Part shown: piece by piece, positions 1 to 64,000 of the stretch
How positions within the stretch are numbered: the stretch's first letter is position 1
How the letters are laid out: each line of letters opens with the position of its first letter
Source: Escherichia coli
GTDB taxonomy: Bacteria; Pseudomonadota; Gammaproteobacteria; Enterobacterales; Enterobacteriaceae
Assembly (NCBI RefSeq): GCF_013122565.1
Contig: NZ_CP053258.1
Strand: one strand, 5' to 3'
Length of the DNA: 64,000 nt
Program-made: the position numbers and the translations under genes
Notes under the pieces: model-generated
What the model was told of the DNA's origin: nothing
The model's input: the letters and a program-made list of their open reading frames with translations, nothing else
Databases searched by the model: none

Positions 1-625
1 CGAATTCGGTCAGGATTTACAGGCTATTTCTGCGGGCGGTGGGCTTTCTATTCCTTATCAACAGGGTGAAGAGGCGGTTGATACCGAACATTATTATGGT
101 CTGTGGAATGCCGCGCGTGAGCAAATCGCTCGCCATTTGGGCCACCCTGTGAAACTGGAAATTGAACCGGGTCGCTTCCTGGTAGCGCAGTCTGGCGTAT
201 TAATTACTCAGGTGCGGAGCGTCAAACAAATGGGTAGCCGCCACTTTGTGCTGGTTGATGCCGGGTTCAACGATCTGATGCGCCCGGCAATGTACGGTAG
301 TTACCACCATATCAGTGCCCTGGCAGCTGATGGTCGTTCTCTGGAACACGCGCCAACGGTGGAAACCGTCGTCGCCGGGCCGTTATGTGAATCGGGCGAT
401 GTCTTTACCCAGCAGGAAGGGGGAAATGTCGAAACCCGCGCCTTGCCGGAAGTGAAGGCGGGTGATTATCTGGTACTGCATGATACAGGGGCATATGGCG
501 CATCAATGTCATCCAACTACAATAGCCGTCCGCTGTTACCAGAAGTTCTGTTTGATAATGGTCAGGCGCGGTTGATTCGCCGTCGCCAGACCATCGAAGA
601 ATTACTGGCGCTGGAATTGCTTTAA
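1..625 (+). CDS. lysA: Diaminopimelate decarboxylase, C-terminal part (5' end lies outside the window)
   Basis: Open frame runs from window edge to stop at 623-625; translated C-terminus matches my memory of LysA; position next to galR agrees with K-12 order. Confidence 0.85.
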   Translation, partial: EFGQDLQAISAGGGLSIPYQQGEEAVDTEHYYGLWNAAREQIARHLGHPVKLEIEPGRFLVAQSGVLITQVRSVKQMGSRHFVLVDAGFNDLMRPAMYGSYHHISALAADGRSLEHAPTVETVVAGPLCESGDVFTQQEGGNVETRALPEVKAGDYLVLHDTGAYGASMSSNYNSRPLLPEVLFDNGQARLIRRRQTIEELLALELL

Positions 626-631
626 CTGCGG

Positions 632-1663
632 TTAGTCGCTGGTTGCATGATGACTTGCCTCCAGCGACGGAGTTGACACTGAATGGCGACGTACCAGCGT
701 CGGACTAAAGACATTAGTGATTTCCGGGAGAGGGCGATTATCCGCCAGCGCCAAAGCCAGTTCGGCAGCCTGGGTCGCCATCGTCACGATTGGGTAACGC
801 ACGGTGGTCAGGCGCGGGCGCACATAGCGTGACACCAGCACATCATCAAAGCCAATTAACGAAATCTCACCCGGTACATCAATACCATTATCATTGAGAA
901 CGCCCATCGCACCCGCCGCCATTGAATCGTTATAACAGGCTACCGCAGTGAAATTTCTTCCTCGTCCCAAAAGCTCGGTCATTGCCTGTTCGCCGCCGCT
1001 TTCGTCTGGTTCGCCAAATGTCACCAGCCGGTCATTGGCCGCAATACCACTTTCAGCAAGAGCATCGTAATACCCTTGCAGACGATCTTCGGCGTCAGAA
1101 ATAGAGTGGTTAGAGCACAGATAACCAATGCGGGTATGACCTTGCTGAATTAAATGACGCGTAGCCAGCCAGGCACCGTAACGATCGTCCAGAGCAATAC
1201 AACGGTTTTCAAAGCCAGGCAGGATACGGTTGATCAGCACCATACCGGGCATTTGTTTCATTAATGAGGCTAAATCGGCATCTGGGATCATTTTGGCATG
1301 GACGACCAACGCAGCACAGCGATGGCGGATCAGTTGCTCAATAGCCTGACGCTCTTTTTGTTCGTTGTGGTAACCGTTGCCAATCAATAAGAAATTACCG
1401 GTGTGATAAGCCACCTGTTCGACCGCTTTCACCATTGCACCGAAAAACGGATCGGAAACATCACCAACAACCAGACCGACCGTTTCAGTGGTCTGCTGCG
1501 CCAGCGCACGGGCGTTGGCGTTCGGGTGATAGCTAAGAGACTCCATTGCACTATGCACAGCCAGCCGGGACGCTTCGCTGGCTTTGGGTGAATTATTAAT
1601 GACGCGGGAAACGGTGGCGACTGAAACGCCTGCCAGTCGGGCTACATCCTTTATGGTCGCCAT
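632..1663 (-). CDS. galR: Galactose operon repressor, LacI family
   Basis: 343 aa ORF; N-terminal HTH MATIKDVARLAGVSVATVSRVIN typical of LacI/GalR; synteny with aas and lysA. Confidence 0.92.
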   Translation of the reverse strand: MATIKDVARLAGVSVATVSRVINNSPKASEASRLAVHSAMESLSYHPNANARALAQQTTETVGLVVGDVSDPFFGAMVKAVEQVAYHTGNFLLIGNGYHNEQKERQAIEQLIRHRCAALVVHAKMIPDADLASLMKQMPGMVLINRILPGFENRCIALDDRYGAWLATRHLIQQGHTRIGYLCSNHSISDAEDRLQGYYDALAESGIAANDRLVTFGEPDESGGEQAMTELLGRGRNFTAVACYNDSMAAGAMGVLNDNGIDVPGEISLIGFDDVLVSRYVRPRLTTVRYPIVTMATQAAELALALADNRPLPEITNVFSPTLVRRHSVSTPSLEASHHATSD

Positions 1664-1876
1664 GAAAATACCTTAGTGGGTAAACGCTTACATTCTTTCA
1701 GTGTTACGGAAAACGCCCGTTGGTTCAAGGGGTGGCGTGTTTTCATCGTGGGAATGTGAGCCAAACGCAAATAAGTAAGACAAAAAAAGAGATTGCAAAC
1801 CTTTGGTTACACTTTGCGAAACGCTGTTGCGATTGACCGCTGGTGGCGTTTGGCTTCAGGTTGCTAAAGTGGTGAT

Positions 1877-1958
1877 CCCAGAGGTATTGATAGGTGAAGT
1901 CAACTTCGGGTTGAGCACATGAATTACACCAGCCTGCGCAGATGCGCAGGTTTTTTTT
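1877..1958 (+). ncRNA. omrB: OmrB small RNA (RygB), 82 nt
   Basis: Starts CCCAGAGGTATTGATAGGTGA and ends in a GC hairpin plus T-run; shares 5' and 3' ends with the copy at 2074; length and 116-nt spacing match my recollection of the K-12 aas-galR intergenic sRNAs. Confidence 0.85.
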
Positions 1959-2073
1959 TGCCGGTCATCAATCTGTAACAGTAACCGACAATTTACACAC
2001 CTCGTTGCATTTCCCTTCATTCCTTTGCGTTTTCTCGCTGGCGAAGAGTCGTCGTGCAGACCACAATCAAGAT

Positions 2074-2161
2074 CCCAGAGGTATTGATTGGTGAGATTAT
2101 TCGGTACGCTCTTCGTACCCTGTCTCTTGCACCAACCTGCGCGGATGCGCAGGTTTTTTTT
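2074..2161 (+). ncRNA. omrA: OmrA small RNA (RygA), 88 nt
   Basis: Starts CCCAGAGGTATTGATTGGTGAG and ends CTGCGCGGATGCGCAGG plus T-run; 88 nt and 88 nt upstream of the aas start, as I recall for K-12. Confidence 0.85.
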
Positions 2162-2227
2162 CGCACCTAATTTACTGTCGCTCGCGTTCTTTATCTCGTG
2201 TAATCTCCCTCCATTCGCTTTTACTGA

Positions 2228-5594
<3,367 letters not shown>

Positions 5595-5625
5595 TATTTA
5601 ACGCCGGTTTTAACCGGCGTTAATC

Positions 5626-6666
5626 TTATGGTGCAGGATAAGTATAAACCTGATGTACCGCTTCAATTTCAGCTAATACGTCTTCGCTTAACTCCAGATG
5701 CAAACTTTCGACGTTAGTTTTCAGCTGCTCCATCGTGGTTGCGCCCAGCAGAGTGCTGGCAACAAACGGTTGACGGCGTACAAAAGCGAGCGCCATCTGA
5801 GCAGGATCCAGCCCATGACGTCTGGCAATATCAACATACGCCGCGACGGCTTTTTGCGTTTGCTCACCGCTATAGCGGGTGAACCGACTAAAGAGCGTAT
5901 TACGTGCGCCAGCGGGTTTTGCACCATTGAGATATTTCCCGGTCAGCGTACCGAAACCCAGGCACGAATAGGCCAGCAGTTCGACCCCTTCATACTGGCT
6001 GACTTCTGCCAGACCTACTTCAAAACTGCGGTTTAATAGACTGTAGGGGTTCTGAATGGTGACAATACGCGGCAGATCGTGTTTGTCCGCCAGATGCAGG
6101 TAGCGCATTACGCCAAATGCAGTTTCGTTCGACACGCCGATATAACGAATTTTTCCCGCGCGTTGGTACTCTGCCAGTGCGTCCAGCGTATCCAGCAGCG
6201 AAACCGCAGGCGCAGAATCCGTCCAGCTATAACCGAGTTTGCCGAAGCAGTTGGTTGGGCGCTGCGGCCAGTGCACCTGATAAAGATCGAGGTAATCAGT
6301 CTGCAGACGCTTGAGGCTGTCATGCAGCGCTTCGCGGATATTCTTCCGATCCAGCGCCTGATCCGGGCGGATGCCTTTGTCATTATTGCGCGACGGTCCG
6401 CTCACTTTGGAGGCGATAATTAACTTTTCGCGGCTGCCATGTTTCGCCAGCCAGTTGCCGACGTAGGTTTCGGTTAACCCTTGCGTTTCGGGGCGCGGAG
6501 GTACTGGGTACATTTCGGCAACGTCGATAAGGTTAATGCCCTGAGCGACGGCATAGTCGAGTTGTGCGTGGGCGTCGGCTTCGCTGTTCTGTTCACCAAA
6601 CGTCATCGTGCCAAGCCCCAGCGTGCTGACTTCCAGCGAACTGTGGGGTATACGGTGATATTGCAT
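5626..6666 (-). CDS. tas: Aldo-keto reductase Tas
   Basis: Start set at MQYHRIPHSS (ATG 6664-6666), giving 346 aa; the track ORF is extended 18 codons upstream; aldo-keto reductase-like sequence. Confidence 0.88.
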   Translation of the reverse strand: MQYHRIPHSSLEVSTLGLGTMTFGEQNSEADAHAQLDYAVAQGINLIDVAEMYPVPPRPETQGLTETYVGNWLAKHGSREKLIIASKVSGPSRNNDKGIRPDQALDRKNIREALHDSLKRLQTDYLDLYQVHWPQRPTNCFGKLGYSWTDSAPAVSLLDTLDALAEYQRAGKIRYIGVSNETAFGVMRYLHLADKHDLPRIVTIQNPYSLLNRSFEVGLAEVSQYEGVELLAYSCLGFGTLTGKYLNGAKPAGARNTLFSRFTRYSGEQTQKAVAAYVDIARRHGLDPAQMALAFVRRQPFVASTLLGATTMEQLKTNVESLHLELSEDVLAEIEAVHQVYTYPAP

Positions 6667-6773
6667 AGCCGTTTCCTTTTTATAATCACGACATAAGGAA
6701 TATAAAAATGGCAGAGGCAAGGGAAAAGGGAAAGAGAAAAATCTTAAGGCCAGCCGGATGCTGACCTTATTTG

Positions 6774-6992
6774 TTAACGTTCAATAATTTGCGAAACATC
6801 ATCACGGTTAATTTGCATCGCGTTACCTTGCTGATCGTGATAACTCACCAGCCCGGTATCATCATCAATTTCAGGTTTTCCATCGGTCAAAATCATACGG
6901 CCATCTTTGGTCGCCATGACGTAATCACTGGAACACCCGGAAACAGCAAACGCCAGTCCGACTGCAGAAATTATTACTGCCCATTTTTTCAT
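6774..6992 (-). CDS. ygdR: Small lipoprotein, DUF903 family
   Basis: 72 aa; signal peptide with lipobox (AVSGC); paralog of the ORF at 40388; synteny. Confidence 0.85.
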
Positions 6993-7129
6993 CCGGTTAT
7001 CCTCATTTGGCCCACCTATGATAATAGTCTGTTTATAAACTGACGTTATATATCTTGAAAGCAGGAAAATCTTAAACTGTGAGGGTAACAGGAGTGAGTA
7101 CGCCCTCCCGCAGGAGAGCGTACGGAGTA

Positions 7130-7843
7130 TCAGAGCGGATTCTTTTTGTTGCGAATCAGGTTGAGGCTTTCAACCGCAATAGAGAAGAACATCGCGAAGT
7201 AGATGTAACCTTTCGGTACGTGGATGTCGAAACTTTCCAGAATCAGGGTAAAGCCCACCAGAATCAGGAAAGAGAGCGCCAGCATTTTTACCGAAGGATG
7301 GCGTTCGACAAAATCACCAATCGAGCGCGCGGCGAACATCATCACGCCTACGGCAATCACCACGGCGGCCATCATAATAAACAGGTGATCTGACAGACCC
7401 ACAGCGGTAATCACCGAGTCGAGGCTGAAGATAATATCCAGCAGCATAATCTGCACGATAGCGCCGAGGAATGATGAAACGCGTGTTTTCAGCCCTTCTT
7501 CTTCACCTTCAATGGATTCGTGGATTTCCTTGCTGGCTTTCCAGATAAGGAACAAGCCACCCAGAAGCAGAATCAAATCACGGGCAGAAATTTCCTGACT
7601 GAATATTGTAAAAAGCGGATTTGTCAGGCGCGTAACCCAGGCGATTGATGCCAGCAGCGCCAGACGCATAACCATGGCTCCCGCCAACCCCAGACGGCGC
7701 GCATGAGCACGTTGTGCTGTGGGAAGCTTTGCCACCACCAGAGAAAGGAAAATAATATTGTCGATCCCAAGAACGATCTCTAGCAGCGTCAGCGTACCGA
7801 GCGCAAGCCAGGCGTTAGGATCGGTTATCCATGCAAATAACAT
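7130..7843 (-). CDS. ygdQ: Inner membrane protein, UPF0053/TerC family
   Basis: 237 aa polytopic membrane protein; synteny between ygdR and mutH. Confidence 0.85.
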
Positions 7844-7911
7844 CTAAAAAGCCCTGCCAAAAAAATGAAGCGGTAATTATATGCCCGGAAAGCGGCAGGT
7901 CAAAGCGATGG

Positions 7912-8601
7912 CTACTGGATCAGAAAATGACGGGCCAGTAGCGCACTGGTGAAATTCTTCTTCAAATAAAAGCCGCGCGGCAGCGTCAGAATCCGTTCGC
8001 CCCGGGCACCAATGGCTTCGGTAAGCGCTTTCGCATTCGCTGCTTTCGGTCGTATCTGTAAATATTCCCCGTGACGAGCGGTAATCCGCTCAACCTGACC
8101 GAGTACAATCATATCCATTAATTCCTCCCAGTCTTCGCGTAGCTGCCGGTCTTCCTCTTCATTCGGGCTCCACAGCAACGGTGATCCTACGCGACGCTGC
8201 GCCAGCGGGATGCTGCGCTCGCCTTCAACCGGTATCCACAGCACGCGTTTGAGCTTGTGGCGCACGTGGCTGGTTTCCCAGGTTACTCCGCTATTGCCCG
8301 TTAACGGGGCAACACAAACGAATGTTGTTTCCAGCGGACGACCAAGACTATCCACAGGGATAGTTTTAAGTTCCACGCCCAGAGCAGCAAAATCTTGCTC
8401 AGGTTTACTCCCTGCGCTGGCACCTAGCCAGATCTCCAGTAACACGCCAATCCAGCCCTTATCGCGTTTTAAATTCTCTGGCGTAACGAGCCCGGCAAGT
8501 GCCGCCAGTTCTCCCAATGTATAACCAGAAAGTTGCTGTGCTTGCGCTAACAACTGTTCTTCAGTTTCGGGAGGAGAGAGCAGTGGGCGAGGTTGGGACA
8601 T
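7912..8601 (-). CDS. mutH: Methyl-directed mismatch repair endonuclease MutH
   Basis: 229 aa; N-terminus [33 protein letters not shown] recognised as MutH. Confidence 0.93.
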
Positions 8602-8779
8602 GTCACAATACCTTGGTTAAAAAACAAACAGCAATTATGTGCCGAATATTCGCAGTGTAACTTTTTCCACATGCGTTGTTCAATTCTCTGATTTATATTG
8701 CTTTTTAGGTTGCCGGTAATCGAGTTGCGCAACACTGCAACGGGTTTTCCAAATCTGGTCACTGAAAATAAACAGGATC

Positions 8780-9145
8780 TTACACCATGTTATCCACAGA
8801 AAGCTGGGATAACTGTGAAAAACTTCCACTACTGTTTCCATTTACAGCCTTGACGTGCGACGAAACTCCAGTTTTTAGTGGTTCAGTGCTTAACTTAGTG
8901 GCACATTCTGTGGATAAATACGGCATTGGTTGATCTTTCGCCAACCCGTAAATGAGAGGTGTGACCTGGGTCACGAATTACTCTTTTTCATTACTAAAAT
9001 TACATGTAATGCATTGACTTATAATGAATATTTTAAAATGTCTATATCGGGCTTATTCAGAATGCTCCGGGTTTTCCCGTAGTAATTCCGTAGTTCTTCA
9101 CAACTCTATCCACAGAAAAGGTGAATAAAAACGGCTATCCACCCC
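8780..9145. promoter_or_regulatory. DARS2-like DnaA-reactivating sequence (DnaA-box cluster in the mutH-rppH intergenic region)
   Basis: Perfect DnaA boxes TTATCCACA at 8790-8798 (+) and TGTGGATAA at 8909-8917 (-), plus degenerate boxes CTATCCACA 9106-9114 and CTATCCACC 9135-9143, in an AT-rich 680-bp non-coding gap; DARS2 is reported at the mutH-proximal intergenic region in K-12. Confidence 0.55.
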
Positions 9146-9285
9146 TTCCTCTGTTTATAACTCTGCACATAACTGTGAGTTATTCAATTGTTATTAGTGT
9201 GTAATGCCCTGCAGAGAGTGGTTTACCGTCTTCCTGGAGTATGAAACAATCATTCGTATATAAAGCTTTATTTTGAGGTAGTCCG

Positions 9286-9816
9286 GTGATTGATGACGAT
9301 GGCTACCGCCCAAACGTAGGTATCGTGATTTGTAATCGCCAGGGGCAGGTAATGTGGGCCCGGCGATTTGGTCAGCACTCCTGGCAATTTCCGCAAGGCG
9401 GAATCAACCCCGGAGAATCCGCAGAGCAGGCGATGTACCGTGAATTGTTTGAAGAAGTAGGATTAAGCCGTAAAGACGTTCGAATCCTTGCTTCAACGCG
9501 TAACTGGTTGCGCTACAAATTACCGAAACGTTTGGTGCGTTGGGACACGAAGCCGGTTTGTATCGGCCAAAAACAAAAATGGTTTCTCTTGCAGCTGGTG
9601 AGCGGCGATGCAGAAATCAATATGCAAACCAGCAGTACACCAGAGTTTGACGGCTGGCGATGGGTAAGTTACTGGTATCCGGTCAGACAGGTGGTGTCAT
9701 TTAAACGTGATGTCTACCGTAGGGTAATGAAAGAGTTCGCGAGTGTGGTGATGTCATTGCAGGAAAATACGCCAAAACCACAAAACGCATCTGCTTATCG
9801 ACGTAAAAGAGGTTAA
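9286..9816 (+). CDS. rppH: RNA pyrophosphohydrolase (Nudix)
   Basis: 176 aa; Nudix box [23 protein letters not shown] visible. Confidence 0.93.
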
Positions 9817-9828
9817 GTCACGCCAATT

Positions 9829-12075
9829 ATGCTCACTCGCCTGCGCGAAATAGTCGAAAAGGTAGCCAGCGCACCACGCCTGAATGAGGCGTTAAATATT
9901 CTGGTTACCGACATCTGTCTTGCGATGGATACCGAGGTCTGTTCGGTCTACCTGGCCGATCATGATCGACGTTGTTACTACCTGATGGCGACCCGGGGGC
10001 TGAAAAAACCACGCGGTCGCACTGTAACGCTCGCGTTTGATGAAGGGATCGTCGGCCTGGTTGGCAGGCTGGCGGAACCGATAAACCTTGCAGATGCGCA
10101 AAAGCACCCCAGCTTCAAATACATCCCCTCCGTAAAAGAAGAACGTTTCCGCGCATTTTTAGGCGTACCAATTATTCAACGTCGCCAGTTGCTTGGTGTA
10201 CTGGTGGTACAGCAACGAGAGTTGCGCCAGTATGACGAAAGTGAAGAATCCTTCCTGGTGACGCTTGCCACCCAGATGGCAGCTATTCTTTCTCAGTCGC
10301 AGTTGACTGCCTTGTTTGGGCAATATCGCCAGACGCGAATCCGCGCATTACCGGCAGCACCTGGTGTGGCGATTGCCGAAGGCTGGCAGGATGCCACGTT
10401 ACCTTTAATGGAACAGGTGTATCAGGCATCAACGCTGGATCCGGCTCTGGAACGCGAACGACTGACCGGGGCGCTGGAAGAAGCGGCAAACGAGTTTCGC
10501 CGCTACAGCAAACGCTTTGCCGCCGGTGCACAAAAAGAAACGGCGGCTATTTTCGATCTTTACTCGCACCTGCTTTCGGACACCCGGCTGCGTCGCGAAT
10601 TGTTTGCCGAGGTTGATAAAGGCTCGGTGGCAGAGTGGGCGGTAAAAACGGTCATTGAAAAATTTGCCGAACAGTTTGCCGCGCTAAGCGATAACTATCT
10701 CAAAGAGCGGGCTGGCGATTTACGTGCGCTGGGTCAGCGATTGCTGTTTCATCTTGATGACGCTAATCAAGGGCCGAACGCCTGGCCGGAACGTTTCATT
10801 CTGGTGGCAGATGAACTGTCAGCGACAACTCTTGCTGAGCTGCCCCAGGATCGCTTAGTGGGTGTTGTCGTGCGCGATGGCGCAGCCAACTCCCATGCTG
10901 CAATCATGGTACGTGCGCTGGGGATCCCTACCGTGATGGGCGCGGATATTCAGCCTTCGGTGCTGCATCGTCGGACGCTGATCGTCGATGGTTATCGCGG
11001 TGAATTGCTGGTCGATCCGGAGCCGGTACTGCTGCAAGAATATCAGCGGCTAATTAGTGAAGAGATTGAGCTTAGCCGTCTGGCGGAAGATGACGTCAAT
11101 TTACCCGCGCAGTTAAAAAGTGGCGAGCGTATAAAAGTCATGCTCAATGCCGGTTTAAGCCCGGAACATGAAGAAAAACTGGGCAGCCGTATTGATGGCA
11201 TCGGTCTTTATCGCACTGAAATCCCATTCATGCTGCAAAGTGGTTTTCCGTCGGAAGAAGAACAGGTGGCGCAGTATCAGGGGATGCTGCAAATGTTCAA
11301 TGATAAACCCGTCACCTTGCGTACACTGGATGTCGGAGCAGATAAGCAGCTGCCTTACATGCCGATCAGCGAAGAGAATCCATGCCTGGGTTGGCGTGGG
11401 ATTCGCATTACGCTCGATCAGCCGGAGATCTTCTTGATCCAGGTGCGGGCGATGCTGCGTGCTAATGCCGCTACGGGCAACCTGAATATTCTGTTGCCGA
11501 TGGTCACCAGCCTCGATGAAGTTGACGAAGCACGCCGCCTGATTGAACGTGCCGGACGTGAAGTCGAGGAGATGATCGGTTACGAAATTCCCAAACCACG
11601 TATCGGCATCATGCTGGAAGTGCCGTCAATGGTATTTATGCTGCCGCATCTGGCAAAGCGGGTCGATTTCATCTCTGTTGGCACCAACGATCTGACTCAA
11701 TACATTCTGGCCGTTGATCGCAACAATACCCGGGTGGCGAACATTTATGACAGTCTTCATCCTGCAATGTTACGAGCTCTGGCAATGATCGCCCGGGAAG
11801 CGGAAATACATGGAATCGATCTCCGTTTGTGCGGTGAAATGGCGGGCGATCCCATGTGCGTGGCAATCCTCATTGGGCTTGGGTATCGCCATCTGTCTAT
11901 GAACGGACGTTCTGTAGCGCGGGTAAAATACCTGCTGCGGCGCATTGATTATGCCGAAGCAGAAAATCTTGCGCAGCGTAGTCTGGAAGCGCAACTGGCG
12001 ACCGAAGTTCGCCATCAGGTTGCAGCCTTTATGGAGCGTCGCGGCATGGGCGGGCTGATTCGCGGAGGGTTATAG
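9829..12075 (+). CDS. ptsP: Phosphoenolpyruvate-protein phosphotransferase EI-Ntr (GAF domain plus Enzyme I)
   Basis: 748 aa; 13 nt after rppH (operon); Enzyme I-like C-terminal region. Confidence 0.92.
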   Translation: MLTRLREIVEKVASAPRLNEALNILVTDICLAMDTEVCSVYLADHDRRCYYLMATRGLKKPRGRTVTLAFDEGIVGLVGRLAEPINLADAQKHPSFKYIPSVKEERFRAFLGVPIIQRRQLLGVLVVQQRELRQYDESEESFLVTLATQMAAILSQSQLTALFGQYRQTRIRALPAAPGVAIAEGWQDATLPLMEQVYQASTLDPALERERLTGALEEAANEFRRYSKRFAAGAQKETAAIFDLYSHLLSDTRLRRELFAEVDKGSVAEWAVKTVIEKFAEQFAALSDNYLKERAGDLRALGQRLLFHLDDANQGPNAWPERFILVADELSATTLAELPQDRLVGVVVRDGAANSHAAIMVRALGIPTVMGADIQPSVLHRRTLIVDGYRGELLVDPEPVLLQEYQRLISEEIELSRLAEDDVNLPAQLKSGERIKVMLNAGLSPEHEEKLGSRIDGIGLYRTEIPFMLQSGFPSEEEQVAQYQGMLQMFNDKPVTLRTLDVGADKQLPYMPISEENPCLGWRGIRITLDQPEIFLIQVRAMLRANAATGNLNILLPMVTSLDEVDEARRLIERAGREVEEMIGYEIPKPRIGIMLEVPSMVFMLPHLAKRVDFISVGTNDLTQYILAVDRNNTRVANIYDSLHPAMLRALAMIAREAEIHGIDLRLCGEMAGDPMCVAILIGLGYRHLSMNGRSVARVKYLLRRIDYAEAENLAQRSLEAQLATEVRHQVAAFMERRGMGGLIRGGL

Positions 12076-12225
12076 CGCGGATCATATACATATCTTTTAA
12101 CGGTATCCGGCAACCAGCCAGGTCCCCTTGTGCTATTATTCGCACCTTTGGAGCGCCTGAAACCTGCGGCGCGCATTTCAATCGCTGTTCTCTTTCAGCG
12201 AAATAACAAGAACTTGTGGTGACAG

Positions 12226-13101
12226 ATGACCAGTAGCTATCTGCATTTTCCGGAGTTTGATCCGGTCATTTTCTCAATAGGACCCGTGGCGCTTCACTGG
12301 TACGGCCTGATGTATCTGGTGGGTTTCATTTTTGCAATGTGGCTGGCAACACGTCGGGCGAATCGTCCGGGCAGCGGCTGGACCAAAAATGAAGTTGAAA
12401 ACTTACTCTATGCGGGCTTCCTCGGCGTCTTCCTCGGGGGACGTATTGGTTATGTTCTGTTCTACAATTTCCCGCAGTTTATGGCCGATCCGCTGTATCT
12501 GTTCCGTGTCTGGGACGGCGGCATGTCCTTCCACGGCGGCCTGATTGGCGTTATCGTGGTGATGATTATCTTCGCCCGCCGTACTAAACGTTCCTTCTTC
12601 CAGGTTTCTGATTTTATCGCACCACTCATTCCGTTTGGTCTTGGTGCCGGGCGTCTGGGCAACTTTATTAACGGTGAATTGTGGGGCCGCGTTGACCCGA
12701 ACTTCCCGTTTGCCATGCTGTTCCCAGGCTCCCGTACAGAAGATATTTTGCTGCTGCAAACCAACCCGCAGTGGCAATCCATTTTCGACACTTACGGTGT
12801 GCTGCCGCGCCACCCATCACAGCTTTACGAACTGCTGCTGGAAGGTGTGGTGCTGTTTATTATCCTCAACCTGTATATTCGTAAACCGCGCCCAATGGGA
12901 GCTGTCTCAGGCTTGTTCCTGATTGGCTACGGCGCGTTTCGCATCATTGTTGAGTTTTTCCGCCAGCCCGACGCGCAGTTTACCGGTGCCTGGGTGCAGT
13001 ACATCAGCATGGGGCAAATTCTTTCCATCCCGATGATTGTCGCGGGTGTGATCATGATGGTCTGGGCATATCGTCGCAGCCCACAGCAACACGTTTCCTG
13101 A
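12226..13101 (+). CDS. lgt: Prolipoprotein diacylglyceryl transferase
   Basis: 291 aa membrane protein; followed 6 nt later by thyA. Confidence 0.92.
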
Positions 13102-13107
13102 GGAACC

Positions 13108-13902
13108 ATGAAACAGTATTTAGAACTGATGCAAAAAGTGCTCGACGAAGGCACACAGAAAAACGACCGTACCGGAACCGGAACGCTTTCCATTTTTGGT
13201 CATCAGATGCGTTTTAACCTGCAGGATGGATTCCCGCTGGTGACAACTAAACGTTGCCACCTGCGTTCCATCATCCATGAACTGCTGTGGTTTCTGCAGG
13301 GCGACACTAACATTGCTTATCTACACGAAAACAATGTCACCATCTGGGACGAATGGGCCGATGAAAACGGCGACCTCGGGCCAGTGTATGGTAAACAGTG
13401 GCGCGCCTGGCCAACGCCAGATGGTCGTCATATTGACCAGATCACTACGGTACTGAACCAGCTGAAGAACGACCCGGATTCCCGCCGCATTATTGTTTCA
13501 GCGTGGAACGTAGGCGAACTGGATAAAATGGCGCTGGCACCGTGCCATGCATTCTTCCAGTTCTATGTGGCAGACGGCAAACTCTCTTGCCAGCTTTATC
13601 AGCGCTCCTGTGACGTCTTCCTCGGCCTGCCGTTCAACATTGCCAGCTACGCGTTACTGGTGCATATGATGGCGCAGCAGTGCGATCTGGAAGTGGGTGA
13701 TTTTGTCTGGACCGGTGGCGACACGCATCTGTACAGCAACCATATGGATCAAACTCATCTGCAATTAAGCCGCGAACCGCGTCCGCTGCCGAAGTTGATT
13801 ATCAAACGTAAACCCGAATCCATCTTCGACTACCGTTTCGAAGACTTTGAGATTGAAGGCTACGATCCACATCCGGGCATTAAAGCGCCGGTGGCTATCT
13901 AA
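13108..13902 (+). CDS. thyA: Thymidylate synthase
   Basis: 264 aa; classic ThyA sequence including the active-site region [13 protein letters not shown]. Confidence 0.95.
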
Positions 13903-13923
13903 TTACGAAACATCCTGCCAGAG

Positions 13924-13951
13924 CCGACGCCAGTGTGCGTCGGTTTTTTTT
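13924..13951 (+). terminator. Intrinsic terminator after thyA
   Basis: Stem CCGACGC / GCGTCGG with loop CAGTGT, followed by an 8-T run, 22 nt after the thyA stop. Confidence 0.65.
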
Positions 13952-14086
13952 ACCCTCCGTTAAATTCTTCGAGACGCCTTCCCGAAATTTTGCAACGTCC
14001 TGCAACGGCGTAAATAGTCCGGAAGATGCGCCGAAGAAATAGAAACTGGCCCTCGTCTTTTTTTCTCCTCGCTCCATACTGCCGGC

Positions 14087-14557
14087 ATGAAAACACAACG
14101 TGGTTATACGCTGATTGAAACGCTGGTCGCGATGCTGATTTTGGTCATGCTAAGTGCAAGTGGACTCTATGGCTGGCAATACTGGCAGCAGTCGCAACGG
14201 CTATGGCAAACCGCCAGCCAGGCGCGAGACTATTTGCTCTATTTACGTGAAGATGCCAACTGGCATAACCGCGACCACAGTATCAGCGTTATCAGGGAGG
14301 GGACGTTATGGTGCCTTGTGAGTTCCGCTGCTGGGGCGAATACTTGTCATGGCAGTTCACCATTGGTCTTTGTGCCACGCTGGCCCGAAGTCGAAATGAG
14401 CGACCTGACACCTTCGCTTGCTTTCTTTGGCCTGCGCAATACCGCATGGGCCGGGCATATTCGCTTCAAAAACTCAACGGGCGAGTGGTGGCTGGTGGTT
14501 TCGCCGTGGGGAAGACTCCGGCTTTGTCAGCAAGGAGAAACAGAAGGATGCCTGTAA
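14087..14557 (+). CDS. ppdA: Prepilin peptidase-dependent protein A (type IV pseudopilin-like)
   Basis: 156 aa; N-terminal prepilin motif [16 protein letters not shown]. Confidence 0.88.
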
Positions 14558-15111
14558 AAGAGCAAGGTTTTTCTCTGCTGGAAGTGTTGATTGCTATGGC
14601 GATCAGTAGCGTATTGTTGCTGGGGGCAGCACGCTTTCTGCCAGCGTTACAGCGTGAAAGTTTAACGAGCACCCGTAAGCTGGCGCTGGAAGATGAAATC
14701 TGGCTGCGGGTATTTACCGTCGCGAAGCATCTCCAGAGGGCGGGTTATTGTCATGGCAGCTGTACCGGCGAAGGGCTGGAAATTGTCGGACAGGGTGACT
14801 GTGTCATTGTGCAGTGGGATGCGAACAGTAACGGTATCTGGGATCGCGAACCGGTAAAAGAGTCCGACCAGATTGGATTTCGTCTGAAGGAGCATGTGCT
14901 GGAAACGCTACGCGGTGCGACATCCTGTGAAGGTAAGGGCTGGGATAAAGTCACTAATCCGGATGCCATCATTATCGACACTTTTCAGGTCGTACGTCAG
15001 GATGTCAGCGGCTTCTCGCCGGTGTTGACGGTTAATATGCGTGCTGCCAGTAAGTCTGAACCGCAAACCGTGGTGAATGCCAGCTATAGCGTGACAGGAT
15101 TCAACCTGTGA
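14548..15111 (+). CDS. ppdB: Prepilin peptidase-dependent protein B
   Basis: Start chosen at [19 protein letters not shown] (ATG 14548), which has a prepilin leader; the track ORF from 14308 is an in-frame upstream extension overlapping ppdA. Confidence 0.85.
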
Positions 15112-15515
15112 ACCGCGAAAAGGGTGTTTCGTCACTGGCTCTGGTCCTGATGTTGCTGGTTTTGGGTAGCTTGCTATTACAAGGAATGAGCCAACAGGAT
15201 CGCAGTTTTGCCTCTCGCGTGAGCATGGAAAGTCAGTCATTGCGCCGCCAGGCCATCGTTCAGTCGGCGCTGGCGTGGGGAAAAATGCACTCCTGGCAGA
15301 CGCAGCCAGCAGTTCAGTGCTCGCAGTACGCTGGAACCGATGCTCGGGTTTGTTTGCGTTTATTGGCAGATAATGAAGCCTTATTGATTGCCGGTTATGA
15401 AGGCGTTTCGTTGTGGCGAACAGGTGAAGTCATCGATGGAAACATTGGTTTTTCGCCACGCGGCTGGAGCGATTTTTGTCCGCTGAAAGAGGGGGCGTTA
15501 TGTCAGCTTCCCTGA
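15108..15515 (+). CDS. ygdB: Putative pseudopilin-associated protein
   Basis: 135 aa with N-terminal hydrophobic segment; overlaps ppdB stop (ATGA-type coupling); synteny. Confidence 0.8.
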
Positions 15516-15823
15516 AGAATCAACAAGGCTTTAGCCTGCCGGAGGTAATGTTGGCGATGGTGTTGATGGTGGTGATTGTCACTGCGTTATCGGGTTTCCA
15601 GCGAACATTAATGAACAGTCTTGCCAGCAGAAACCAGTACCAACAGCTCTGGCGGCATGGTTGGCAGCAAACGCAACTGCGCGCGATTTCGCCACCTGCA
15701 AACTGGCAGGTCAACCGAATGCAGACATCGCAGGCGGGATGTGTCAGCATCAGCGTTACGCTAGTTTCACCCGGGGGCAATGCAGGCGAGATGACCCGCC
15801 TGCATTGCCCGAATCGTCAGTAG
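15500..15823 (+). CDS. ppdC: Prepilin peptidase-dependent protein C
   Basis: Start at [20 protein letters not shown] (ATG 15500) with a prepilin motif; 107 aa. Confidence 0.85.
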
Positions 15824-15835
15824 TCAGGAGCCGCT

Positions 15836-18800
15836 ATGTTAAGGGTCTACCATTCCAATCGTCTGGACGTGCTGGAAGCGTTGATGGAGTTTATTGTCGA
15901 ACGCGAACGGCTGGACGATCCTTTCGAACCAGAGATGATTCTGGTGCAAAGTACCGGTATGGCACAGTGGCTGCAAATGACCCTGTCGCAAAAGTTTGGT
16001 ATTGCGGCAAACATTGATTTTCCGCTGCCAGCGAGCTTTATCTGGGATATGTTCGTCCGGGTGTTACCGGAGATCCCCAAAGAGAGTGCCTTTAACAAAC
16101 AGAGCATGAGCTGGAAACTGATGACTCTGCTGCCGCAATTGCTGGATCGCGAAGACTTTACCCTGCTGCGGCATTATCTGACTGACGATAGCGACAAGCG
16201 AAAACTGTTCCAGCTTTCCTCAAAAGCGGCGGACCTGTTTGACCAGTATCTGGTCTATCGTCCGGACTGGCTGGCACAGTGGGAAACAGGACATTTGGTT
16301 GAAGGGCTGGGAGAGGCACAGGCCTGGCAAGCGCCGTTGTGGAAGGCGCTGGTGGAATATACACATGAACTCGGACAACCGCGCTGGCACCGCGCCAATC
16401 TCTATCAGCGCTTTATCGAAACGCTGGAGTCCGCGACGACCTGCCCGCCGGGGTTACCTTCGCGCGTCTTTATATGCGGTATTTCCGCGTTACCGCCTGT
16501 TTATCTCCAGGCGCTCCAGGCGCTGGGTAAACATATTGAAATCCATCTCCTGTTTACCAACCCTTGCCGTTATTACTGGGGCGATATTAAAGATCCTGCT
16601 TATCTGGCGAAACTGCTGACCCGCCAGCGTCGACACAGTTTTGAAGATCGCGAATTGCCGCTATTTCGCGATAGCGAAAATGCCGGACAGCTCTTTAACA
16701 GCGACGGTGAACAGGATGTCGGCAACCCGCTACTGGCCTCCTGGGGCAAGTTGGGGCGCGACTATATCTATCTCCTTTCCGATCTGGAGAACAGTCAGGA
16801 GCTGGACGCCTTTGTCGATGTCACGCCAGATAACCTGCTGCATAACATTCAGTCTGACATTCTGGAACTGGAAAACCGCGCCGTTGCTGGTGTGAACATC
16901 GAAGAATTTTCTCGTAGCGATAACAAACGCCCGCTTGATCCACAAGATAACAGCGTCACCTTCCACGTATGCCACAGCCCGCAGCGTGAAGTTGAAGTTT
17001 TACACGATCGCCTGCTGGCGATGCTGGAGGAAGACCCGACACTTACTCCGCGCGACATCATCGTGATGGTGGCTGATATCGACAGCTACAGTCCGTTTAT
17101 TCAGGCTGTGTTTGGTAGCGCACCTGCGGATCGTTACCTGCCTTACGCCATTTCCGACCGTCGGGCGCGGCAGTCGCATCCTGTACTTGAAGCGTTTATC
17201 AGCCTGTTATCGTTGCCAGACAGCCGCTTTGTGTCGGAAGACGTGCTGGCATTACTGGATGTGCCGGTGCTGGCGGCGCGGTTTGACATCACCGAAGAAG
17301 GGCTGCGTTATTTACGCCAGTGGGTCAACGAATCCGGCATTCGTTGGGGGATAGATGACGACAACGTTCGCGAGCTGGAACTCCCCGCCACCGGACAACA
17401 CACCTGGCGATTTGGCCTGACGCGTATGTTGTTGGGTTACGCGATGGAGAGCGCGCAGGGCGAGTGGCAATCGGTTCTACCTTATGATGAATCGAGCGGC
17501 TTAATTGCAGAACTGGTGGGGCATCTGGCTTCCCTGCTAATGCAGCTAAACATCTGGCGTCGCGGGCTGGCACAGGAGCGTCCGCTGGAAGAGTGGTTGC
17601 CGGTTTGTCGCGATATGCTCAACGCCTTCTTCCTGCCGGATGCGGAAACCGAAGCGGCGATGACGCTGATCGAACAACAATGGCAGGCGATTATCGCCGA
17701 AGGTTTAGGTGCGCAGTATGGCGACGCGGTGCCGCTGTCACTATTGCGTGATGAACTGGCACAGCGTCTGGATCAAGAACGTATCAGCCAGCGTTTTCTC
17801 GCCGGACCGGTTAACATTTGTACTCTGATGCCAATGCGTTCAATTCCGTTCAAAGTGGTTTGCCTGCTGGGAATGAACGACGGCGTTTATCCACGTCAGC
17901 TTGCGCCATTGGGCTTTGACCTGATGAGCCAGAAACCGAAGCGTGGCGACCGTAGCCGTCGCGATGACGACCGCTACCTGTTCCTGGAAGCGTTAATTTC
18001 CGCGCAGCAAAAACTCTATATCAGCTATATCGGGCGTTCCATTCAGGATAACAGTGAACGTTTCCCGTCGGTACTGGTGCAGGAACTGATCGACTACATC
18101 GGGCAAAGTCATTATCTACCGGGCGATGAAGCGCTCAACTGTGATGAAAGCGAGGCAAGGGTAAAAGCGCATCTTACTTGCCTCCATACCCGGATGCCGT
18201 TTGATCCGCAAAACTACCAGCCAGGCGAACGACAAAGCTATGCTCGTGAATGGCTACCTGCGGCCAGCCAGGCTGGTAAAGCACATTCTGAATTTGTTCA
18301 GCCGCTGCCGTTTACCTTACCGGAAACCGTGCCGCTGGAAACGCTACAACGATTCTGGGCACATCCGGTGCGGGCGTTCTTCCAGATGCGTTTGCAGGTG
18401 AACTTCCGTACTGAAGACAGCGAAATCCCCGACACCGAGCCATTTATTCTGGAAGGGCTTAGCCGTTATCAAATCAATCAGCAGTTATTGAATGCACTGG
18501 TTGAGCAGGATGATGCCGAACGCTTGTTCCGCCGCTTCCGGGCGGCAGGGGATTTACCGTATGGCGCTTTTGGTGAAATTTTCTGGGAAACACAGTGCCA
18601 GGAGATGCAGCAGCTTGCCGACAGAGTCATTGCCTGTCGCCAGCCGGGGCAGAGTATGGAAATTGATCTCGCCTGCAACGGTGTGCAGATAACTGGCTGG
18701 TTGCCGCAGGTGCAGCCGGATGGCCTGTTGCGCTGGCGTCCCTCTTTATTAAGTGTGGCGCAGGGAATGCAACTTTGGCTGGAACACCTTGTCTACTGTG

Positions 18801-19204
18801 CCAGCGGTGGTAATGGTGAAAGTCGCCTTTTTCTACGCAAAGACGGCGAGTGGCGTTTTCCGCCGCTTGCAGCCGAACAGGCTTTGCATTACCTCTCACA
18901 ACTGATTGAGGGGTATCGTGAAGGGATGTCCGCGCCATTGCTGGTGTTACCTGAAAGTGGCGGCGCGTGGCTAAAAACCTGTTATGACGCGCAAAACGAT
19001 GCCATGCTGGATGACGATTCCACGTTGCAAAAAGCCCGTACGAAATTCCTTCAGGCTTACGAAGGCAACATGATGGTGCGTGGCGAAGGTGATGATATCT
19101 GGTATCAAAGGCTCTGGCGGCAATTAACACCAGAGACAATGGAGGCCATCGTTGAACAGTCGCAACGTTTCCTGTTACCGCTGTTTCGCTTTAATCAGTC
19201 ATGA
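15836..19204 (+). CDS. recC: Exodeoxyribonuclease V gamma subunit RecC
   Basis: 1122 aa ORF directly downstream of the ppd genes; synteny with ptrA, recB and recD. Confidence 0.93.
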   Translation: MLRVYHSNRLDVLEALMEFIVERERLDDPFEPEMILVQSTGMAQWLQMTLSQKFGIAANIDFPLPASFIWDMFVRVLPEIPKESAFNKQSMSWKLMTLLPQLLDREDFTLLRHYLTDDSDKRKLFQLSSKAADLFDQYLVYRPDWLAQWETGHLVEGLGEAQAWQAPLWKALVEYTHELGQPRWHRANLYQRFIETLESATTCPPGLPSRVFICGISALPPVYLQALQALGKHIEIHLLFTNPCRYYWGDIKDPAYLAKLLTRQRRHSFEDRELPLFRDSENAGQLFNSDGEQDVGNPLLASWGKLGRDYIYLLSDLENSQELDAFVDVTPDNLLHNIQSDILELENRAVAGVNIEEFSRSDNKRPLDPQDNSVTFHVCHSPQREVEVLHDRLLAMLEEDPTLTPRDIIVMVADIDSYSPFIQAVFGSAPADRYLPYAISDRRARQSHPVLEAFISLLSLPDSRFVSEDVLALLDVPVLAARFDITEEGLRYLRQWVNESGIRWGIDDDNVRELELPATGQHTWRFGLTRMLLGYAMESAQGEWQSVLPYDESSGLIAELVGHLASLLMQLNIWRRGLAQERPLEEWLPVCRDMLNAFFLPDAETEAAMTLIEQQWQAIIAEGLGAQYGDAVPLSLLRDELAQRLDQERISQRFLAGPVNICTLMPMRSIPFKVVCLLGMNDGVYPRQLAPLGFDLMSQKPKRGDRSRRDDDRYLFLEALISAQQKLYISYIGRSIQDNSERFPSVLVQELIDYIGQSHYLPGDEALNCDESEARVKAHLTCLHTRMPFDPQNYQPGERQSYAREWLPAASQAGKAHSEFVQPLPFTLPETVPLETLQRFWAHPVRAFFQMRLQVNFRTEDSEIPDTEPFILEGLSRYQINQQLLNALVEQDDAERLFRRFRAAGDLPYGAFGEIFWETQCQEMQQLADRVIACRQPGQSMEIDLACNGVQITGWLPQVQPDGLLRWRPSLLSVAQGMQLWLEHLVYCASGGNGESRLFLRKDGEWRFPPLAAEQALHYLSQLIEGYREGMSAPLLVLPESGGAWLKTCYDAQNDAMLDDDSTLQKARTKFLQAYEGNMMVRGEGDDIWYQRLWRQLTPETMEAIVEQSQRFLLPLFRFNQS

Positions 19205-19379
19205 GTGCTGTATAAAAATTGCGCAATCTATCCGCTTACTTTATGATGCGCACCAGTCACGGACTGATGGTTATATAAACATAGGCTGACTCGTGCAGCA
19301 CCAGATTAAATTTTGGCAGATGATTTGCGTTAACCTGTTGAATCTGGCCAGAAAATAAAGTTGATTATGAGGTCCGTGA

Positions 19380-22268
19380 ATGCCCCGCAGCACCTGGTTT
19401 AAAGCATTATTGTTGTTTGTTGCCCTCTGGGCACCCTTAAGTCAGGCAGAAACGGGATGGCAGCCGATTCAGGAAACCATCCGTAAAAGTGATAAAGATA
19501 ACCGCCAGTATCAGGCTATACGTCTGGATAACGGTATGGTGGTCTTGCTGGTTTCTGATCCGCAGGCAGTTAAATCGCTATCGGCGCTGGTGGTGCCCGT
19601 TGGGTCGCTGGAAGATCCCGAGGCGTACCAGGGGCTGGCACATTACCTTGAACATATGAGTCTGATGGGGTCGAAAAAGTACCCGCAGGCTGACAGTCTG
19701 GCCGAATATCTCAAAATGCACGGCGGTAGTCACAATGCCAGCACTGCGCCGTATCGCACGGCTTTCTATCTGGAAGTTGAGAACGACGCCTTGCCCGGTG
19801 CGGTAGACCGCCTGGCCGATGCTATTGCAGAACCCTTGCTCGACAAGAAATACGCCGAACGTGAGCGTAATGCAGTGAACGCTGAATTAACCATGGCGCG
19901 TACGCGTGACGGGATGCGCATGGCACAGGTCAGCGCAGAAACCATTAACCCGGCACACCCCGGTTCAAAGTTTTCTGGTGGTAACCTCGAAACTTTAAGC
20001 GATAAACCTGGTAATCCGGTGCAGCAGGCGCTGAAAGATTTCCACGAGAAGTACTATTCCGCCAATTTGATGAAGGCGGTTATTTACAGTAATAAACCGC
20101 TGCCGGAGTTGGCAAAAATGGCGGCGGACACCTTTGGTCGCGTGCCGAACAAAGAGAGCAAAAAACCGGAAATCACCGTGCCGGTAGTCACCGACGCGCA
20201 AAAGGGCATTATCATTCATTACGTCCCAGCGCTGCCGCGTAAAGTTCTGCGCGTTGAGTTTCGCATCGATAACAACTCAGCGAAGTTCCGCAGTAAAACG
20301 GATGAATTGATTACCTATCTGATTGGTAATCGCAGCCCAGGTACACTTTCTGACTGGCTGCAAAAGCAGGGATTAGTTGAGGGCATTAGCGCCAACTCCG
20401 ATCCTATCGTCAACGGCAACAGCGGTGTATTAGCGATCTCTGCGTCTTTAACCGATAAAGGTCTGGCGAATCGCGATCAGGTTGTGGCGGCCATTTTTAG
20501 CTACCTCAATCTGTTACGTGAAAAAGGGATCGATAAACAATACTTTGATGAACTGGCGAATGTGCTGGATATCGACTTCCGTTATCCGTCAATCACCCGT
20601 GATATGGATTACGTCGAATGGCTGGCAGATACCATGATTCGCGTTCCGGTTGAGCATACGCTGGATGCAGTCAATATTGCCGATCGGTACGATGCTAAAG
20701 CAGTAAAAGAACGTCTGGCGATGATGACGCCGCAGAATGCGCGTATCTGGTATATCAGCCCGAAAGAGCCGCACAATAAAACGGCTTATTTTGTCGATGC
20801 GCCGTATCAGGTCGATAAAATCAGCGAACAAACTTTCGCTGACTGGCAGCAAAAAGCTGCCAATATTGCGCTCTCCTTACCGGAGCTTAACCCCTATATT
20901 CCTGACGATTTCTCGCTGATTAAGTCAGAGAAGAAATATGACCATCCAGAGCTGATTGTTGATGAGTCGAATCTGCGCGTGGTGTATGCGCCAAGCCGTT
21001 ATTTTTCCAGCGAACCCAAAGCTGATGTCAGCCTGATTTTGCGTAATCCGAAAGCCATGGACAGCGCCCGCAATCAGGTGATGTTTGCGCTCAATGATTA
21101 TCTCGCAGGGCTGGCGCTTGATCAGTTAAGCAACCAGGCGTCGGTTGGTGGCATAAGTTTTTCCACCAACGCTAACAACGGCCTTATGGTTAATGCTAAT
21201 GGTTACACCCAGCGTCTGCCGCAGCTGTTCCAGGCATTGCTGGAGGGCTACTTTAGCTATACCGCCACGGAAGATCAGCTTCAGCAGGCAAAGTCCTGGT
21301 ATAACCAGATGATGGATTCCGCAGAAAAGGGCAAAGCGTTCGAGCAGGCGATTATGCCCGCGCAGATGCTCTCGCAAGTGCCGTACTTCTCGCGAGATGA
21401 ACGGCGCAAAATTTTGCCCTCCATTACGTTGAAAGAGGTACTGGCCTATCGCGACGCCTTAAAATCAGGGGCTCGACCAGAGTTTATGGTTATCGGCAAT
21501 ATGACCGAGGACCAGGCAACAACGCTGGCACGCGATGTGCAAAAACAGTTGGGCGCTGATGGTTCAGAGTGGTGTCGTAACAAAGATGTCGTGGTCGATA
21601 AAAAACAATCCGTCATCTTTGAAAAAGCTGGTAACAGCACCGACTCCGCACTGGCAGCGGTATTTGTACCGACTGGCTACGATGAATACACCAGCTCAGC
21701 CTATAGCTCTCTGTTGGGGCAGATCGTACAGCCGTGGTTCTACAATCAGTTGCGTACCGAAGAACAGTTGGGCTATGCCGTGTTTGCGTTTCCAATGAGC
21801 GTGGGGCGTCAGTGGGGCATGGGCTTCCTTTTGCAAAGCAATGATAAACAGCCTTCATTCTTGTGGGAGCGTTACAAGGCGTTTTTCCCAACCGCAGAGG
21901 CAAAATTGCGGGCGATGAAGCCAGAAGAGTTTGCGCAAATCCAGCAGGCGGTAATTACCCAGATGCTGCAGGCACCGCAAACGCTCGGCGAAGAAGCATC
22001 GAAGTTAAGTAAAGATTTCGATCGCGGCAATATGCGCTTCGATTCGCGTGATAAAATCGTGGCCCAGATAAAACTGCTGACGCCGCAAAAACTTGCTGAT
22101 TTCTTCCATCAGGCGGTGGTCGAGCCGCAAGGCATGGCTATTCTGTCGCAGATTTCCGGCAGCCAGAACGGGAAAGCCGAATATGTGCATCCTGAAGGCT
22201 GGAAAGTGTGGGAGAACGTCAGCGCGTTGCAGCAAACAATGCCCCTGATGAGTGAAAAGAATGAGTGA
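19380..22268 (+). CDS. ptrA: Protease III (pitrilysin), M16 zinc metalloprotease
   Basis: 962 aa; signal peptide; inverted zinc motif HYLEHM present. Confidence 0.93.
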   Translation: MPRSTWFKALLLFVALWAPLSQAETGWQPIQETIRKSDKDNRQYQAIRLDNGMVVLLVSDPQAVKSLSALVVPVGSLEDPEAYQGLAHYLEHMSLMGSKKYPQADSLAEYLKMHGGSHNASTAPYRTAFYLEVENDALPGAVDRLADAIAEPLLDKKYAERERNAVNAELTMARTRDGMRMAQVSAETINPAHPGSKFSGGNLETLSDKPGNPVQQALKDFHEKYYSANLMKAVIYSNKPLPELAKMAADTFGRVPNKESKKPEITVPVVTDAQKGIIIHYVPALPRKVLRVEFRIDNNSAKFRSKTDELITYLIGNRSPGTLSDWLQKQGLVEGISANSDPIVNGNSGVLAISASLTDKGLANRDQVVAAIFSYLNLLREKGIDKQYFDELANVLDIDFRYPSITRDMDYVEWLADTMIRVPVEHTLDAVNIADRYDAKAVKERLAMMTPQNARIWYISPKEPHNKTAYFVDAPYQVDKISEQTFADWQQKAANIALSLPELNPYIPDDFSLIKSEKKYDHPELIVDESNLRVVYAPSRYFSSEPKADVSLILRNPKAMDSARNQVMFALNDYLAGLALDQLSNQASVGGISFSTNANNGLMVNANGYTQRLPQLFQALLEGYFSYTATEDQLQQAKSWYNQMMDSAEKGKAFEQAIMPAQMLSQVPYFSRDERRKILPSITLKEVLAYRDALKSGARPEFMVIGNMTEDQATTLARDVQKQLGADGSEWCRNKDVVVDKKQSVIFEKAGNSTDSALAAVFVPTGYDEYTSSAYSSLLGQIVQPWFYNQLRTEEQLGYAVFAFPMSVGRQWGMGFLLQSNDKQPSFLWERYKAFFPTAEAKLRAMKPEEFAQIQQAVITQMLQAPQTLGEEASKLSKDFDRGNMRFDSRDKIVAQIKLLTPQKLADFFHQAVVEPQGMAILSQISGSQNGKAEYVHPEGWKVWENVSALQQTMPLMSEKNE

Positions 22269-25200
22269 TGTCGCCGAGACACTAGATCCTTTGCGCTTGC
22301 CCTTACAAGGCGAGCGCCTGATTGAAGCCTCTGCCGGCACAGGCAAAACCTTTACGATTGCGGCGCTCTATTTGCGCCTGTTACTTGGACTAGGCGGTTC
22401 CGCCGCCTTTCCCCGCCCGCTGACCGTTGAAGAACTGCTGGTGGTCACCTTTACCGAGGCTGCCACGGCAGAATTGCGCGGTCGTATCCGTAGCAATATC
22501 CACGAGTTGCGCATCGCCTGTCTGCGTGAAACCACCGACAATCCACTGTACGAACGCCTGCTGGAAGAGATCGACGATAAAGCGCAAGCCGCGCAGTGGT
22601 TGTTGTTAGCCGAACGGCAGATGGATGAAGCGGCAGTCTTTACTATTCACGGCTTTTGCCAGCGCATGCTCAACCTGAATGCCTTTGAATCCGGCATGCT
22701 GTTTGAGCAGCAGCTGATTGAAGATGAGTCTCTGCTACGCTACCAGGCCTGCGCCGATTTCTGGCGTCGCCACTGCTACCCGCTGCCGCGTGAAATAGCC
22801 CAGGTCGTCTTTGAAACCTGGAAAGGGCCGCAGGCGTTGCTGCGCGATATTAATCGTTACCTGCAAGGCGAAGCGCCGGTTATCAAAGCACCGCCGCCCG
22901 ATGATGAAACGCTGGCTTCCCGCCACGCGCAAATTGTGGCGCGTATTGATACGGTAAAACAGCAGTGGCGCGACGCAGCGGGTGAACTGGATGCGCTGAT
23001 CGAATCTTCTGGTATTGATCGACGCAAGTTTAACCGTAGCAATCAGGCTAAATGGATCGAGAAGATCAGCGCCTGGGCAGAAGAAGAGACCAACAGTTAT
23101 CAGTTGCCAGAGTCGCTGGAAAAATTCTCTCAGCGTTTCTTAGAAGATCGCACGAAAGCCGGGGGGGAAACCCCACGACATCCACTGTTTGAGGCGATCG
23201 ATCAACTGCTTGCAGAACCATTGTCGATCCGCGATCTGGTGATCACCCGCGCATTGGCTGAGATCCGCGAAACAGTAGCGCGCGAAAAACGTCGTCGTGG
23301 CGAATTGGGTTTTGACGACATGTTAAGTCGGCTCGATTCCGCGCTGCGTAGCGAAAGCGGCGAGGTGTTGGCAGCGGCGATCCGTACGCGATTCCCGGTG
23401 GCAATGATCGATGAATTTCAGGATACCGACCCCCAGCAGTACCGAATTTTTCGCCATATCTGGCACCATCAGCCGGAAACCGCATTGTTGCTAATTGGCG
23501 ACCCGAAGCAGGCCATATATGCATTCCGGGGTGCGGATATCTTCACTTATATGAAGGCGCGTAGCGAAGTTCACGCCCACTACACTTTAGACACCAACTG
23601 GCGTTCCGCACCAGGAATGGTGAACAGCGTGAACAAGCTTTTCAGCCAGACTGATGACGCGTTCATATTTCGCGAAATACCGTTTATTCCAGTGAAATCA
23701 GCCGGGAAAAATCAGGCGTTACGTTTTGTATTTAAAGGTGAAACGCAGCCTGCGATGAAAATGTGGCTGATGGAAGGCGAAAGCTGCGGCGTTGGCGACT
23801 ATCAAAGTACCATGGCGCAGGTATGTGCTGCGCAAATCCGCGACTGGCTACAAGCCGGACAGCGGGGCGAAGCGTTGCTGATGAACGGCGACGAAGCGCG
23901 TCCGGTGCGTGCTTCGGACATCAGTGTGCTGGTGCGCAGCCGCCAGGAGGCCGCCCAGGTGCGCGATGCCTTAACGTTGCTGGAAATCCCTTCCGTTTAC
24001 CTTTCGAACCGCGACAGTGTTTTTGAAACTCTGGAAGCGCAGGAAATGCTTTGGTTGTTGCAGGCGGTGATGACGCCCGAACGTGAGAACACCCTGCGCA
24101 GTGCGCTGGCAACGTCAATGATGGGGCTGAATGCGCTGGATATTGAAACGCTGAACAATGACGAACATGCGTGGGATGCGATAGTTGAAGAGTTCGATGG
24201 TTATCGGCAAATCTGGCGCAAACGTGGCGTTATGCCGATGCTGCGGGCGCTGATGTCGGCGCGTAACATTGCAGAAAACTTGCTGGCAACGGCAGGCGGT
24301 GAGCGGCGTCTTACCGATATCTTGCATATCAGCGAACTGCTTCAAGAAGCCGGAACGCAGCTGGAAAGTGAACATGCGCTGGTACGCTGGTTATCGCAAC
24401 ATATCCTCGAGCCAGACAGTAATGCCTCCAGCCAACAAATGCGCCTCGAAAGTGATAAACATCTTGTGCAGATTGTCACGATCCATAAATCAAAAGGGCT
24501 GGAATATCCGCTTGTCTGGTTGCCATTTATTACCAATTTCCGCGTCCAGGATCAGGCGTTTTATCACGATCGCCACTCGTTTGAGGCTGTTCTGGATCTT
24601 AACGCTGCGCCAGAAAGTGTCGATCTCGCGGAGGCCGAACGTCTGGCGGAAGATCTGCGTTTGCTTTACGTGGCGCTGACGCGTTCGGTTTGGCATTGTA
24701 GTCTCGGCGTTGCACCGCTGGTGCGCCGTCGTGGCGATAAAAAAGGTGACACCGACGTCCACCAAAGTGCGCTCGGGCGTTTGCTGCAAAAAGGGGAACC
24801 GCAAGATGCGGCAGGGCTTCGCACCTGTATTGAAGCGTTATGCGATGATGATATTGCCTGGCAAACGGCACAAACTGGTGATAACCAGCCCTGGCAGGTT
24901 AATGATGCTTTAACTGCAGAACTGAATGCGAGGACGCTACAACGATTGCCCGGCGATAACTGGCGTGTCACCAGCTACTCCGGATTGCAGCAGCGTGGTC
25001 ACGGTATCGCTCAGGATCTGATGCCACGGCTGGATGTTGATGCCGCAGGCGTGGTCAGCGTCGTTGACGAACCGACGTTAACACCTCATCAGTTCCCGCG
25101 CGGTGCGTCACCGGGGACATTCTTGCACAGTTTGTTTGAAGACCTCGATTTTACCCAGCCGGTTGACCCGAACTGGGTACAGGAAAAACTGGAACTCGGC

Positions 25201-25803
25201 GGCTTTGAATCGCAGTGGGAACCGGTGTTGACCGAGTGGATCACGGCTGTCCTCCAGGCACCTCTCAATGAAACCGGCGTAAGCCTGAGTCAACTTTCCG
25301 CCCGCAATAAACAGGTGGAGATGGAGTTTTATCTGCCGATTAGTGAACCGCTTATCGCCAGTCAGCTTGATACGTTAATCCGCCAGTTTGACCCGCTATC
25401 CGCTGGCTGCCCGCCGCTGGAGTTCATGCAGGTACGCGGCATGTTAAAAGGCTTTATCGACCTTGTGTTCCGCCACGAAGGGCGTTATTACCTGCTCGAT
25501 TATAAATCCAACTGGTTGGGTGAAGACAGTTCGGCTTACACCCAACAGGCTATGGCAGCGGCAATGCAGGCACACCGCTATGATCTGCAATATCAGCTTT
25601 ATACCCTGGCGCTGCATCGTTATCTGCGCCATCGCATTGCTGATTACGACTATGAGCGCCACTTTGGCGGCGTTATTTATCTGTTCCTGCGTGGCGTTGA
25701 TAAAGAACATCCGCAACAGGGGATTTACACAACCCGACCCAACGCCGAGTTGATTGCCCTGATGGATGAGATGTTTGCCGGTATGACCCTGGAGGAGGCG
25801 TAA
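22261..25803 (+). CDS. recB: Exodeoxyribonuclease V beta subunit RecB (helicase-nuclease)
   Basis: Start at [13 protein letters not shown] (ATG 22261), overlapping the ptrA stop by 8 nt; Walker A ASAGTGKT; 1180 aa. Confidence 0.93.
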
Positions 25804-27629
25804 TGAAATTGCAAAAGCAATTACTGGAAGCTGTGGAGCACAAACAGCTACGCCCGCTGGACGTGCAGTTTGCCCTGACCGTAGCGGGAGATGAACATCC
25901 TGCCGTCACCCTCGCGGCGGCACTATTAAGTCATGATGCCGGAGAGGGACACGTTTGTTTGCCGCTTTCACGACTGGAAAATAACGAGGCGTCGCATCCG
26001 CTGTTGGCGACCTGTGTCAGTGAAATCGGTGAGCTACAAAATTGGGAAGAATGCTTGCTGGCTTCACAAGCGGTCAGCCGGGGAGATGAACCAACGCCGA
26101 TGATCCTCTGTGGCGATCGTCTTTATTTGAATCGCATGTGGTGTAACGAACGTACGGTGGCACGCTTTTTCAACGAAGTGAATCATGCCATTGAGGTTGA
26201 TGAAGCTCTACTGGCGCAAACCCTGGACAAACTTTTTCCAGTAAGCGATGAAATTAACTGGCAAAAAGTTGCGGCGGCAGTGGCGCTGACGCGGCGGATC
26301 TCGGTGATTTCCGGCGGCCCTGGCACCGGTAAAACGACCACCGTGGCGAAGTTGCTGGCAGCGTTAATTCAAATGGCCGACGGCGAACGCTGCCGTATCC
26401 GTCTGGCTGCACCAACGGGTAAAGCTGCCGCGCGCTTAACCGAATCTCTCGGCAAGGCTTTGCGACAGTTACCGCTGAGCGATGAACAAAAGAAACGCAT
26501 TCCGGAAGATGCCAGTACTTTGCACCGATTGCTGGGTGCACAGCCGGGTAGCCAGCGTTTACGTCATCATGCCGGTAACCCGCTGCATCTTGATGTGCTG
26601 GTGGTAGATGAAGCGTCAATGATCGATCTGCCGATGATGTCGAGACTGATAGACGCCTTGCCCGATCATGCGCGAGTGATCTTTCTCGGCGATCGTGATC
26701 AACTGGCCTCGGTTGAGGCGGGGGCTGTGCTGGGCGATATTTGTGCTTATGCCAATGCCGGCTTTACCGCCGAGCGTGCCGGGCAGTTAAGCCGCCTGAC
26801 GGGAACTCACGTTCCGGCAGGAACTGGCACAGAAGCGGCATCTTTGCGCGACAGTCTCTGCCTGCTGCAAAAAAGCTATCGTTTCGGCAGCGATTCTGGC
26901 ATTGGTCAGTTAGCTGCGGCGATCAACCGTGGTGATAAAACGGCAGTGAAAACCGTTTTTCAGCAGGATTTTACTGATATCGAAAAACGGCTTTTACAGA
27001 GCGGCGAAGATTATATTGCGATGCTTGAGGAAGCTCTTGCGGGTTACGGACGTTATCTGGATCTGCTGCAAGCGCGTGCCGAGCCGGATTTAATCATTCA
27101 AGCGTTCAATGAGTACCAGCTTTTGTGCGCCCTGCGGGAAGGGCCGTTTGGCGTGGCTGGACTGAATGAGCGAATTGAGCAGTTTATGCAACAGAAGCGC
27201 AAAATTCATCGTAATCCGCACTCTCGTTGGTACGAAGGCCGACCGGTGATGATTGCCCGTAATGACAGCGCGCTTGGGTTGTTTAATGGCGATATCGGTA
27301 TTGCGCTGGATCGCGGGCAGGGGACGCGCGTCTGGTTTGCGATGCCGGACGGCAATATTAAGTCTGTGCAACCGAGTCGTTTGCCAGAGCACGAAACTAC
27401 GTGGGCGATGACGGTACATAAATCGCAGGGATCGGAGTTCGACCATGCGGCGTTGATTTTGCCGAGCCAACGCACGCCGGTAGTAACGCGAGAGCTGGTT
27501 TATACCGCGGTGACCCGCGCGCGTCGCCGTCTGTCGCTGTATGCCGATGAGCGCATATTAAGTGCGGCAATCGCCACTCGTACTGAGCGGCGCAGTGGTC
27601 TGGCGGCGTTGTTTAGTTCACGGGAATAA
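25803..27629 (+). CDS. recD: Exodeoxyribonuclease V alpha subunit RecD
   Basis: 608 aa; Walker [11 protein letters not shown]; start overlaps the recB stop by 1 nt (TAATG). Confidence 0.93.
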
Positions 27630-27635
27630 ACGTAA

Positions 27636-27680
27636 TTGCCGGATGCGACGTACGAGTGTTACGCATGTCGCATCCGACGA
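27636..27680. repeat. REP-like palindrome between convergent recD and argA
   Basis: Inverted repeat CGGATGCGAC (27640-27649) / GTCGCATCCG (27667-27676). Confidence 0.6.
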
Positions 27681-27690
27681 TTTTCATCGC

Positions 27691-29022
27691 TTACCCTAAA
27701 TCAGCCATCAACACTTTGGATTTACGCTGGTAGTTGTACAACTGCTTTTTGCTTTCGGGCAGTAAATCAATATCCACTGGGGTAAATCCACGTTCCTGGA
27801 ACCAGTGAATACTGCGCGTGGTCAGCACAAACAATTTGCTTAAGCCGCTCTGCTTCGCCTGAGCGGCAATGCGTTCCAGCAGAACCTCGCCCCGTGATGA
27901 GCTGCGGTAATCCGGGTGAACTGCCACACAGGCCATTTCCCCAATCTTCTCTTCCGGGAACGGATAGAGCGCGGCGCAGGCAATAGTCGTGTTATCGCGC
28001 TGAATAATGGTGAATTTGTCGATTTCCATCTCCAGCTGCTCGCGAGAACGGCGTACCAGAATACCTTGCTGCTCCAGCGGGCGAATCAACTCCAGAATAC
28101 CGCCGATATCGTTGATTGTTGCGCGACGAATCTGCTCGGCGCTTTCCATCACAATCTGCGTACCGATACCGTCGCGTGAGAACAACTCTTGCAACAGCGC
28201 GCCATCTTCCTGATAACTGATTAAATGACAGCGACGCACGCCGCTGCGGCAGGCTTTCACTGCGCCACGCAAAAAGCGCACCGTACCGGAGTTGTAATCG
28301 CCTTTCTCTTCCTGGGCTTCTACCCGCGCTTGTGCTTCGTTAGGGAAAAGTTCGGAGACAATATCACCGTCGTCATTAGTGACGCCCTGGGAAGAGCAAA
28401 AACCAATCATCTTTTCAGCTTTCAGTTTGATGGCCAGTTGAGTGGCAATCTCTTCCGAGGTCAGATTAAAGCTCTCGCCAGTGACTGAAACAGCGACCGG
28501 CCCCATTAGCACTATTGCACCGCTGTCCAGTTGACGATGGATCGCGTCTTCATCAATCCGCCGGATACGCCCGCTATGGCAGTAATCCACGCCGTCATCG
28601 ACGCCCAGCGGCTGGGCAATAATAAAATTGCCACTGACGACGTTGATATGCGCGCCCTGCAGCGGCGTGTTATTGAGACTCATCGACAGGCGAGCAGTAA
28701 TATCCAGTTGCAATGTTCCTGCAGCCTGCTTCACTAGTTCCAGTGTTTTGGCGTCGGTCACACGTATATTCTTGTGATACAGCGGTTCGTGGTGATGCGC
28801 AGCCAGATTTGCGTCGATCTGCGGACGTGCGCCATAGACCACCACCAGACGGATGCCGAGGCTGTGCAACAACCCGATATCATTAACGATACTGGAGAAA
28901 TTCTCATGCTCAATGGCTTCACCGCCGAGCATGATGACAAACGTTTTTCCCCGGTGGGTATTGATATAGGGAACCGAATGGCGGAATCCCTCGACCAGCT
29001 CGGTTTTACGTTCCTTTACCAC
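27691..29022 (-). CDS. argA: N-acetylglutamate synthase
   Basis: Start set at a GTG (29020-29022) giving [20 protein letters not shown]..., 443 aa as I recall for ArgA; the track ORF extends 22 codons upstream. Confidence 0.88.
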
Positions 29023-29253
29023 GGCACACCTCTTTGCATGATTATTCGAAATTATTGTATTTTTATTCTGTTTTTTCGCAGGGTGCAAGTGTAAATTTTA
29101 TGCGAGAGCGACTTTTTTATCAGTAATGCCGTGAATATAAAAAGAATGTTTACCGTTTATTAGATGACAGATTATGCGTCTTTCGCTAAAGTTTCCGGTC
29201 AAATTAGTCGTTTACTTGTTACACAGCTTAGATTTCTTTTGCTCGGGAGAGGC

Positions 29254-30507
29254 ATGTCAGGATCCAACACTGCAATCAGCCGTCGTCGTTTACTGCAAGG
29301 CGCGGGCGCCATGTGGCTATTGAGCGTAAGTCAGGTCAGTCTGGCTGCGGTCAGCCAGGTCGTGGCGGTGCGCGTCTGGCCTGCGTCCAGCTACACCCGT
29401 GTGACGGTAGAATCAAATCGTCAGCTGAAATATAAGCAGTTCGCGTTGAGTAACCCGGAACGCGTGGTGGTGGATATCGAAGATGTAAACCTGAACTCGG
29501 TACTCAAGGGGATGGCGGCACAAATTCGTGCAGACGACCCGTTCATCAAGTCGGCGCGCGTCGGGCAATTTGACCCGCAGACCGTACGCATGGTTTTTGA
29601 ATTAAAGCAAAACGTAAAACCGCAGCTGTTTGCCCTTGCGCCGGTCGCCGGGTTTAAAGAGCGTCTGGTGATGGACCTCTATCCGGCCAATGCACAGGAT
29701 ATGCAGGACCCGCTGCTGGCGCTGCTGGAGGATTACAACAAAGGCGACCTCGAAAAGCAGGTGCCGCCAGCGCAAAGTGGTCCACAACCGGGTAAAGCAG
29801 GGCGCGATCGTCCGATTGTCATTATGCTTGACCCTGGCCACGGTGGCGAAGACTCCGGTGCGGTGGGGAAATACAAAACGCGCGAAAAAGATGTGGTATT
29901 GCAAATAGCTCGCCGTTTGCGCTCTCTGATCGAGAAAGAGGGCAATATGAAGGTGTACATGACGCGCAATGAAGACATCTTCATTCCGTTGCAAGTGCGC
30001 GTAGCAAAAGCCCAGAAACAGCGTGCTGACCTGTTTGTCTCTATCCATGCCGACGCCTTTACCAGTCGCCAGCCGAGCGGTTCCTCGGTGTTTGCGCTCT
30101 CAACCAAAGGCGCAACCAGTACTGCGGCAAAATATCTGGCACAAACCCAGAACGCCTCGGACTTGATTGGTGGCGTGAGCAAAAGCGGTGACCGCTATGT
30201 CGACCACACCATGTTCGATATGGTGCAGTCGCTGACCATTGCCGACAGCCTTAAGTTTGGTAAAGCGGTGCTGAATAAGCTCGGTAAAATCAACAAGCTG
30301 CATAAAAATCAAGTTGAACAGGCCGGGTTTGCCGTACTAAAGGCACCAGATATTCCCTCCATTCTGGTCGAAACGGCGTTTATCAGTAACGTTGAGGAAG
30401 AGCGTAAACTGAAAACGGCGACCTTCCAGCAGGAAGTTGCGGAGTCTATTCTTGCGGGGATTAAAGCGTATTTTGCCGATGGGGCGACGCTGGCGAGAAG
30501 GGGATGA
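29254..30507 (+). CDS. amiC: N-acetylmuramoyl-L-alanine amidase AmiC (Tat-exported)
   Basis: Start at [21 protein letters not shown] (twin-arginine signal), ATG 29254; amidase_3 domain; 417 aa. Confidence 0.9.
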
Positions 30508-30682
30508 TGTTTTTAATTTATTCAATGAATTTATGTTTCATTGAATAAATATTATTTACATAAATGTTGAACGATGGTTTTGTGACTGCTGTCGAATATT
30601 TGAATATCGGCTTAAAAAATAAGCCTGCCATCTCTTTTATTAAGCACAATTCCGTGTAAGGTATACGCATTAGTTAATTATC

Positions 30683-30754
30683 TTGTAACTGTTAAATCAG
30701 GCAAGGCAATGTTTGAAGTAATTATTACTTCTGACATGCCTTGCCTTTTTTTTT
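30683..30754 (+). promoter_or_regulatory. RAT-like sequence overlapping an intrinsic terminator (antitermination leader)
   Basis: TCTTGTAACTGTTAAATCAGGCAAGGCAA resembles bgl/sac RAT elements (TTGTTACTG...CAGGCAAAACC); it overlaps the 5' arm of a long imperfect hairpin (30698-30746) followed by a 9-T run; RBS GGAG and ATG 30766 follow immediately. Confidence 0.6.
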
Positions 30755-30765
30755 GGAGCCATGGA

Positions 30766-31590
30766 ATGATCATCGAAAAAGTCATGAACAATAATTGTGT
30801 ACAGGCATCGGTGAACGGACAGGAGGTTATCATTTCTGGGCCTGGCGTTGGTTACAATAAAAAATATGGTATGTCGGTCCCTGAACATCCTGCAAACCGG
30901 ATTTTTTATGTCAGAAATGAGCAAAAAAATAAACTCTACAAATTGATTGAGCATGTGGGTATTGAGTATATTTTTGTTGCCGAAAAGATAGTGCATTATG
31001 CGGAGAGTAATCTCGAAAAAAAACTCAATCCATCGCTACTACTGATTCTTGCTGATCACATTTCGAATGCAATATCCCGAGTCGTCTCAGGCATACAAAT
31101 TAATAATGTTTTCCTTGAGGAAATCAAAGCGTTGTACAAAGCAGAGTATGCAATAAGTCGTGATGCATTAACAATCATTAATGAGCAATTTAGCGTTCAA
31201 CTACCGGATGATGAGATTGGTTTTATAGCATTGCATATTTTAAATAATTATGAGAATTCAGTTGATTATGAATCAGTACGGATTATTGAGCTGTCTCAAA
31301 AAATCACGGAGCTTATTGAAGTAGTTTATAACAGAAGAGTGGACAGAAGTTCATTTAACTACTCCAGATTTATGATGCACCTTAAATATTTTTCTAGTCG
31401 TGTGTTATGTAATGAAAAAATAAAACAGAAAAATATTGGTGATATCTATGAGCAGTTTCTTGAAAAAGATTTTCAGTTACAACGTGCCATTCATGAAATT
31501 GAAAGATATCTGTACGCAACTTTTAAATATGATTTGATTCTGGAAGAAAAACTATATCTTTCTATTCGCATCAAAGTATTAATGGACTAA
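30766..31590 (+). CDS. BglG/LicT-family transcription antiterminator (CAT RNA-binding domain plus two PRD domains)
   Basis: Start at MIIEKVMNNNCVQASVNGQEVIISGPGVGY (CAT-domain pattern) with RBS GGAG 8 nt upstream; PRD-like histidines (LILADHISN, IALHILNN); about 274 aa; AT-rich codon usage. Confidence 0.75.
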   Translation: MIIEKVMNNNCVQASVNGQEVIISGPGVGYNKKYGMSVPEHPANRIFYVRNEQKNKLYKLIEHVGIEYIFVAEKIVHYAESNLEKKLNPSLLLILADHISNAISRVVSGIQINNVFLEEIKALYKAEYAISRDALTIINEQFSVQLPDDEIGFIALHILNNYENSVDYESVRIIELSQKITELIEVVYNRRVDRSSFNYSRFMMHLKYFSSRVLCNEKIKQKNIGDIYEQFLEKDFQLQRAIHEIERYLYATFKYDLILEEKLYLSIRIKVLMD

Positions 31591-31621
31591 TTATACATAA
31601 CATTTTCATGAGATAACCCGT

Positions 31622-33202
31622 ATGAAACAAAAGAAAGCCTGGAGTTTTTTTCAGAGCCTGGGGAAGGCATTTATGTATCCCATCGCTCTGTTAAGTGTAT
31701 GTGGTATGATGTTAGGGCTGGGAAGTGGTTTAGCCAGCGATGATATGGCAAAATTAATTCCAGTGTTGGCTATTCCGTTAATTAAAACCATACTTGATTT
31801 TATTGTTAGCCTTGGTTTGTTTGCCTTCGTTAATTTACCTGTATTGTTTGCGATAGCTATACCTTTGGGATTATTAAAAGAGAAAGATGATAAAGCCTAT
31901 GGCGCTTTTTCTGGCTTAATTGGCTTTATGGCGATGCATCTTGGAACGAACTTTTATCTTAAACAGCACGACTTATTGGTAGCTGCTGACCAAATGTCGA
32001 CACATGGGCAAACCATCATACTCGGGATCCAGTCATACAATACCAGCGTGTTGGGTGGGATTGTGGCAGGGTTATTAGTCGCCAGCATGTATAAAAAGAT
32101 CGTTAACTTACGTATTCCTGAATCATTAGGGTTTTATAGTGGCCCACGCCTGGTGCCTATCATTACACTGATTGTGATGAGTGGATTTGGTCTGATCATT
32201 CCTTTTATCTGGCCGCCATTTTTCAATCTTTTCATGCTCATTGGTCACTGGATTTCAACTTCCGGTCCTGTTGGTTATTTCTTCTATGCTGTTGCCGAAC
32301 GCGTGACGATACCTTTTGGCTTAAATCACTTGGTGACATCAGTTTTCCGCTTTACCCCAATCGGCGGATCGGCAGTGATTGGCGGTGAAGAGTATTACGG
32401 CACCCTGAACATGTTTATGGCATACGTCAAAGAGAATGCGGTCATTCCGCTGGATTTGGCGGGGAAAATGGAGCAGGGCAAACTGATGATTCAGTATGGT
32501 CTGGCTGGAGCCGCGCTGGCGATGTATCGCACTGCTCATGCTCAAAACAGAAGGGCTATCAAAGCATTGCTGATTTCCGGTGTGCTCACGGTAATTATTG
32601 GCGGCGTCAGCGAGCCGATTGAATTTCTGTTCTTATTTGTCAGCCCGCTGTTGTTTGTCTTCCATGCCTTTATGAATGGATTGGCTAACATGGTTCTGCC
32701 ATATATGGGCGTGAAGATGGGCTTTACTGGCGATCTGATTCAATTTATTAGCTTTGGTGTCTTACGTGGCACAAGAACGGGATGGCCATTAGCGGTATGT
32801 GTTGAAGTGGCTTATTTCTTCATTTATTACTTTGTGTTCCGTTGGACCATTCTCAAATTTAACCTGATGACTGTAGGCCGTGAAGAGTCCAGTCCTGTCA
32901 CGCTGAACGCTCACGAAGAAACTGCAATAGCTAACATCCCAGTTCATGATAAATCAGAGTTGCAGGCAGCGGAGCAAATGGTTAAGGCTCTGGGTGGTAA
33001 AGAAAATATTAAATCACTGGATAATTGTGTAACTCGTTTGCGTTTAACTATCGCGGATATGGGATTGATAGATGAGGCTGCAATAAAAAGGGCCGGAGGA
33101 ATTGCGGTTGTGAAACTTGATCAAAATACCTTACAAGTCATTATCGGTACAAAAGTCATCGCACTACGTCGGGATATGGATAACTACATGGGGATATGTT
33201 GA
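31622..33202 (+). CDS. PTS EIICB component, glucose/maltose (MalX-like) family
   Basis: 526 aa; N-terminus FFQSLGKAFMYPIALLSVCGMMLGLGS and C-terminal EIIB motif SLDNCVTRLRL closely resemble MalX/PtsG as I remember them; no EIIA domain. Confidence 0.8.
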   Translation: MKQKKAWSFFQSLGKAFMYPIALLSVCGMMLGLGSGLASDDMAKLIPVLAIPLIKTILDFIVSLGLFAFVNLPVLFAIAIPLGLLKEKDDKAYGAFSGLIGFMAMHLGTNFYLKQHDLLVAADQMSTHGQTIILGIQSYNTSVLGGIVAGLLVASMYKKIVNLRIPESLGFYSGPRLVPIITLIVMSGFGLIIPFIWPPFFNLFMLIGHWISTSGPVGYFFYAVAERVTIPFGLNHLVTSVFRFTPIGGSAVIGGEEYYGTLNMFMAYVKENAVIPLDLAGKMEQGKLMIQYGLAGAALAMYRTAHAQNRRAIKALLISGVLTVIIGGVSEPIEFLFLFVSPLLFVFHAFMNGLANMVLPYMGVKMGFTGDLIQFISFGVLRGTRTGWPLAVCVEVAYFFIYYFVFRWTILKFNLMTVGREESSPVTLNAHEETAIANIPVHDKSELQAAEQMVKALGGKENIKSLDNCVTRLRLTIADMGLIDEAAIKRAGGIAVVKLDQNTLQVIIGTKVIALRRDMDNYMGIC

Positions 33203-34410
33203 TGGATATTTTTAATACCTCAATTTCTCGTAAAGGAACATATTGCACACAATGGGACTTTTGTGAAGACAGATTTGGTGTAAAAGATGTATTACCATTC
33301 TCTATTTCAGATATGGATCTTCCGATACCGGAAGCTATCATCAGAACATTAAAAAAACGTCTGGAACACCCGATTTTAGGGTACAGTCGTTGGCAGCATG
33401 ATGACTATCTGAATTCGATAGTCAATTGGTATCATCAACAATATAAAACAGAGATTCAACCAGAATGGATCACCTATAGCCCAAGCGTGATGTATTCAAT
33501 ATCTAAGGCAATAGAAATATTGACATTGAATGGAGATAATATTCTCATTTTCACGCCTGTTTATAACGCATTTTATGATGTGATTAAGCATAATGGTCGA
33601 AACATGCTAACAACCTCTTTGATGAAAGAAAATGGGAGAGGCTACGTTATCAACTGGCAAGACTTTGAGCTTAAAATTAAAAGCGCGAAGATGGTGTTAT
33701 TATGTAATCCTCATAACCCGACAGGAACGGTCTGGTCGGAAGACGATCTTCACAGAATCGCAGCATGCTGTGCAAGGCATAATATTTGGTTATGTTCAGA
33801 TGAAATACATAGTGATTTTGTTTTTAATCATAGTTTCACGTCAGCGCTAACAATAAAAGATGACAAAGTGGTGGTGTTTAATTCGATTTCGAAAACATTT
33901 AATGTTCCTGCGCTAACCGGATCATATATGATTTCAACTGACGATAATTTTAATCATAAGTTCAGAACGATATCGAGGTATCGCGATTTTGTAAACTCCC
34001 CATCAGTACTGAATGTAATTGCGACCATTGTTGCCTATAATGAATGTGAAGAATGGTTAAAGTCATTAAAGGTACATATTGCCTCTAACATTCAATTTAC
34101 CTTGCAGTATTTAAATGAAAATATTCCGGAATTGATCGTATGGCCAGCTGAGGGCTGCTATTTTTCGTGGGTTGATTGCTCGGCCCTTGGTTATCCCTTT
34201 GATAAATTTTACCGTCGATTAATTAACGAAGGGAGAGTAGGTATTATGGCGGGGCATGTTTATGGTACTGAAGGAGAGGGCTATCTGCGTCTTAATCTGG
34301 CCTGCAGTCGAGAAAAATTATATATGGGGCTTGCGCGCCTTGCGAGTGTAATTAAAAATATTAATCAGGAAAAAGAAAATGAACAATACGGATCTTATCC
34401 ATCTTATTAA
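33202..34410 (+). CDS. PLP-dependent C-S lyase / aminotransferase class I-II, MalY/PatB-like
   Basis: N-terminus GTYCTQWDF..DRFG..DVLPFSISDMD closely parallels MalY (GTWCTQWDY..DRFG..LLPFTISDMD); start taken at ATG 33202 (TGATG overlap with the PTS stop, GGGGA 7 nt upstream); alternative ATG at 33196. Confidence 0.78.
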   Translation: MDIFNTSISRKGTYCTQWDFCEDRFGVKDVLPFSISDMDLPIPEAIIRTLKKRLEHPILGYSRWQHDDYLNSIVNWYHQQYKTEIQPEWITYSPSVMYSISKAIEILTLNGDNILIFTPVYNAFYDVIKHNGRNMLTTSLMKENGRGYVINWQDFELKIKSAKMVLLCNPHNPTGTVWSEDDLHRIAACCARHNIWLCSDEIHSDFVFNHSFTSALTIKDDKVVVFNSISKTFNVPALTGSYMISTDDNFNHKFRTISRYRDFVNSPSVLNVIATIVAYNECEEWLKSLKVHIASNIQFTLQYLNENIPELIVWPAEGCYFSWVDCSALGYPFDKFYRRLINEGRVGIMAGHVYGTEGEGYLRLNLACSREKLYMGLARLASVIKNINQEKENEQYGSYPSY

Positions 34411-34975
34411 ACATTTTATGCGTAACGAACATAAAGCAGTAGAAGAGGTTATTGATTCCCCCCTTTCGGAAGTCGCGAATTTAATTAAAATATTACAATC
34501 TTGCCAGGGAAAAGTTGTTTTTATTGGTGTTGGGAAATCTGGCATTATTGCCAGAAAACTTGCTGCAACATTTGCCAGCACCGGAACTCCCTCGTTTTTT
34601 GTTCACGGTACGGAAGCGGTACACGGCGACCTTGGGATGGTGGCGAAAGACGATGTTGTTATTCTTATTTCAAACAGTGGTGAGACGGCGGAAATCCTGG
34701 CGACACTGCCTAGTTTGAAAAAAATGGGTAATTATTTGATCTCTTTTACCCGCAGTCATCACTCATCGCTTGCGATAAGTTGTGATTTATCTGTTGAAAT
34801 CCCCGTCAAAAGTGAGGCGGATAATTTAGGTTTAGCACCGTCATGCTCGTCTACTGTTGTTCTGGTTGTTGGTGATGCGGTGGCGCTTGCACTCTCTGAA
34901 TTGAAAAAATTTACTCGTGCTGATTTCGGCTTATATCATCCAGGAGGTGCACTCGGCATTAAAGCAAATTCATAA
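34379..34975 (+). CDS. SIS-domain sugar-phosphate isomerase (KdsD/GutQ-type SIS without CBS domains; candidate arabinose-5-phosphate isomerase)
   Basis: 198 aa; VFIGVGKSGIIARKLAATFASTGTPSFFVHGTEAVHGDLGMV matches the N-terminal SIS domain of arabinose-5-P isomerases; no CBS tail; RBS AGGA upstream; overlaps the upstream gene by 32 nt. Confidence 0.75.
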   Translation: MNNTDLIHLIKHFMRNEHKAVEEVIDSPLSEVANLIKILQSCQGKVVFIGVGKSGIIARKLAATFASTGTPSFFVHGTEAVHGDLGMVAKDDVVILISNSGETAEILATLPSLKKMGNYLISFTRSHHSSLAISCDLSVEIPVKSEADNLGLAPSCSSTVVLVVGDAVALALSELKKFTRADFGLYHPGGALGIKANS

Positions 34976-35046
34976 TTTCAAAGTATAAATACAGTAACCG
35001 GTCACGCCATCTTTTGGGGTGGCGTTCATTGAAGTGAGTGTCAGCT

Positions 35047-35994
35047 ATGAAAAATGTTCTGGTCACCGTCCCCAGCTTTTCAGCACGCTGTGTTTCCGCC
35101 AGCAAGTTGCTAAGAGAGAATAATTTTAACCTTATTATTAAGAATAATGTGGAGCATCTGCTTAAATCAGAATCCACTGCATTACGAGAATCTATTTGCG
35201 CGGTCATCGCCGGAAAAGATTGTTACCAGGCGGACACGCTATCATTGCTGCCTGGTGTGAGAATAATATCGAGATTCGGGACGGGGATAGATAATATTGA
35301 TCTTCGTGCAGCACAACAATCCGGTATTGTAGTCAATAATGCGGTTGGGATTAATTCAAATGCTGTCGCGGAATTTATCATTGGACTTATCTTCGCGAGC
35401 ATGAGAAATATTCCTGGCAGCTATCATGCGATGCAAAATGGCTACTGGGGTGAGTCGCATGGCTATGAATTACAAGGCAAACGGATTGGCCTGGTTGGCT
35501 ACGGCAATATAGGTAAAACCCTGGCAAAAAGGTTATCCGGTTTTGATGTTGAGCTTTTAGCTTATGACAAACAACCCGATTATCAGGTTGCTGACAAAGT
35601 TGGAGTTCAGTTTGTATCAATTGAAGATATCTTTATGCAGTCGCATGTCATCATTGTTCTTTTGCCTTTTTCTCCTGAGCTGGAGAACTTCATTAGTCAT
35701 AAATATTTGTCGATGATGCGCAATGGTGCTCTAATCATCAATGCCGCAAGGGGAAAGTTGCTGGATGAGGGCGCTTTACTACAGGTGATTGAAGAACGAA
35801 ATGTGTTTGCGGCGCTGGATGTGTTTAGCTCTGAACCGTTGGCGCAATTTAGCCCACTGCTACATGCCAAAAATATCATTACAACGCCGCATATTGCGGC
35901 CGCCACCGTTGAGTCATACCAGCAAACCGGTACACACGTTGCCCAGTCGATAATTGATTACTTCGCAGGAAGGGAGATAAAAAACGTGTTGTGA
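35047..35994 (+). CDS. D-isomer-specific 2-hydroxyacid dehydrogenase (NAD-binding)
   Basis: About 315 aa; Rossmann motif GLVGYGNIGKTLAKR; family-typical TTPHIAAAT near the C-terminus; alternative GTG start at 35038. Confidence 0.75.
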   Translation: MKNVLVTVPSFSARCVSASKLLRENNFNLIIKNNVEHLLKSESTALRESICAVIAGKDCYQADTLSLLPGVRIISRFGTGIDNIDLRAAQQSGIVVNNAVGINSNAVAEFIIGLIFASMRNIPGSYHAMQNGYWGESHGYELQGKRIGLVGYGNIGKTLAKRLSGFDVELLAYDKQPDYQVADKVGVQFVSIEDIFMQSHVIIVLLPFSPELENFISHKYLSMMRNGALIINAARGKLLDEGALLQVIEERNVFAALDVFSSEPLAQFSPLLHAKNIITTPHIAAATVESYQQTGTHVAQSIIDYFAGREIKNVL

Positions 35995-36020
35995 GTTCAG
36001 CGAACGAAGTTTTTAAATAC

Positions 36021-36056
36021 AAAAAAACCGCAATTTGTGGAACACATTGCGGTTTA
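36021..36056 (-). terminator. Intrinsic terminator downstream of tRNA-fMet (minus strand)
   Basis: Minus-strand hairpin AACCGCAAT / ATTGCGGTT followed by a 7-T run, immediately 3' of the tRNA. Confidence 0.6.
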
Positions 36057-36062
36057 TCAGCA

Positions 36063-36139
<77 letters not shown>

Positions 36140-36357
36140 CCACCCCGCGTCCGTGGATGCGCACTATACTCCGCTCGCGTTTTCATGCAACCTTTTTTTT
36201 ACCCCGATCACGGTTCTGGCATGATTTTGAACAAAAACAAATCACTAAAGCCTATTTTTTGTGCAAAATTTGCGTCAGGGAGAGGCTGCTCATTTCATTA
36301 AACGCGGCGGTTTGTTATCTTCGTTGCGCCTTATTTTTTAACCTGAAGAAGAGAACA

Positions 36358-37455
36358 ATGAAAGGACGTTGGGTAAAGTACCTTCTTATGGGCACGGTTG
36401 TGGCAATGCTTGCCGCCTGCTCTTCCAAACCAACCGATCGCGGACAGCAATATAAAGACGGGAAATTTACCCAGCCTTTCTCTCTGGTGAACCAGCCAGA
36501 TGCCGTTGGCGCGCCGATTAACGCCGGTGATTTTGCTGAGCAAATTAACCATATCCGTAATTCGTCACCGCGTCTGTATGGCAACCAGAGTAATGTTTAT
36601 AACGCGGTGCAAGAGTGGCTGCGCGCAGGCGGTGATACCCGCAATATGCGCCAGTTCGGCATTGATGCCTGGCAGATGGAAGGTGCCGACAACTATGGTA
36701 ACGTGCAGTTTACAGGCTATTACACGCCGGTAATTCAGGCGCGCCATACCCGCCAGGGCGAGTTCCAGTATCCGATTTACCGTATGCCGCCAAAACGTGG
36801 TCGTCTGCCGTCTCGTGCGGAGATCTACGCGGGGGCATTGAGCGATAAATACATCCTCGCTTACAGCAACTCTCTGATGGATAATTTCATTATGGATGTG
36901 CAGGGTAGTGGGTATATCGACTTTGGTGATGGCAGCCCCCTTAACTTTTTCAGCTATGCAGGGAAAAACGGTCATGCCTATCGCAGCATTGGTAAGGTGC
37001 TGATCGACCGTGGCGAAGTGAAAAAAGAAGATATGTCGATGCAAGCGATTCGTCACTGGGGCGAAACACACAGTGAAGCCGAGGTTCGCGAGCTGCTGGA
37101 ACAGAACCCGTCTTTTGTCTTCTTTAAACCGCAATCTTTTGCACCGGTGAAAGGGGCAAGTGCGGTGCCGCTGGTTGGTCGTGCTTCTGTTGCCTCTGAT
37201 CGTTCCATTATTCCGCCAGGTACTACCTTGCTGGCAGAAGTGCCGTTACTGGATAATAACGGCAAATTTAATGGTCAGTACGAACTGCGTCTGATGGTGG
37301 CGCTGGATGTCGGTGGCGCAATCAAAGGCCAACACTTCGATATCTATCAAGGGATCGGGCCGGAAGCCGGACACCGTGCAGGTTGGTACAACCACTATGG
37401 ACGGGTTTGGGTACTGAAAACGGCTCCGGGCGCAGGTAACGTCTTTAGCGGCTGA
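36358..37455 (+). CDS. mltA: Membrane-bound lytic murein transglycosylase A
   Basis: Start at MKGRWVKYLLMGTVVAMLAACSS (lipoprotein signal, ATG 36358), 365 aa; the track ORF from 36037 is an upstream extension that would overlap the tRNA. Confidence 0.92.
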   Translation: MKGRWVKYLLMGTVVAMLAACSSKPTDRGQQYKDGKFTQPFSLVNQPDAVGAPINAGDFAEQINHIRNSSPRLYGNQSNVYNAVQEWLRAGGDTRNMRQFGIDAWQMEGADNYGNVQFTGYYTPVIQARHTRQGEFQYPIYRMPPKRGRLPSRAEIYAGALSDKYILAYSNSLMDNFIMDVQGSGYIDFGDGSPLNFFSYAGKNGHAYRSIGKVLIDRGEVKKEDMSMQAIRHWGETHSEAEVRELLEQNPSFVFFKPQSFAPVKGASAVPLVGRASVASDRSIIPPGTTLLAEVPLLDNNGKFNGQYELRLMVALDVGGAIKGQHFDIYQGIGPEAGHRAGWYNHYGRVWVLKTAPGAGNVFSG

Positions 37456-37543
37456 TGTGATATTCTGTATGCCGTTTTGACGGATATGACAGGGTGAGGG
37501 GTAACCTTACATCCTGATTATTGACTAAGTGCGTGTTGTTCAT

Positions 37544-37641
37544 GCCGGATGCGGCGTGAACGCCTTATCCGGCCTACAAATCATGCAAATCCAAAATATT
37601 GCAGGAGTTATGTAGGCCTGATAAGCGTAGCGCATCAGGCA
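37544..37641. repeat. BIME: two inverted REP elements
   Basis: GCCGGATGCGGCGTGAACGCCTTATCCGGCCTACA (37544-37578) and the inverted copy TGTAGGCCTGATAAGCGTAGCGCATCAGGCA (37611-37641). Confidence 0.75.
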
Positions 37642-37693
37642 ATTATGCGTTTAGGGTGAGGGATAACCTCACCCTTTTTAATTCAGAGGTGCT

Positions 37694-38500
37694 ATGTCTG
37701 TTGTAATTAGTGATGCCTGGCGTCAGCGTTTTGGCGGCACTGCGCGTCTGTATGGTGAAAAAGCGTTGCAACTGTTTGCTGACGCGCATATTTGTGTGGT
37801 CGGTATTGGCGGTGTCGGTTCCTGGGCGGCGGAAGCGCTGGCGCGCACGGGGATTGGCGCAATCACGCTTATCGATATGGATGATGTGTGCGTCACCAAT
37901 ACCAATCGGCAAATTCATGCCCTGCGCGATAACGTTGGGCTGGCAAAAGCGGAAGTTATGGCGGAGCGTATTCGCCAGATTAACCCGGAGTGCCGTGTAA
38001 CGGTGGTGGATGATTTCGTGACGCCGGATAACGTAGCGCAGTATATGAGCGTGGGTTATTCGTACGTGATTGATGCCATTGATAGTGTACGGCCCAAAGC
38101 GGCGCTGATTGCTTATTGTCGGCGCAATAAAATCCCACTGGTCACAACCGGTGGCGCGGGTGGGCAGATTGATCCGACGCAGATTCAGGTTACCGATCTG
38201 GCGAAAACGATTCAGGACCCGCTGGCGGCGAAGTTGCGTGAGCGCCTGAAAAGCGATTTTGGCATAGTGAAAAACAGTAAAGGTAAGCTCGGCGTGGATT
38301 GCGTGTTCTCTACCGAAGCATTGGTGTACCCGCAGTCAGACGGTACGGTGTGTGCTATGAAAGCCACGGCAGAAGGGCCGAAGCGGATGGATTGTGCATC
38401 TGGATTTGGCGCGGCGACGATGGTGACCGCCACCTTTGGTTTTGTTGCGGTTTCTCATGCGCTGAAGAAGATGATGGCGAAAGCGGCGCGTCAGGGGTAA
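37694..38500 (+). CDS. tcdA: tRNA threonylcarbamoyladenosine dehydratase (ThiF/MoeB-like E1 fold)
   Basis: 268 aa; nucleotide-binding motif VVGIGGVGSWAAEALARTG; synteny with csdA and csdE. Confidence 0.9.
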   Translation: MSVVISDAWRQRFGGTARLYGEKALQLFADAHICVVGIGGVGSWAAEALARTGIGAITLIDMDDVCVTNTNRQIHALRDNVGLAKAEVMAERIRQINPECRVTVVDDFVTPDNVAQYMSVGYSYVIDAIDSVRPKAALIAYCRRNKIPLVTTGGAGGQIDPTQIQVTDLAKTIQDPLAAKLRERLKSDFGIVKNSKGKLGVDCVFSTEALVYPQSDGTVCAMKATAEGPKRMDCASGFGAATMVTATFGFVAVSHALKKMMAKAARQG

Positions 38501-38506
38501 ACAATC

Positions 38507-38540
38507 AGGTCGGATGCGACGCGAACGTCTTATCCGACCT
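38507..38540. repeat. REP palindrome between convergent tcdA and csdE
   Basis: AGGTCGGATGCGACGCGAACGTCTTATCCGACCT. Confidence 0.7.
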
Positions 38541-38550
38541 GGTTCTGTGC

Positions 38551-38994
38551 TTAAACCTGCTTCGCCGCAGCGATAATCGCCTCGCTTAACGCATTCAACC
38601 CCTGGCTGCGTGAGGCGCTAAGGTGCGCACGCAATCCCAGCTCATCAAACAATGCCAGCGGCGACTGTGCCTGCAATTCGGCGGCGGTTTTCCCCTCAAC
38701 GGCAGTCAACAACACCGCCAGCAGGCCGCGCACAATGCGCCCTTCACTGTCGCCAAAGAAGTGCATTTTACCGTTTTCAGCCACGGTATATCCGAGCCAG
38801 ACGCGGTTTTCGCATCCGGCAATCTCTTTAGCCTGCGCTTTTAACTCGTCTGGCAAAGCCGGAAGCTGTTTCCCCAGCATGATCAACTGGCGATATTTAT
38901 CTTCCCATTGCGTCAACGGTGCGAAGGTATTGCGTAACGTTTCTGCGGTTACGGTTGTGCCGAACGGATGTCCGGCGAATTGCGGGTTCGTCAT
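38551..38994 (-). CDS. csdE: Sulfur acceptor protein CsdE (SufE-like)
   Basis: 147 aa; SufE-family sequence; adjacent to and overlapping csdA. Confidence 0.9.
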
Positions 38995-40199
38995 TAATCC
39001 ACCAATAATTCCAGCGCGCGGTCAACGGCATTCACCAGCGCATCCACATCACTCTTTGTATTATATGGCGCAAAAGAGGCGCGCAGAGTGCCGGTTACGC
39101 CTAATTCTGCCAGTAGCGGCTGAGCGCAATGCTGCCCGGCCCGCAGGGCAATACCGTACTCCGCCAGCAGCGTCACCATATCGCTGTGATGAACACCCGC
39201 GAAATCAAAGGCCAGCAGGCTGGAATCCTGGCAGCGGAATGAGCGGAAGCCAGGACGTTTTGCCAGCGCATCTTCCGCCAGCGTTGCTAAGCTACGGCTC
39301 CAGCTTTCGGCCTGGTTGATATCGTAATCTGCCAGCCATTCCAGCGCCGCGCTTAATCCTATGACACCAGCGACATTTGGCGTTCCGGCTTCCAGTTTCC
39401 ACGGCGCAGATTGAGTCGTGAAGCCGTCAAAACTCACTTCGTGAACCATTTTGCCACCGCCCAGCCAGGGCGACATCGCTTCCAGCAGTTCTGGTTTGCC
39501 ATACAGCACGCCGATACCTGTCGGGCCATACAGTTTGTGACCTGAAAAAGCATAGAAATCAATATCCAGTTGCTGAACATCCGCGGGGAAATGCACCGCC
39601 CCCTGAGCACCATCAACCATCACTACCATCCCGGCTGAATGAGCAAAGGTAATCGCTCGCGCCAGATCCGGGCAACCGCCAGTAACGTTCGACATCTGAC
39701 CCAACGCCAGAATCCGACTACGGGGAGTAATCAGTTCTGGCAACAAATCGACATCCGGCAGTCGCTGCGCATTAAGCGGCAATTTCACCACTTTGGCTCC
39801 AGTTTGTTGGGCGACCATCAGCCAGGGAACGAGGTTAGCGTGATGCTCTGCCACGCTGACAATAATCTCATCGCCCGGTTGCAGACGCGGACGCGCATAG
39901 CATTGTGCCACCATGTTGATGGATTCAGTGGTGCCGCGCGTCCAGACGATATTTTTGTCATACGATGCATTCAGTAATTGTGCCACTTTTTCCCGCGCAG
40001 CTTCATAACGCGCGGTCAGGCGTTGGGCTTCGGCAAACTGGCTGCGATGGACGTTTCCGGCGCTCAGGCTGTAAAACTGTCGGGTGGCTTCAACCACGGC
40101 TTCAGGTTTAAGCGCGGTCGCGGCGCTGTCGAGATAGACGCCCGCATCCTGTAGTGCGGGAAACTGGGCGCGAAACTGCGCGGGATTAAAAACGTTCAT
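38994..40199 (-). CDS. csdA: Cysteine desulfurase / cysteine sulfinate desulfinase CsdA
   Basis: Start at [16 protein letters not shown] (ATG 40197-40199), 401 aa; class V aminotransferase-like; the track ORF is extended 12 codons upstream. Confidence 0.9.
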
Positions 40200-40387
40200 G
40201 GTACTCCTCGGCTTGATGCACCGATCGTGACGCAAAATTCACTTTGATACAAGGATAGTGCTAACCATCAGAATTATCTGGATATCCTGGCGAAGCCGCG
40301 TAAGTAACATATGCTGAATAGTGTTAGGCATTAATTTTAGCCTGTTAATCAATACTATTAAGATTTATTAATCGCTTTAAGGAGAAG

Positions 40388-40618
40388 ATGATGAAAAAGA
40401 CTGCCGCAATTATTTCTGCCTGTATGCTGACTTTTGCCCTGAGCGCCTGTTCCGGTTCAAACTATGTGATGCACACCAATGACGGACGTACCATCGTCTC
40501 TGACGGCAAACCACAGACTGATAACGATACCGGTATGATTTCGTATAAAGACGCTAATGGCAACAAACAGCAGATCAACCGTACTGACGTGAAAGAGATG
40601 GTCGAACTGGATCAGTAA
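40388..40618 (+). CDS. ygdI: Small lipoprotein, DUF903 family
   Basis: 76 aa; lipobox LSAC; paralog of ygdR at 6774. Confidence 0.85.
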
Positions 40619-40634
40619 TTCGCGATCGCAAGGT

Positions 40635-40840
40635 AAAAAAAAGCACCGCAATTAGGCGGTGCTACATTAATCACTATGGACAGACAGGGTAAATGTACAG
40701 GAAGTGAAAAAAGGTAGCTTTGCTACCATGGTCTGAATCGCAGACCAATTGCAAACACAACAACACAACATCACAACCGTAAGCCAAAAGTTCACCAGAA
40801 CACGCATTCCGATAAAACTTTTCGTTCCGGCTCAGGAAGT
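40635..40840 (-). ncRNA. gcvB: GcvB small RNA
   Basis: Minus-strand read begins ACTTCCTGAGCCGGAACGAAAAGTTTTATCGG and ends GCACCGCCTAATTGCGGTGC plus U-run; includes the GT-rich stretch TGTTGTGTTGTTGTGTT; 206 nt, divergent from gcvA. Confidence 0.88.
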
Positions 40841-40968
40841 GCCGCCACTATAGGTATTTGCTGGTAGAAGCTCAACGGACAATTTATAATGGCTCAGATT
40901 AAAAAAACTAATAGGTTACACAGTGTGATCTAATTGTTAAATTCATTTAACATCAAAGTTTAAAAGCC

Positions 40969-41886
40969 ATGTCTAAACGATTACCACCGCTAAATGCCTT
41001 ACGAGTTTTTGATGCCGCAGCACGCCATTTAAGTTTCACTCGCGCAGCAGAAGAGCTTTTTGTGACCCAGGCCGCAGTAAGTCATCAAATCAAGTCTCTT
41101 GAGGATTTTCTGGGGCTAAAACTGTTCCGCCGCCGTAATCGTTCACTCCTGTTGACCGAGGAAGGTCAAAGCTATTTCCTCGATATCAAAGAGATATTTT
41201 CGCAATTAACCGAAGCGACGCGTAAACTCCAGGCCCGTAGCGCCAAGGGGGCGTTGACGGTCAGTTTACTCCCTAGTTTTGCCATTCATTGGTTGGTTCC
41301 GCGACTTTCCAGCTTTAATTCAGCTTATCCGGGAATTGACGTTCGAATCCAGGCGGTTGATCGTCAGGAAGATAAGCTGGCGGATGATGTTGATGTGGCG
41401 ATATTTTATGGTCGGGGCAACTGGCCGGGGCTACGGGTGGAAAAACTGTACGCCGAATATTTATTGCCGGTGTGTTCGCCTCTACTGCTGACTGGCGAAA
41501 AACCCTTGAAGACCCCGGAAGATCTGGCTAAACATACGCTATTACATGATGCGTCACGCCGTGACTGGCAGACATATACCCGACAATTGGGGTTAAATCA
41601 TATCAACGTTCAGCAAGGGCCAATTTTTAGCCATAGCGCCATGGTGCTGCAAGCGGCTATCCACGGGCAGGGAGTGGCGCTGGCAAATAACGTGATGGCG
41701 CAATCTGAAATTGAAGCCGGACGTCTTGTTTGCCCGTTTAATGATGTTCTGGTCAGTAAAAACGCTTTTTATCTGGTTTGTCATGACAGCCAGGCAGAAC
41801 TGGGTAAAATAGCCGCCTTTCGCCAATGGATCCTGGCGAAAGCCGCTGCTGAACAAGAAAAATTCCGCTTTCGTTATGAACAATAA
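40969..41886 (+). CDS. gcvA: Glycine cleavage system transcriptional activator, LysR family
   Basis: 305 aa; LysR-type HTH N-terminus. Confidence 0.92.
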   Translation: MSKRLPPLNALRVFDAAARHLSFTRAAEELFVTQAAVSHQIKSLEDFLGLKLFRRRNRSLLLTEEGQSYFLDIKEIFSQLTEATRKLQARSAKGALTVSLLPSFAIHWLVPRLSSFNSAYPGIDVRIQAVDRQEDKLADDVDVAIFYGRGNWPGLRVEKLYAEYLLPVCSPLLLTGEKPLKTPEDLAKHTLLHDASRRDWQTYTRQLGLNHINVQQGPIFSHSAMVLQAAIHGQGVALANNVMAQSEIEAGRLVCPFNDVLVSKNAFYLVCHDSQAELGKIAAFRQWILAKAAAEQEKFRFRYEQ

Positions 41887-41904
41887 TTTACGTAGGGTAC
41901 GACC

Positions 41905-42300
41905 ATGACCAGCCGTTTTATGCTGATTTTCGCCGCCATTAGCGGCTTCATTTTTGTGGCTCTGGGCGCTTTTGGCGCGCATGTGTTAAGTAAAACCATG
42001 GGGGCCGTTGAGATGGGCTGGATCCAGACCGGCCTCGAATACCAGGCGTTTCATACGCTGGCGATCTTAGGTCTGGCGGTGGCAATGCAGCGTCGCATCA
42101 GTATCTGGTTTTACTGGAGTAGCGTTTTCCTCGCGTTAGGCACGGTGCTGTTCAGCGGCAGCCTTTATTGCCTGGCACTGTCCCATCTGCGTTTGTGGGC
42201 GTTTGTCACTCCGGTTGGCGGCGTGAGCTTCCTTGCGGGCTGGGCGTTAATGTTAGTTGGTGCTATCCGTTTAAAGCGCAAGGGCGTAAGTCATGAATAA
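41905..42300 (+). CDS. ygdD: Inner membrane protein, DUF423
   Basis: 131 aa, four hydrophobic segments; overlaps the rlmM start. Confidence 0.85.
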
Positions 42301-43393
42301 GGTTGTATTGCTGTGCCGTCCGGGCTTTGAAAAAGAGTGCGCCGCAGAAATTACCGATAAAGCCGGCCAGCGGGAAATTTTCGGTTTTGCCCGCGTGAAA
42401 GAGAATGCGGGTTATGTCATTTATGAATGTTATCAACCTGATGATGGCGATAAGTTAATCCGTGAGCTGCCGTTCAGTTCATTAATTTTTGCCCGCCAGT
42501 GGTTTGTGGTGGGGGAACTCCTGCAGCATTTGCCGCCAGAAGATCGTATTACCCCCATTGTCGGCATGTTGCAGGGCGTAGTAGAGAAGGGCGGTGAACT
42601 GCGTGTTGAAGTTGCCGATACCAACGAAAGCAAAGAGTTGCTGAAATTCTGCCGTAAATTCACTGTTCCGCTACGCGCTGCCTTGCGCGATGTCGGGGTG
42701 CTGGCGAACTATGAAACGCCGAAGCGTCCGGTTGTGCATGTATTCTTTATTGCACCAGGCTGCTGCTATACCGGTTACTCATACAGCAACAATAATTCGC
42801 CGTTCTATATGGGCATTCCGCGCCTGAAATTTCCGGCAGATGCGCCGAGTCGTTCCACGCTCAAACTGGAAGAGGCATTTCATGTGTTTATTCCTGCGGA
42901 TGAGTGGGATGAACGCCTGGCGAACGGGATGTGGGCGGTGGATTTAGGCGCTTGCCCTGGCGGCTGGACCTACCAACTGGTGAAGCGCAACATGTGGGTT
43001 TATTCCGTCGACAACGGCCCGATGGCGCAAAGTCTGATGGATACCGGGCAGGTGACGTGGCTGCGGGAAGATGGTTTCAAATTCCGTCCGACACGCAGCA
43101 ATATCTCCTGGATGGTATGCGATATGGTTGAAAAACCGGCGAAAGTTGCGGCATTGATGGCGCAGTGGCTGGTTAATGGCTGGTGCCGTGAAACCATTTT
43201 CAACCTCAAACTGCCGATGAAAAAACGCTACGAAGAAGTATCACACAATCTGGCGTATATTCAGGCACAGCTTGATGAACATGGCATAAATGCTCAGATT
43301 CAGGCGCGGCAGTTGTATCACGATCGCGAAGAAGTGACGGTGCACGTCCGCCGCATCTGGGCTGCGGTGGGTGGTCGTCGCGACGAGCGATAA
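42293..43393 (+). CDS. rlmM: 23S rRNA 2'-O-ribose C2498 methyltransferase
   Basis: 366 aa; synteny with ygdD and fucR. Confidence 0.88.
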
Positions 43394-43436
43394 CAGGCAA
43401 GGCCGGGGCGTCGTCTCCGGCCTGCTACCCTTTCCG

Positions 43437-44168
43437 TCAGGCTGTTACCAAAGAAGTTGCAACCTGGCGCTCATCAGAAATAATGTGCGTTACCTCATCC
43501 AGATGCCCGATGCGGGCTTCCCCTGAACGATTAAATTTACTTTTATCAATCAATAACAACGATTGCGCGGCACGTTTTAATAGCATCGATTTGTAATCAG
43601 CGTTGATGGCATTGGAGTCCCACAGTGCGCCGCTGCTATCGATCCCTTCACAAGAAAAAATAAACAGATCGATTTCCAGCGATTTAAGTTGGGAAATCAG
43701 CGAGGGATTGACGTAACAGCCATATTTGCGCTCAAGTGTGCCGCCGGAACTGATCAGTTGAATGCGTTCGCGTTTACCGAGTTCATGGCAAATCGGATGG
43801 CTATTGGTGAAGACCAGAATGTTGATGTCAGGCAACTGGCGTGCCAGATACCAGCAGGTTGAACTGGCGTCTAAGGCTATTACCATCCCTTCTTCAATCC
43901 ATGCGAGCGCCTCGCGCGCGATATCTGCTTTATGCGCATAATGGCTTTTCAGCCGGATGTGAAAGGGATCGCCACTGTCTTGATTTTGACGGTGGATATA
44001 TTTAGCGCGCCCATGATTGCGCAGAATTTTACCCTGCGTCTGTAATTCATTGAGATCGCGACGAATGGTTTCTTTACTGACCTTTAGCTGTTCAGAGAGA
44101 GCTTCCGTGGTCAGGCTGGTATGGTTCAGCAGCAGGTCGACTATCGCTTGCTGGCGTGCCGCTTTCAT
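43437..44168 (-). CDS. fucR: L-fucose operon activator, DeoR family
   Basis: Start at MKAARQQAIVDLL (243 aa); the track ORF begins 3 codons earlier (MKNMKAAR). Confidence 0.9.
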   Translation of the reverse strand: MKAARQQAIVDLLLNHTSLTTEALSEQLKVSKETIRRDLNELQTQGKILRNHGRAKYIHRQNQDSGDPFHIRLKSHYAHKADIAREALAWIEEGMVIALDASSTCWYLARQLPDINILVFTNSHPICHELGKRERIQLISSGGTLERKYGCYVNPSLISQLKSLEIDLFIFSCEGIDSSGALWDSNAINADYKSMLLKRAAQSLLLIDKSKFNRSGEARIGHLDEVTHIISDERQVATSLVTA

Positions 44169-44225
44169 ATTTTTCACCCCATCATTCGATAACCGCCCGC
44201 GTCATGCGGGCGTACCGGTATGAGA

Positions 44226-44648
44226 TTACGGTGTTACCCCTTTTTTTAAAAGAATATTCCCGTACTTCGCTCGTTCGCCTGTGATAACGATCGCAAAGGC
44301 TTTTTGTGCCCGTTCATAAAACGCAAAACGATTGATGCGGATGATGTCAGGACACGGGGCTTGTAGTGAAAGCGCATTACGGTAACGTCGTTCTACTTCA
44401 GGATCGAGAGTGTCACCTTCTACCGCCGCCATCATCACCAGCGGCGGTGCATAACTGTCCAGTTCAAATAACGGGATAATCGCCTGGAGCAAGTCGCTCA
44501 CCAACAGGCCATCAGCGCGGATCACCTGCGGTCCCATCGAATGGGCGGGAAAGTGAGCATCGGAAAAAATAATTTCATCTCCATGCCCCATCTCTGCCAG
44601 CACTTTCAATAGTTCGGGAGAAATTAACGGCGAAATTGTTTTCAGCAT
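44226..44648 (-). CDS. fucU: L-fucose mutarotase
   Basis: 140 aa; RbsD/FucU family; synteny. Confidence 0.9.
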
Positions 44649-44649
44649 T

Positions 44650-46068
44650 TCACACTTCCTCTATAAATTCAGGTTCAGTTTGCGGGTAGAAATAACGGTA
44701 CTGATAATGAATCTGTGCGCGGGCTTCTTCCGGGCTGTTAAATTCCCCTATGCCATACCAACCGAACAGCGCAGCTCCTGCGACGGTCGTTTCGGCGTCG
44801 TCGAGAACTTTTACCGGAATATCAAGCATATTGGCTTTAATCTGATTCCACAATGTGTTGCGACTTCCTCCGCCGACTAACAATAATTCAGAGGCTTTAA
44901 AGTGCCCGATTTTTTCCAGCATCTGTAGATTGCGCTGTAATTGCGCAGTTAACCCTTCCAGCGCCGCGCGATAGAAATGCCCCCGCGTGGTATTAAGCGT
45001 CACTCCTTGCCAGCCAGCGTTCTGACACGACAATAAATCACACTGCATTTTCACGCCATCCGCGCCAGGCGCGATCAGACGAGCCTCTTCAATCAACATT
45101 TGCCAAGGTGTTTCAGCCGTCCAGAACAGTTTTCTCACCCATTCCAGCACGCCTGATGCCAGCCATTGCATACCTGGGTTATACAACCCTGCCTGGCTAT
45201 CCAGTTCGCAGGTGGAACCGGCGTACTGACTTAACAGCGAAGTATCAACCTGGGCGCTGCGAACCATTAAAATTTCCCATGTACCTGAAGAGAGCACGGG
45301 TTCATTTTGTTCAGCACCAGCGCCAAAAAGGGCGAACTGGGTATCGTGACCTGCGGAAATCACCGGTATGCCAACGGGTAAGCCGAGCATTGCTGCGGCG
45401 CTGTTCTGTAGCGTACCAATCTGTTCACCCGCTTCCACCAGACGAGGGAAAAGTCGGCGTGGAATACCGGTGGCTTGTAAAATTTGCGGACTGAAATCGC
45501 GTTGCTGGATATCCAGCATCTGGCTGGTTCCGGCCATCGTGATATCAGTAGTGAATTCACCGGTTAAACGGTGGTTAATCAGCGACGAAATAAAGAGCCA
45601 GGCGTGCGCGCGTTCCAGCAGTTGTGGATGATTTTCTTTCAACCACACCAACTTATATAACGTATTGAAACTAAAGGCTCCGACGCCAGAAATAGCCTGC
45701 AACTGCTGTGCGGAGATCAACCGTTCAATATTGTCCATAACCGCTGCTGTTCGCGGACATTTCCAGCTAATGATCGGATAGAGCAGATTGCCTTGCTTAT
45801 CTACCAGAGCGCCATCCACACCAAAGGTGGTGACGGCGATACCGCGGATGTGGCATTCAGTCAGTTCACTATTGATTTGCCGACAGCAATCAGAAAAGCG
45901 TTGCAAAATGGCGTCTAAAGACCACTGGTGCCAGGTGTTGTTTTCCATCGCGATATCGCTGGCATTAGGCGTTGAGGCGCGGGCAACAATTTTTCCCTGC
46001 CGATTAACCGCGATGGCCCTGACATTGGTCGCACCACAGTCGAGTACCAGGATAACTTCTTGTTTCAT
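44650..46068 (-). CDS. fucK: L-fuculokinase
   Basis: FGGY kinase family; start at [17 protein letters not shown] (472 aa); alternative upstream ATG at 46098. Confidence 0.88.
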
Positions 46069-46086
46069 AATCGCTCCTGCAATATA

Positions 46087-46156
46087 GCCGGATAACATTG
46101 CTTATCCGGCTAACCACTCTTGCTTGTTCAGGCCCGGTAGCCGGAGCGACCGGGCA
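46087..46156. repeat. REP-like palindromes between fucK and fucI
   Basis: GCCGGATAACATTGCTTATCCGGC and GCCCGGT-AGCCGGAGCG-ACCGGGC palindromes. Confidence 0.5.
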
Positions 46157-46176
46157 TCACATCAGGGAGTAATGTA

Positions 46177-47952
46177 TTAACGCTTGTACAACGGACCGTA
46201 GTTCTGGCAAGCGCGGTAATCCTGGCCTTCAATATCCATGCCGTGCGCAGCCCAGGCAGAAGGACGATACACTTTGGTCTCTTCAACGTTGTGCATACAT
46301 ACCGGGATACGCAGCATGGAGGCAAGAGTGATAAAGTCTGCGCCAACGTGGCCGATGGTTAGAACCCCGTGGTTAGCGCCCCAGTTCGCCATTACCGAGT
46401 ACACATCCGTAAACGGCCCTTTACCGGTGAGGCGCGGTGCAAACCAGGTGGTTGGCCAGGTTGAGTTGGTGCGTTTGTTGAGGATGTCATGCACATCCTT
46501 CGGCAATTCCACGCTCCAGCCTTCCGCGATTTGCAGTACCGGTCCCAGGCCTTTGATGATGTTGACACGAGTCATGGTGAACGGGACGCCGCCTTCGGTA
46601 AGGAAGCGGGAAGAGTAACCGCCGCCACGGAAGTATTCGTGGATCGCCGGGCACCATTCGGTAGCGGCGAGGCAAGCGTCAGCCTCTTGCTGAGAGATTT
46701 CCCAGTGCGGCTTCATCGTCGGGTTACCTTCGCTGTCGCGTTGTTTACAGGAACCGTCCAGCGCAGCAGAACCTGAGTTGATCAAATGGATGATGCCGTG
46801 TTCTGCCAGTCCATGGAGTTTATGCCCCGTTACACGCTCAATTGCTTCTGGTGACCAGTAGGTACGCACATCGGCAAATACCTGAGCGGTGCCGGTGAGT
46901 TGGTGACCCATTAGCATTGCCACGCCGTTAAGACTGTCGTTTTCGGTCGCCACGACAAAGGGTTCGCGCACGCCATTCCAGTCAAATGAACTGTTGAGGA
47001 TCGCTTCGGCGGTGTCACCATTGGGATATTGATCGGTCCAGTGACGTTGTCCCTGGAAGCCCGCAGCGATGGCGTTGTAGCCAAGTGATTCTTCCACGCG
47101 ACCAATATCGGCCAGTTTGCTGTTGCCTTGCATCATGTCGCGGATACACATCGCCATCAGTAAACTTTCGCGCAGAACTGCGCGGCTTTGCTCGGCATTG
47201 CGTTGATACTGTTTGTTATTTTCATCTTCGCCATAGCGGAAGTTTTTATCAGCCCAGGCCAGTGCCATTTCCAGTTCGGCTTCGTCGTAAATCTTCTGAT
47301 CGATACGGCGGCGCAGTTCGGTCATATCCACCGCCTGGACTTTCATTCCCAGCCAGGATTCAAAGAAGTTGTGATCAACGATGGAACCGGCGATACCCAT
47401 CGAAACGCCGCCCAGCGACAGGTAGCTTTTACCTTTCATGCTGGCGACGGCCAAACCGGCGCGGGCAAAGCGCAGCAGTTTTTCTTCAACATCGGCAGGA
47501 ATCGATGTGTCATCGGCATCCTGAACGTCATGACCGTAAATAGAGAATGCCGGGATGCCTTTCTGGCTGTGAGCTGCCAGAGCTGCTGCCAGGTAAACAG
47601 CGCCGGGGCGTTCAGTGCCGTTAAAGCCCCAAATGGCTTTCGGGCGGGTTGGATCCATGTCGATGGTTTCACTGCCATAGCACCAGCAAGGCGTTACCGT
47701 AATGGTGAGGCCTACATTCTGGCTGCTGAATTTTTCTTCGCAAGCAGCGGCTTCAGCCATACCCGCGATACAGGTATCGGAAATGACACACTCGACGGCA
47801 GCTCCGCAGGCATGGCGCAGTTTCTCGGTCAGCAGTGCAGCCGTGGCTTTCGCCATATTCATTGTTTGTTCTTCAAGCGACTCACGAACACCCATGCGAC
47901 GACCGTCAATAACCGGGCGGATACCAATTTTCGGTAAGCTGATTTTTTTCAT
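46177..47952 (-). CDS. fucI: L-fucose isomerase
   Basis: 591 aa; synteny within fucPIKUR. Confidence 0.92.
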
Positions 47953-47984
47953 TACAGATTCCTCACTTTATTCGGAAAATATGT

Positions 47985-49301
47985 TCAGTTAGTTGCCGTT
48001 TGAGAACGGAAACGGGCAAAGATAAAGATGACCGCGAAGCAGAGTGCGGGGATCAGTTCAGCAGTGGGGATGTTGCCCGCCGCGTCACTGACAAAACCCA
48101 TGACCGGAGTGACAATACCGCCGCCAATGATGGTCATAACGATGAAGGACGAACCGTATTTGGTGTCCTGGCCGAGATTCTTAATGCCCAGCGAGAAGAT
48201 TGTTGGGTACTGAATCGACATAAAGGCGCTGCATAAAGTCAGGGCTATTAAGCCCACATGACCGCCAGCGAAGGCTGAGATCAGGCACAGTGCCATAGCG
48301 ATTAATGCGTAGGCGGCCAGGACTTTGTGTGGTGCGAAGCGACTGATGAGCCAGGTACCGGTGAAACGACCAATAAAGAAGCACACCATGGTTCCGGTTA
48401 AATAGTTAGCGGCAAAGCCTGCAGTCATACCTGGAATTTCTTCTACAGCGTAGCGAATCAAATAGCTCCAGCAGGCCGTTTGTGCGCCGACGTAGCAGAA
48501 TTGCGCTAATACTGCCCAGCGCCAGTGGCGAATACGCGCCAGGCGAGAAAGCGATGCGGAGAACGATCCTTGTTTGGCGTCACTGTGATTATCACTCTGC
48601 AATGCCGGGAATTTCGTCAGCATGATCAGCAGGGCGACCAGTAACACGATAGCCACGATGATCATATAAGGTGTCTGTACCGATAATACCAGGCTGTGTT
48701 TATACGCACTCAATTGCTCTGGAGACATTTTATCGAGAACGTCTTGCGATTGATGTGGCACGTTAGACAAAATAAGACTTTGCCCAAAGACAACCGCGAT
48801 AATTGCGCCAAATGAGTTAAATGTTTGCGCAAGATTTAAGCGGAAGTGACCACTGCTTTCCGGCCCTAATACCGTAACAAAAGGGTTTGCGGCAGTTTCC
48901 AGACAACCTAATCCGGCTGCAATAATAAATAGGCCAACTAAAAATAAGGTGTAGTTCATTATTTCTGCAGCGGGCCAGAATAATGCAGCACCCAGGGCAT
49001 ATAAAAATAATCCGGTAATAATCCCTGCTTTATAACTGAGTTTTTTCATCAATATCCCAGCAGGGATTGGGATAATGAAATAACCAAAGTAAAAGGCCGA
49101 TTGGATCAGGCCAGCCTGGAAATTTGTCAGCGTAAAAGCCTGCTGGAATTGAGGTAATAATATGTCGTTAAGATTATTGGCTACCGCCCAAAGAAAAAAC
49201 AGTGAGCACAGCAGCGCGAATGGAATAATGTAACTTCTGCTTTGCCCTGCATCTTTATCTACCGCACGGTAACTCTGCGTTTGTATTGATGTGTTTCCCA
49301 T
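47985..49301 (-). CDS. fucP: L-fucose:H+ symporter (MFS)
   Basis: 438 aa, 12-helix transporter; first gene of the fucPIKUR unit. Confidence 0.92.
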   Translation of the reverse strand: MGNTSIQTQSYRAVDKDAGQSRSYIIPFALLCSLFFLWAVANNLNDILLPQFQQAFTLTNFQAGLIQSAFYFGYFIIPIPAGILMKKLSYKAGIITGLFLYALGAALFWPAAEIMNYTLFLVGLFIIAAGLGCLETAANPFVTVLGPESSGHFRLNLAQTFNSFGAIIAVVFGQSLILSNVPHQSQDVLDKMSPEQLSAYKHSLVLSVQTPYMIIVAIVLLVALLIMLTKFPALQSDNHSDAKQGSFSASLSRLARIRHWRWAVLAQFCYVGAQTACWSYLIRYAVEEIPGMTAGFAANYLTGTMVCFFIGRFTGTWLISRFAPHKVLAAYALIAMALCLISAFAGGHVGLIALTLCSAFMSIQYPTIFSLGIKNLGQDTKYGSSFIVMTIIGGGIVTPVMGFVSDAAGNIPTAELIPALCFAVIFIFARFRSQTATN

Positions 49302-49847
49302 AGCATCCTCTTAGGTTCAGAAGCTTAAGCACGTAATCGGTTATGTTTTCAAAAGTGCAAAACCAGCGAGTTCGGGCTTCATATCAGTGAATATTTGCCT
49401 GTCTGAAATGAACTCATGGATTCATTTTCAAATAAAAAACGCTCTGTAATATGACGGCGGTCACACTTATTAGCTGGAAGGTGACTTTATGTGACTACCA
49501 TCACTTTAATAATCGAAATTTCATGCCCGTTTCAGAAAATAAATCATAAAAAACACAAACCAGATGCCCGTATTAATTGTTTATGCCGAAAACGGGCATT
49601 CCTGGCTTGGGTGAATATAAAAATGACCGTTTTGATAAATATTTTTAAGAGCGGTCATTTTTAATGGGGTTATAAAAAGAGAACTTGCAGTTATTTACTG
49701 TGATTAGTTGAACCAGATCACAAAATATAAGCTTGTGAATTTCTTTCTTGTTAATCAGGAAGAAGATCGTGGGTAATTAAACGCCTAATTCAATAGTGTG
49801 AAAGGAACAACATTATTGCCCTGTTTTGAATCAGAGAGAGGTAGCTA

Positions 49848-50495
49848 ATGGAACGAAATAAACTTGCTCGTCAGATTATTGACACTTGCCTGGAAATGAC
49901 CCGCCTGGGACTGAACCAGGGGACAGCGGGGAACGTCAGTGTACGTTATCAGGATGGGATGCTGATTACGCCTACAGGCATTCCATATGAAAAACTGACG
50001 GAGTCGCATATTGTCTTTATTGATGGCAACGGTAAACATGAGGAAGGAAAGCTCCCCTCAAGCGAGTGGCGTTTCCATATGGCGGCCTATCAAAGCAGAC
50101 CGGATGCCAACGCGGTTGTTCACAATCATGCCGTTCATTGCACAGCAGTTTCCATTCTTAACCGACCGATCCCCGCTATTCACTACATGATTGCGGCGGC
50201 TGGCGGTAATTCTATTCCTTGCGCGCCTTATGCGACCTTTGGAACACGCGAACTTTCTGAACATGTTGCGCTGGCTCTCAAAAATCGTAAGGCAACTTTG
50301 TTACAACATCATGGGCTTATCGCTTGTGAGGTGAATCTGGAAAAAGCGTTATGGCTGGCGCATGAAGTTGAAGTGCTGGCGCAACTTTACCTGACGACCC
50401 TGGCGATTACGGACCCGGTGCCAGTGCTGAGCGATGAAGAGATTGCCGTAGTGCTGGAGAAATTCAAAACCTATGGGTTACGGATTGAAGAGTAA
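49848..50495 (+). CDS. fucA: L-fuculose-1-phosphate aldolase
   Basis: 215 aa class II aldolase; divergent from fucP across a 546-bp control region. Confidence 0.92.
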   Translation: MERNKLARQIIDTCLEMTRLGLNQGTAGNVSVRYQDGMLITPTGIPYEKLTESHIVFIDGNGKHEEGKLPSSEWRFHMAAYQSRPDANAVVHNHAVHCTAVSILNRPIPAIHYMIAAAGGNSIPCAPYATFGTRELSEHVALALKNRKATLLQHHGLIACEVNLEKALWLAHEVEVLAQLYLTTLAITDPVPVLSDEEIAVVLEKFKTYGLRIEE

Positions 50496-50522
50496 TTTCG
50501 TAAAGCAACAAGGAGAAGGATG

Positions 50523-51671
50523 ATGGCTAACAGAATGATTCTGAACGAAACGGCATGGTTTGGTCGGGGTGCTGTTGGGGCTTTAACCGATGAGGTGAAA
50601 CGCCGTGGTTATCAGAAGGCGCTGATCGTCACCGATAAAACGCTGGTGCAATGCGGCGTGGTGGCGAAAGTGACCGATAAGATGGATGCTGCAGGGCTGG
50701 CATGGGCGATTTACGACGGCGTAGTGCCCAACCCAACAATTACTGTCGTCAAAGAAGGGCTCGGTGTATTCCAGAATAGCGGCGCGGATTACCTGATCGC
50801 TATTGGTGGTGGTTCTCCACAGGATACTTGTAAAGCGATTGGCATTATCAGCAACAACCCGGAGTTTGCCGATGTGCGTAGCCTGGAAGGACTTTCCCCG
50901 ACCAATAAATCTAGTGTACCGATTCTGGCAATCCCCACCACAGCAGGCACTGCGGCAGAAGTGACCATTAACTACGTGATCACTGACGAAGAAAAACGGC
51001 GCAAGTTTGTTTGCGTTGATCCGCATGATATCCCGCAGGTGGCGTTTATTGACGCTGACATGATGGATGGTATGCCTCCAGCGCTGAAAGCTGCGACGGG
51101 TGTCGATGCGCTCACTCATGCTATTGAGGGGTATATTACCCGTGGCGCGTGGGCGCTAACCGATGCGCTGCACATTAAAGCCATTGAAATCATTGCTGGG
51201 GCGCTGCGAGGATCGGTTGCTGGTGATAAGGATGCCGGAGAAGAAATGGCGCTCGGGCAGTATGTTGCGGGTATGGGCTTCTCGAATGTTGGGTTAGGGT
51301 TGGTGCATGGTATGGCGCATCCACTGGGCGCGTTTTATAACACTCCACACGGTGTTGCGAACGCCATCCTGCTACCGCATGTTATGCGTTATAACGCTGA
51401 CTTTACCGGTGAGAAGTACCGCGATATCGCGCGCGTTATGGGCGTGAAAGTGGAAGGTATGAGCCTGGAAGAGGCGCGTAATGCCGCTGTTGAAGCGGTG
51501 TTTGCTCTCAACCGTGATGTCGGTATTCCGCCACATTTGCGTGATGTTGGTGTACGCAAGGAAGACATTCCGGCACTGGCGCAGGCGGCACTGGATGATG
51601 TTTGTACCGGTGGCAACCCGCGTGAAGCAACGCTTGAGGATATTGTAGAGCTTTACCATACCGCCTGGTAA
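50523..51671 (+). CDS. fucO: L-1,2-propanediol oxidoreductase (iron-type alcohol dehydrogenase)
   Basis: Start at MANRMILNETAWFGRGAV (382 aa); Fe-ADH-like sequence. Confidence 0.92.
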   Translation: MANRMILNETAWFGRGAVGALTDEVKRRGYQKALIVTDKTLVQCGVVAKVTDKMDAAGLAWAIYDGVVPNPTITVVKEGLGVFQNSGADYLIAIGGGSPQDTCKAIGIISNNPEFADVRSLEGLSPTNKSSVPILAIPTTAGTAAEVTINYVITDEEKRRKFVCVDPHDIPQVAFIDADMMDGMPPALKAATGVDALTHAIEGYITRGAWALTDALHIKAIEIIAGALRGSVAGDKDAGEEMALGQYVAGMGFSNVGLGLVHGMAHPLGAFYNTPHGVANAILLPHVMRYNADFTGEKYRDIARVMGVKVEGMSLEEARNAAVEAVFALNRDVGIPPHLRDVGVRKEDIPALAQAALDDVCTGGNPREATLEDIVELYHTAW

Positions 51672-51689
51672 ATGCGCTGATTTGATAAT

Positions 51690-51719
51690 GCCGGATGCGA
51701 CGTTTGCGGCGTATCCGGC
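51690..51719. repeat. REP palindrome between convergent fucO and xni
   Basis: GCCGGATGCGACGTTTGCGGCGTATCCGGC. Confidence 0.7.
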
Positions 51720-51725
51720 ACGCCG

Positions 51726-52592
<867 letters not shown>

Positions 52593-53960
52593 TTAATCGC
52601 AGGCAACGATCTTCATTGCCAGGCCGCCGCGAGAGGTTTCGCGGTACTTGGCATTCATATCTTTACCTGTTTCGTACATGGTTTCGATAACTTTATCGAG
52701 GCAGACGCGCGGCTCGCTGGTACGGCGCAGCGCCATACGTGCGGCGTTCACCGCTTTTACTGCCGCAATGGCGTTACGCTCGATGCATGGCACCTGTACC
52801 TGTCCGGCAACCGGGTCACACGTCAGACCGAGGTTGTGCTCCATGGCGATTTCCGCCGCGATGCACACCTGCGCCGGGCTTGCACCTAACAGTTCTGCCA
52901 GACCAGCCGCCGCCATTGAACACGCCACGCCAACTTCACCCTGGCAACCCACTTCAGCACCAGAAATCGACGCGTTCATCTTATAAAGAGAACCAATGGC
53001 GCTGGCTACCAGCAGGTAACGAGCCAGTGAGTTAGCGTTCACTTCGCGGATAAACTTGTCGTAGTACGCCAGCACTGCCGGGATAATCCCGCACGCACCG
53101 TTAGTCGGCGCAGTCACCACGCGTCCGCCAGCAGCGTTCTCTTCGTTCACTGCCAGTGCAAACATGTTGATCCAGTCAACAACCGCCATCGGGTCAGTGG
53201 TGGTTTTATCCTGGCTGACCAGCATCCGGCGTAGTGCCGCAGCACGGCGTGGAACGCGCAGTTTGCCAGGCAACACGCCTTCGGTGGAAATACCGCGCTC
53301 AATACCGCCACGCATGACTTCCCATACGTTCGCCAGGTGCTGTTCCAGCTCTTCTTTGCTGTGCAGCGCCAGCTCGTTTTTCATCATCAAGCCAGAGAGT
53401 GACAGCCCGGTTTCCTGACAATGTTTTTGCAGATCGGCTGCTGAACTGTACGGATAAGGAACTTCAACCGGTGCGCTATTCTGCTGGCCAAAATGCTCTT
53501 CATCAACGATAAAGCCACCGCCAATAGAGTAGTAAGTCTGGCTGTAAACGACTTTATCGCCCGCCAGCGCGGTAATGCGCATACCGTTTTCATGCAGAGA
53601 AAGGTTGTCGGCATGGAAGTTCATGCACTGATCAACCGGGAACTCCACTTCATGCTGACCGTTTGCCAGCATCAGGCGACCATGAGTATTCACATCCTGA
53701 ATAAAACCAGGGATGGAATCGATATCCACGGTATCCGGCAGGTTACCCGCCAGGCCCATAATAATGGCGATATCAGTGTGGTGGCCTTTACCGGTCAGAG
53801 AGAGCGAGCCGTACACGTCAACCACCACGCGGGTCACGTCTTTAAGCAGGTTACGGGCAATCAGATCGTCGGTAAATTGTTTACCCGCTTTCATTGGTCC
53901 AACGGTATGAGAACTGGAAGGGCCAATGCCGATTTTGAAAATATCGAATACGCTAATCAT
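52593..53960 (-). CDS. sdaB: L-serine dehydratase 2
   Basis: 455 aa; Fe-S serine dehydratase family; downstream of sdaC. Confidence 0.92.
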
Positions 53961-54017
53961 AGGAAATACATCGCGTTAAAACGGAGGAAGCGCCGCCCGA
54001 AAGCGGCGCGAAAGGAC

Positions 54018-55307
54018 TTAGCTGAACAGAGAGTAGAAGATTGCGGAGATTGCAATCAGACCCATCACGACAACGAATACGTTGCTGATGTGACCGCTGT
54101 ACTTACGCATTGCCGGTACTTTCTGAATTGCGTACATCGGCATCAGGAACAGGATCATCGCGATGATTGGGCCGCCCAGGGTTTCAATCATACCCAGGAT
54201 GCTCGGGTTCAGGGTGGCAACAATCCAGGTCGTTACCAGCATGAACAGCGCAGTGATACGGTTCAGCTTGTTGATTTCGATAGACTTACCTTTACCACGC
54301 AGAGATTTAATCACCATACCGTTGAAGCCTTCACGTGCGCCCAGGTAGTGGCCGAGGAAGGATTTGGTGATAGCGATAATCGCGATAATCGGAGCCATCC
54401 ACGCGATAACCGGTGCGTTAAAGTGGTTAGCCAGGTAAGACAGAATCGAGATGTTCTGCTCTTTAGCCGCAGCCAGGTCTGCCGGAGTCAGGCTCAGTAC
54501 ACAGCTGAAGACGAAGAACATTACGGTCAGCACCATCATGATGTGTGCGAATGCCAGGATCTTCGAGCATTTCTGTTCTGCCATATCGCCGTACTCTTCA
54601 CGCTTCGCAACGGCGAAAGAAGAGATGATCGGAGAGTGGTTGAACGAGAATACCATTACCGGAATTGCCAGCCACAGGGTCATCCACAGACCGTTTCCGG
54701 TTGCAGATGCAGTGTCCAGAGACAGCGTTTCCAGTGCTGCGCCGTTCCACTGCGGGATCAGGTACAGAGCCAGCAGCATCAGTACGCCAACAAACGGGAA
54801 CACCAGAATACTCATCGCTTTAACGATCATCTGCTCACCGAAGCGAACGATGGTCATCATACCCACGATCAGGATCAGCGACAGAATCGCACGCGGCGGT
54901 GGCGTCATACCCAGCTGGTGAGACATGAAGCTTTCAACTGTATTGGTGATTGCCACGCTATAAACCAGCAGGATCGGGTAGATAGCGAAGAAGTAGAGCA
55001 GGGTAATCAGTTTACCTGCGCCAATACCAAAGTGTTCTTCTACAACCTCGGTGATGTCTTCGCCCGGGTTTTTACCAGACAGTACGAAGCGAGTCAGGCC
55101 GCGGTGAGCAAAAAACGTCATCGGGAACGCAAGGATAGCCATGATGATCAGCGGGATCATACCGCCAACACCGGCGTTGATTGGCAGGAACAGCACGCCC
55201 GCGCCGATTGCCGTGCCGTAAAGGCCCAGCATCCACATGGTGTCTGTCTTGCGCCAGGCACTACGAGAGTCTTTCGACGCAATCGTGCTGGTTTGAGTCG
55301 TTTCCAT
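54018..55307 (-). CDS. sdaC: Serine:H+ symporter
   Basis: 429 aa hydrophobic transporter, HAAAP family. Confidence 0.92.
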
Positions 55308-55863
55308 CTATTTCTCCTGGAGGAATGCAAATAATTCAGCTTTTAGCCAGTTCAGCCCGGGAAGGTGCCTGACCGTAAAAATGAAATCTGTCTATCGGCG
55401 ATGGCTTAATCATTTACCGCCGTAATAATTTGAGGGCGGAAAGATACACACAAGTTATGTATCTATCAGTGATCTTGATCCCAAATACAATAATCTACTT
55501 GGAAGATAGATTATCCCAACGCTTTACTCTGTAAATCAAAAGTAAAAGAGAATTTAAGGGCAATATTTGCCCATTAAACGACATCTGACTTCTTCCGGGG
55601 CGCGCAATATATGTAGGTTGAACTGAAAAAATCAATACTTTTAGTTAATCATGGCGATAATTTCTTTTTCATAGCGATAAAATACGGTTTATGAAAATAG
55701 GGAAACGTTTGCGTTGCAACATAAATTGTATGACATATTAACTGTGATGATATTTGTCGCGTGAGGGTGGTAAGAAACATTCATATAACAAATGAAATGA
55801 GTTGATGAGTAAGTGACCAAAAACGAGAAAACCCGGCAACAAACGTCACCGGGGGAGGGGAGA

Positions 55864-57228
55864 TTACGTGCAGATTTCGTAGCAAGGGATGTAGGCTGAG
55901 CCTGGCAACTTCATACGATGCTGGGCAACAAAACCCTGTAGCAGGTCGTCCATACGACGCATAATCTCTTTATCGCCGTTGATTTTGTAAGGACCAAACT
56001 CTTCAATGGCGCGAATACCGACTTCTTTTACGTTACCCGCCACAATACCGGAGAACGCACGGCGCAGATCGGCAGCCAGCACTTCAACAGGTTGATCCGG
56101 GTAAAGCTTCAGATTAGCCATATTCTCGTGAGACGGCTCAAACGGCATTTGCAAATCTGGTGCAATGCGCATTGACCAGTTAAAGCTGTAAGCGTCACCA
56201 GTGTCGCGGCGATTTTCTTTCACCAGCGGCATCGATTTTTTCATCTGACGAGCGACTTCAGCGGCGTCATCAATGATGATGCGGTAATGGCGGCGCGCGT
56301 TTTCGCCCAGCGTATGTACGACAAACTCGTCCAGTACGCGGAAGTAGTCGGCGCTCTCTTTCGGGCCGGTGAGGATCAATGGTAAAACCTGATCTTTGTT
56401 GGCCGGGTTCATTAAAATTCCCAGCAAATACAGCAACTCTTCTGCCGTACCCACACCGCCAGGGAAGATAATGATGCCGTGAGCGATACGGACAAACGCT
56501 TCCAGACGTTTTTCGATATCCGGCATGATGATCAATTCGTTGACCAGCGGGTTAGGCGGTTCAGCGGCGATAATCGACGGCTCTGTCATACCAATAAAAC
56601 GACTGTCTTTGTAACGCTGCTGCGCGTGTCCGACCGCAGCACCTTTCATCGGCGCTTCCATCGCTCCCGGACCACAGCCGGTGCAGATATTCAGCTCACG
56701 CAGGCCCAGCTGGTTTCCGACGCGACGGGCATACAAATACTCATTTTCGTTAATTGAGTGACCGCCCCAGCAGACCACCATATTTGGCGCTTCACCCACA
56801 TGCAGCGCGCGAGCGTTACGCAAGATGGAAAAGACCAGGTTAGTGATGTGGACGGAGTTGTCGAGATTCAGGTTGGGAAAACGAACGGTATTATGGATTT
56901 GCCCGTAAACGAAGAGAATGTCTCGCAGAACCGCGAACAAGTTGGCCTGCAAAGCGCGAATAATTCGCCCATCGACAAAAGCCTCTTCCGGGGGATTAAT
57001 CAGTTCCAGCTTTACGCCGCGTTCACGGCGCAGGACGTTAATATCGAAATTTTCAAAACGAGACAGCAATTCTTTGCTGTTATCGGTCAAACTACCGGAG
57101 TTCAGTACGGCAAGTGAACAGTTGCGAAACAGTTGATAGAGGTCGCTGCTGGCGGTGCGTTTAAGCATATCCACTTCCAGCTGCGACAACATATCCATGG
57201 AGCCAAGCGGGCTAATATGTGTAATCAA
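55864..57228 (-). CDS. ppnN: Pyrimidine/purine nucleotide 5'-monophosphate nucleosidase (LOG-like)
   Basis: 454 aa; formerly ygdH; synteny. Confidence 0.88.
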
Positions 57229-57339
57229 GAAAAACTCCTTATGGGACGAATATCGTCATTCCCTTTGATTACAATAGCCCTGCCTGATGACCTTTCACAA
57301 CCTTCTGCGTGAATCCAGCACGCAAAATTGAGAAAAAAT

Positions 57340-58188
57340 TTATTGCCGAACCAGTCTTGTGGTCGATGGGACAAAATCGCTATTACTGCGCCACGGGTTA
57401 ATGTCCAGACCGCCACGACGGGTATAACGTGCGTAAACGCTCAATTTCTCTGGCTGGCAGAAGCGTAACAGGTCATTAAAGATGCGTTCCACGCACTGTT
57501 CGTGGAACTCGTTGTGATGACGGAATGAGACCAGGTAACGCAGCAGTTTTTCTCTGTCAATTTGGCGTCCACGATACTGAATTTGGATCGAACCCCAATC
57601 TGGTTGATGGGTGATCAGGCAGTTTGATTTCAGCAGGTGGCTGACAAGCGTCTCTTCCACTACTTTTTCACCACAGGTGGCATTCTCCAGATAGTCAGTA
57701 GTGAATTCATAGTTATCGATAGTGATATCCAGGTCATCAATGCAGGTGCCATTGAAATGACCTATCGGCTGGCCTTCCAGTTCATCAAGACGATATAACG
57801 CCACGCTAACCTTACCCTGAGCGCAAGTGCTTAAGTCGCGCTCCAGCGTCTGGCGCACCTCATCCCAGTTATTAAAACGCGTCTGGTTAAAACTGTTGAG
57901 ATAAAGCTTAAAACTCTTCGACTCAATCAGATTTACGCTGGTGTAATCAAGTTCAACGTGACCGACGGCGACCTGCGGCAAACCTTTCGCATTCAGCCAG
58001 GAAAGTTCATACAGCGTCCAGATATCCGTACCGTGAAAAGGCAGGTTATCCGCTTTCAGACCCAGCGGGTCGCGATTCAGGCTGCGTGGAACGCCTTGCA
58101 GTAGGCTGGCGTCATAGGTATCCCGGTAATCGGTTGATTTTCCAAGAGTCAGGCCCGCAAGTGCCTGATGGTTTGCATAAGAAGACAT
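57340..58188 (-). CDS. queF: NADPH-dependent 7-cyano-7-deazaguanine reductase
   Basis: 282 aa two-domain YqcD-type QueF; synteny. Confidence 0.9.
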
Positions 58189-58255
58189 GTTTCACCGTCA
58201 TAAACCAGATAAACTAAACGACAAGTGTATCTGGTTTAAGTGAAGAGAGAAATTA

Positions 58256-58801
58256 GTGGACGATTTGACCGCACAAGCCCTGAAAGATTTTACTGCACGC
58301 TACTGCGATGCGTGGCATGAAGAGCATAAAAGCTGGCCGTTAAGTGAGGAACTGTACGGCGTTCCTTCACCGTGCATTATTTCAACTACTGAAGATGCCG
58401 TATACTGGCAACCCCAGCCGTTTACCGGGGAACAAAATGTAAACGCGGTTGAACGCGCTTTTGATATTGTGATACAACCCACAATTCATACCTTTTATAC
58501 GACTCAGTTTGCCGGGGATATGCACGCGCAGTTTGGCGATATCAAACTGACATTGCTGCAAACCTGGAGTGAAGACGACTTCCGTCGGGTGCAGGAAAAT
58601 CTGATTGGTCATCTGGTGACTCAGAAAAGGCTAAAACTGCCGCCCACGCTATTTATCGCGACGCTGGAAGAAGAGTTAGAGGTCATCTCGGTGTGTAATC
58701 TCTCCGGTGAAGTGTGCAAAGAGACGCTGGGAACACGTAAACGGGCGCATTTAGCCTCAAATCTTGCGGAATTCCTTAATCAACTTAAGCCTCTTCTGTA
58801 A
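58256..58801 (+). CDS. syd: SecY-interacting protein Syd
   Basis: 181 aa; synteny. Confidence 0.88.
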
Positions 58802-59011
58802 TCCAAATACCCCATCTGGTTGTAAGAGATCTCTTACAGACTCTGTAGGAGATCGCCAGGAAATAAGCGAATACTTAAAAAGATAAGAATCGTTGTTTTC
58901 ATTTAAAAACAACATGTTGCTTGTTAATTCCTAACTTTCATATGAAATTTTCCTTAAGGCATTGTCTGTAAGCGCCTTGTAAGACTTCGCGAAAAAGACG
59001 ATTCTATCTTC

Positions 59012-59380
59012 GTCGACAGGGAGTCAGACAACGAAGTGAACATCAGGATGATGACACTTCTGAAGGACACACCAGGATGGTGTTTCAGGGAAAGGCTTCT
59101 GGATGAAGCGAAGAGGATGACGCAGGACGCGTTAAAGGACACCTCCAGGATGGAGAATGAGAACCGGTCAGGATGATCCGGTGGGTCAGGAAGGCCAGGG
59201 ACACTTCAGGATGAAGTATCACATCGGGGTGGTGTGAGCAGGAAGCAATAGTTCAGGATGAACGATTGGCCGCAAGGCCAGAGGAAAAGTTGTCAAGGAT
59301 GAGCAGGGAGCAACAAAAGTAGCTGGAATGCTGCGAAACGAACCGGGAGCACTGTGAATACAGTGCTCCCTTTTTTTATT
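59012..59380 (+). ncRNA. csrB: CsrB small RNA (CsrA-sequestering)
   Basis: About 369 nt with roughly 20 GGA motifs (CAGGATG, AGGACA and similar) and a 3' terminator GGGAGCACTGTGAATACAGTGCTCCC plus T-run; between syd and yqcC as in K-12; the 5' end is approximate within about 10 nt. Confidence 0.88.
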
Positions 59381-59422
59381 CCTGCTATCCTTCGCGGCAG
59401 TTTTTCTTATTGAGGTTGCTTT

Positions 59423-59752
59423 ATGACCACTCATGACCGCGTTCGTCTCCAGTTGCAGGCGCTTGAAGCGTTACTGCGTGAACATCAGCACTGGCGAAAC
59501 GATGAACCCCAGCCGCATCAATTTAACAGTACCCAACCGTTCTTTATGGACACCATGGAACCACTGGAGTGGTTGCAGTGGGTGCTGATCCCGCGAATGC
59601 ACGATTTGTTAAATAACAACCAGCCGTTACCGGGCGCTTTTGCTGTTGCACCCTATTATGAAATGGCGCTGGCGACGGACCATCCGCAACGCGCGCTTAT
59701 TCTGGCTGAGTTGGAAAAACTGGATGCTCTTTTTGCGGATGATGCGAGCTAA
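59423..59752 (+). CDS. yqcC: DUF446 family protein
   Basis: 109 aa; overlaps the truC start by 1 nt. Confidence 0.85.
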   Translation: MTTHDRVRLQLQALEALLREHQHWRNDEPQPHQFNSTQPFFMDTMEPLEWLQWVLIPRMHDLLNNNQPLPGAFAVAPYYEMALATDHPQRALILAELEKLDALFADDAS

Positions 59753-60534
59753 TGCTGGAAATACTCTATCAGGATGAATGGCTGGTTGCGGTAAATAAAC
59801 CCTCCGGCTGGCTGGTTCACCGCAGCTGGCTGGATCGCGACGAGAAAGTAGTGGTCATGCAAACCGTGCGTGACCAGATAGGCCAGCATGTTTTTACTGC
59901 TCATCGTCTGGACCGACCCACTTCTGGTGTGTTGTTGATGGGATTATCCAGCGAGGCCGGACGGCTGCTGGCACAACAGTTTGAACAGCACCAAATCCAG
60001 AAACGTTACCATGCGATTGTGCGCGGCTGGTTGATGGAAGAAGCGGTGCTGGATTATCCACTGGTGGAAGAACTGGACAAAATCGCTGATAAATTTGCCC
60101 GCGAAGATAAAGGCCCGCAGCCAGCAGTGACGCATTATCGCGGTCTGGCGACCGTAGAAATGCCGGTAGCGACCGGACGTTACCCGACCACGCGCTACGG
60201 CCTGGTGGAACTGGAGCCGAAAACCGGACGCAAACATCAGCTTCGCCGACATCTTGCCCATTTGCGTCATCCGATTATTGGCGATAGCAAACATGGCGAT
60301 TTACGCCAGAATCGCAGCGGTGCTGAGCATTTTGGTCTTCAGCGGTTAATGCTGCATGCCAGTCAGTTGTCATTGACGCATCCTTTTACTGGCGAGCCGC
60401 TGACTATTCACGCGGGCCTGGACGACACCTGGATGCAGGCGTTATCACAATTTGGCTGGCGCGGTCTGCTTCCTGAAAATGAAAGGGTTGAGTTCAGTGC
60501 GCCATCGGGTCAGGATGGAGAGATAAGTTCCTAA
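59752..60534 (+). CDS. truC: tRNA pseudouridine(65) synthase
   Basis: 260 aa; RluA-family motif [14 protein letters not shown]. Confidence 0.9.
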
Positions 60535-60551
60535 TCCAGGGAGAAAACGGT

Positions 60552-61001
60552 ATGGCGGAAATTGGTATTTTTGTCGGCACCATGTACGGAAATTCGCTGT
60601 TAGTGGCGGAAGAAGCAGAAGCAATTCTGACCGCACAGGGCCACAAAGCAACGGTATTTGAAGATCCTGAATTAAGCGACTGGCTGCCCTATCAGGATAA
60701 GTATGTTCTGGTGGTTACGTCCACGACCGGGCAGGGCGACCTTCCTGATAGCATTGTGCCGCTCTTTCAGGGAATCAAAGATAGTCTGGGCTTCCAGCCG
60801 AATCTGCGTTATGGCGTGATTGCGCTCGGCGACAGCAGTTATGTAAATTTCTGCAATGGCGGCAAACAGTTCGATGCCTTGTTGCAGGAACAGAGCGCTC
60901 AGCGGGTTGGCGAAATGCTGTTGATTGACGCCAGTGAGAACCCGGAACCGGAAACGGAATCAAATCCGTGGGTCGAACAGTGGGGCACGCTGTTGTCCTG
61001 A
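60552..61001 (+). CDS. yqcA: Flavodoxin-like protein
   Basis: 149 aa; flavodoxin-like N-terminus [15 protein letters not shown]. Confidence 0.88.
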
Positions 61002-61435
61002 TATGTTCAGCGAGCGGTAAATGCCGTTTTAGCGGTGCTGAATCGAATCTTTTCAGGCAAATGCCAGTAAAAACTGCTTCATAGCGCGGATTTTTACTGG
61101 CGTTTGCCTGGAGTCAAGCGATCCATTTCATACTCTTCTTTATTTCTTCGTTTTAACCCTTCCTTTCTTGTTCTTGTTTTCATTTCCGTGAAGTGGATTC
61201 CACCGTCCAGGGCTAATGCCAAAATCGGGCCTCATTGAACGCATTAATGTTGTGTTGTTGCACGGTGAGCCGCTATGGCGCGCTTTTTATACTGCTATTG
61301 CCAGATATAAACACGCGCCGTATTCGGCGAACGACCTATAAAAACGGCAAAAAACACCCTACGTCACCTCTGATTTCCTGGCGATGTCGCAGTCCAGAGT
61401 GAGCGTGGCTAACGCGAATTTTCAGGAGTGCAACA

Positions 61436-62788
61436 ATGAGTTCTTTAAGTCAGGCTGCGAGCAGTGTGGAAAAACGCACGAATGCTCGTTACTGGATAGT
61501 GGTGATGTTGTTTATCGTCACATCCTTCAACTACGGCGACCGCGCTACGCTTTCTATTGCCGGTTCGGAAATGGCCAAAGATATCGGCCTTGATCCCGTG
61601 GGAATGGGCTATGTGTTCTCTGCCTTCTCATGGGCTTATGTTATAGGGCAGATCCCTGGTGGTTGGTTGCTGGATCGTTTTGGTTCAAAACGCGTCTACT
61701 TCTGGTCGATCTTTATCTGGTCGATGTTTACCTTGCTGCAAGGCTTCGTCGATATCTTTAGTGGATTCGGCATTATCGTTGCCCTGTTTACTCTGCGCTT
61801 CCTGGTCGGGCTTGCTGAAGCGCCATCTTTCCCCGGCAACAGTCGCATTGTTGCGGCCTGGTTTCCGGCGCAGGAAAGGGGAACGGCGGTGTCGATTTTT
61901 AACTCCGCTCAATACTTCGCAACGGTGATCTTCGCGCCGATTATGGGCTGGCTGACGCATGAAGTGGGCTGGTCACACGTCTTCTTCTTTATGGGCGGTC
62001 TGGGCATTGTCATCAGCTTTATCTGGTTGAAAGTCATCCACGAGCCAAATCAACATCCGGGGGTAAATCAGAAAGAGCTGGAGTATATCGCCGCGGGTGG
62101 CGCGCTGATCAATATGGATCAGCAAAACACCAAAGTTAAAGTGCCATTCAGCGTGAAGTGGGGACAGATCAAACAACTGCTCGGGTCACGGATGATGATC
62201 GGCGTTTATATTGGTCAGTACTGTATCAACGCCCTGACTTACTTTTTCATTACCTGGTTCCCGGTTTATCTGGTGCAGGCGCGTGGGATGTCGATTCTGA
62301 AAGCGGGCTTTGTGGCTTCCGTTCCGGCGGTTTGCGGTTTTATCGGCGGTGTGCTGGGTGGGATTATTTCCGACTGGCTGATGCGCCGCACGGGATCGCT
62401 GAACATTGCGCGTAAAACACCGATCGTAATGGGCATGTTGCTGTCGATGGTGATGGTGTTCTGCAACTACGTCAACGTTGAGTGGATGATCATCGGCTTT
62501 ATGGCGCTGGCCTTCTTCGGTAAGGGCATCGGGGCGCTGGGTTGGGCAGTAATGGCAGATACCGCGCCAAAAGAGATCAGCGGTCTTTCAGGTGGCCTGT
62601 TCAACATGTTCGGTAACATTTCTGGCATCGTCACGCCAATCGCAATTGGTTATATCGTTGGCACGACTGGCTCGTTTAATGGGGCGCTGATTTATGTTGG
62701 TGTTCATGCCTTAATCGCGGTACTGAGCTACCTGGTACTGGTGGGCGATATCAAGCGTATCGAGCTGAAACCTGTCGCGGGGCAATAA
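61436..62788 (+). CDS. gudP: Glucarate/galactarate transporter (MFS)
   Basis: 450 aa; N-terminus [26 protein letters not shown] as I recall for GudP. Confidence 0.9.
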
Positions 62789-62789
62789 G

Positions 62790-64000
62790 ATGACGACACA
62801 ATCCAGTCCTGTTATTACTGATATGAAAGTCATTCCGGTCGCCGGACATGACAGCATGTTGCTCAATATTGGTGGTGCGCATAACGCATACTTCACCCGC
62901 AATATCGTGGTACTCACCGATAATGCCGGGCATACCAGCATTGGTGAAGCGCCGGGCGGAGAGGTGATTTATCAAACACTGGTCGAAGCTATTCCGATGG
63001 TGCTGGGCCAGGAAGTTGCGCGCCTGAATAAAGTGGTTCAGCAGGTGCATAAAGGTAATCAGGCCGCCGATTTTGATACCTTCGGTAAAGGTGCCTGGAC
63101 CTTTGAATTGCGCGTTAATACCGTGGCGGCGCTGGAAGCCGCCTTGCTTGACCTGCTAGGTAAGGCGCTGAATGTTCCGGTCTGCGAACTGTTAGGGCCA
63201 GGCAAGCAACGCGATGCTATTACCGTCCTCGGTTATCTGTTTTATATCGGTGATCGGACCAAAACCGATCTTCCTTATCTGGAAAATACGCCGGGCAACC
63301 ATGAGTGGTATCAGTTGCGCCATCAGAAAGCGATGAACAGCGAAGCCGTTGTGCGTCTGGCGGAAGCCTCACAGGATCGCTACGGCTTTAAAGATTTCAA
63401 ACTTAAGGGCGGCGTGTTACCTGGCGAGCAAGAAATCGACACTGTTCGTGCATTGAAGAAACGCTTCCCGGATGCGCGGATTACCGTTGATCCCAACGGT
63501 GCATGGCTGCTTGATGAAGCCATTTCTCTGTGCAAAGGGCTGAATGATGTTCTTACCTATGCCGAAGATCCATGCGGCGCAGAACAGGGCTTCTCCGGAC
63601 GTGAAGTGATGGCGGAGTTTCGGCGGGCGACCGGCTTGCCCGTCGCGACTAATATGATCGCCACCAACTGGCGCGAAATGGGTCATGCGGTGATGCTCAA
63701 TGCGGTAGATATTCCACTTGCCGATCCGCACTTCTGGACGCTTTCCGGTGCAGTCCGAGTGGCGCAGCTTTGCGACGACTGGGGGCTGACCTGGGGCTGC
63801 CATTCCAACAACCATTTCGATATCTCTCTGGCGATGTTTACCCATGTGGGCGCGGCGGCACCGGGTAATCCTACCGCTATCGATACCCACTGGATTTGGC
63901 AGGAGGGCGATTGTCGCCTGACCCAAAATCCGCTGGAGATTAAAAACGGAAAAATTGCCGTTCCTGATGCGCCCGGTCTGGGCGTGGAACTGGACTGGGA
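62790..64000 (+). CDS. gudX: Glucarate dehydratase-related protein, enolase superfamily (3' end outside the window)
   Basis: ATG at 62790 one nt after the gudP stop; open frame to the window edge (not in the ORF track because no stop is reached); begins [31 protein letters not shown]. Confidence 0.85.

Follow-up and report, generated by a model that had tools for sequence, protein, structure and literature searches.

The genes yqcC, truC, yqcA and gudP all lie on the + strand of the window (the whole 64,000-nucleotide stretch of Escherichia coli DNA that was analysed) and are co-directional, both in the open reading frame (ORF) list and in the RefSeq annotation of an identical sequence. The 434 bp spacer that separates yqcA from gudP contains a hairpin, unannotated in E. 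coli genomes, which starts 53 nt past the last base of the yqcA stop codon (61001) and lies within the yqcA 3' untranslated region, on the same strand as yqcA. Position w of the window corresponds to coordinate 2983536 - w of K-12 NC_000913.3; as this map fits both gene ends, there is no net indel in the spacer. A search of the literature on yqcA, gudP, gudT, the CdaR motif and CRP found nothing bearing on the yqcA-gudP spacer. The features referred to below are as follows.

59021-59380, + strand: csrB (Rfam match)
60552-61001, + strand: yqcA, flavodoxin CDS, the last of the yqcC-truC-yqcA run (ORF list, RefSeq)
61037-61050: conserved left flank GCTGAATCGAATCT (in other genera ACTGAATCGnGTTAGC), a Cra-like or 3'-UTR segment (alignment)
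61054-61073, + strand: 5' arm of the long stem, CAGGCAAATGCCAGTAAAAA (sequence, fold)
61056-61065, + strand: near-palindromic box GGCAAATGCC in the 5' arm
61069-61073, + strand: A5 run in the 5' arm
61074-61090, + strand: apical region, in which CUGC (61074-61077) faces GCGG (61086-61089) across an 8-nt loop, A61090 being bulged (fold)
61091-61110, + strand: 3' arm of the long stem, TTTTTACTGGCGTTTGCCTG (sequence, fold)
61091-61095, + strand: T5 in the 3' arm, forming an internal U-run
61102-61108, + strand: GTTTGCC in the 3' arm, in place of an ancestral GTTTTCA tail
61111-61190, + strand: pyrimidine-rich, G-poor tract directly 3' of the hairpin, a candidate rut (composition)
61117-61132: CRP-like site AGCGA-TCCATT-TCATA, 7 nt after the stem and outside the hairpin (alignment A1)
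61418 (K-12 NC_000913.3 2922118, - strand), + strand in the window: Rho termination region of the 'orphan' class (Adams et al. 2021, Supplementary file 2)
from 61436, + strand: gudP

The long, near-perfect hairpin picked out in an earlier, sequence-only reading of this DNA is borne out by folding (z -8.9): the arms form 20 bp, of which 19 are Watson-Crick pairs and one is a U61062-G61102 wobble on the + strand, the equivalent of an A-C mismatch on the - strand. Of the two arms as first drawn, that at 61091-61110 stands, whereas that at 61055-61073 begins one base too late, its true start being 61054. The supposed 17-nt 'loop' (61074-61090) adds a further four pairs (CUGC/GCGG) and the base gains three weak ones, giving in the RNA fold a full helix of 27 bp (61051-61077/61086-61113) with one bulged A. 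The minimum free energy of the + strand RNA is -44.8 kcal/mol (z = -8.9, with none of 200 shuffles as good), that of the - strand RNA -35.9 kcal/mol (z = -5.3), and that of the DNA fold -23.2 (z = -6.3). Ranked against all inverted repeats with loops of up to 40 nt in the 64-kb window, the hairpin comes first, and it constitutes a GC-rich stem-loop on the coding strand shortly past a stop codon.

It had also been claimed that no U-run follows the stem on either strand. This is literally true, as the sequence 3' of the 20 or 27 bp stem, GAGUCAAGC, contains no U-rich tract; the T5 and A5 runs sit inside the arms, where they directly flank the inner 4-bp hairpin. Immediately 3' of this inner stem the RNA reads A, UUUUU, ACU (61090-61098). 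Taken alone, the inner hairpin, with its four pairs including one U-G and its 8-nt loop, is worth -2.8 to -3.9 kcal/mol. Two small ORFs, at 61094-61222 on the - strand and at 61104-61238 on the + strand, cross the hairpin region, and the sequence beneath them varies between genera.

Distribution and conservation of the hairpin

Of the 5426 complete E. coli genomes, 5425 have the hairpin, always at one locus; the second 'place' returned by a sensitive search presumably reflects a match of the palindrome to itself on the other strand. Over 87 nt the sequence is identical in 4315 of these 5425 genomes, and most of the others differ by a single SNP. The five variant E. coli genomes that were fetched contained one change in the stem (C61064T, giving a U-G pair on the + strand), one in the loop, and others in the flanks. 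Membership of a repeat family (REP/BIME, ERIC and similar) was ruled out, the element being single-copy in 5425 genomes and without the REP consensus. A covariance model of the element (R1) found no further copy in the window or in the 80 yqcA loci described below, and a scan of Rfam 15 with E-values of up to 1 returned nothing over the spacer in E. coli and five other genera, CsrB being the only match nearby. The suggestion that the hairpin might be an unannotated, independent structured RNA is unsupported by Rfam, RIL-seq or CLASH.

Scanning one genome per species yielded 80 yqcA loci, in most of which gudP is the next gene, with spacers of about 280-530 bp. A recognisable homologue of the element is present in 29 of these loci, from 29 species: the carriers are Escherichia, the Citrobacter koseri/amalonaticus/sedlakii group, Salmonella, Silvania, Superficieibacter, Kosakonia, Phytobacter, Raoultella and some other lineages. 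The element is absent from the spacers of Enterobacter, the C. freundii group, Lelliottia and Buttiauxella, which often have a REP-like hairpin there; in Enterobacter and the C. freundii group this hairpin, GCCGGGTAAGGCG...CCCGGC, fills the equivalent spacer.

The alignment of the homologues (A1) has a fixed order, in which the left flank aCTGAATCGnGTTAGC is followed by a near-palindromic box GGCAnATGCC, nGTAAAA, a variable short GC hairpin, a T run, ACnGGC, rTTTTCA and finally the almost invariant block GTCAAGnGA-N5-TTTCACAyTC. Across genera, GGCAnATGCC and GTAAAA are both conserved. At the aligned position, four or more T in a row come directly after the small hairpin in 21 of the 29 species, C. 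koseri being one example (AAAACCCTTTC-ATAC-GAAAGGGTTTT, a small hairpin and T run), and rTTTTCA comes after CnGGC in most of the 29 homologues. The inner hairpins range from 0 to -9.3 kcal/mol, with up to 7 bp, and the core is bracketed by the A-run and by GCCnG/CnGGC, the latter with compensatory changes.

When the E. coli structure is laid over A1, 68% of cells are paired, compared to 31-47% if the 3' partners are slid by one to three columns, and the covariation score is 0.177 compared to at most 0.119 for the slid controls. The pair 61066/61098 is seen as A-U, U-A, C-G and U-G; columns 45/77 of A1 contain C-G nine times, A-U seven, U-A three and U-G two, columns 34/88 contain A-U eight times, G-C eight and G-U six, and columns 47/75 also hold several pair types. 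The conserved part of the stem is TGCCnGTAAAA/TTTTACnGGCr, while the outer eight pairs are mostly unpaired outside Escherichia. A lack of conserved pairing, which the sequence-only reading named among the possible counter-evidence, is not what is observed: the pairing is both conserved and covarying. Because an anatomy of A-run, small GC hairpin and T run is shared across species, the core at this position appears to be a conserved intrinsic terminator, with a matching upstream A-run. The earlier setting aside of an intrinsic terminator is contradicted by the hairpin and T run of the related genera and by the T5 kept in E. coli.

It is only in Escherichia that 15-19 of the pairs in the 20-bp stem are Watson-Crick, compared to 3-14 in other genera, and the energy of the element is -24 to -37 kcal/mol in Escherichia (between -32 and -37 in five of six cases), compared to -7 to -27 kcal/mol elsewhere. 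Clustered substitutions in Escherichia have turned the left-hand CGGGC into CAGGC and the right-hand GTTTTCATAGG into GTTTGCCTGGA. To judge from the aligned homologues, these substitutions at the base of the element made the flanks complementary and turned an ancestral external UUUUCA tail into stem, and the GC hairpin of the ancestor, an intrinsic terminator, probably survives as the inner 4-bp stem. The lack of a U-run 3' of the stem would follow from both U-rich segments of the older terminator now being inside the helix. In the Escherichia lineages and the five E. coli variants, the cells that are not Watson-Crick pairs comprise 10 G-U (read on the + strand) against 2 A-C; over all 29 species the bias is slight (45 G-U against 33 A-C). 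This gives a weak hint that the + strand RNA may be the selected form.

Transcript ends, Rho and the proposed yqcA 3' boundary

In the curated Term-seq tables (Adams et al. 2021) there is no 3' end at the hairpin, nor any from csrB to well past gudP, and the LB 0.4 list has none between K-12 coordinates 2914915 and 2924161; these tables are thresholded, and the low expression of yqcA (about 114 reads per 800 nt) may account for the absence. The TERMITe tables have nothing at the hairpin, and the SMRT-Cappable-seq files have no entry there. The Rho termination region at 61418 is 18 nt before the gudP ATG and 308 nt downstream of the hairpin, a location that is coarse, being based on 800-nt read windows. 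For this region, 2922118(-), the DirectRNA-seq reads upstream and downstream are 114 and 23 in untreated cells and 112 and 90 with bicyclomycin (Rho score 3.98, p 9e-8; Adams et al. 2021). Inhibiting Rho raises the ratio of downstream to upstream reads from 0.20 to 0.80, which makes the yqcA-gudP barrier in K-12 largely Rho-dependent. The readthrough caused by bicyclomycin is found in the spacer, but the signal could instead represent Rho attenuation, in the leader, of transcripts begun at the gudP promoter, since the probable gudP leader holds a second C-rich stretch (61280-61360).

A C-rich, G-poor stretch of the sort expected of a rut site lies downstream of the hairpin at 61111-61190, with 25% C, 11% G, 50% T and 15-16 YC dimers (78-nt windows), although it overlaps conserved blocks that resemble protein sites, such that its composition may have another cause. 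Also measured in 78-nt windows, the ratio of C to G is 1.8-2.0 in this tract, compared to 0.6-0.9 in and just after yqcA, and C exceeds G in the tract of all homologues. In E. coli, Rho-terminated transcripts end just 3' of stable stem-loops that lack a U-rich tail; such stem-loops shield the RNA from PNPase and RNase II, and rut sites lie immediately downstream of them (Dar and Sorek 2018, PMC6061677). The tract at 61111-61190 is placed as those rut sites are.

The explanation that we favour, and to which we would give about an even chance, is that the yqcA (yqcC-truC-yqcA) transcript has this hairpin as its 3'-end stem-loop, a structure derived from an ancestral terminator that was remodelled in Escherichia and working together with Rho. 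The broader proposition that it is a yqcA 3'-end signal, whether assisted by Rho or intrinsic, is held with good confidence. In this view, the hairpin most likely terminates weakly and, in addition, shields the 3' end of a yqcA message whose termination depends on Rho. The starting point would have been an intrinsic terminator conserved across the Enterobacteriaceae, consisting of a small GC hairpin and T run with a second short UUUUCA tail after it; the Escherichia substitutions would then have created the near-perfect 20-bp outer stem, 27 bp in all, with the U-rich segments inside the helix. A polymerase at the U5 run would have only a weak hairpin behind it, resulting in little intrinsic termination, and the long stem would zip up next. 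Rho would load just past the stem, where the RNA is C-rich and G-poor, and terminate within the next 100-300 nt, ahead of gudP, after which 3'-to-5' exonucleases would trim back to the stem, which would cap and stabilise the yqcA message. The net effect would be to insulate the CdaR-controlled gudP promoter from upstream transcription.

This account takes the Rho-affected transcripts to come from yqcA and the tract to be a rut, and would place the mature 3' end at about 61110-61113. The stability of the hairpin before the U-tract exits falls short of what termination would need, the upstream RNA amounting to -2.8 to -3.9 kcal/mol, where what is 'enough' was judged from established knowledge. 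An RNA stability element is the best supported of the options put forward in the sequence-only reading, given the lack of a U tail, the C-rich and G-poor tract on its 3' side and the published Rho region in the spacer.

Alternative explanations

The alternative that survives best, which we consider somewhat unlikely, is a canonical bidirectional-type intrinsic terminator of yqcA that is efficient unaided. Transcription would stop at the internal U5 run (61091-61097), the A5 run would aid invasion of the U-tract by the hairpin, the outer 15 bp would play no part in termination and be confined to rare readthrough RNA, and the spacer's Rho signal would stem from the gudP leader. The conservation of A-run, small hairpin and T run at this position in 21 of the 29 species agrees with this, as do the retention of A5, a 4-bp GC-rich stem and T5-A-C-T in E. 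coli and the position of the Rho coordinate, 308 nt downstream and next to the second C-rich stretch. The inner stem itself is a poor fit, with 4 bp including a U-G, an 8-nt loop, an unpaired A before the U-run and an energy of -2.8 kcal/mol, which falls below the usual range of terminator hairpins. It is not called by a simple terminator scan, no 3' end is listed at the U-run in the Term-seq tables (Adams et al. 2021), and the Escherichia substitutions that extend pairing beyond the U-run are left unexplained. However, inner hairpins of comparable weakness also occur in genera where no other hairpin bearing a T run follows yqcA, and Salmonella (-3.0 kcal/mol) and C. amalonaticus (-2.6 kcal/mol) have values as weak as that of E. 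coli; hence the weakness of the core is not in itself proof of poor termination. The Rho-assisted and intrinsic explanations differ solely in which factor does most of the work.

A binding site for a regulator of gudP had also been offered in the sequence-only reading, and here the evidence is divided: the arms resemble a box common to other promoters under CdaR control, but those of E. coli are the poorest matches to it. The corresponding hypothesis, which seems to us improbable, is that the arms are two inverted operator boxes for CdaR or another factor, their complementarity being a by-product, and that gudP is controlled from far upstream by a module made up of these boxes and the neighbouring Cra-like and CRP-like sites. 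The box was derived post hoc in this work from cdaR and garP/garD, no published CdaR motif having been found in the literature: the region upstream of cdaR and the garP-garD spacer share an exact 14-mer, GCATTTGCACAATG, which alone stands out, k-mers shared between the gud and gar spacers being at chance level. At the position of the left arm the box RGCATWTGCACA is matched by Salmonella (GGCATATGCACA) with no mismatches and by Raoultella with one; a box-like copy, GGCATTTTCAC, occupies the position of the right arm in many genera, and nearly all genera have another at about -235 relative to the gudP ATG. The 434-bp spacer holds two copies of the core GCWWATGC and the other 63.5 kb hold seven, and the stretch from the right arm to the CRP-like block is free of indels in 29 species. 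It is difficult to reconcile with this that the E. coli arms match the box worst, with 3-4 mismatches in 12 (GGCATTTGCCTG, GGCGTTTGCCTG), yet pair best with each other. A protein site would also leave unexplained the covarying position 61066/61098 and the A-run and T-run, and the sites are about 190-245 bp upstream of the probable gudP -10 element.

The DNA sites that border the hairpin are conserved in their own right. The assignment of 61117-61132 to CRP is presumed solely on the match to the consensus TGTGA-N6-TCACA. This site sits in the deeply conserved block GTCAAGnGA-N5-TTTCACAyTC, in which TCACA has become TCATA in E. coli; as a CRP-like site the block reads aGnGA-N6-TCACA, and it is kept even in genera without the hairpin. 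A further block, TTTTCATTTCCGTGAA (61177-61193), is strictly conserved about 63 nt from the CRP-like block, the sequence between them being variable. On the other side, the left flank has one mismatch to the Cra consensus RSTGAAWCSNTHHW (PMC5829826); the window contains 19 matches of this quality where 12.9 would be expected, only a mild excess over chance. The CRP-like block, the TTTTCATTTCCGTGAA block at its fixed spacing and the Cra-like flank suggest that the region controlling gudP also takes in the left third of the spacer.

It is doubtful, though conceivable, that the yqcA terminator is embedded in a conserved, phase-locked gudP control module, with the same bases serving as RNA hairpin and as DNA operators. 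The order of such a module may be Cra-like site, operator-like site, terminator core, inverted operator-like site, CRP-like site and, about 63 nt on, TTTTCATTTCCGTGAA; if it exists, regulator binding and upstream transcription or termination could influence each other. In a speculative variant, the CRP-like site would act from -41.5 on a weak antisense promoter, TTGACT-16-AAAAAT (61117-61090), directed into the hairpin. A sigma-70 scan found one minus-strand candidate over the right arm, with a poor -10 that is not conserved.

We regard it as highly improbable that the perfection of the stem in Escherichia is functionless, the product of a quasi-palindrome 'corrected' by template switching during replication and neutral since. 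The clustered substitutions in both arms all raise complementarity, which is the expected signature of template-switch events, and the long stem is confined to one genus; against neutrality, the sequence is near-invariant across 5425 E. coli genomes, divergent Escherichia lineages retain the stem with changes that preserve wobble pairs, and the terminator-like core is conserved far more widely.

Least credible of all is that the hairpin is the terminator end of a small regulatory RNA, whether from the yqcA 3' UTR or independently transcribed, with a 5' segment (CUGAAUCGnGUUAGC), a small stem-loop (GGGCAAAUGCC), an A-rich linker and a terminator hairpin with U tail: this layout resembles the known one of Hfq-type small RNAs, and the left flank is nearly invariant in about 17 species amid variable neighbouring sequence, but the flank has diverged in Escherichia (GAATC for GTTAGC), there is no Rfam match in E. 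coli or five other genera, RIL-seq-derived tables list the yqcA coding region alone, as a low-degree node, with no 3'-UTR or intergenic node, the Hfq-CLASH tables contain nothing, upstream there is no convincing conserved -10/-35, E. coli being the poorest case, and the pairing beyond the U-run is left unexplained.

Significance and comparison with known systems

The hairpin is genuine, conserved and not a product of chance, and known biology accounts for it. It belongs to a known kind of element, with a modest evolutionary twist, and raises no new question. If the 3'-end stem-loop explanation is correct, it would be a natural case of an intrinsic terminator remodelled within one genus into a Rho-associated protective stem-loop, with the ancestral and derived states both visible in living relatives, and so would inform the evolution of 3'-end signals. 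It would also mark the 3' boundary of the yqcA transcript and insulate a housekeeping operon from the inducible gudPXD operon. Terminator prediction would benefit as well, since programs that demand a U tail after the stem will miss such a hairpin.

Three known classes of element invite comparison. Like REP/BIME sequences, the hairpin is intergenic, imperfectly palindromic, stable and situated after a gene; unlike them, it is single-copy in every genome and does not have the REP consensus. Its locus shares with bidirectional-type intrinsic terminators an A-run, a GC hairpin and a T run after a gene on the same strand, and the homologues in Citrobacter, Raoultella and Superficieibacter look like canonical members of that class. 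By contrast, the E. coli GC hairpin has only 4 bp, pairing continues for 15 bp past the U-run, which is thereby internal, and the flanking genes are co-directional, with no convergent partner.

The protective stem-loops described by Dar and Sorek 2018 (PMC6061677) are similar in that the hairpin is stable, lacks a U tail and has a C-rich, G-poor tract on its 3' side, and in that a bicyclomycin-sensitive boundary has been reported in its spacer. It differs from that class in being without a mapped steady-state 3' end, in its unusual length and perfection (27 bp), in its internal A5/U5 pair and in its descent from an intrinsic terminator.

Conserved blocks beside the hairpin

To the right of the hairpin lies a block of form GTCAAGnGA-N5-TTTCACAyTC, which is near-invariant across the 29 species with a recognisable homologue of the element, and is still present in genera lacking the hairpin (loci L032, L042, L051, L064, L075 and L076). 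On the basis of its consensus-like sequence, this block reads as a CRP-like site; the version in R. planticola is a perfect GTGA-N6-TCAC, while in all Escherichia TCACA is replaced by TCATA. A second block follows at a distance of approximately 63 nt in most of the 35 loci carrying both, and this spacing is kept despite an absence of conservation in the intervening sequence. The two blocks resemble paired protein sites, locked in phase, upstream of gudP. The left flank of the hairpin is also strongly conserved across genera and resembles a Cra site, a class of match only mildly more common than chance in the window (19 with one mismatch to the consensus vs 12.9 expected).

Putative protein sites in the window
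61037-61050: Cra-like site, GCTGAATCGAATCT (ACTGAATCGnGTTAGC in other genera), one mismatch to the Cra consensus
61117-61132: CRP-like site, aGnGA-N6-TCACA (TCATA in Escherichia), within the conserved block 61113-61135
61177-61193: TTTTCATTTCCGTGAA(G) block, spacing measured from TCAAG at 61114
61117-61090, minus strand: sigma-70-like promoter match, TTGACT-16-AAAAAT

The promoter match would give a minus strand start near 61083, antisense to the 3' end of yqcA, with the CRP-like site at about -41.5. Its -10 is poor and is not conserved.

Other hairpins and variation in the spacer

Different structures are found after yqcA elsewhere. In many genera a GC hairpin, mostly without a T-run, immediately follows the yqcA stop codon; this has been lost in Escherichia, which has only a mini hairpin, CGGTAAATGCCG, followed by TTTT at 61015-61030. 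In Enterobacter and the C. freundii group, REP-like hairpins occur instead of the element, in shorter spacers of 290-350 bp.

Alternative hairpins, in locus coordinates
~3451-3490: GCCCTCC-N5-GGAGGGC hairpin (L019, L022, L023, L024, L046, L050, L054, L057)
~3460-3520: REP-like GCCGGGTAAGGCG...GCCGCCACCCGGC hairpin (L010, L011, L016, L027, L030, L034-L041)

In Kosakonia, Phytobacter and UBA3516 (L054, L057, L058, L080 and L050), an A-run takes the place of the T-run on the right side of the element's central hairpin and the left A-run is retained (for example, GGGATAAAAAGTGC), and hence this hairpin has a U tail on the minus strand only.

Variation is also observed between E. coli strains. The sequence of 2014C-4135 (L088; NZ_CP027310.1 2414888-2415007) diverges totally from the equivalent of 61119 onward, and this abrupt change right after 61118, within the CRP-like site, therefore indicates an insertion or rearrangement breakpoint. 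The match of EC6563 to the spacer query stops after the initial 169 nt. PGAP calls of a 'hypothetical protein' span the spacer in a few RefSeq genomes (hits H9, H33 and H34); the sequence under its small ORFs (61094-61222, minus strand; 61104-61238, plus strand) is unconserved between genera.

The probable gudP leader and a candidate CdaR box

A Rho termination region (Adams et al. 2021) maps to 61418 (K-12 2922118, minus strand), 18 nt 5' of the gudP ATG. The probable gudP leader contains another C-rich stretch, at 61280-61360, the second in the spacer; it reaches a C/G of 1.85 and could be a separate Rho-dependent attenuator.

Sequences resembling GCATTTGCACAATG occur at 61211-61220 and in both hairpin arms, and box-like copies lie at about -235 relative to gudP in most genera. 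No published description of this type of box as an operator of CdaR, the glucarate regulator, was found in the literature. The box is a candidate CdaR operator; the exact 14-mer is common to the cdaR and garP/garD regulatory regions, and the gar region has a second copy, AGCATATGCACA.

Exact copies of GCATTTGCACAATG
L083 1401-1414: upstream of cdaR
L082 5033-5046, minus strand: garP-garD spacer
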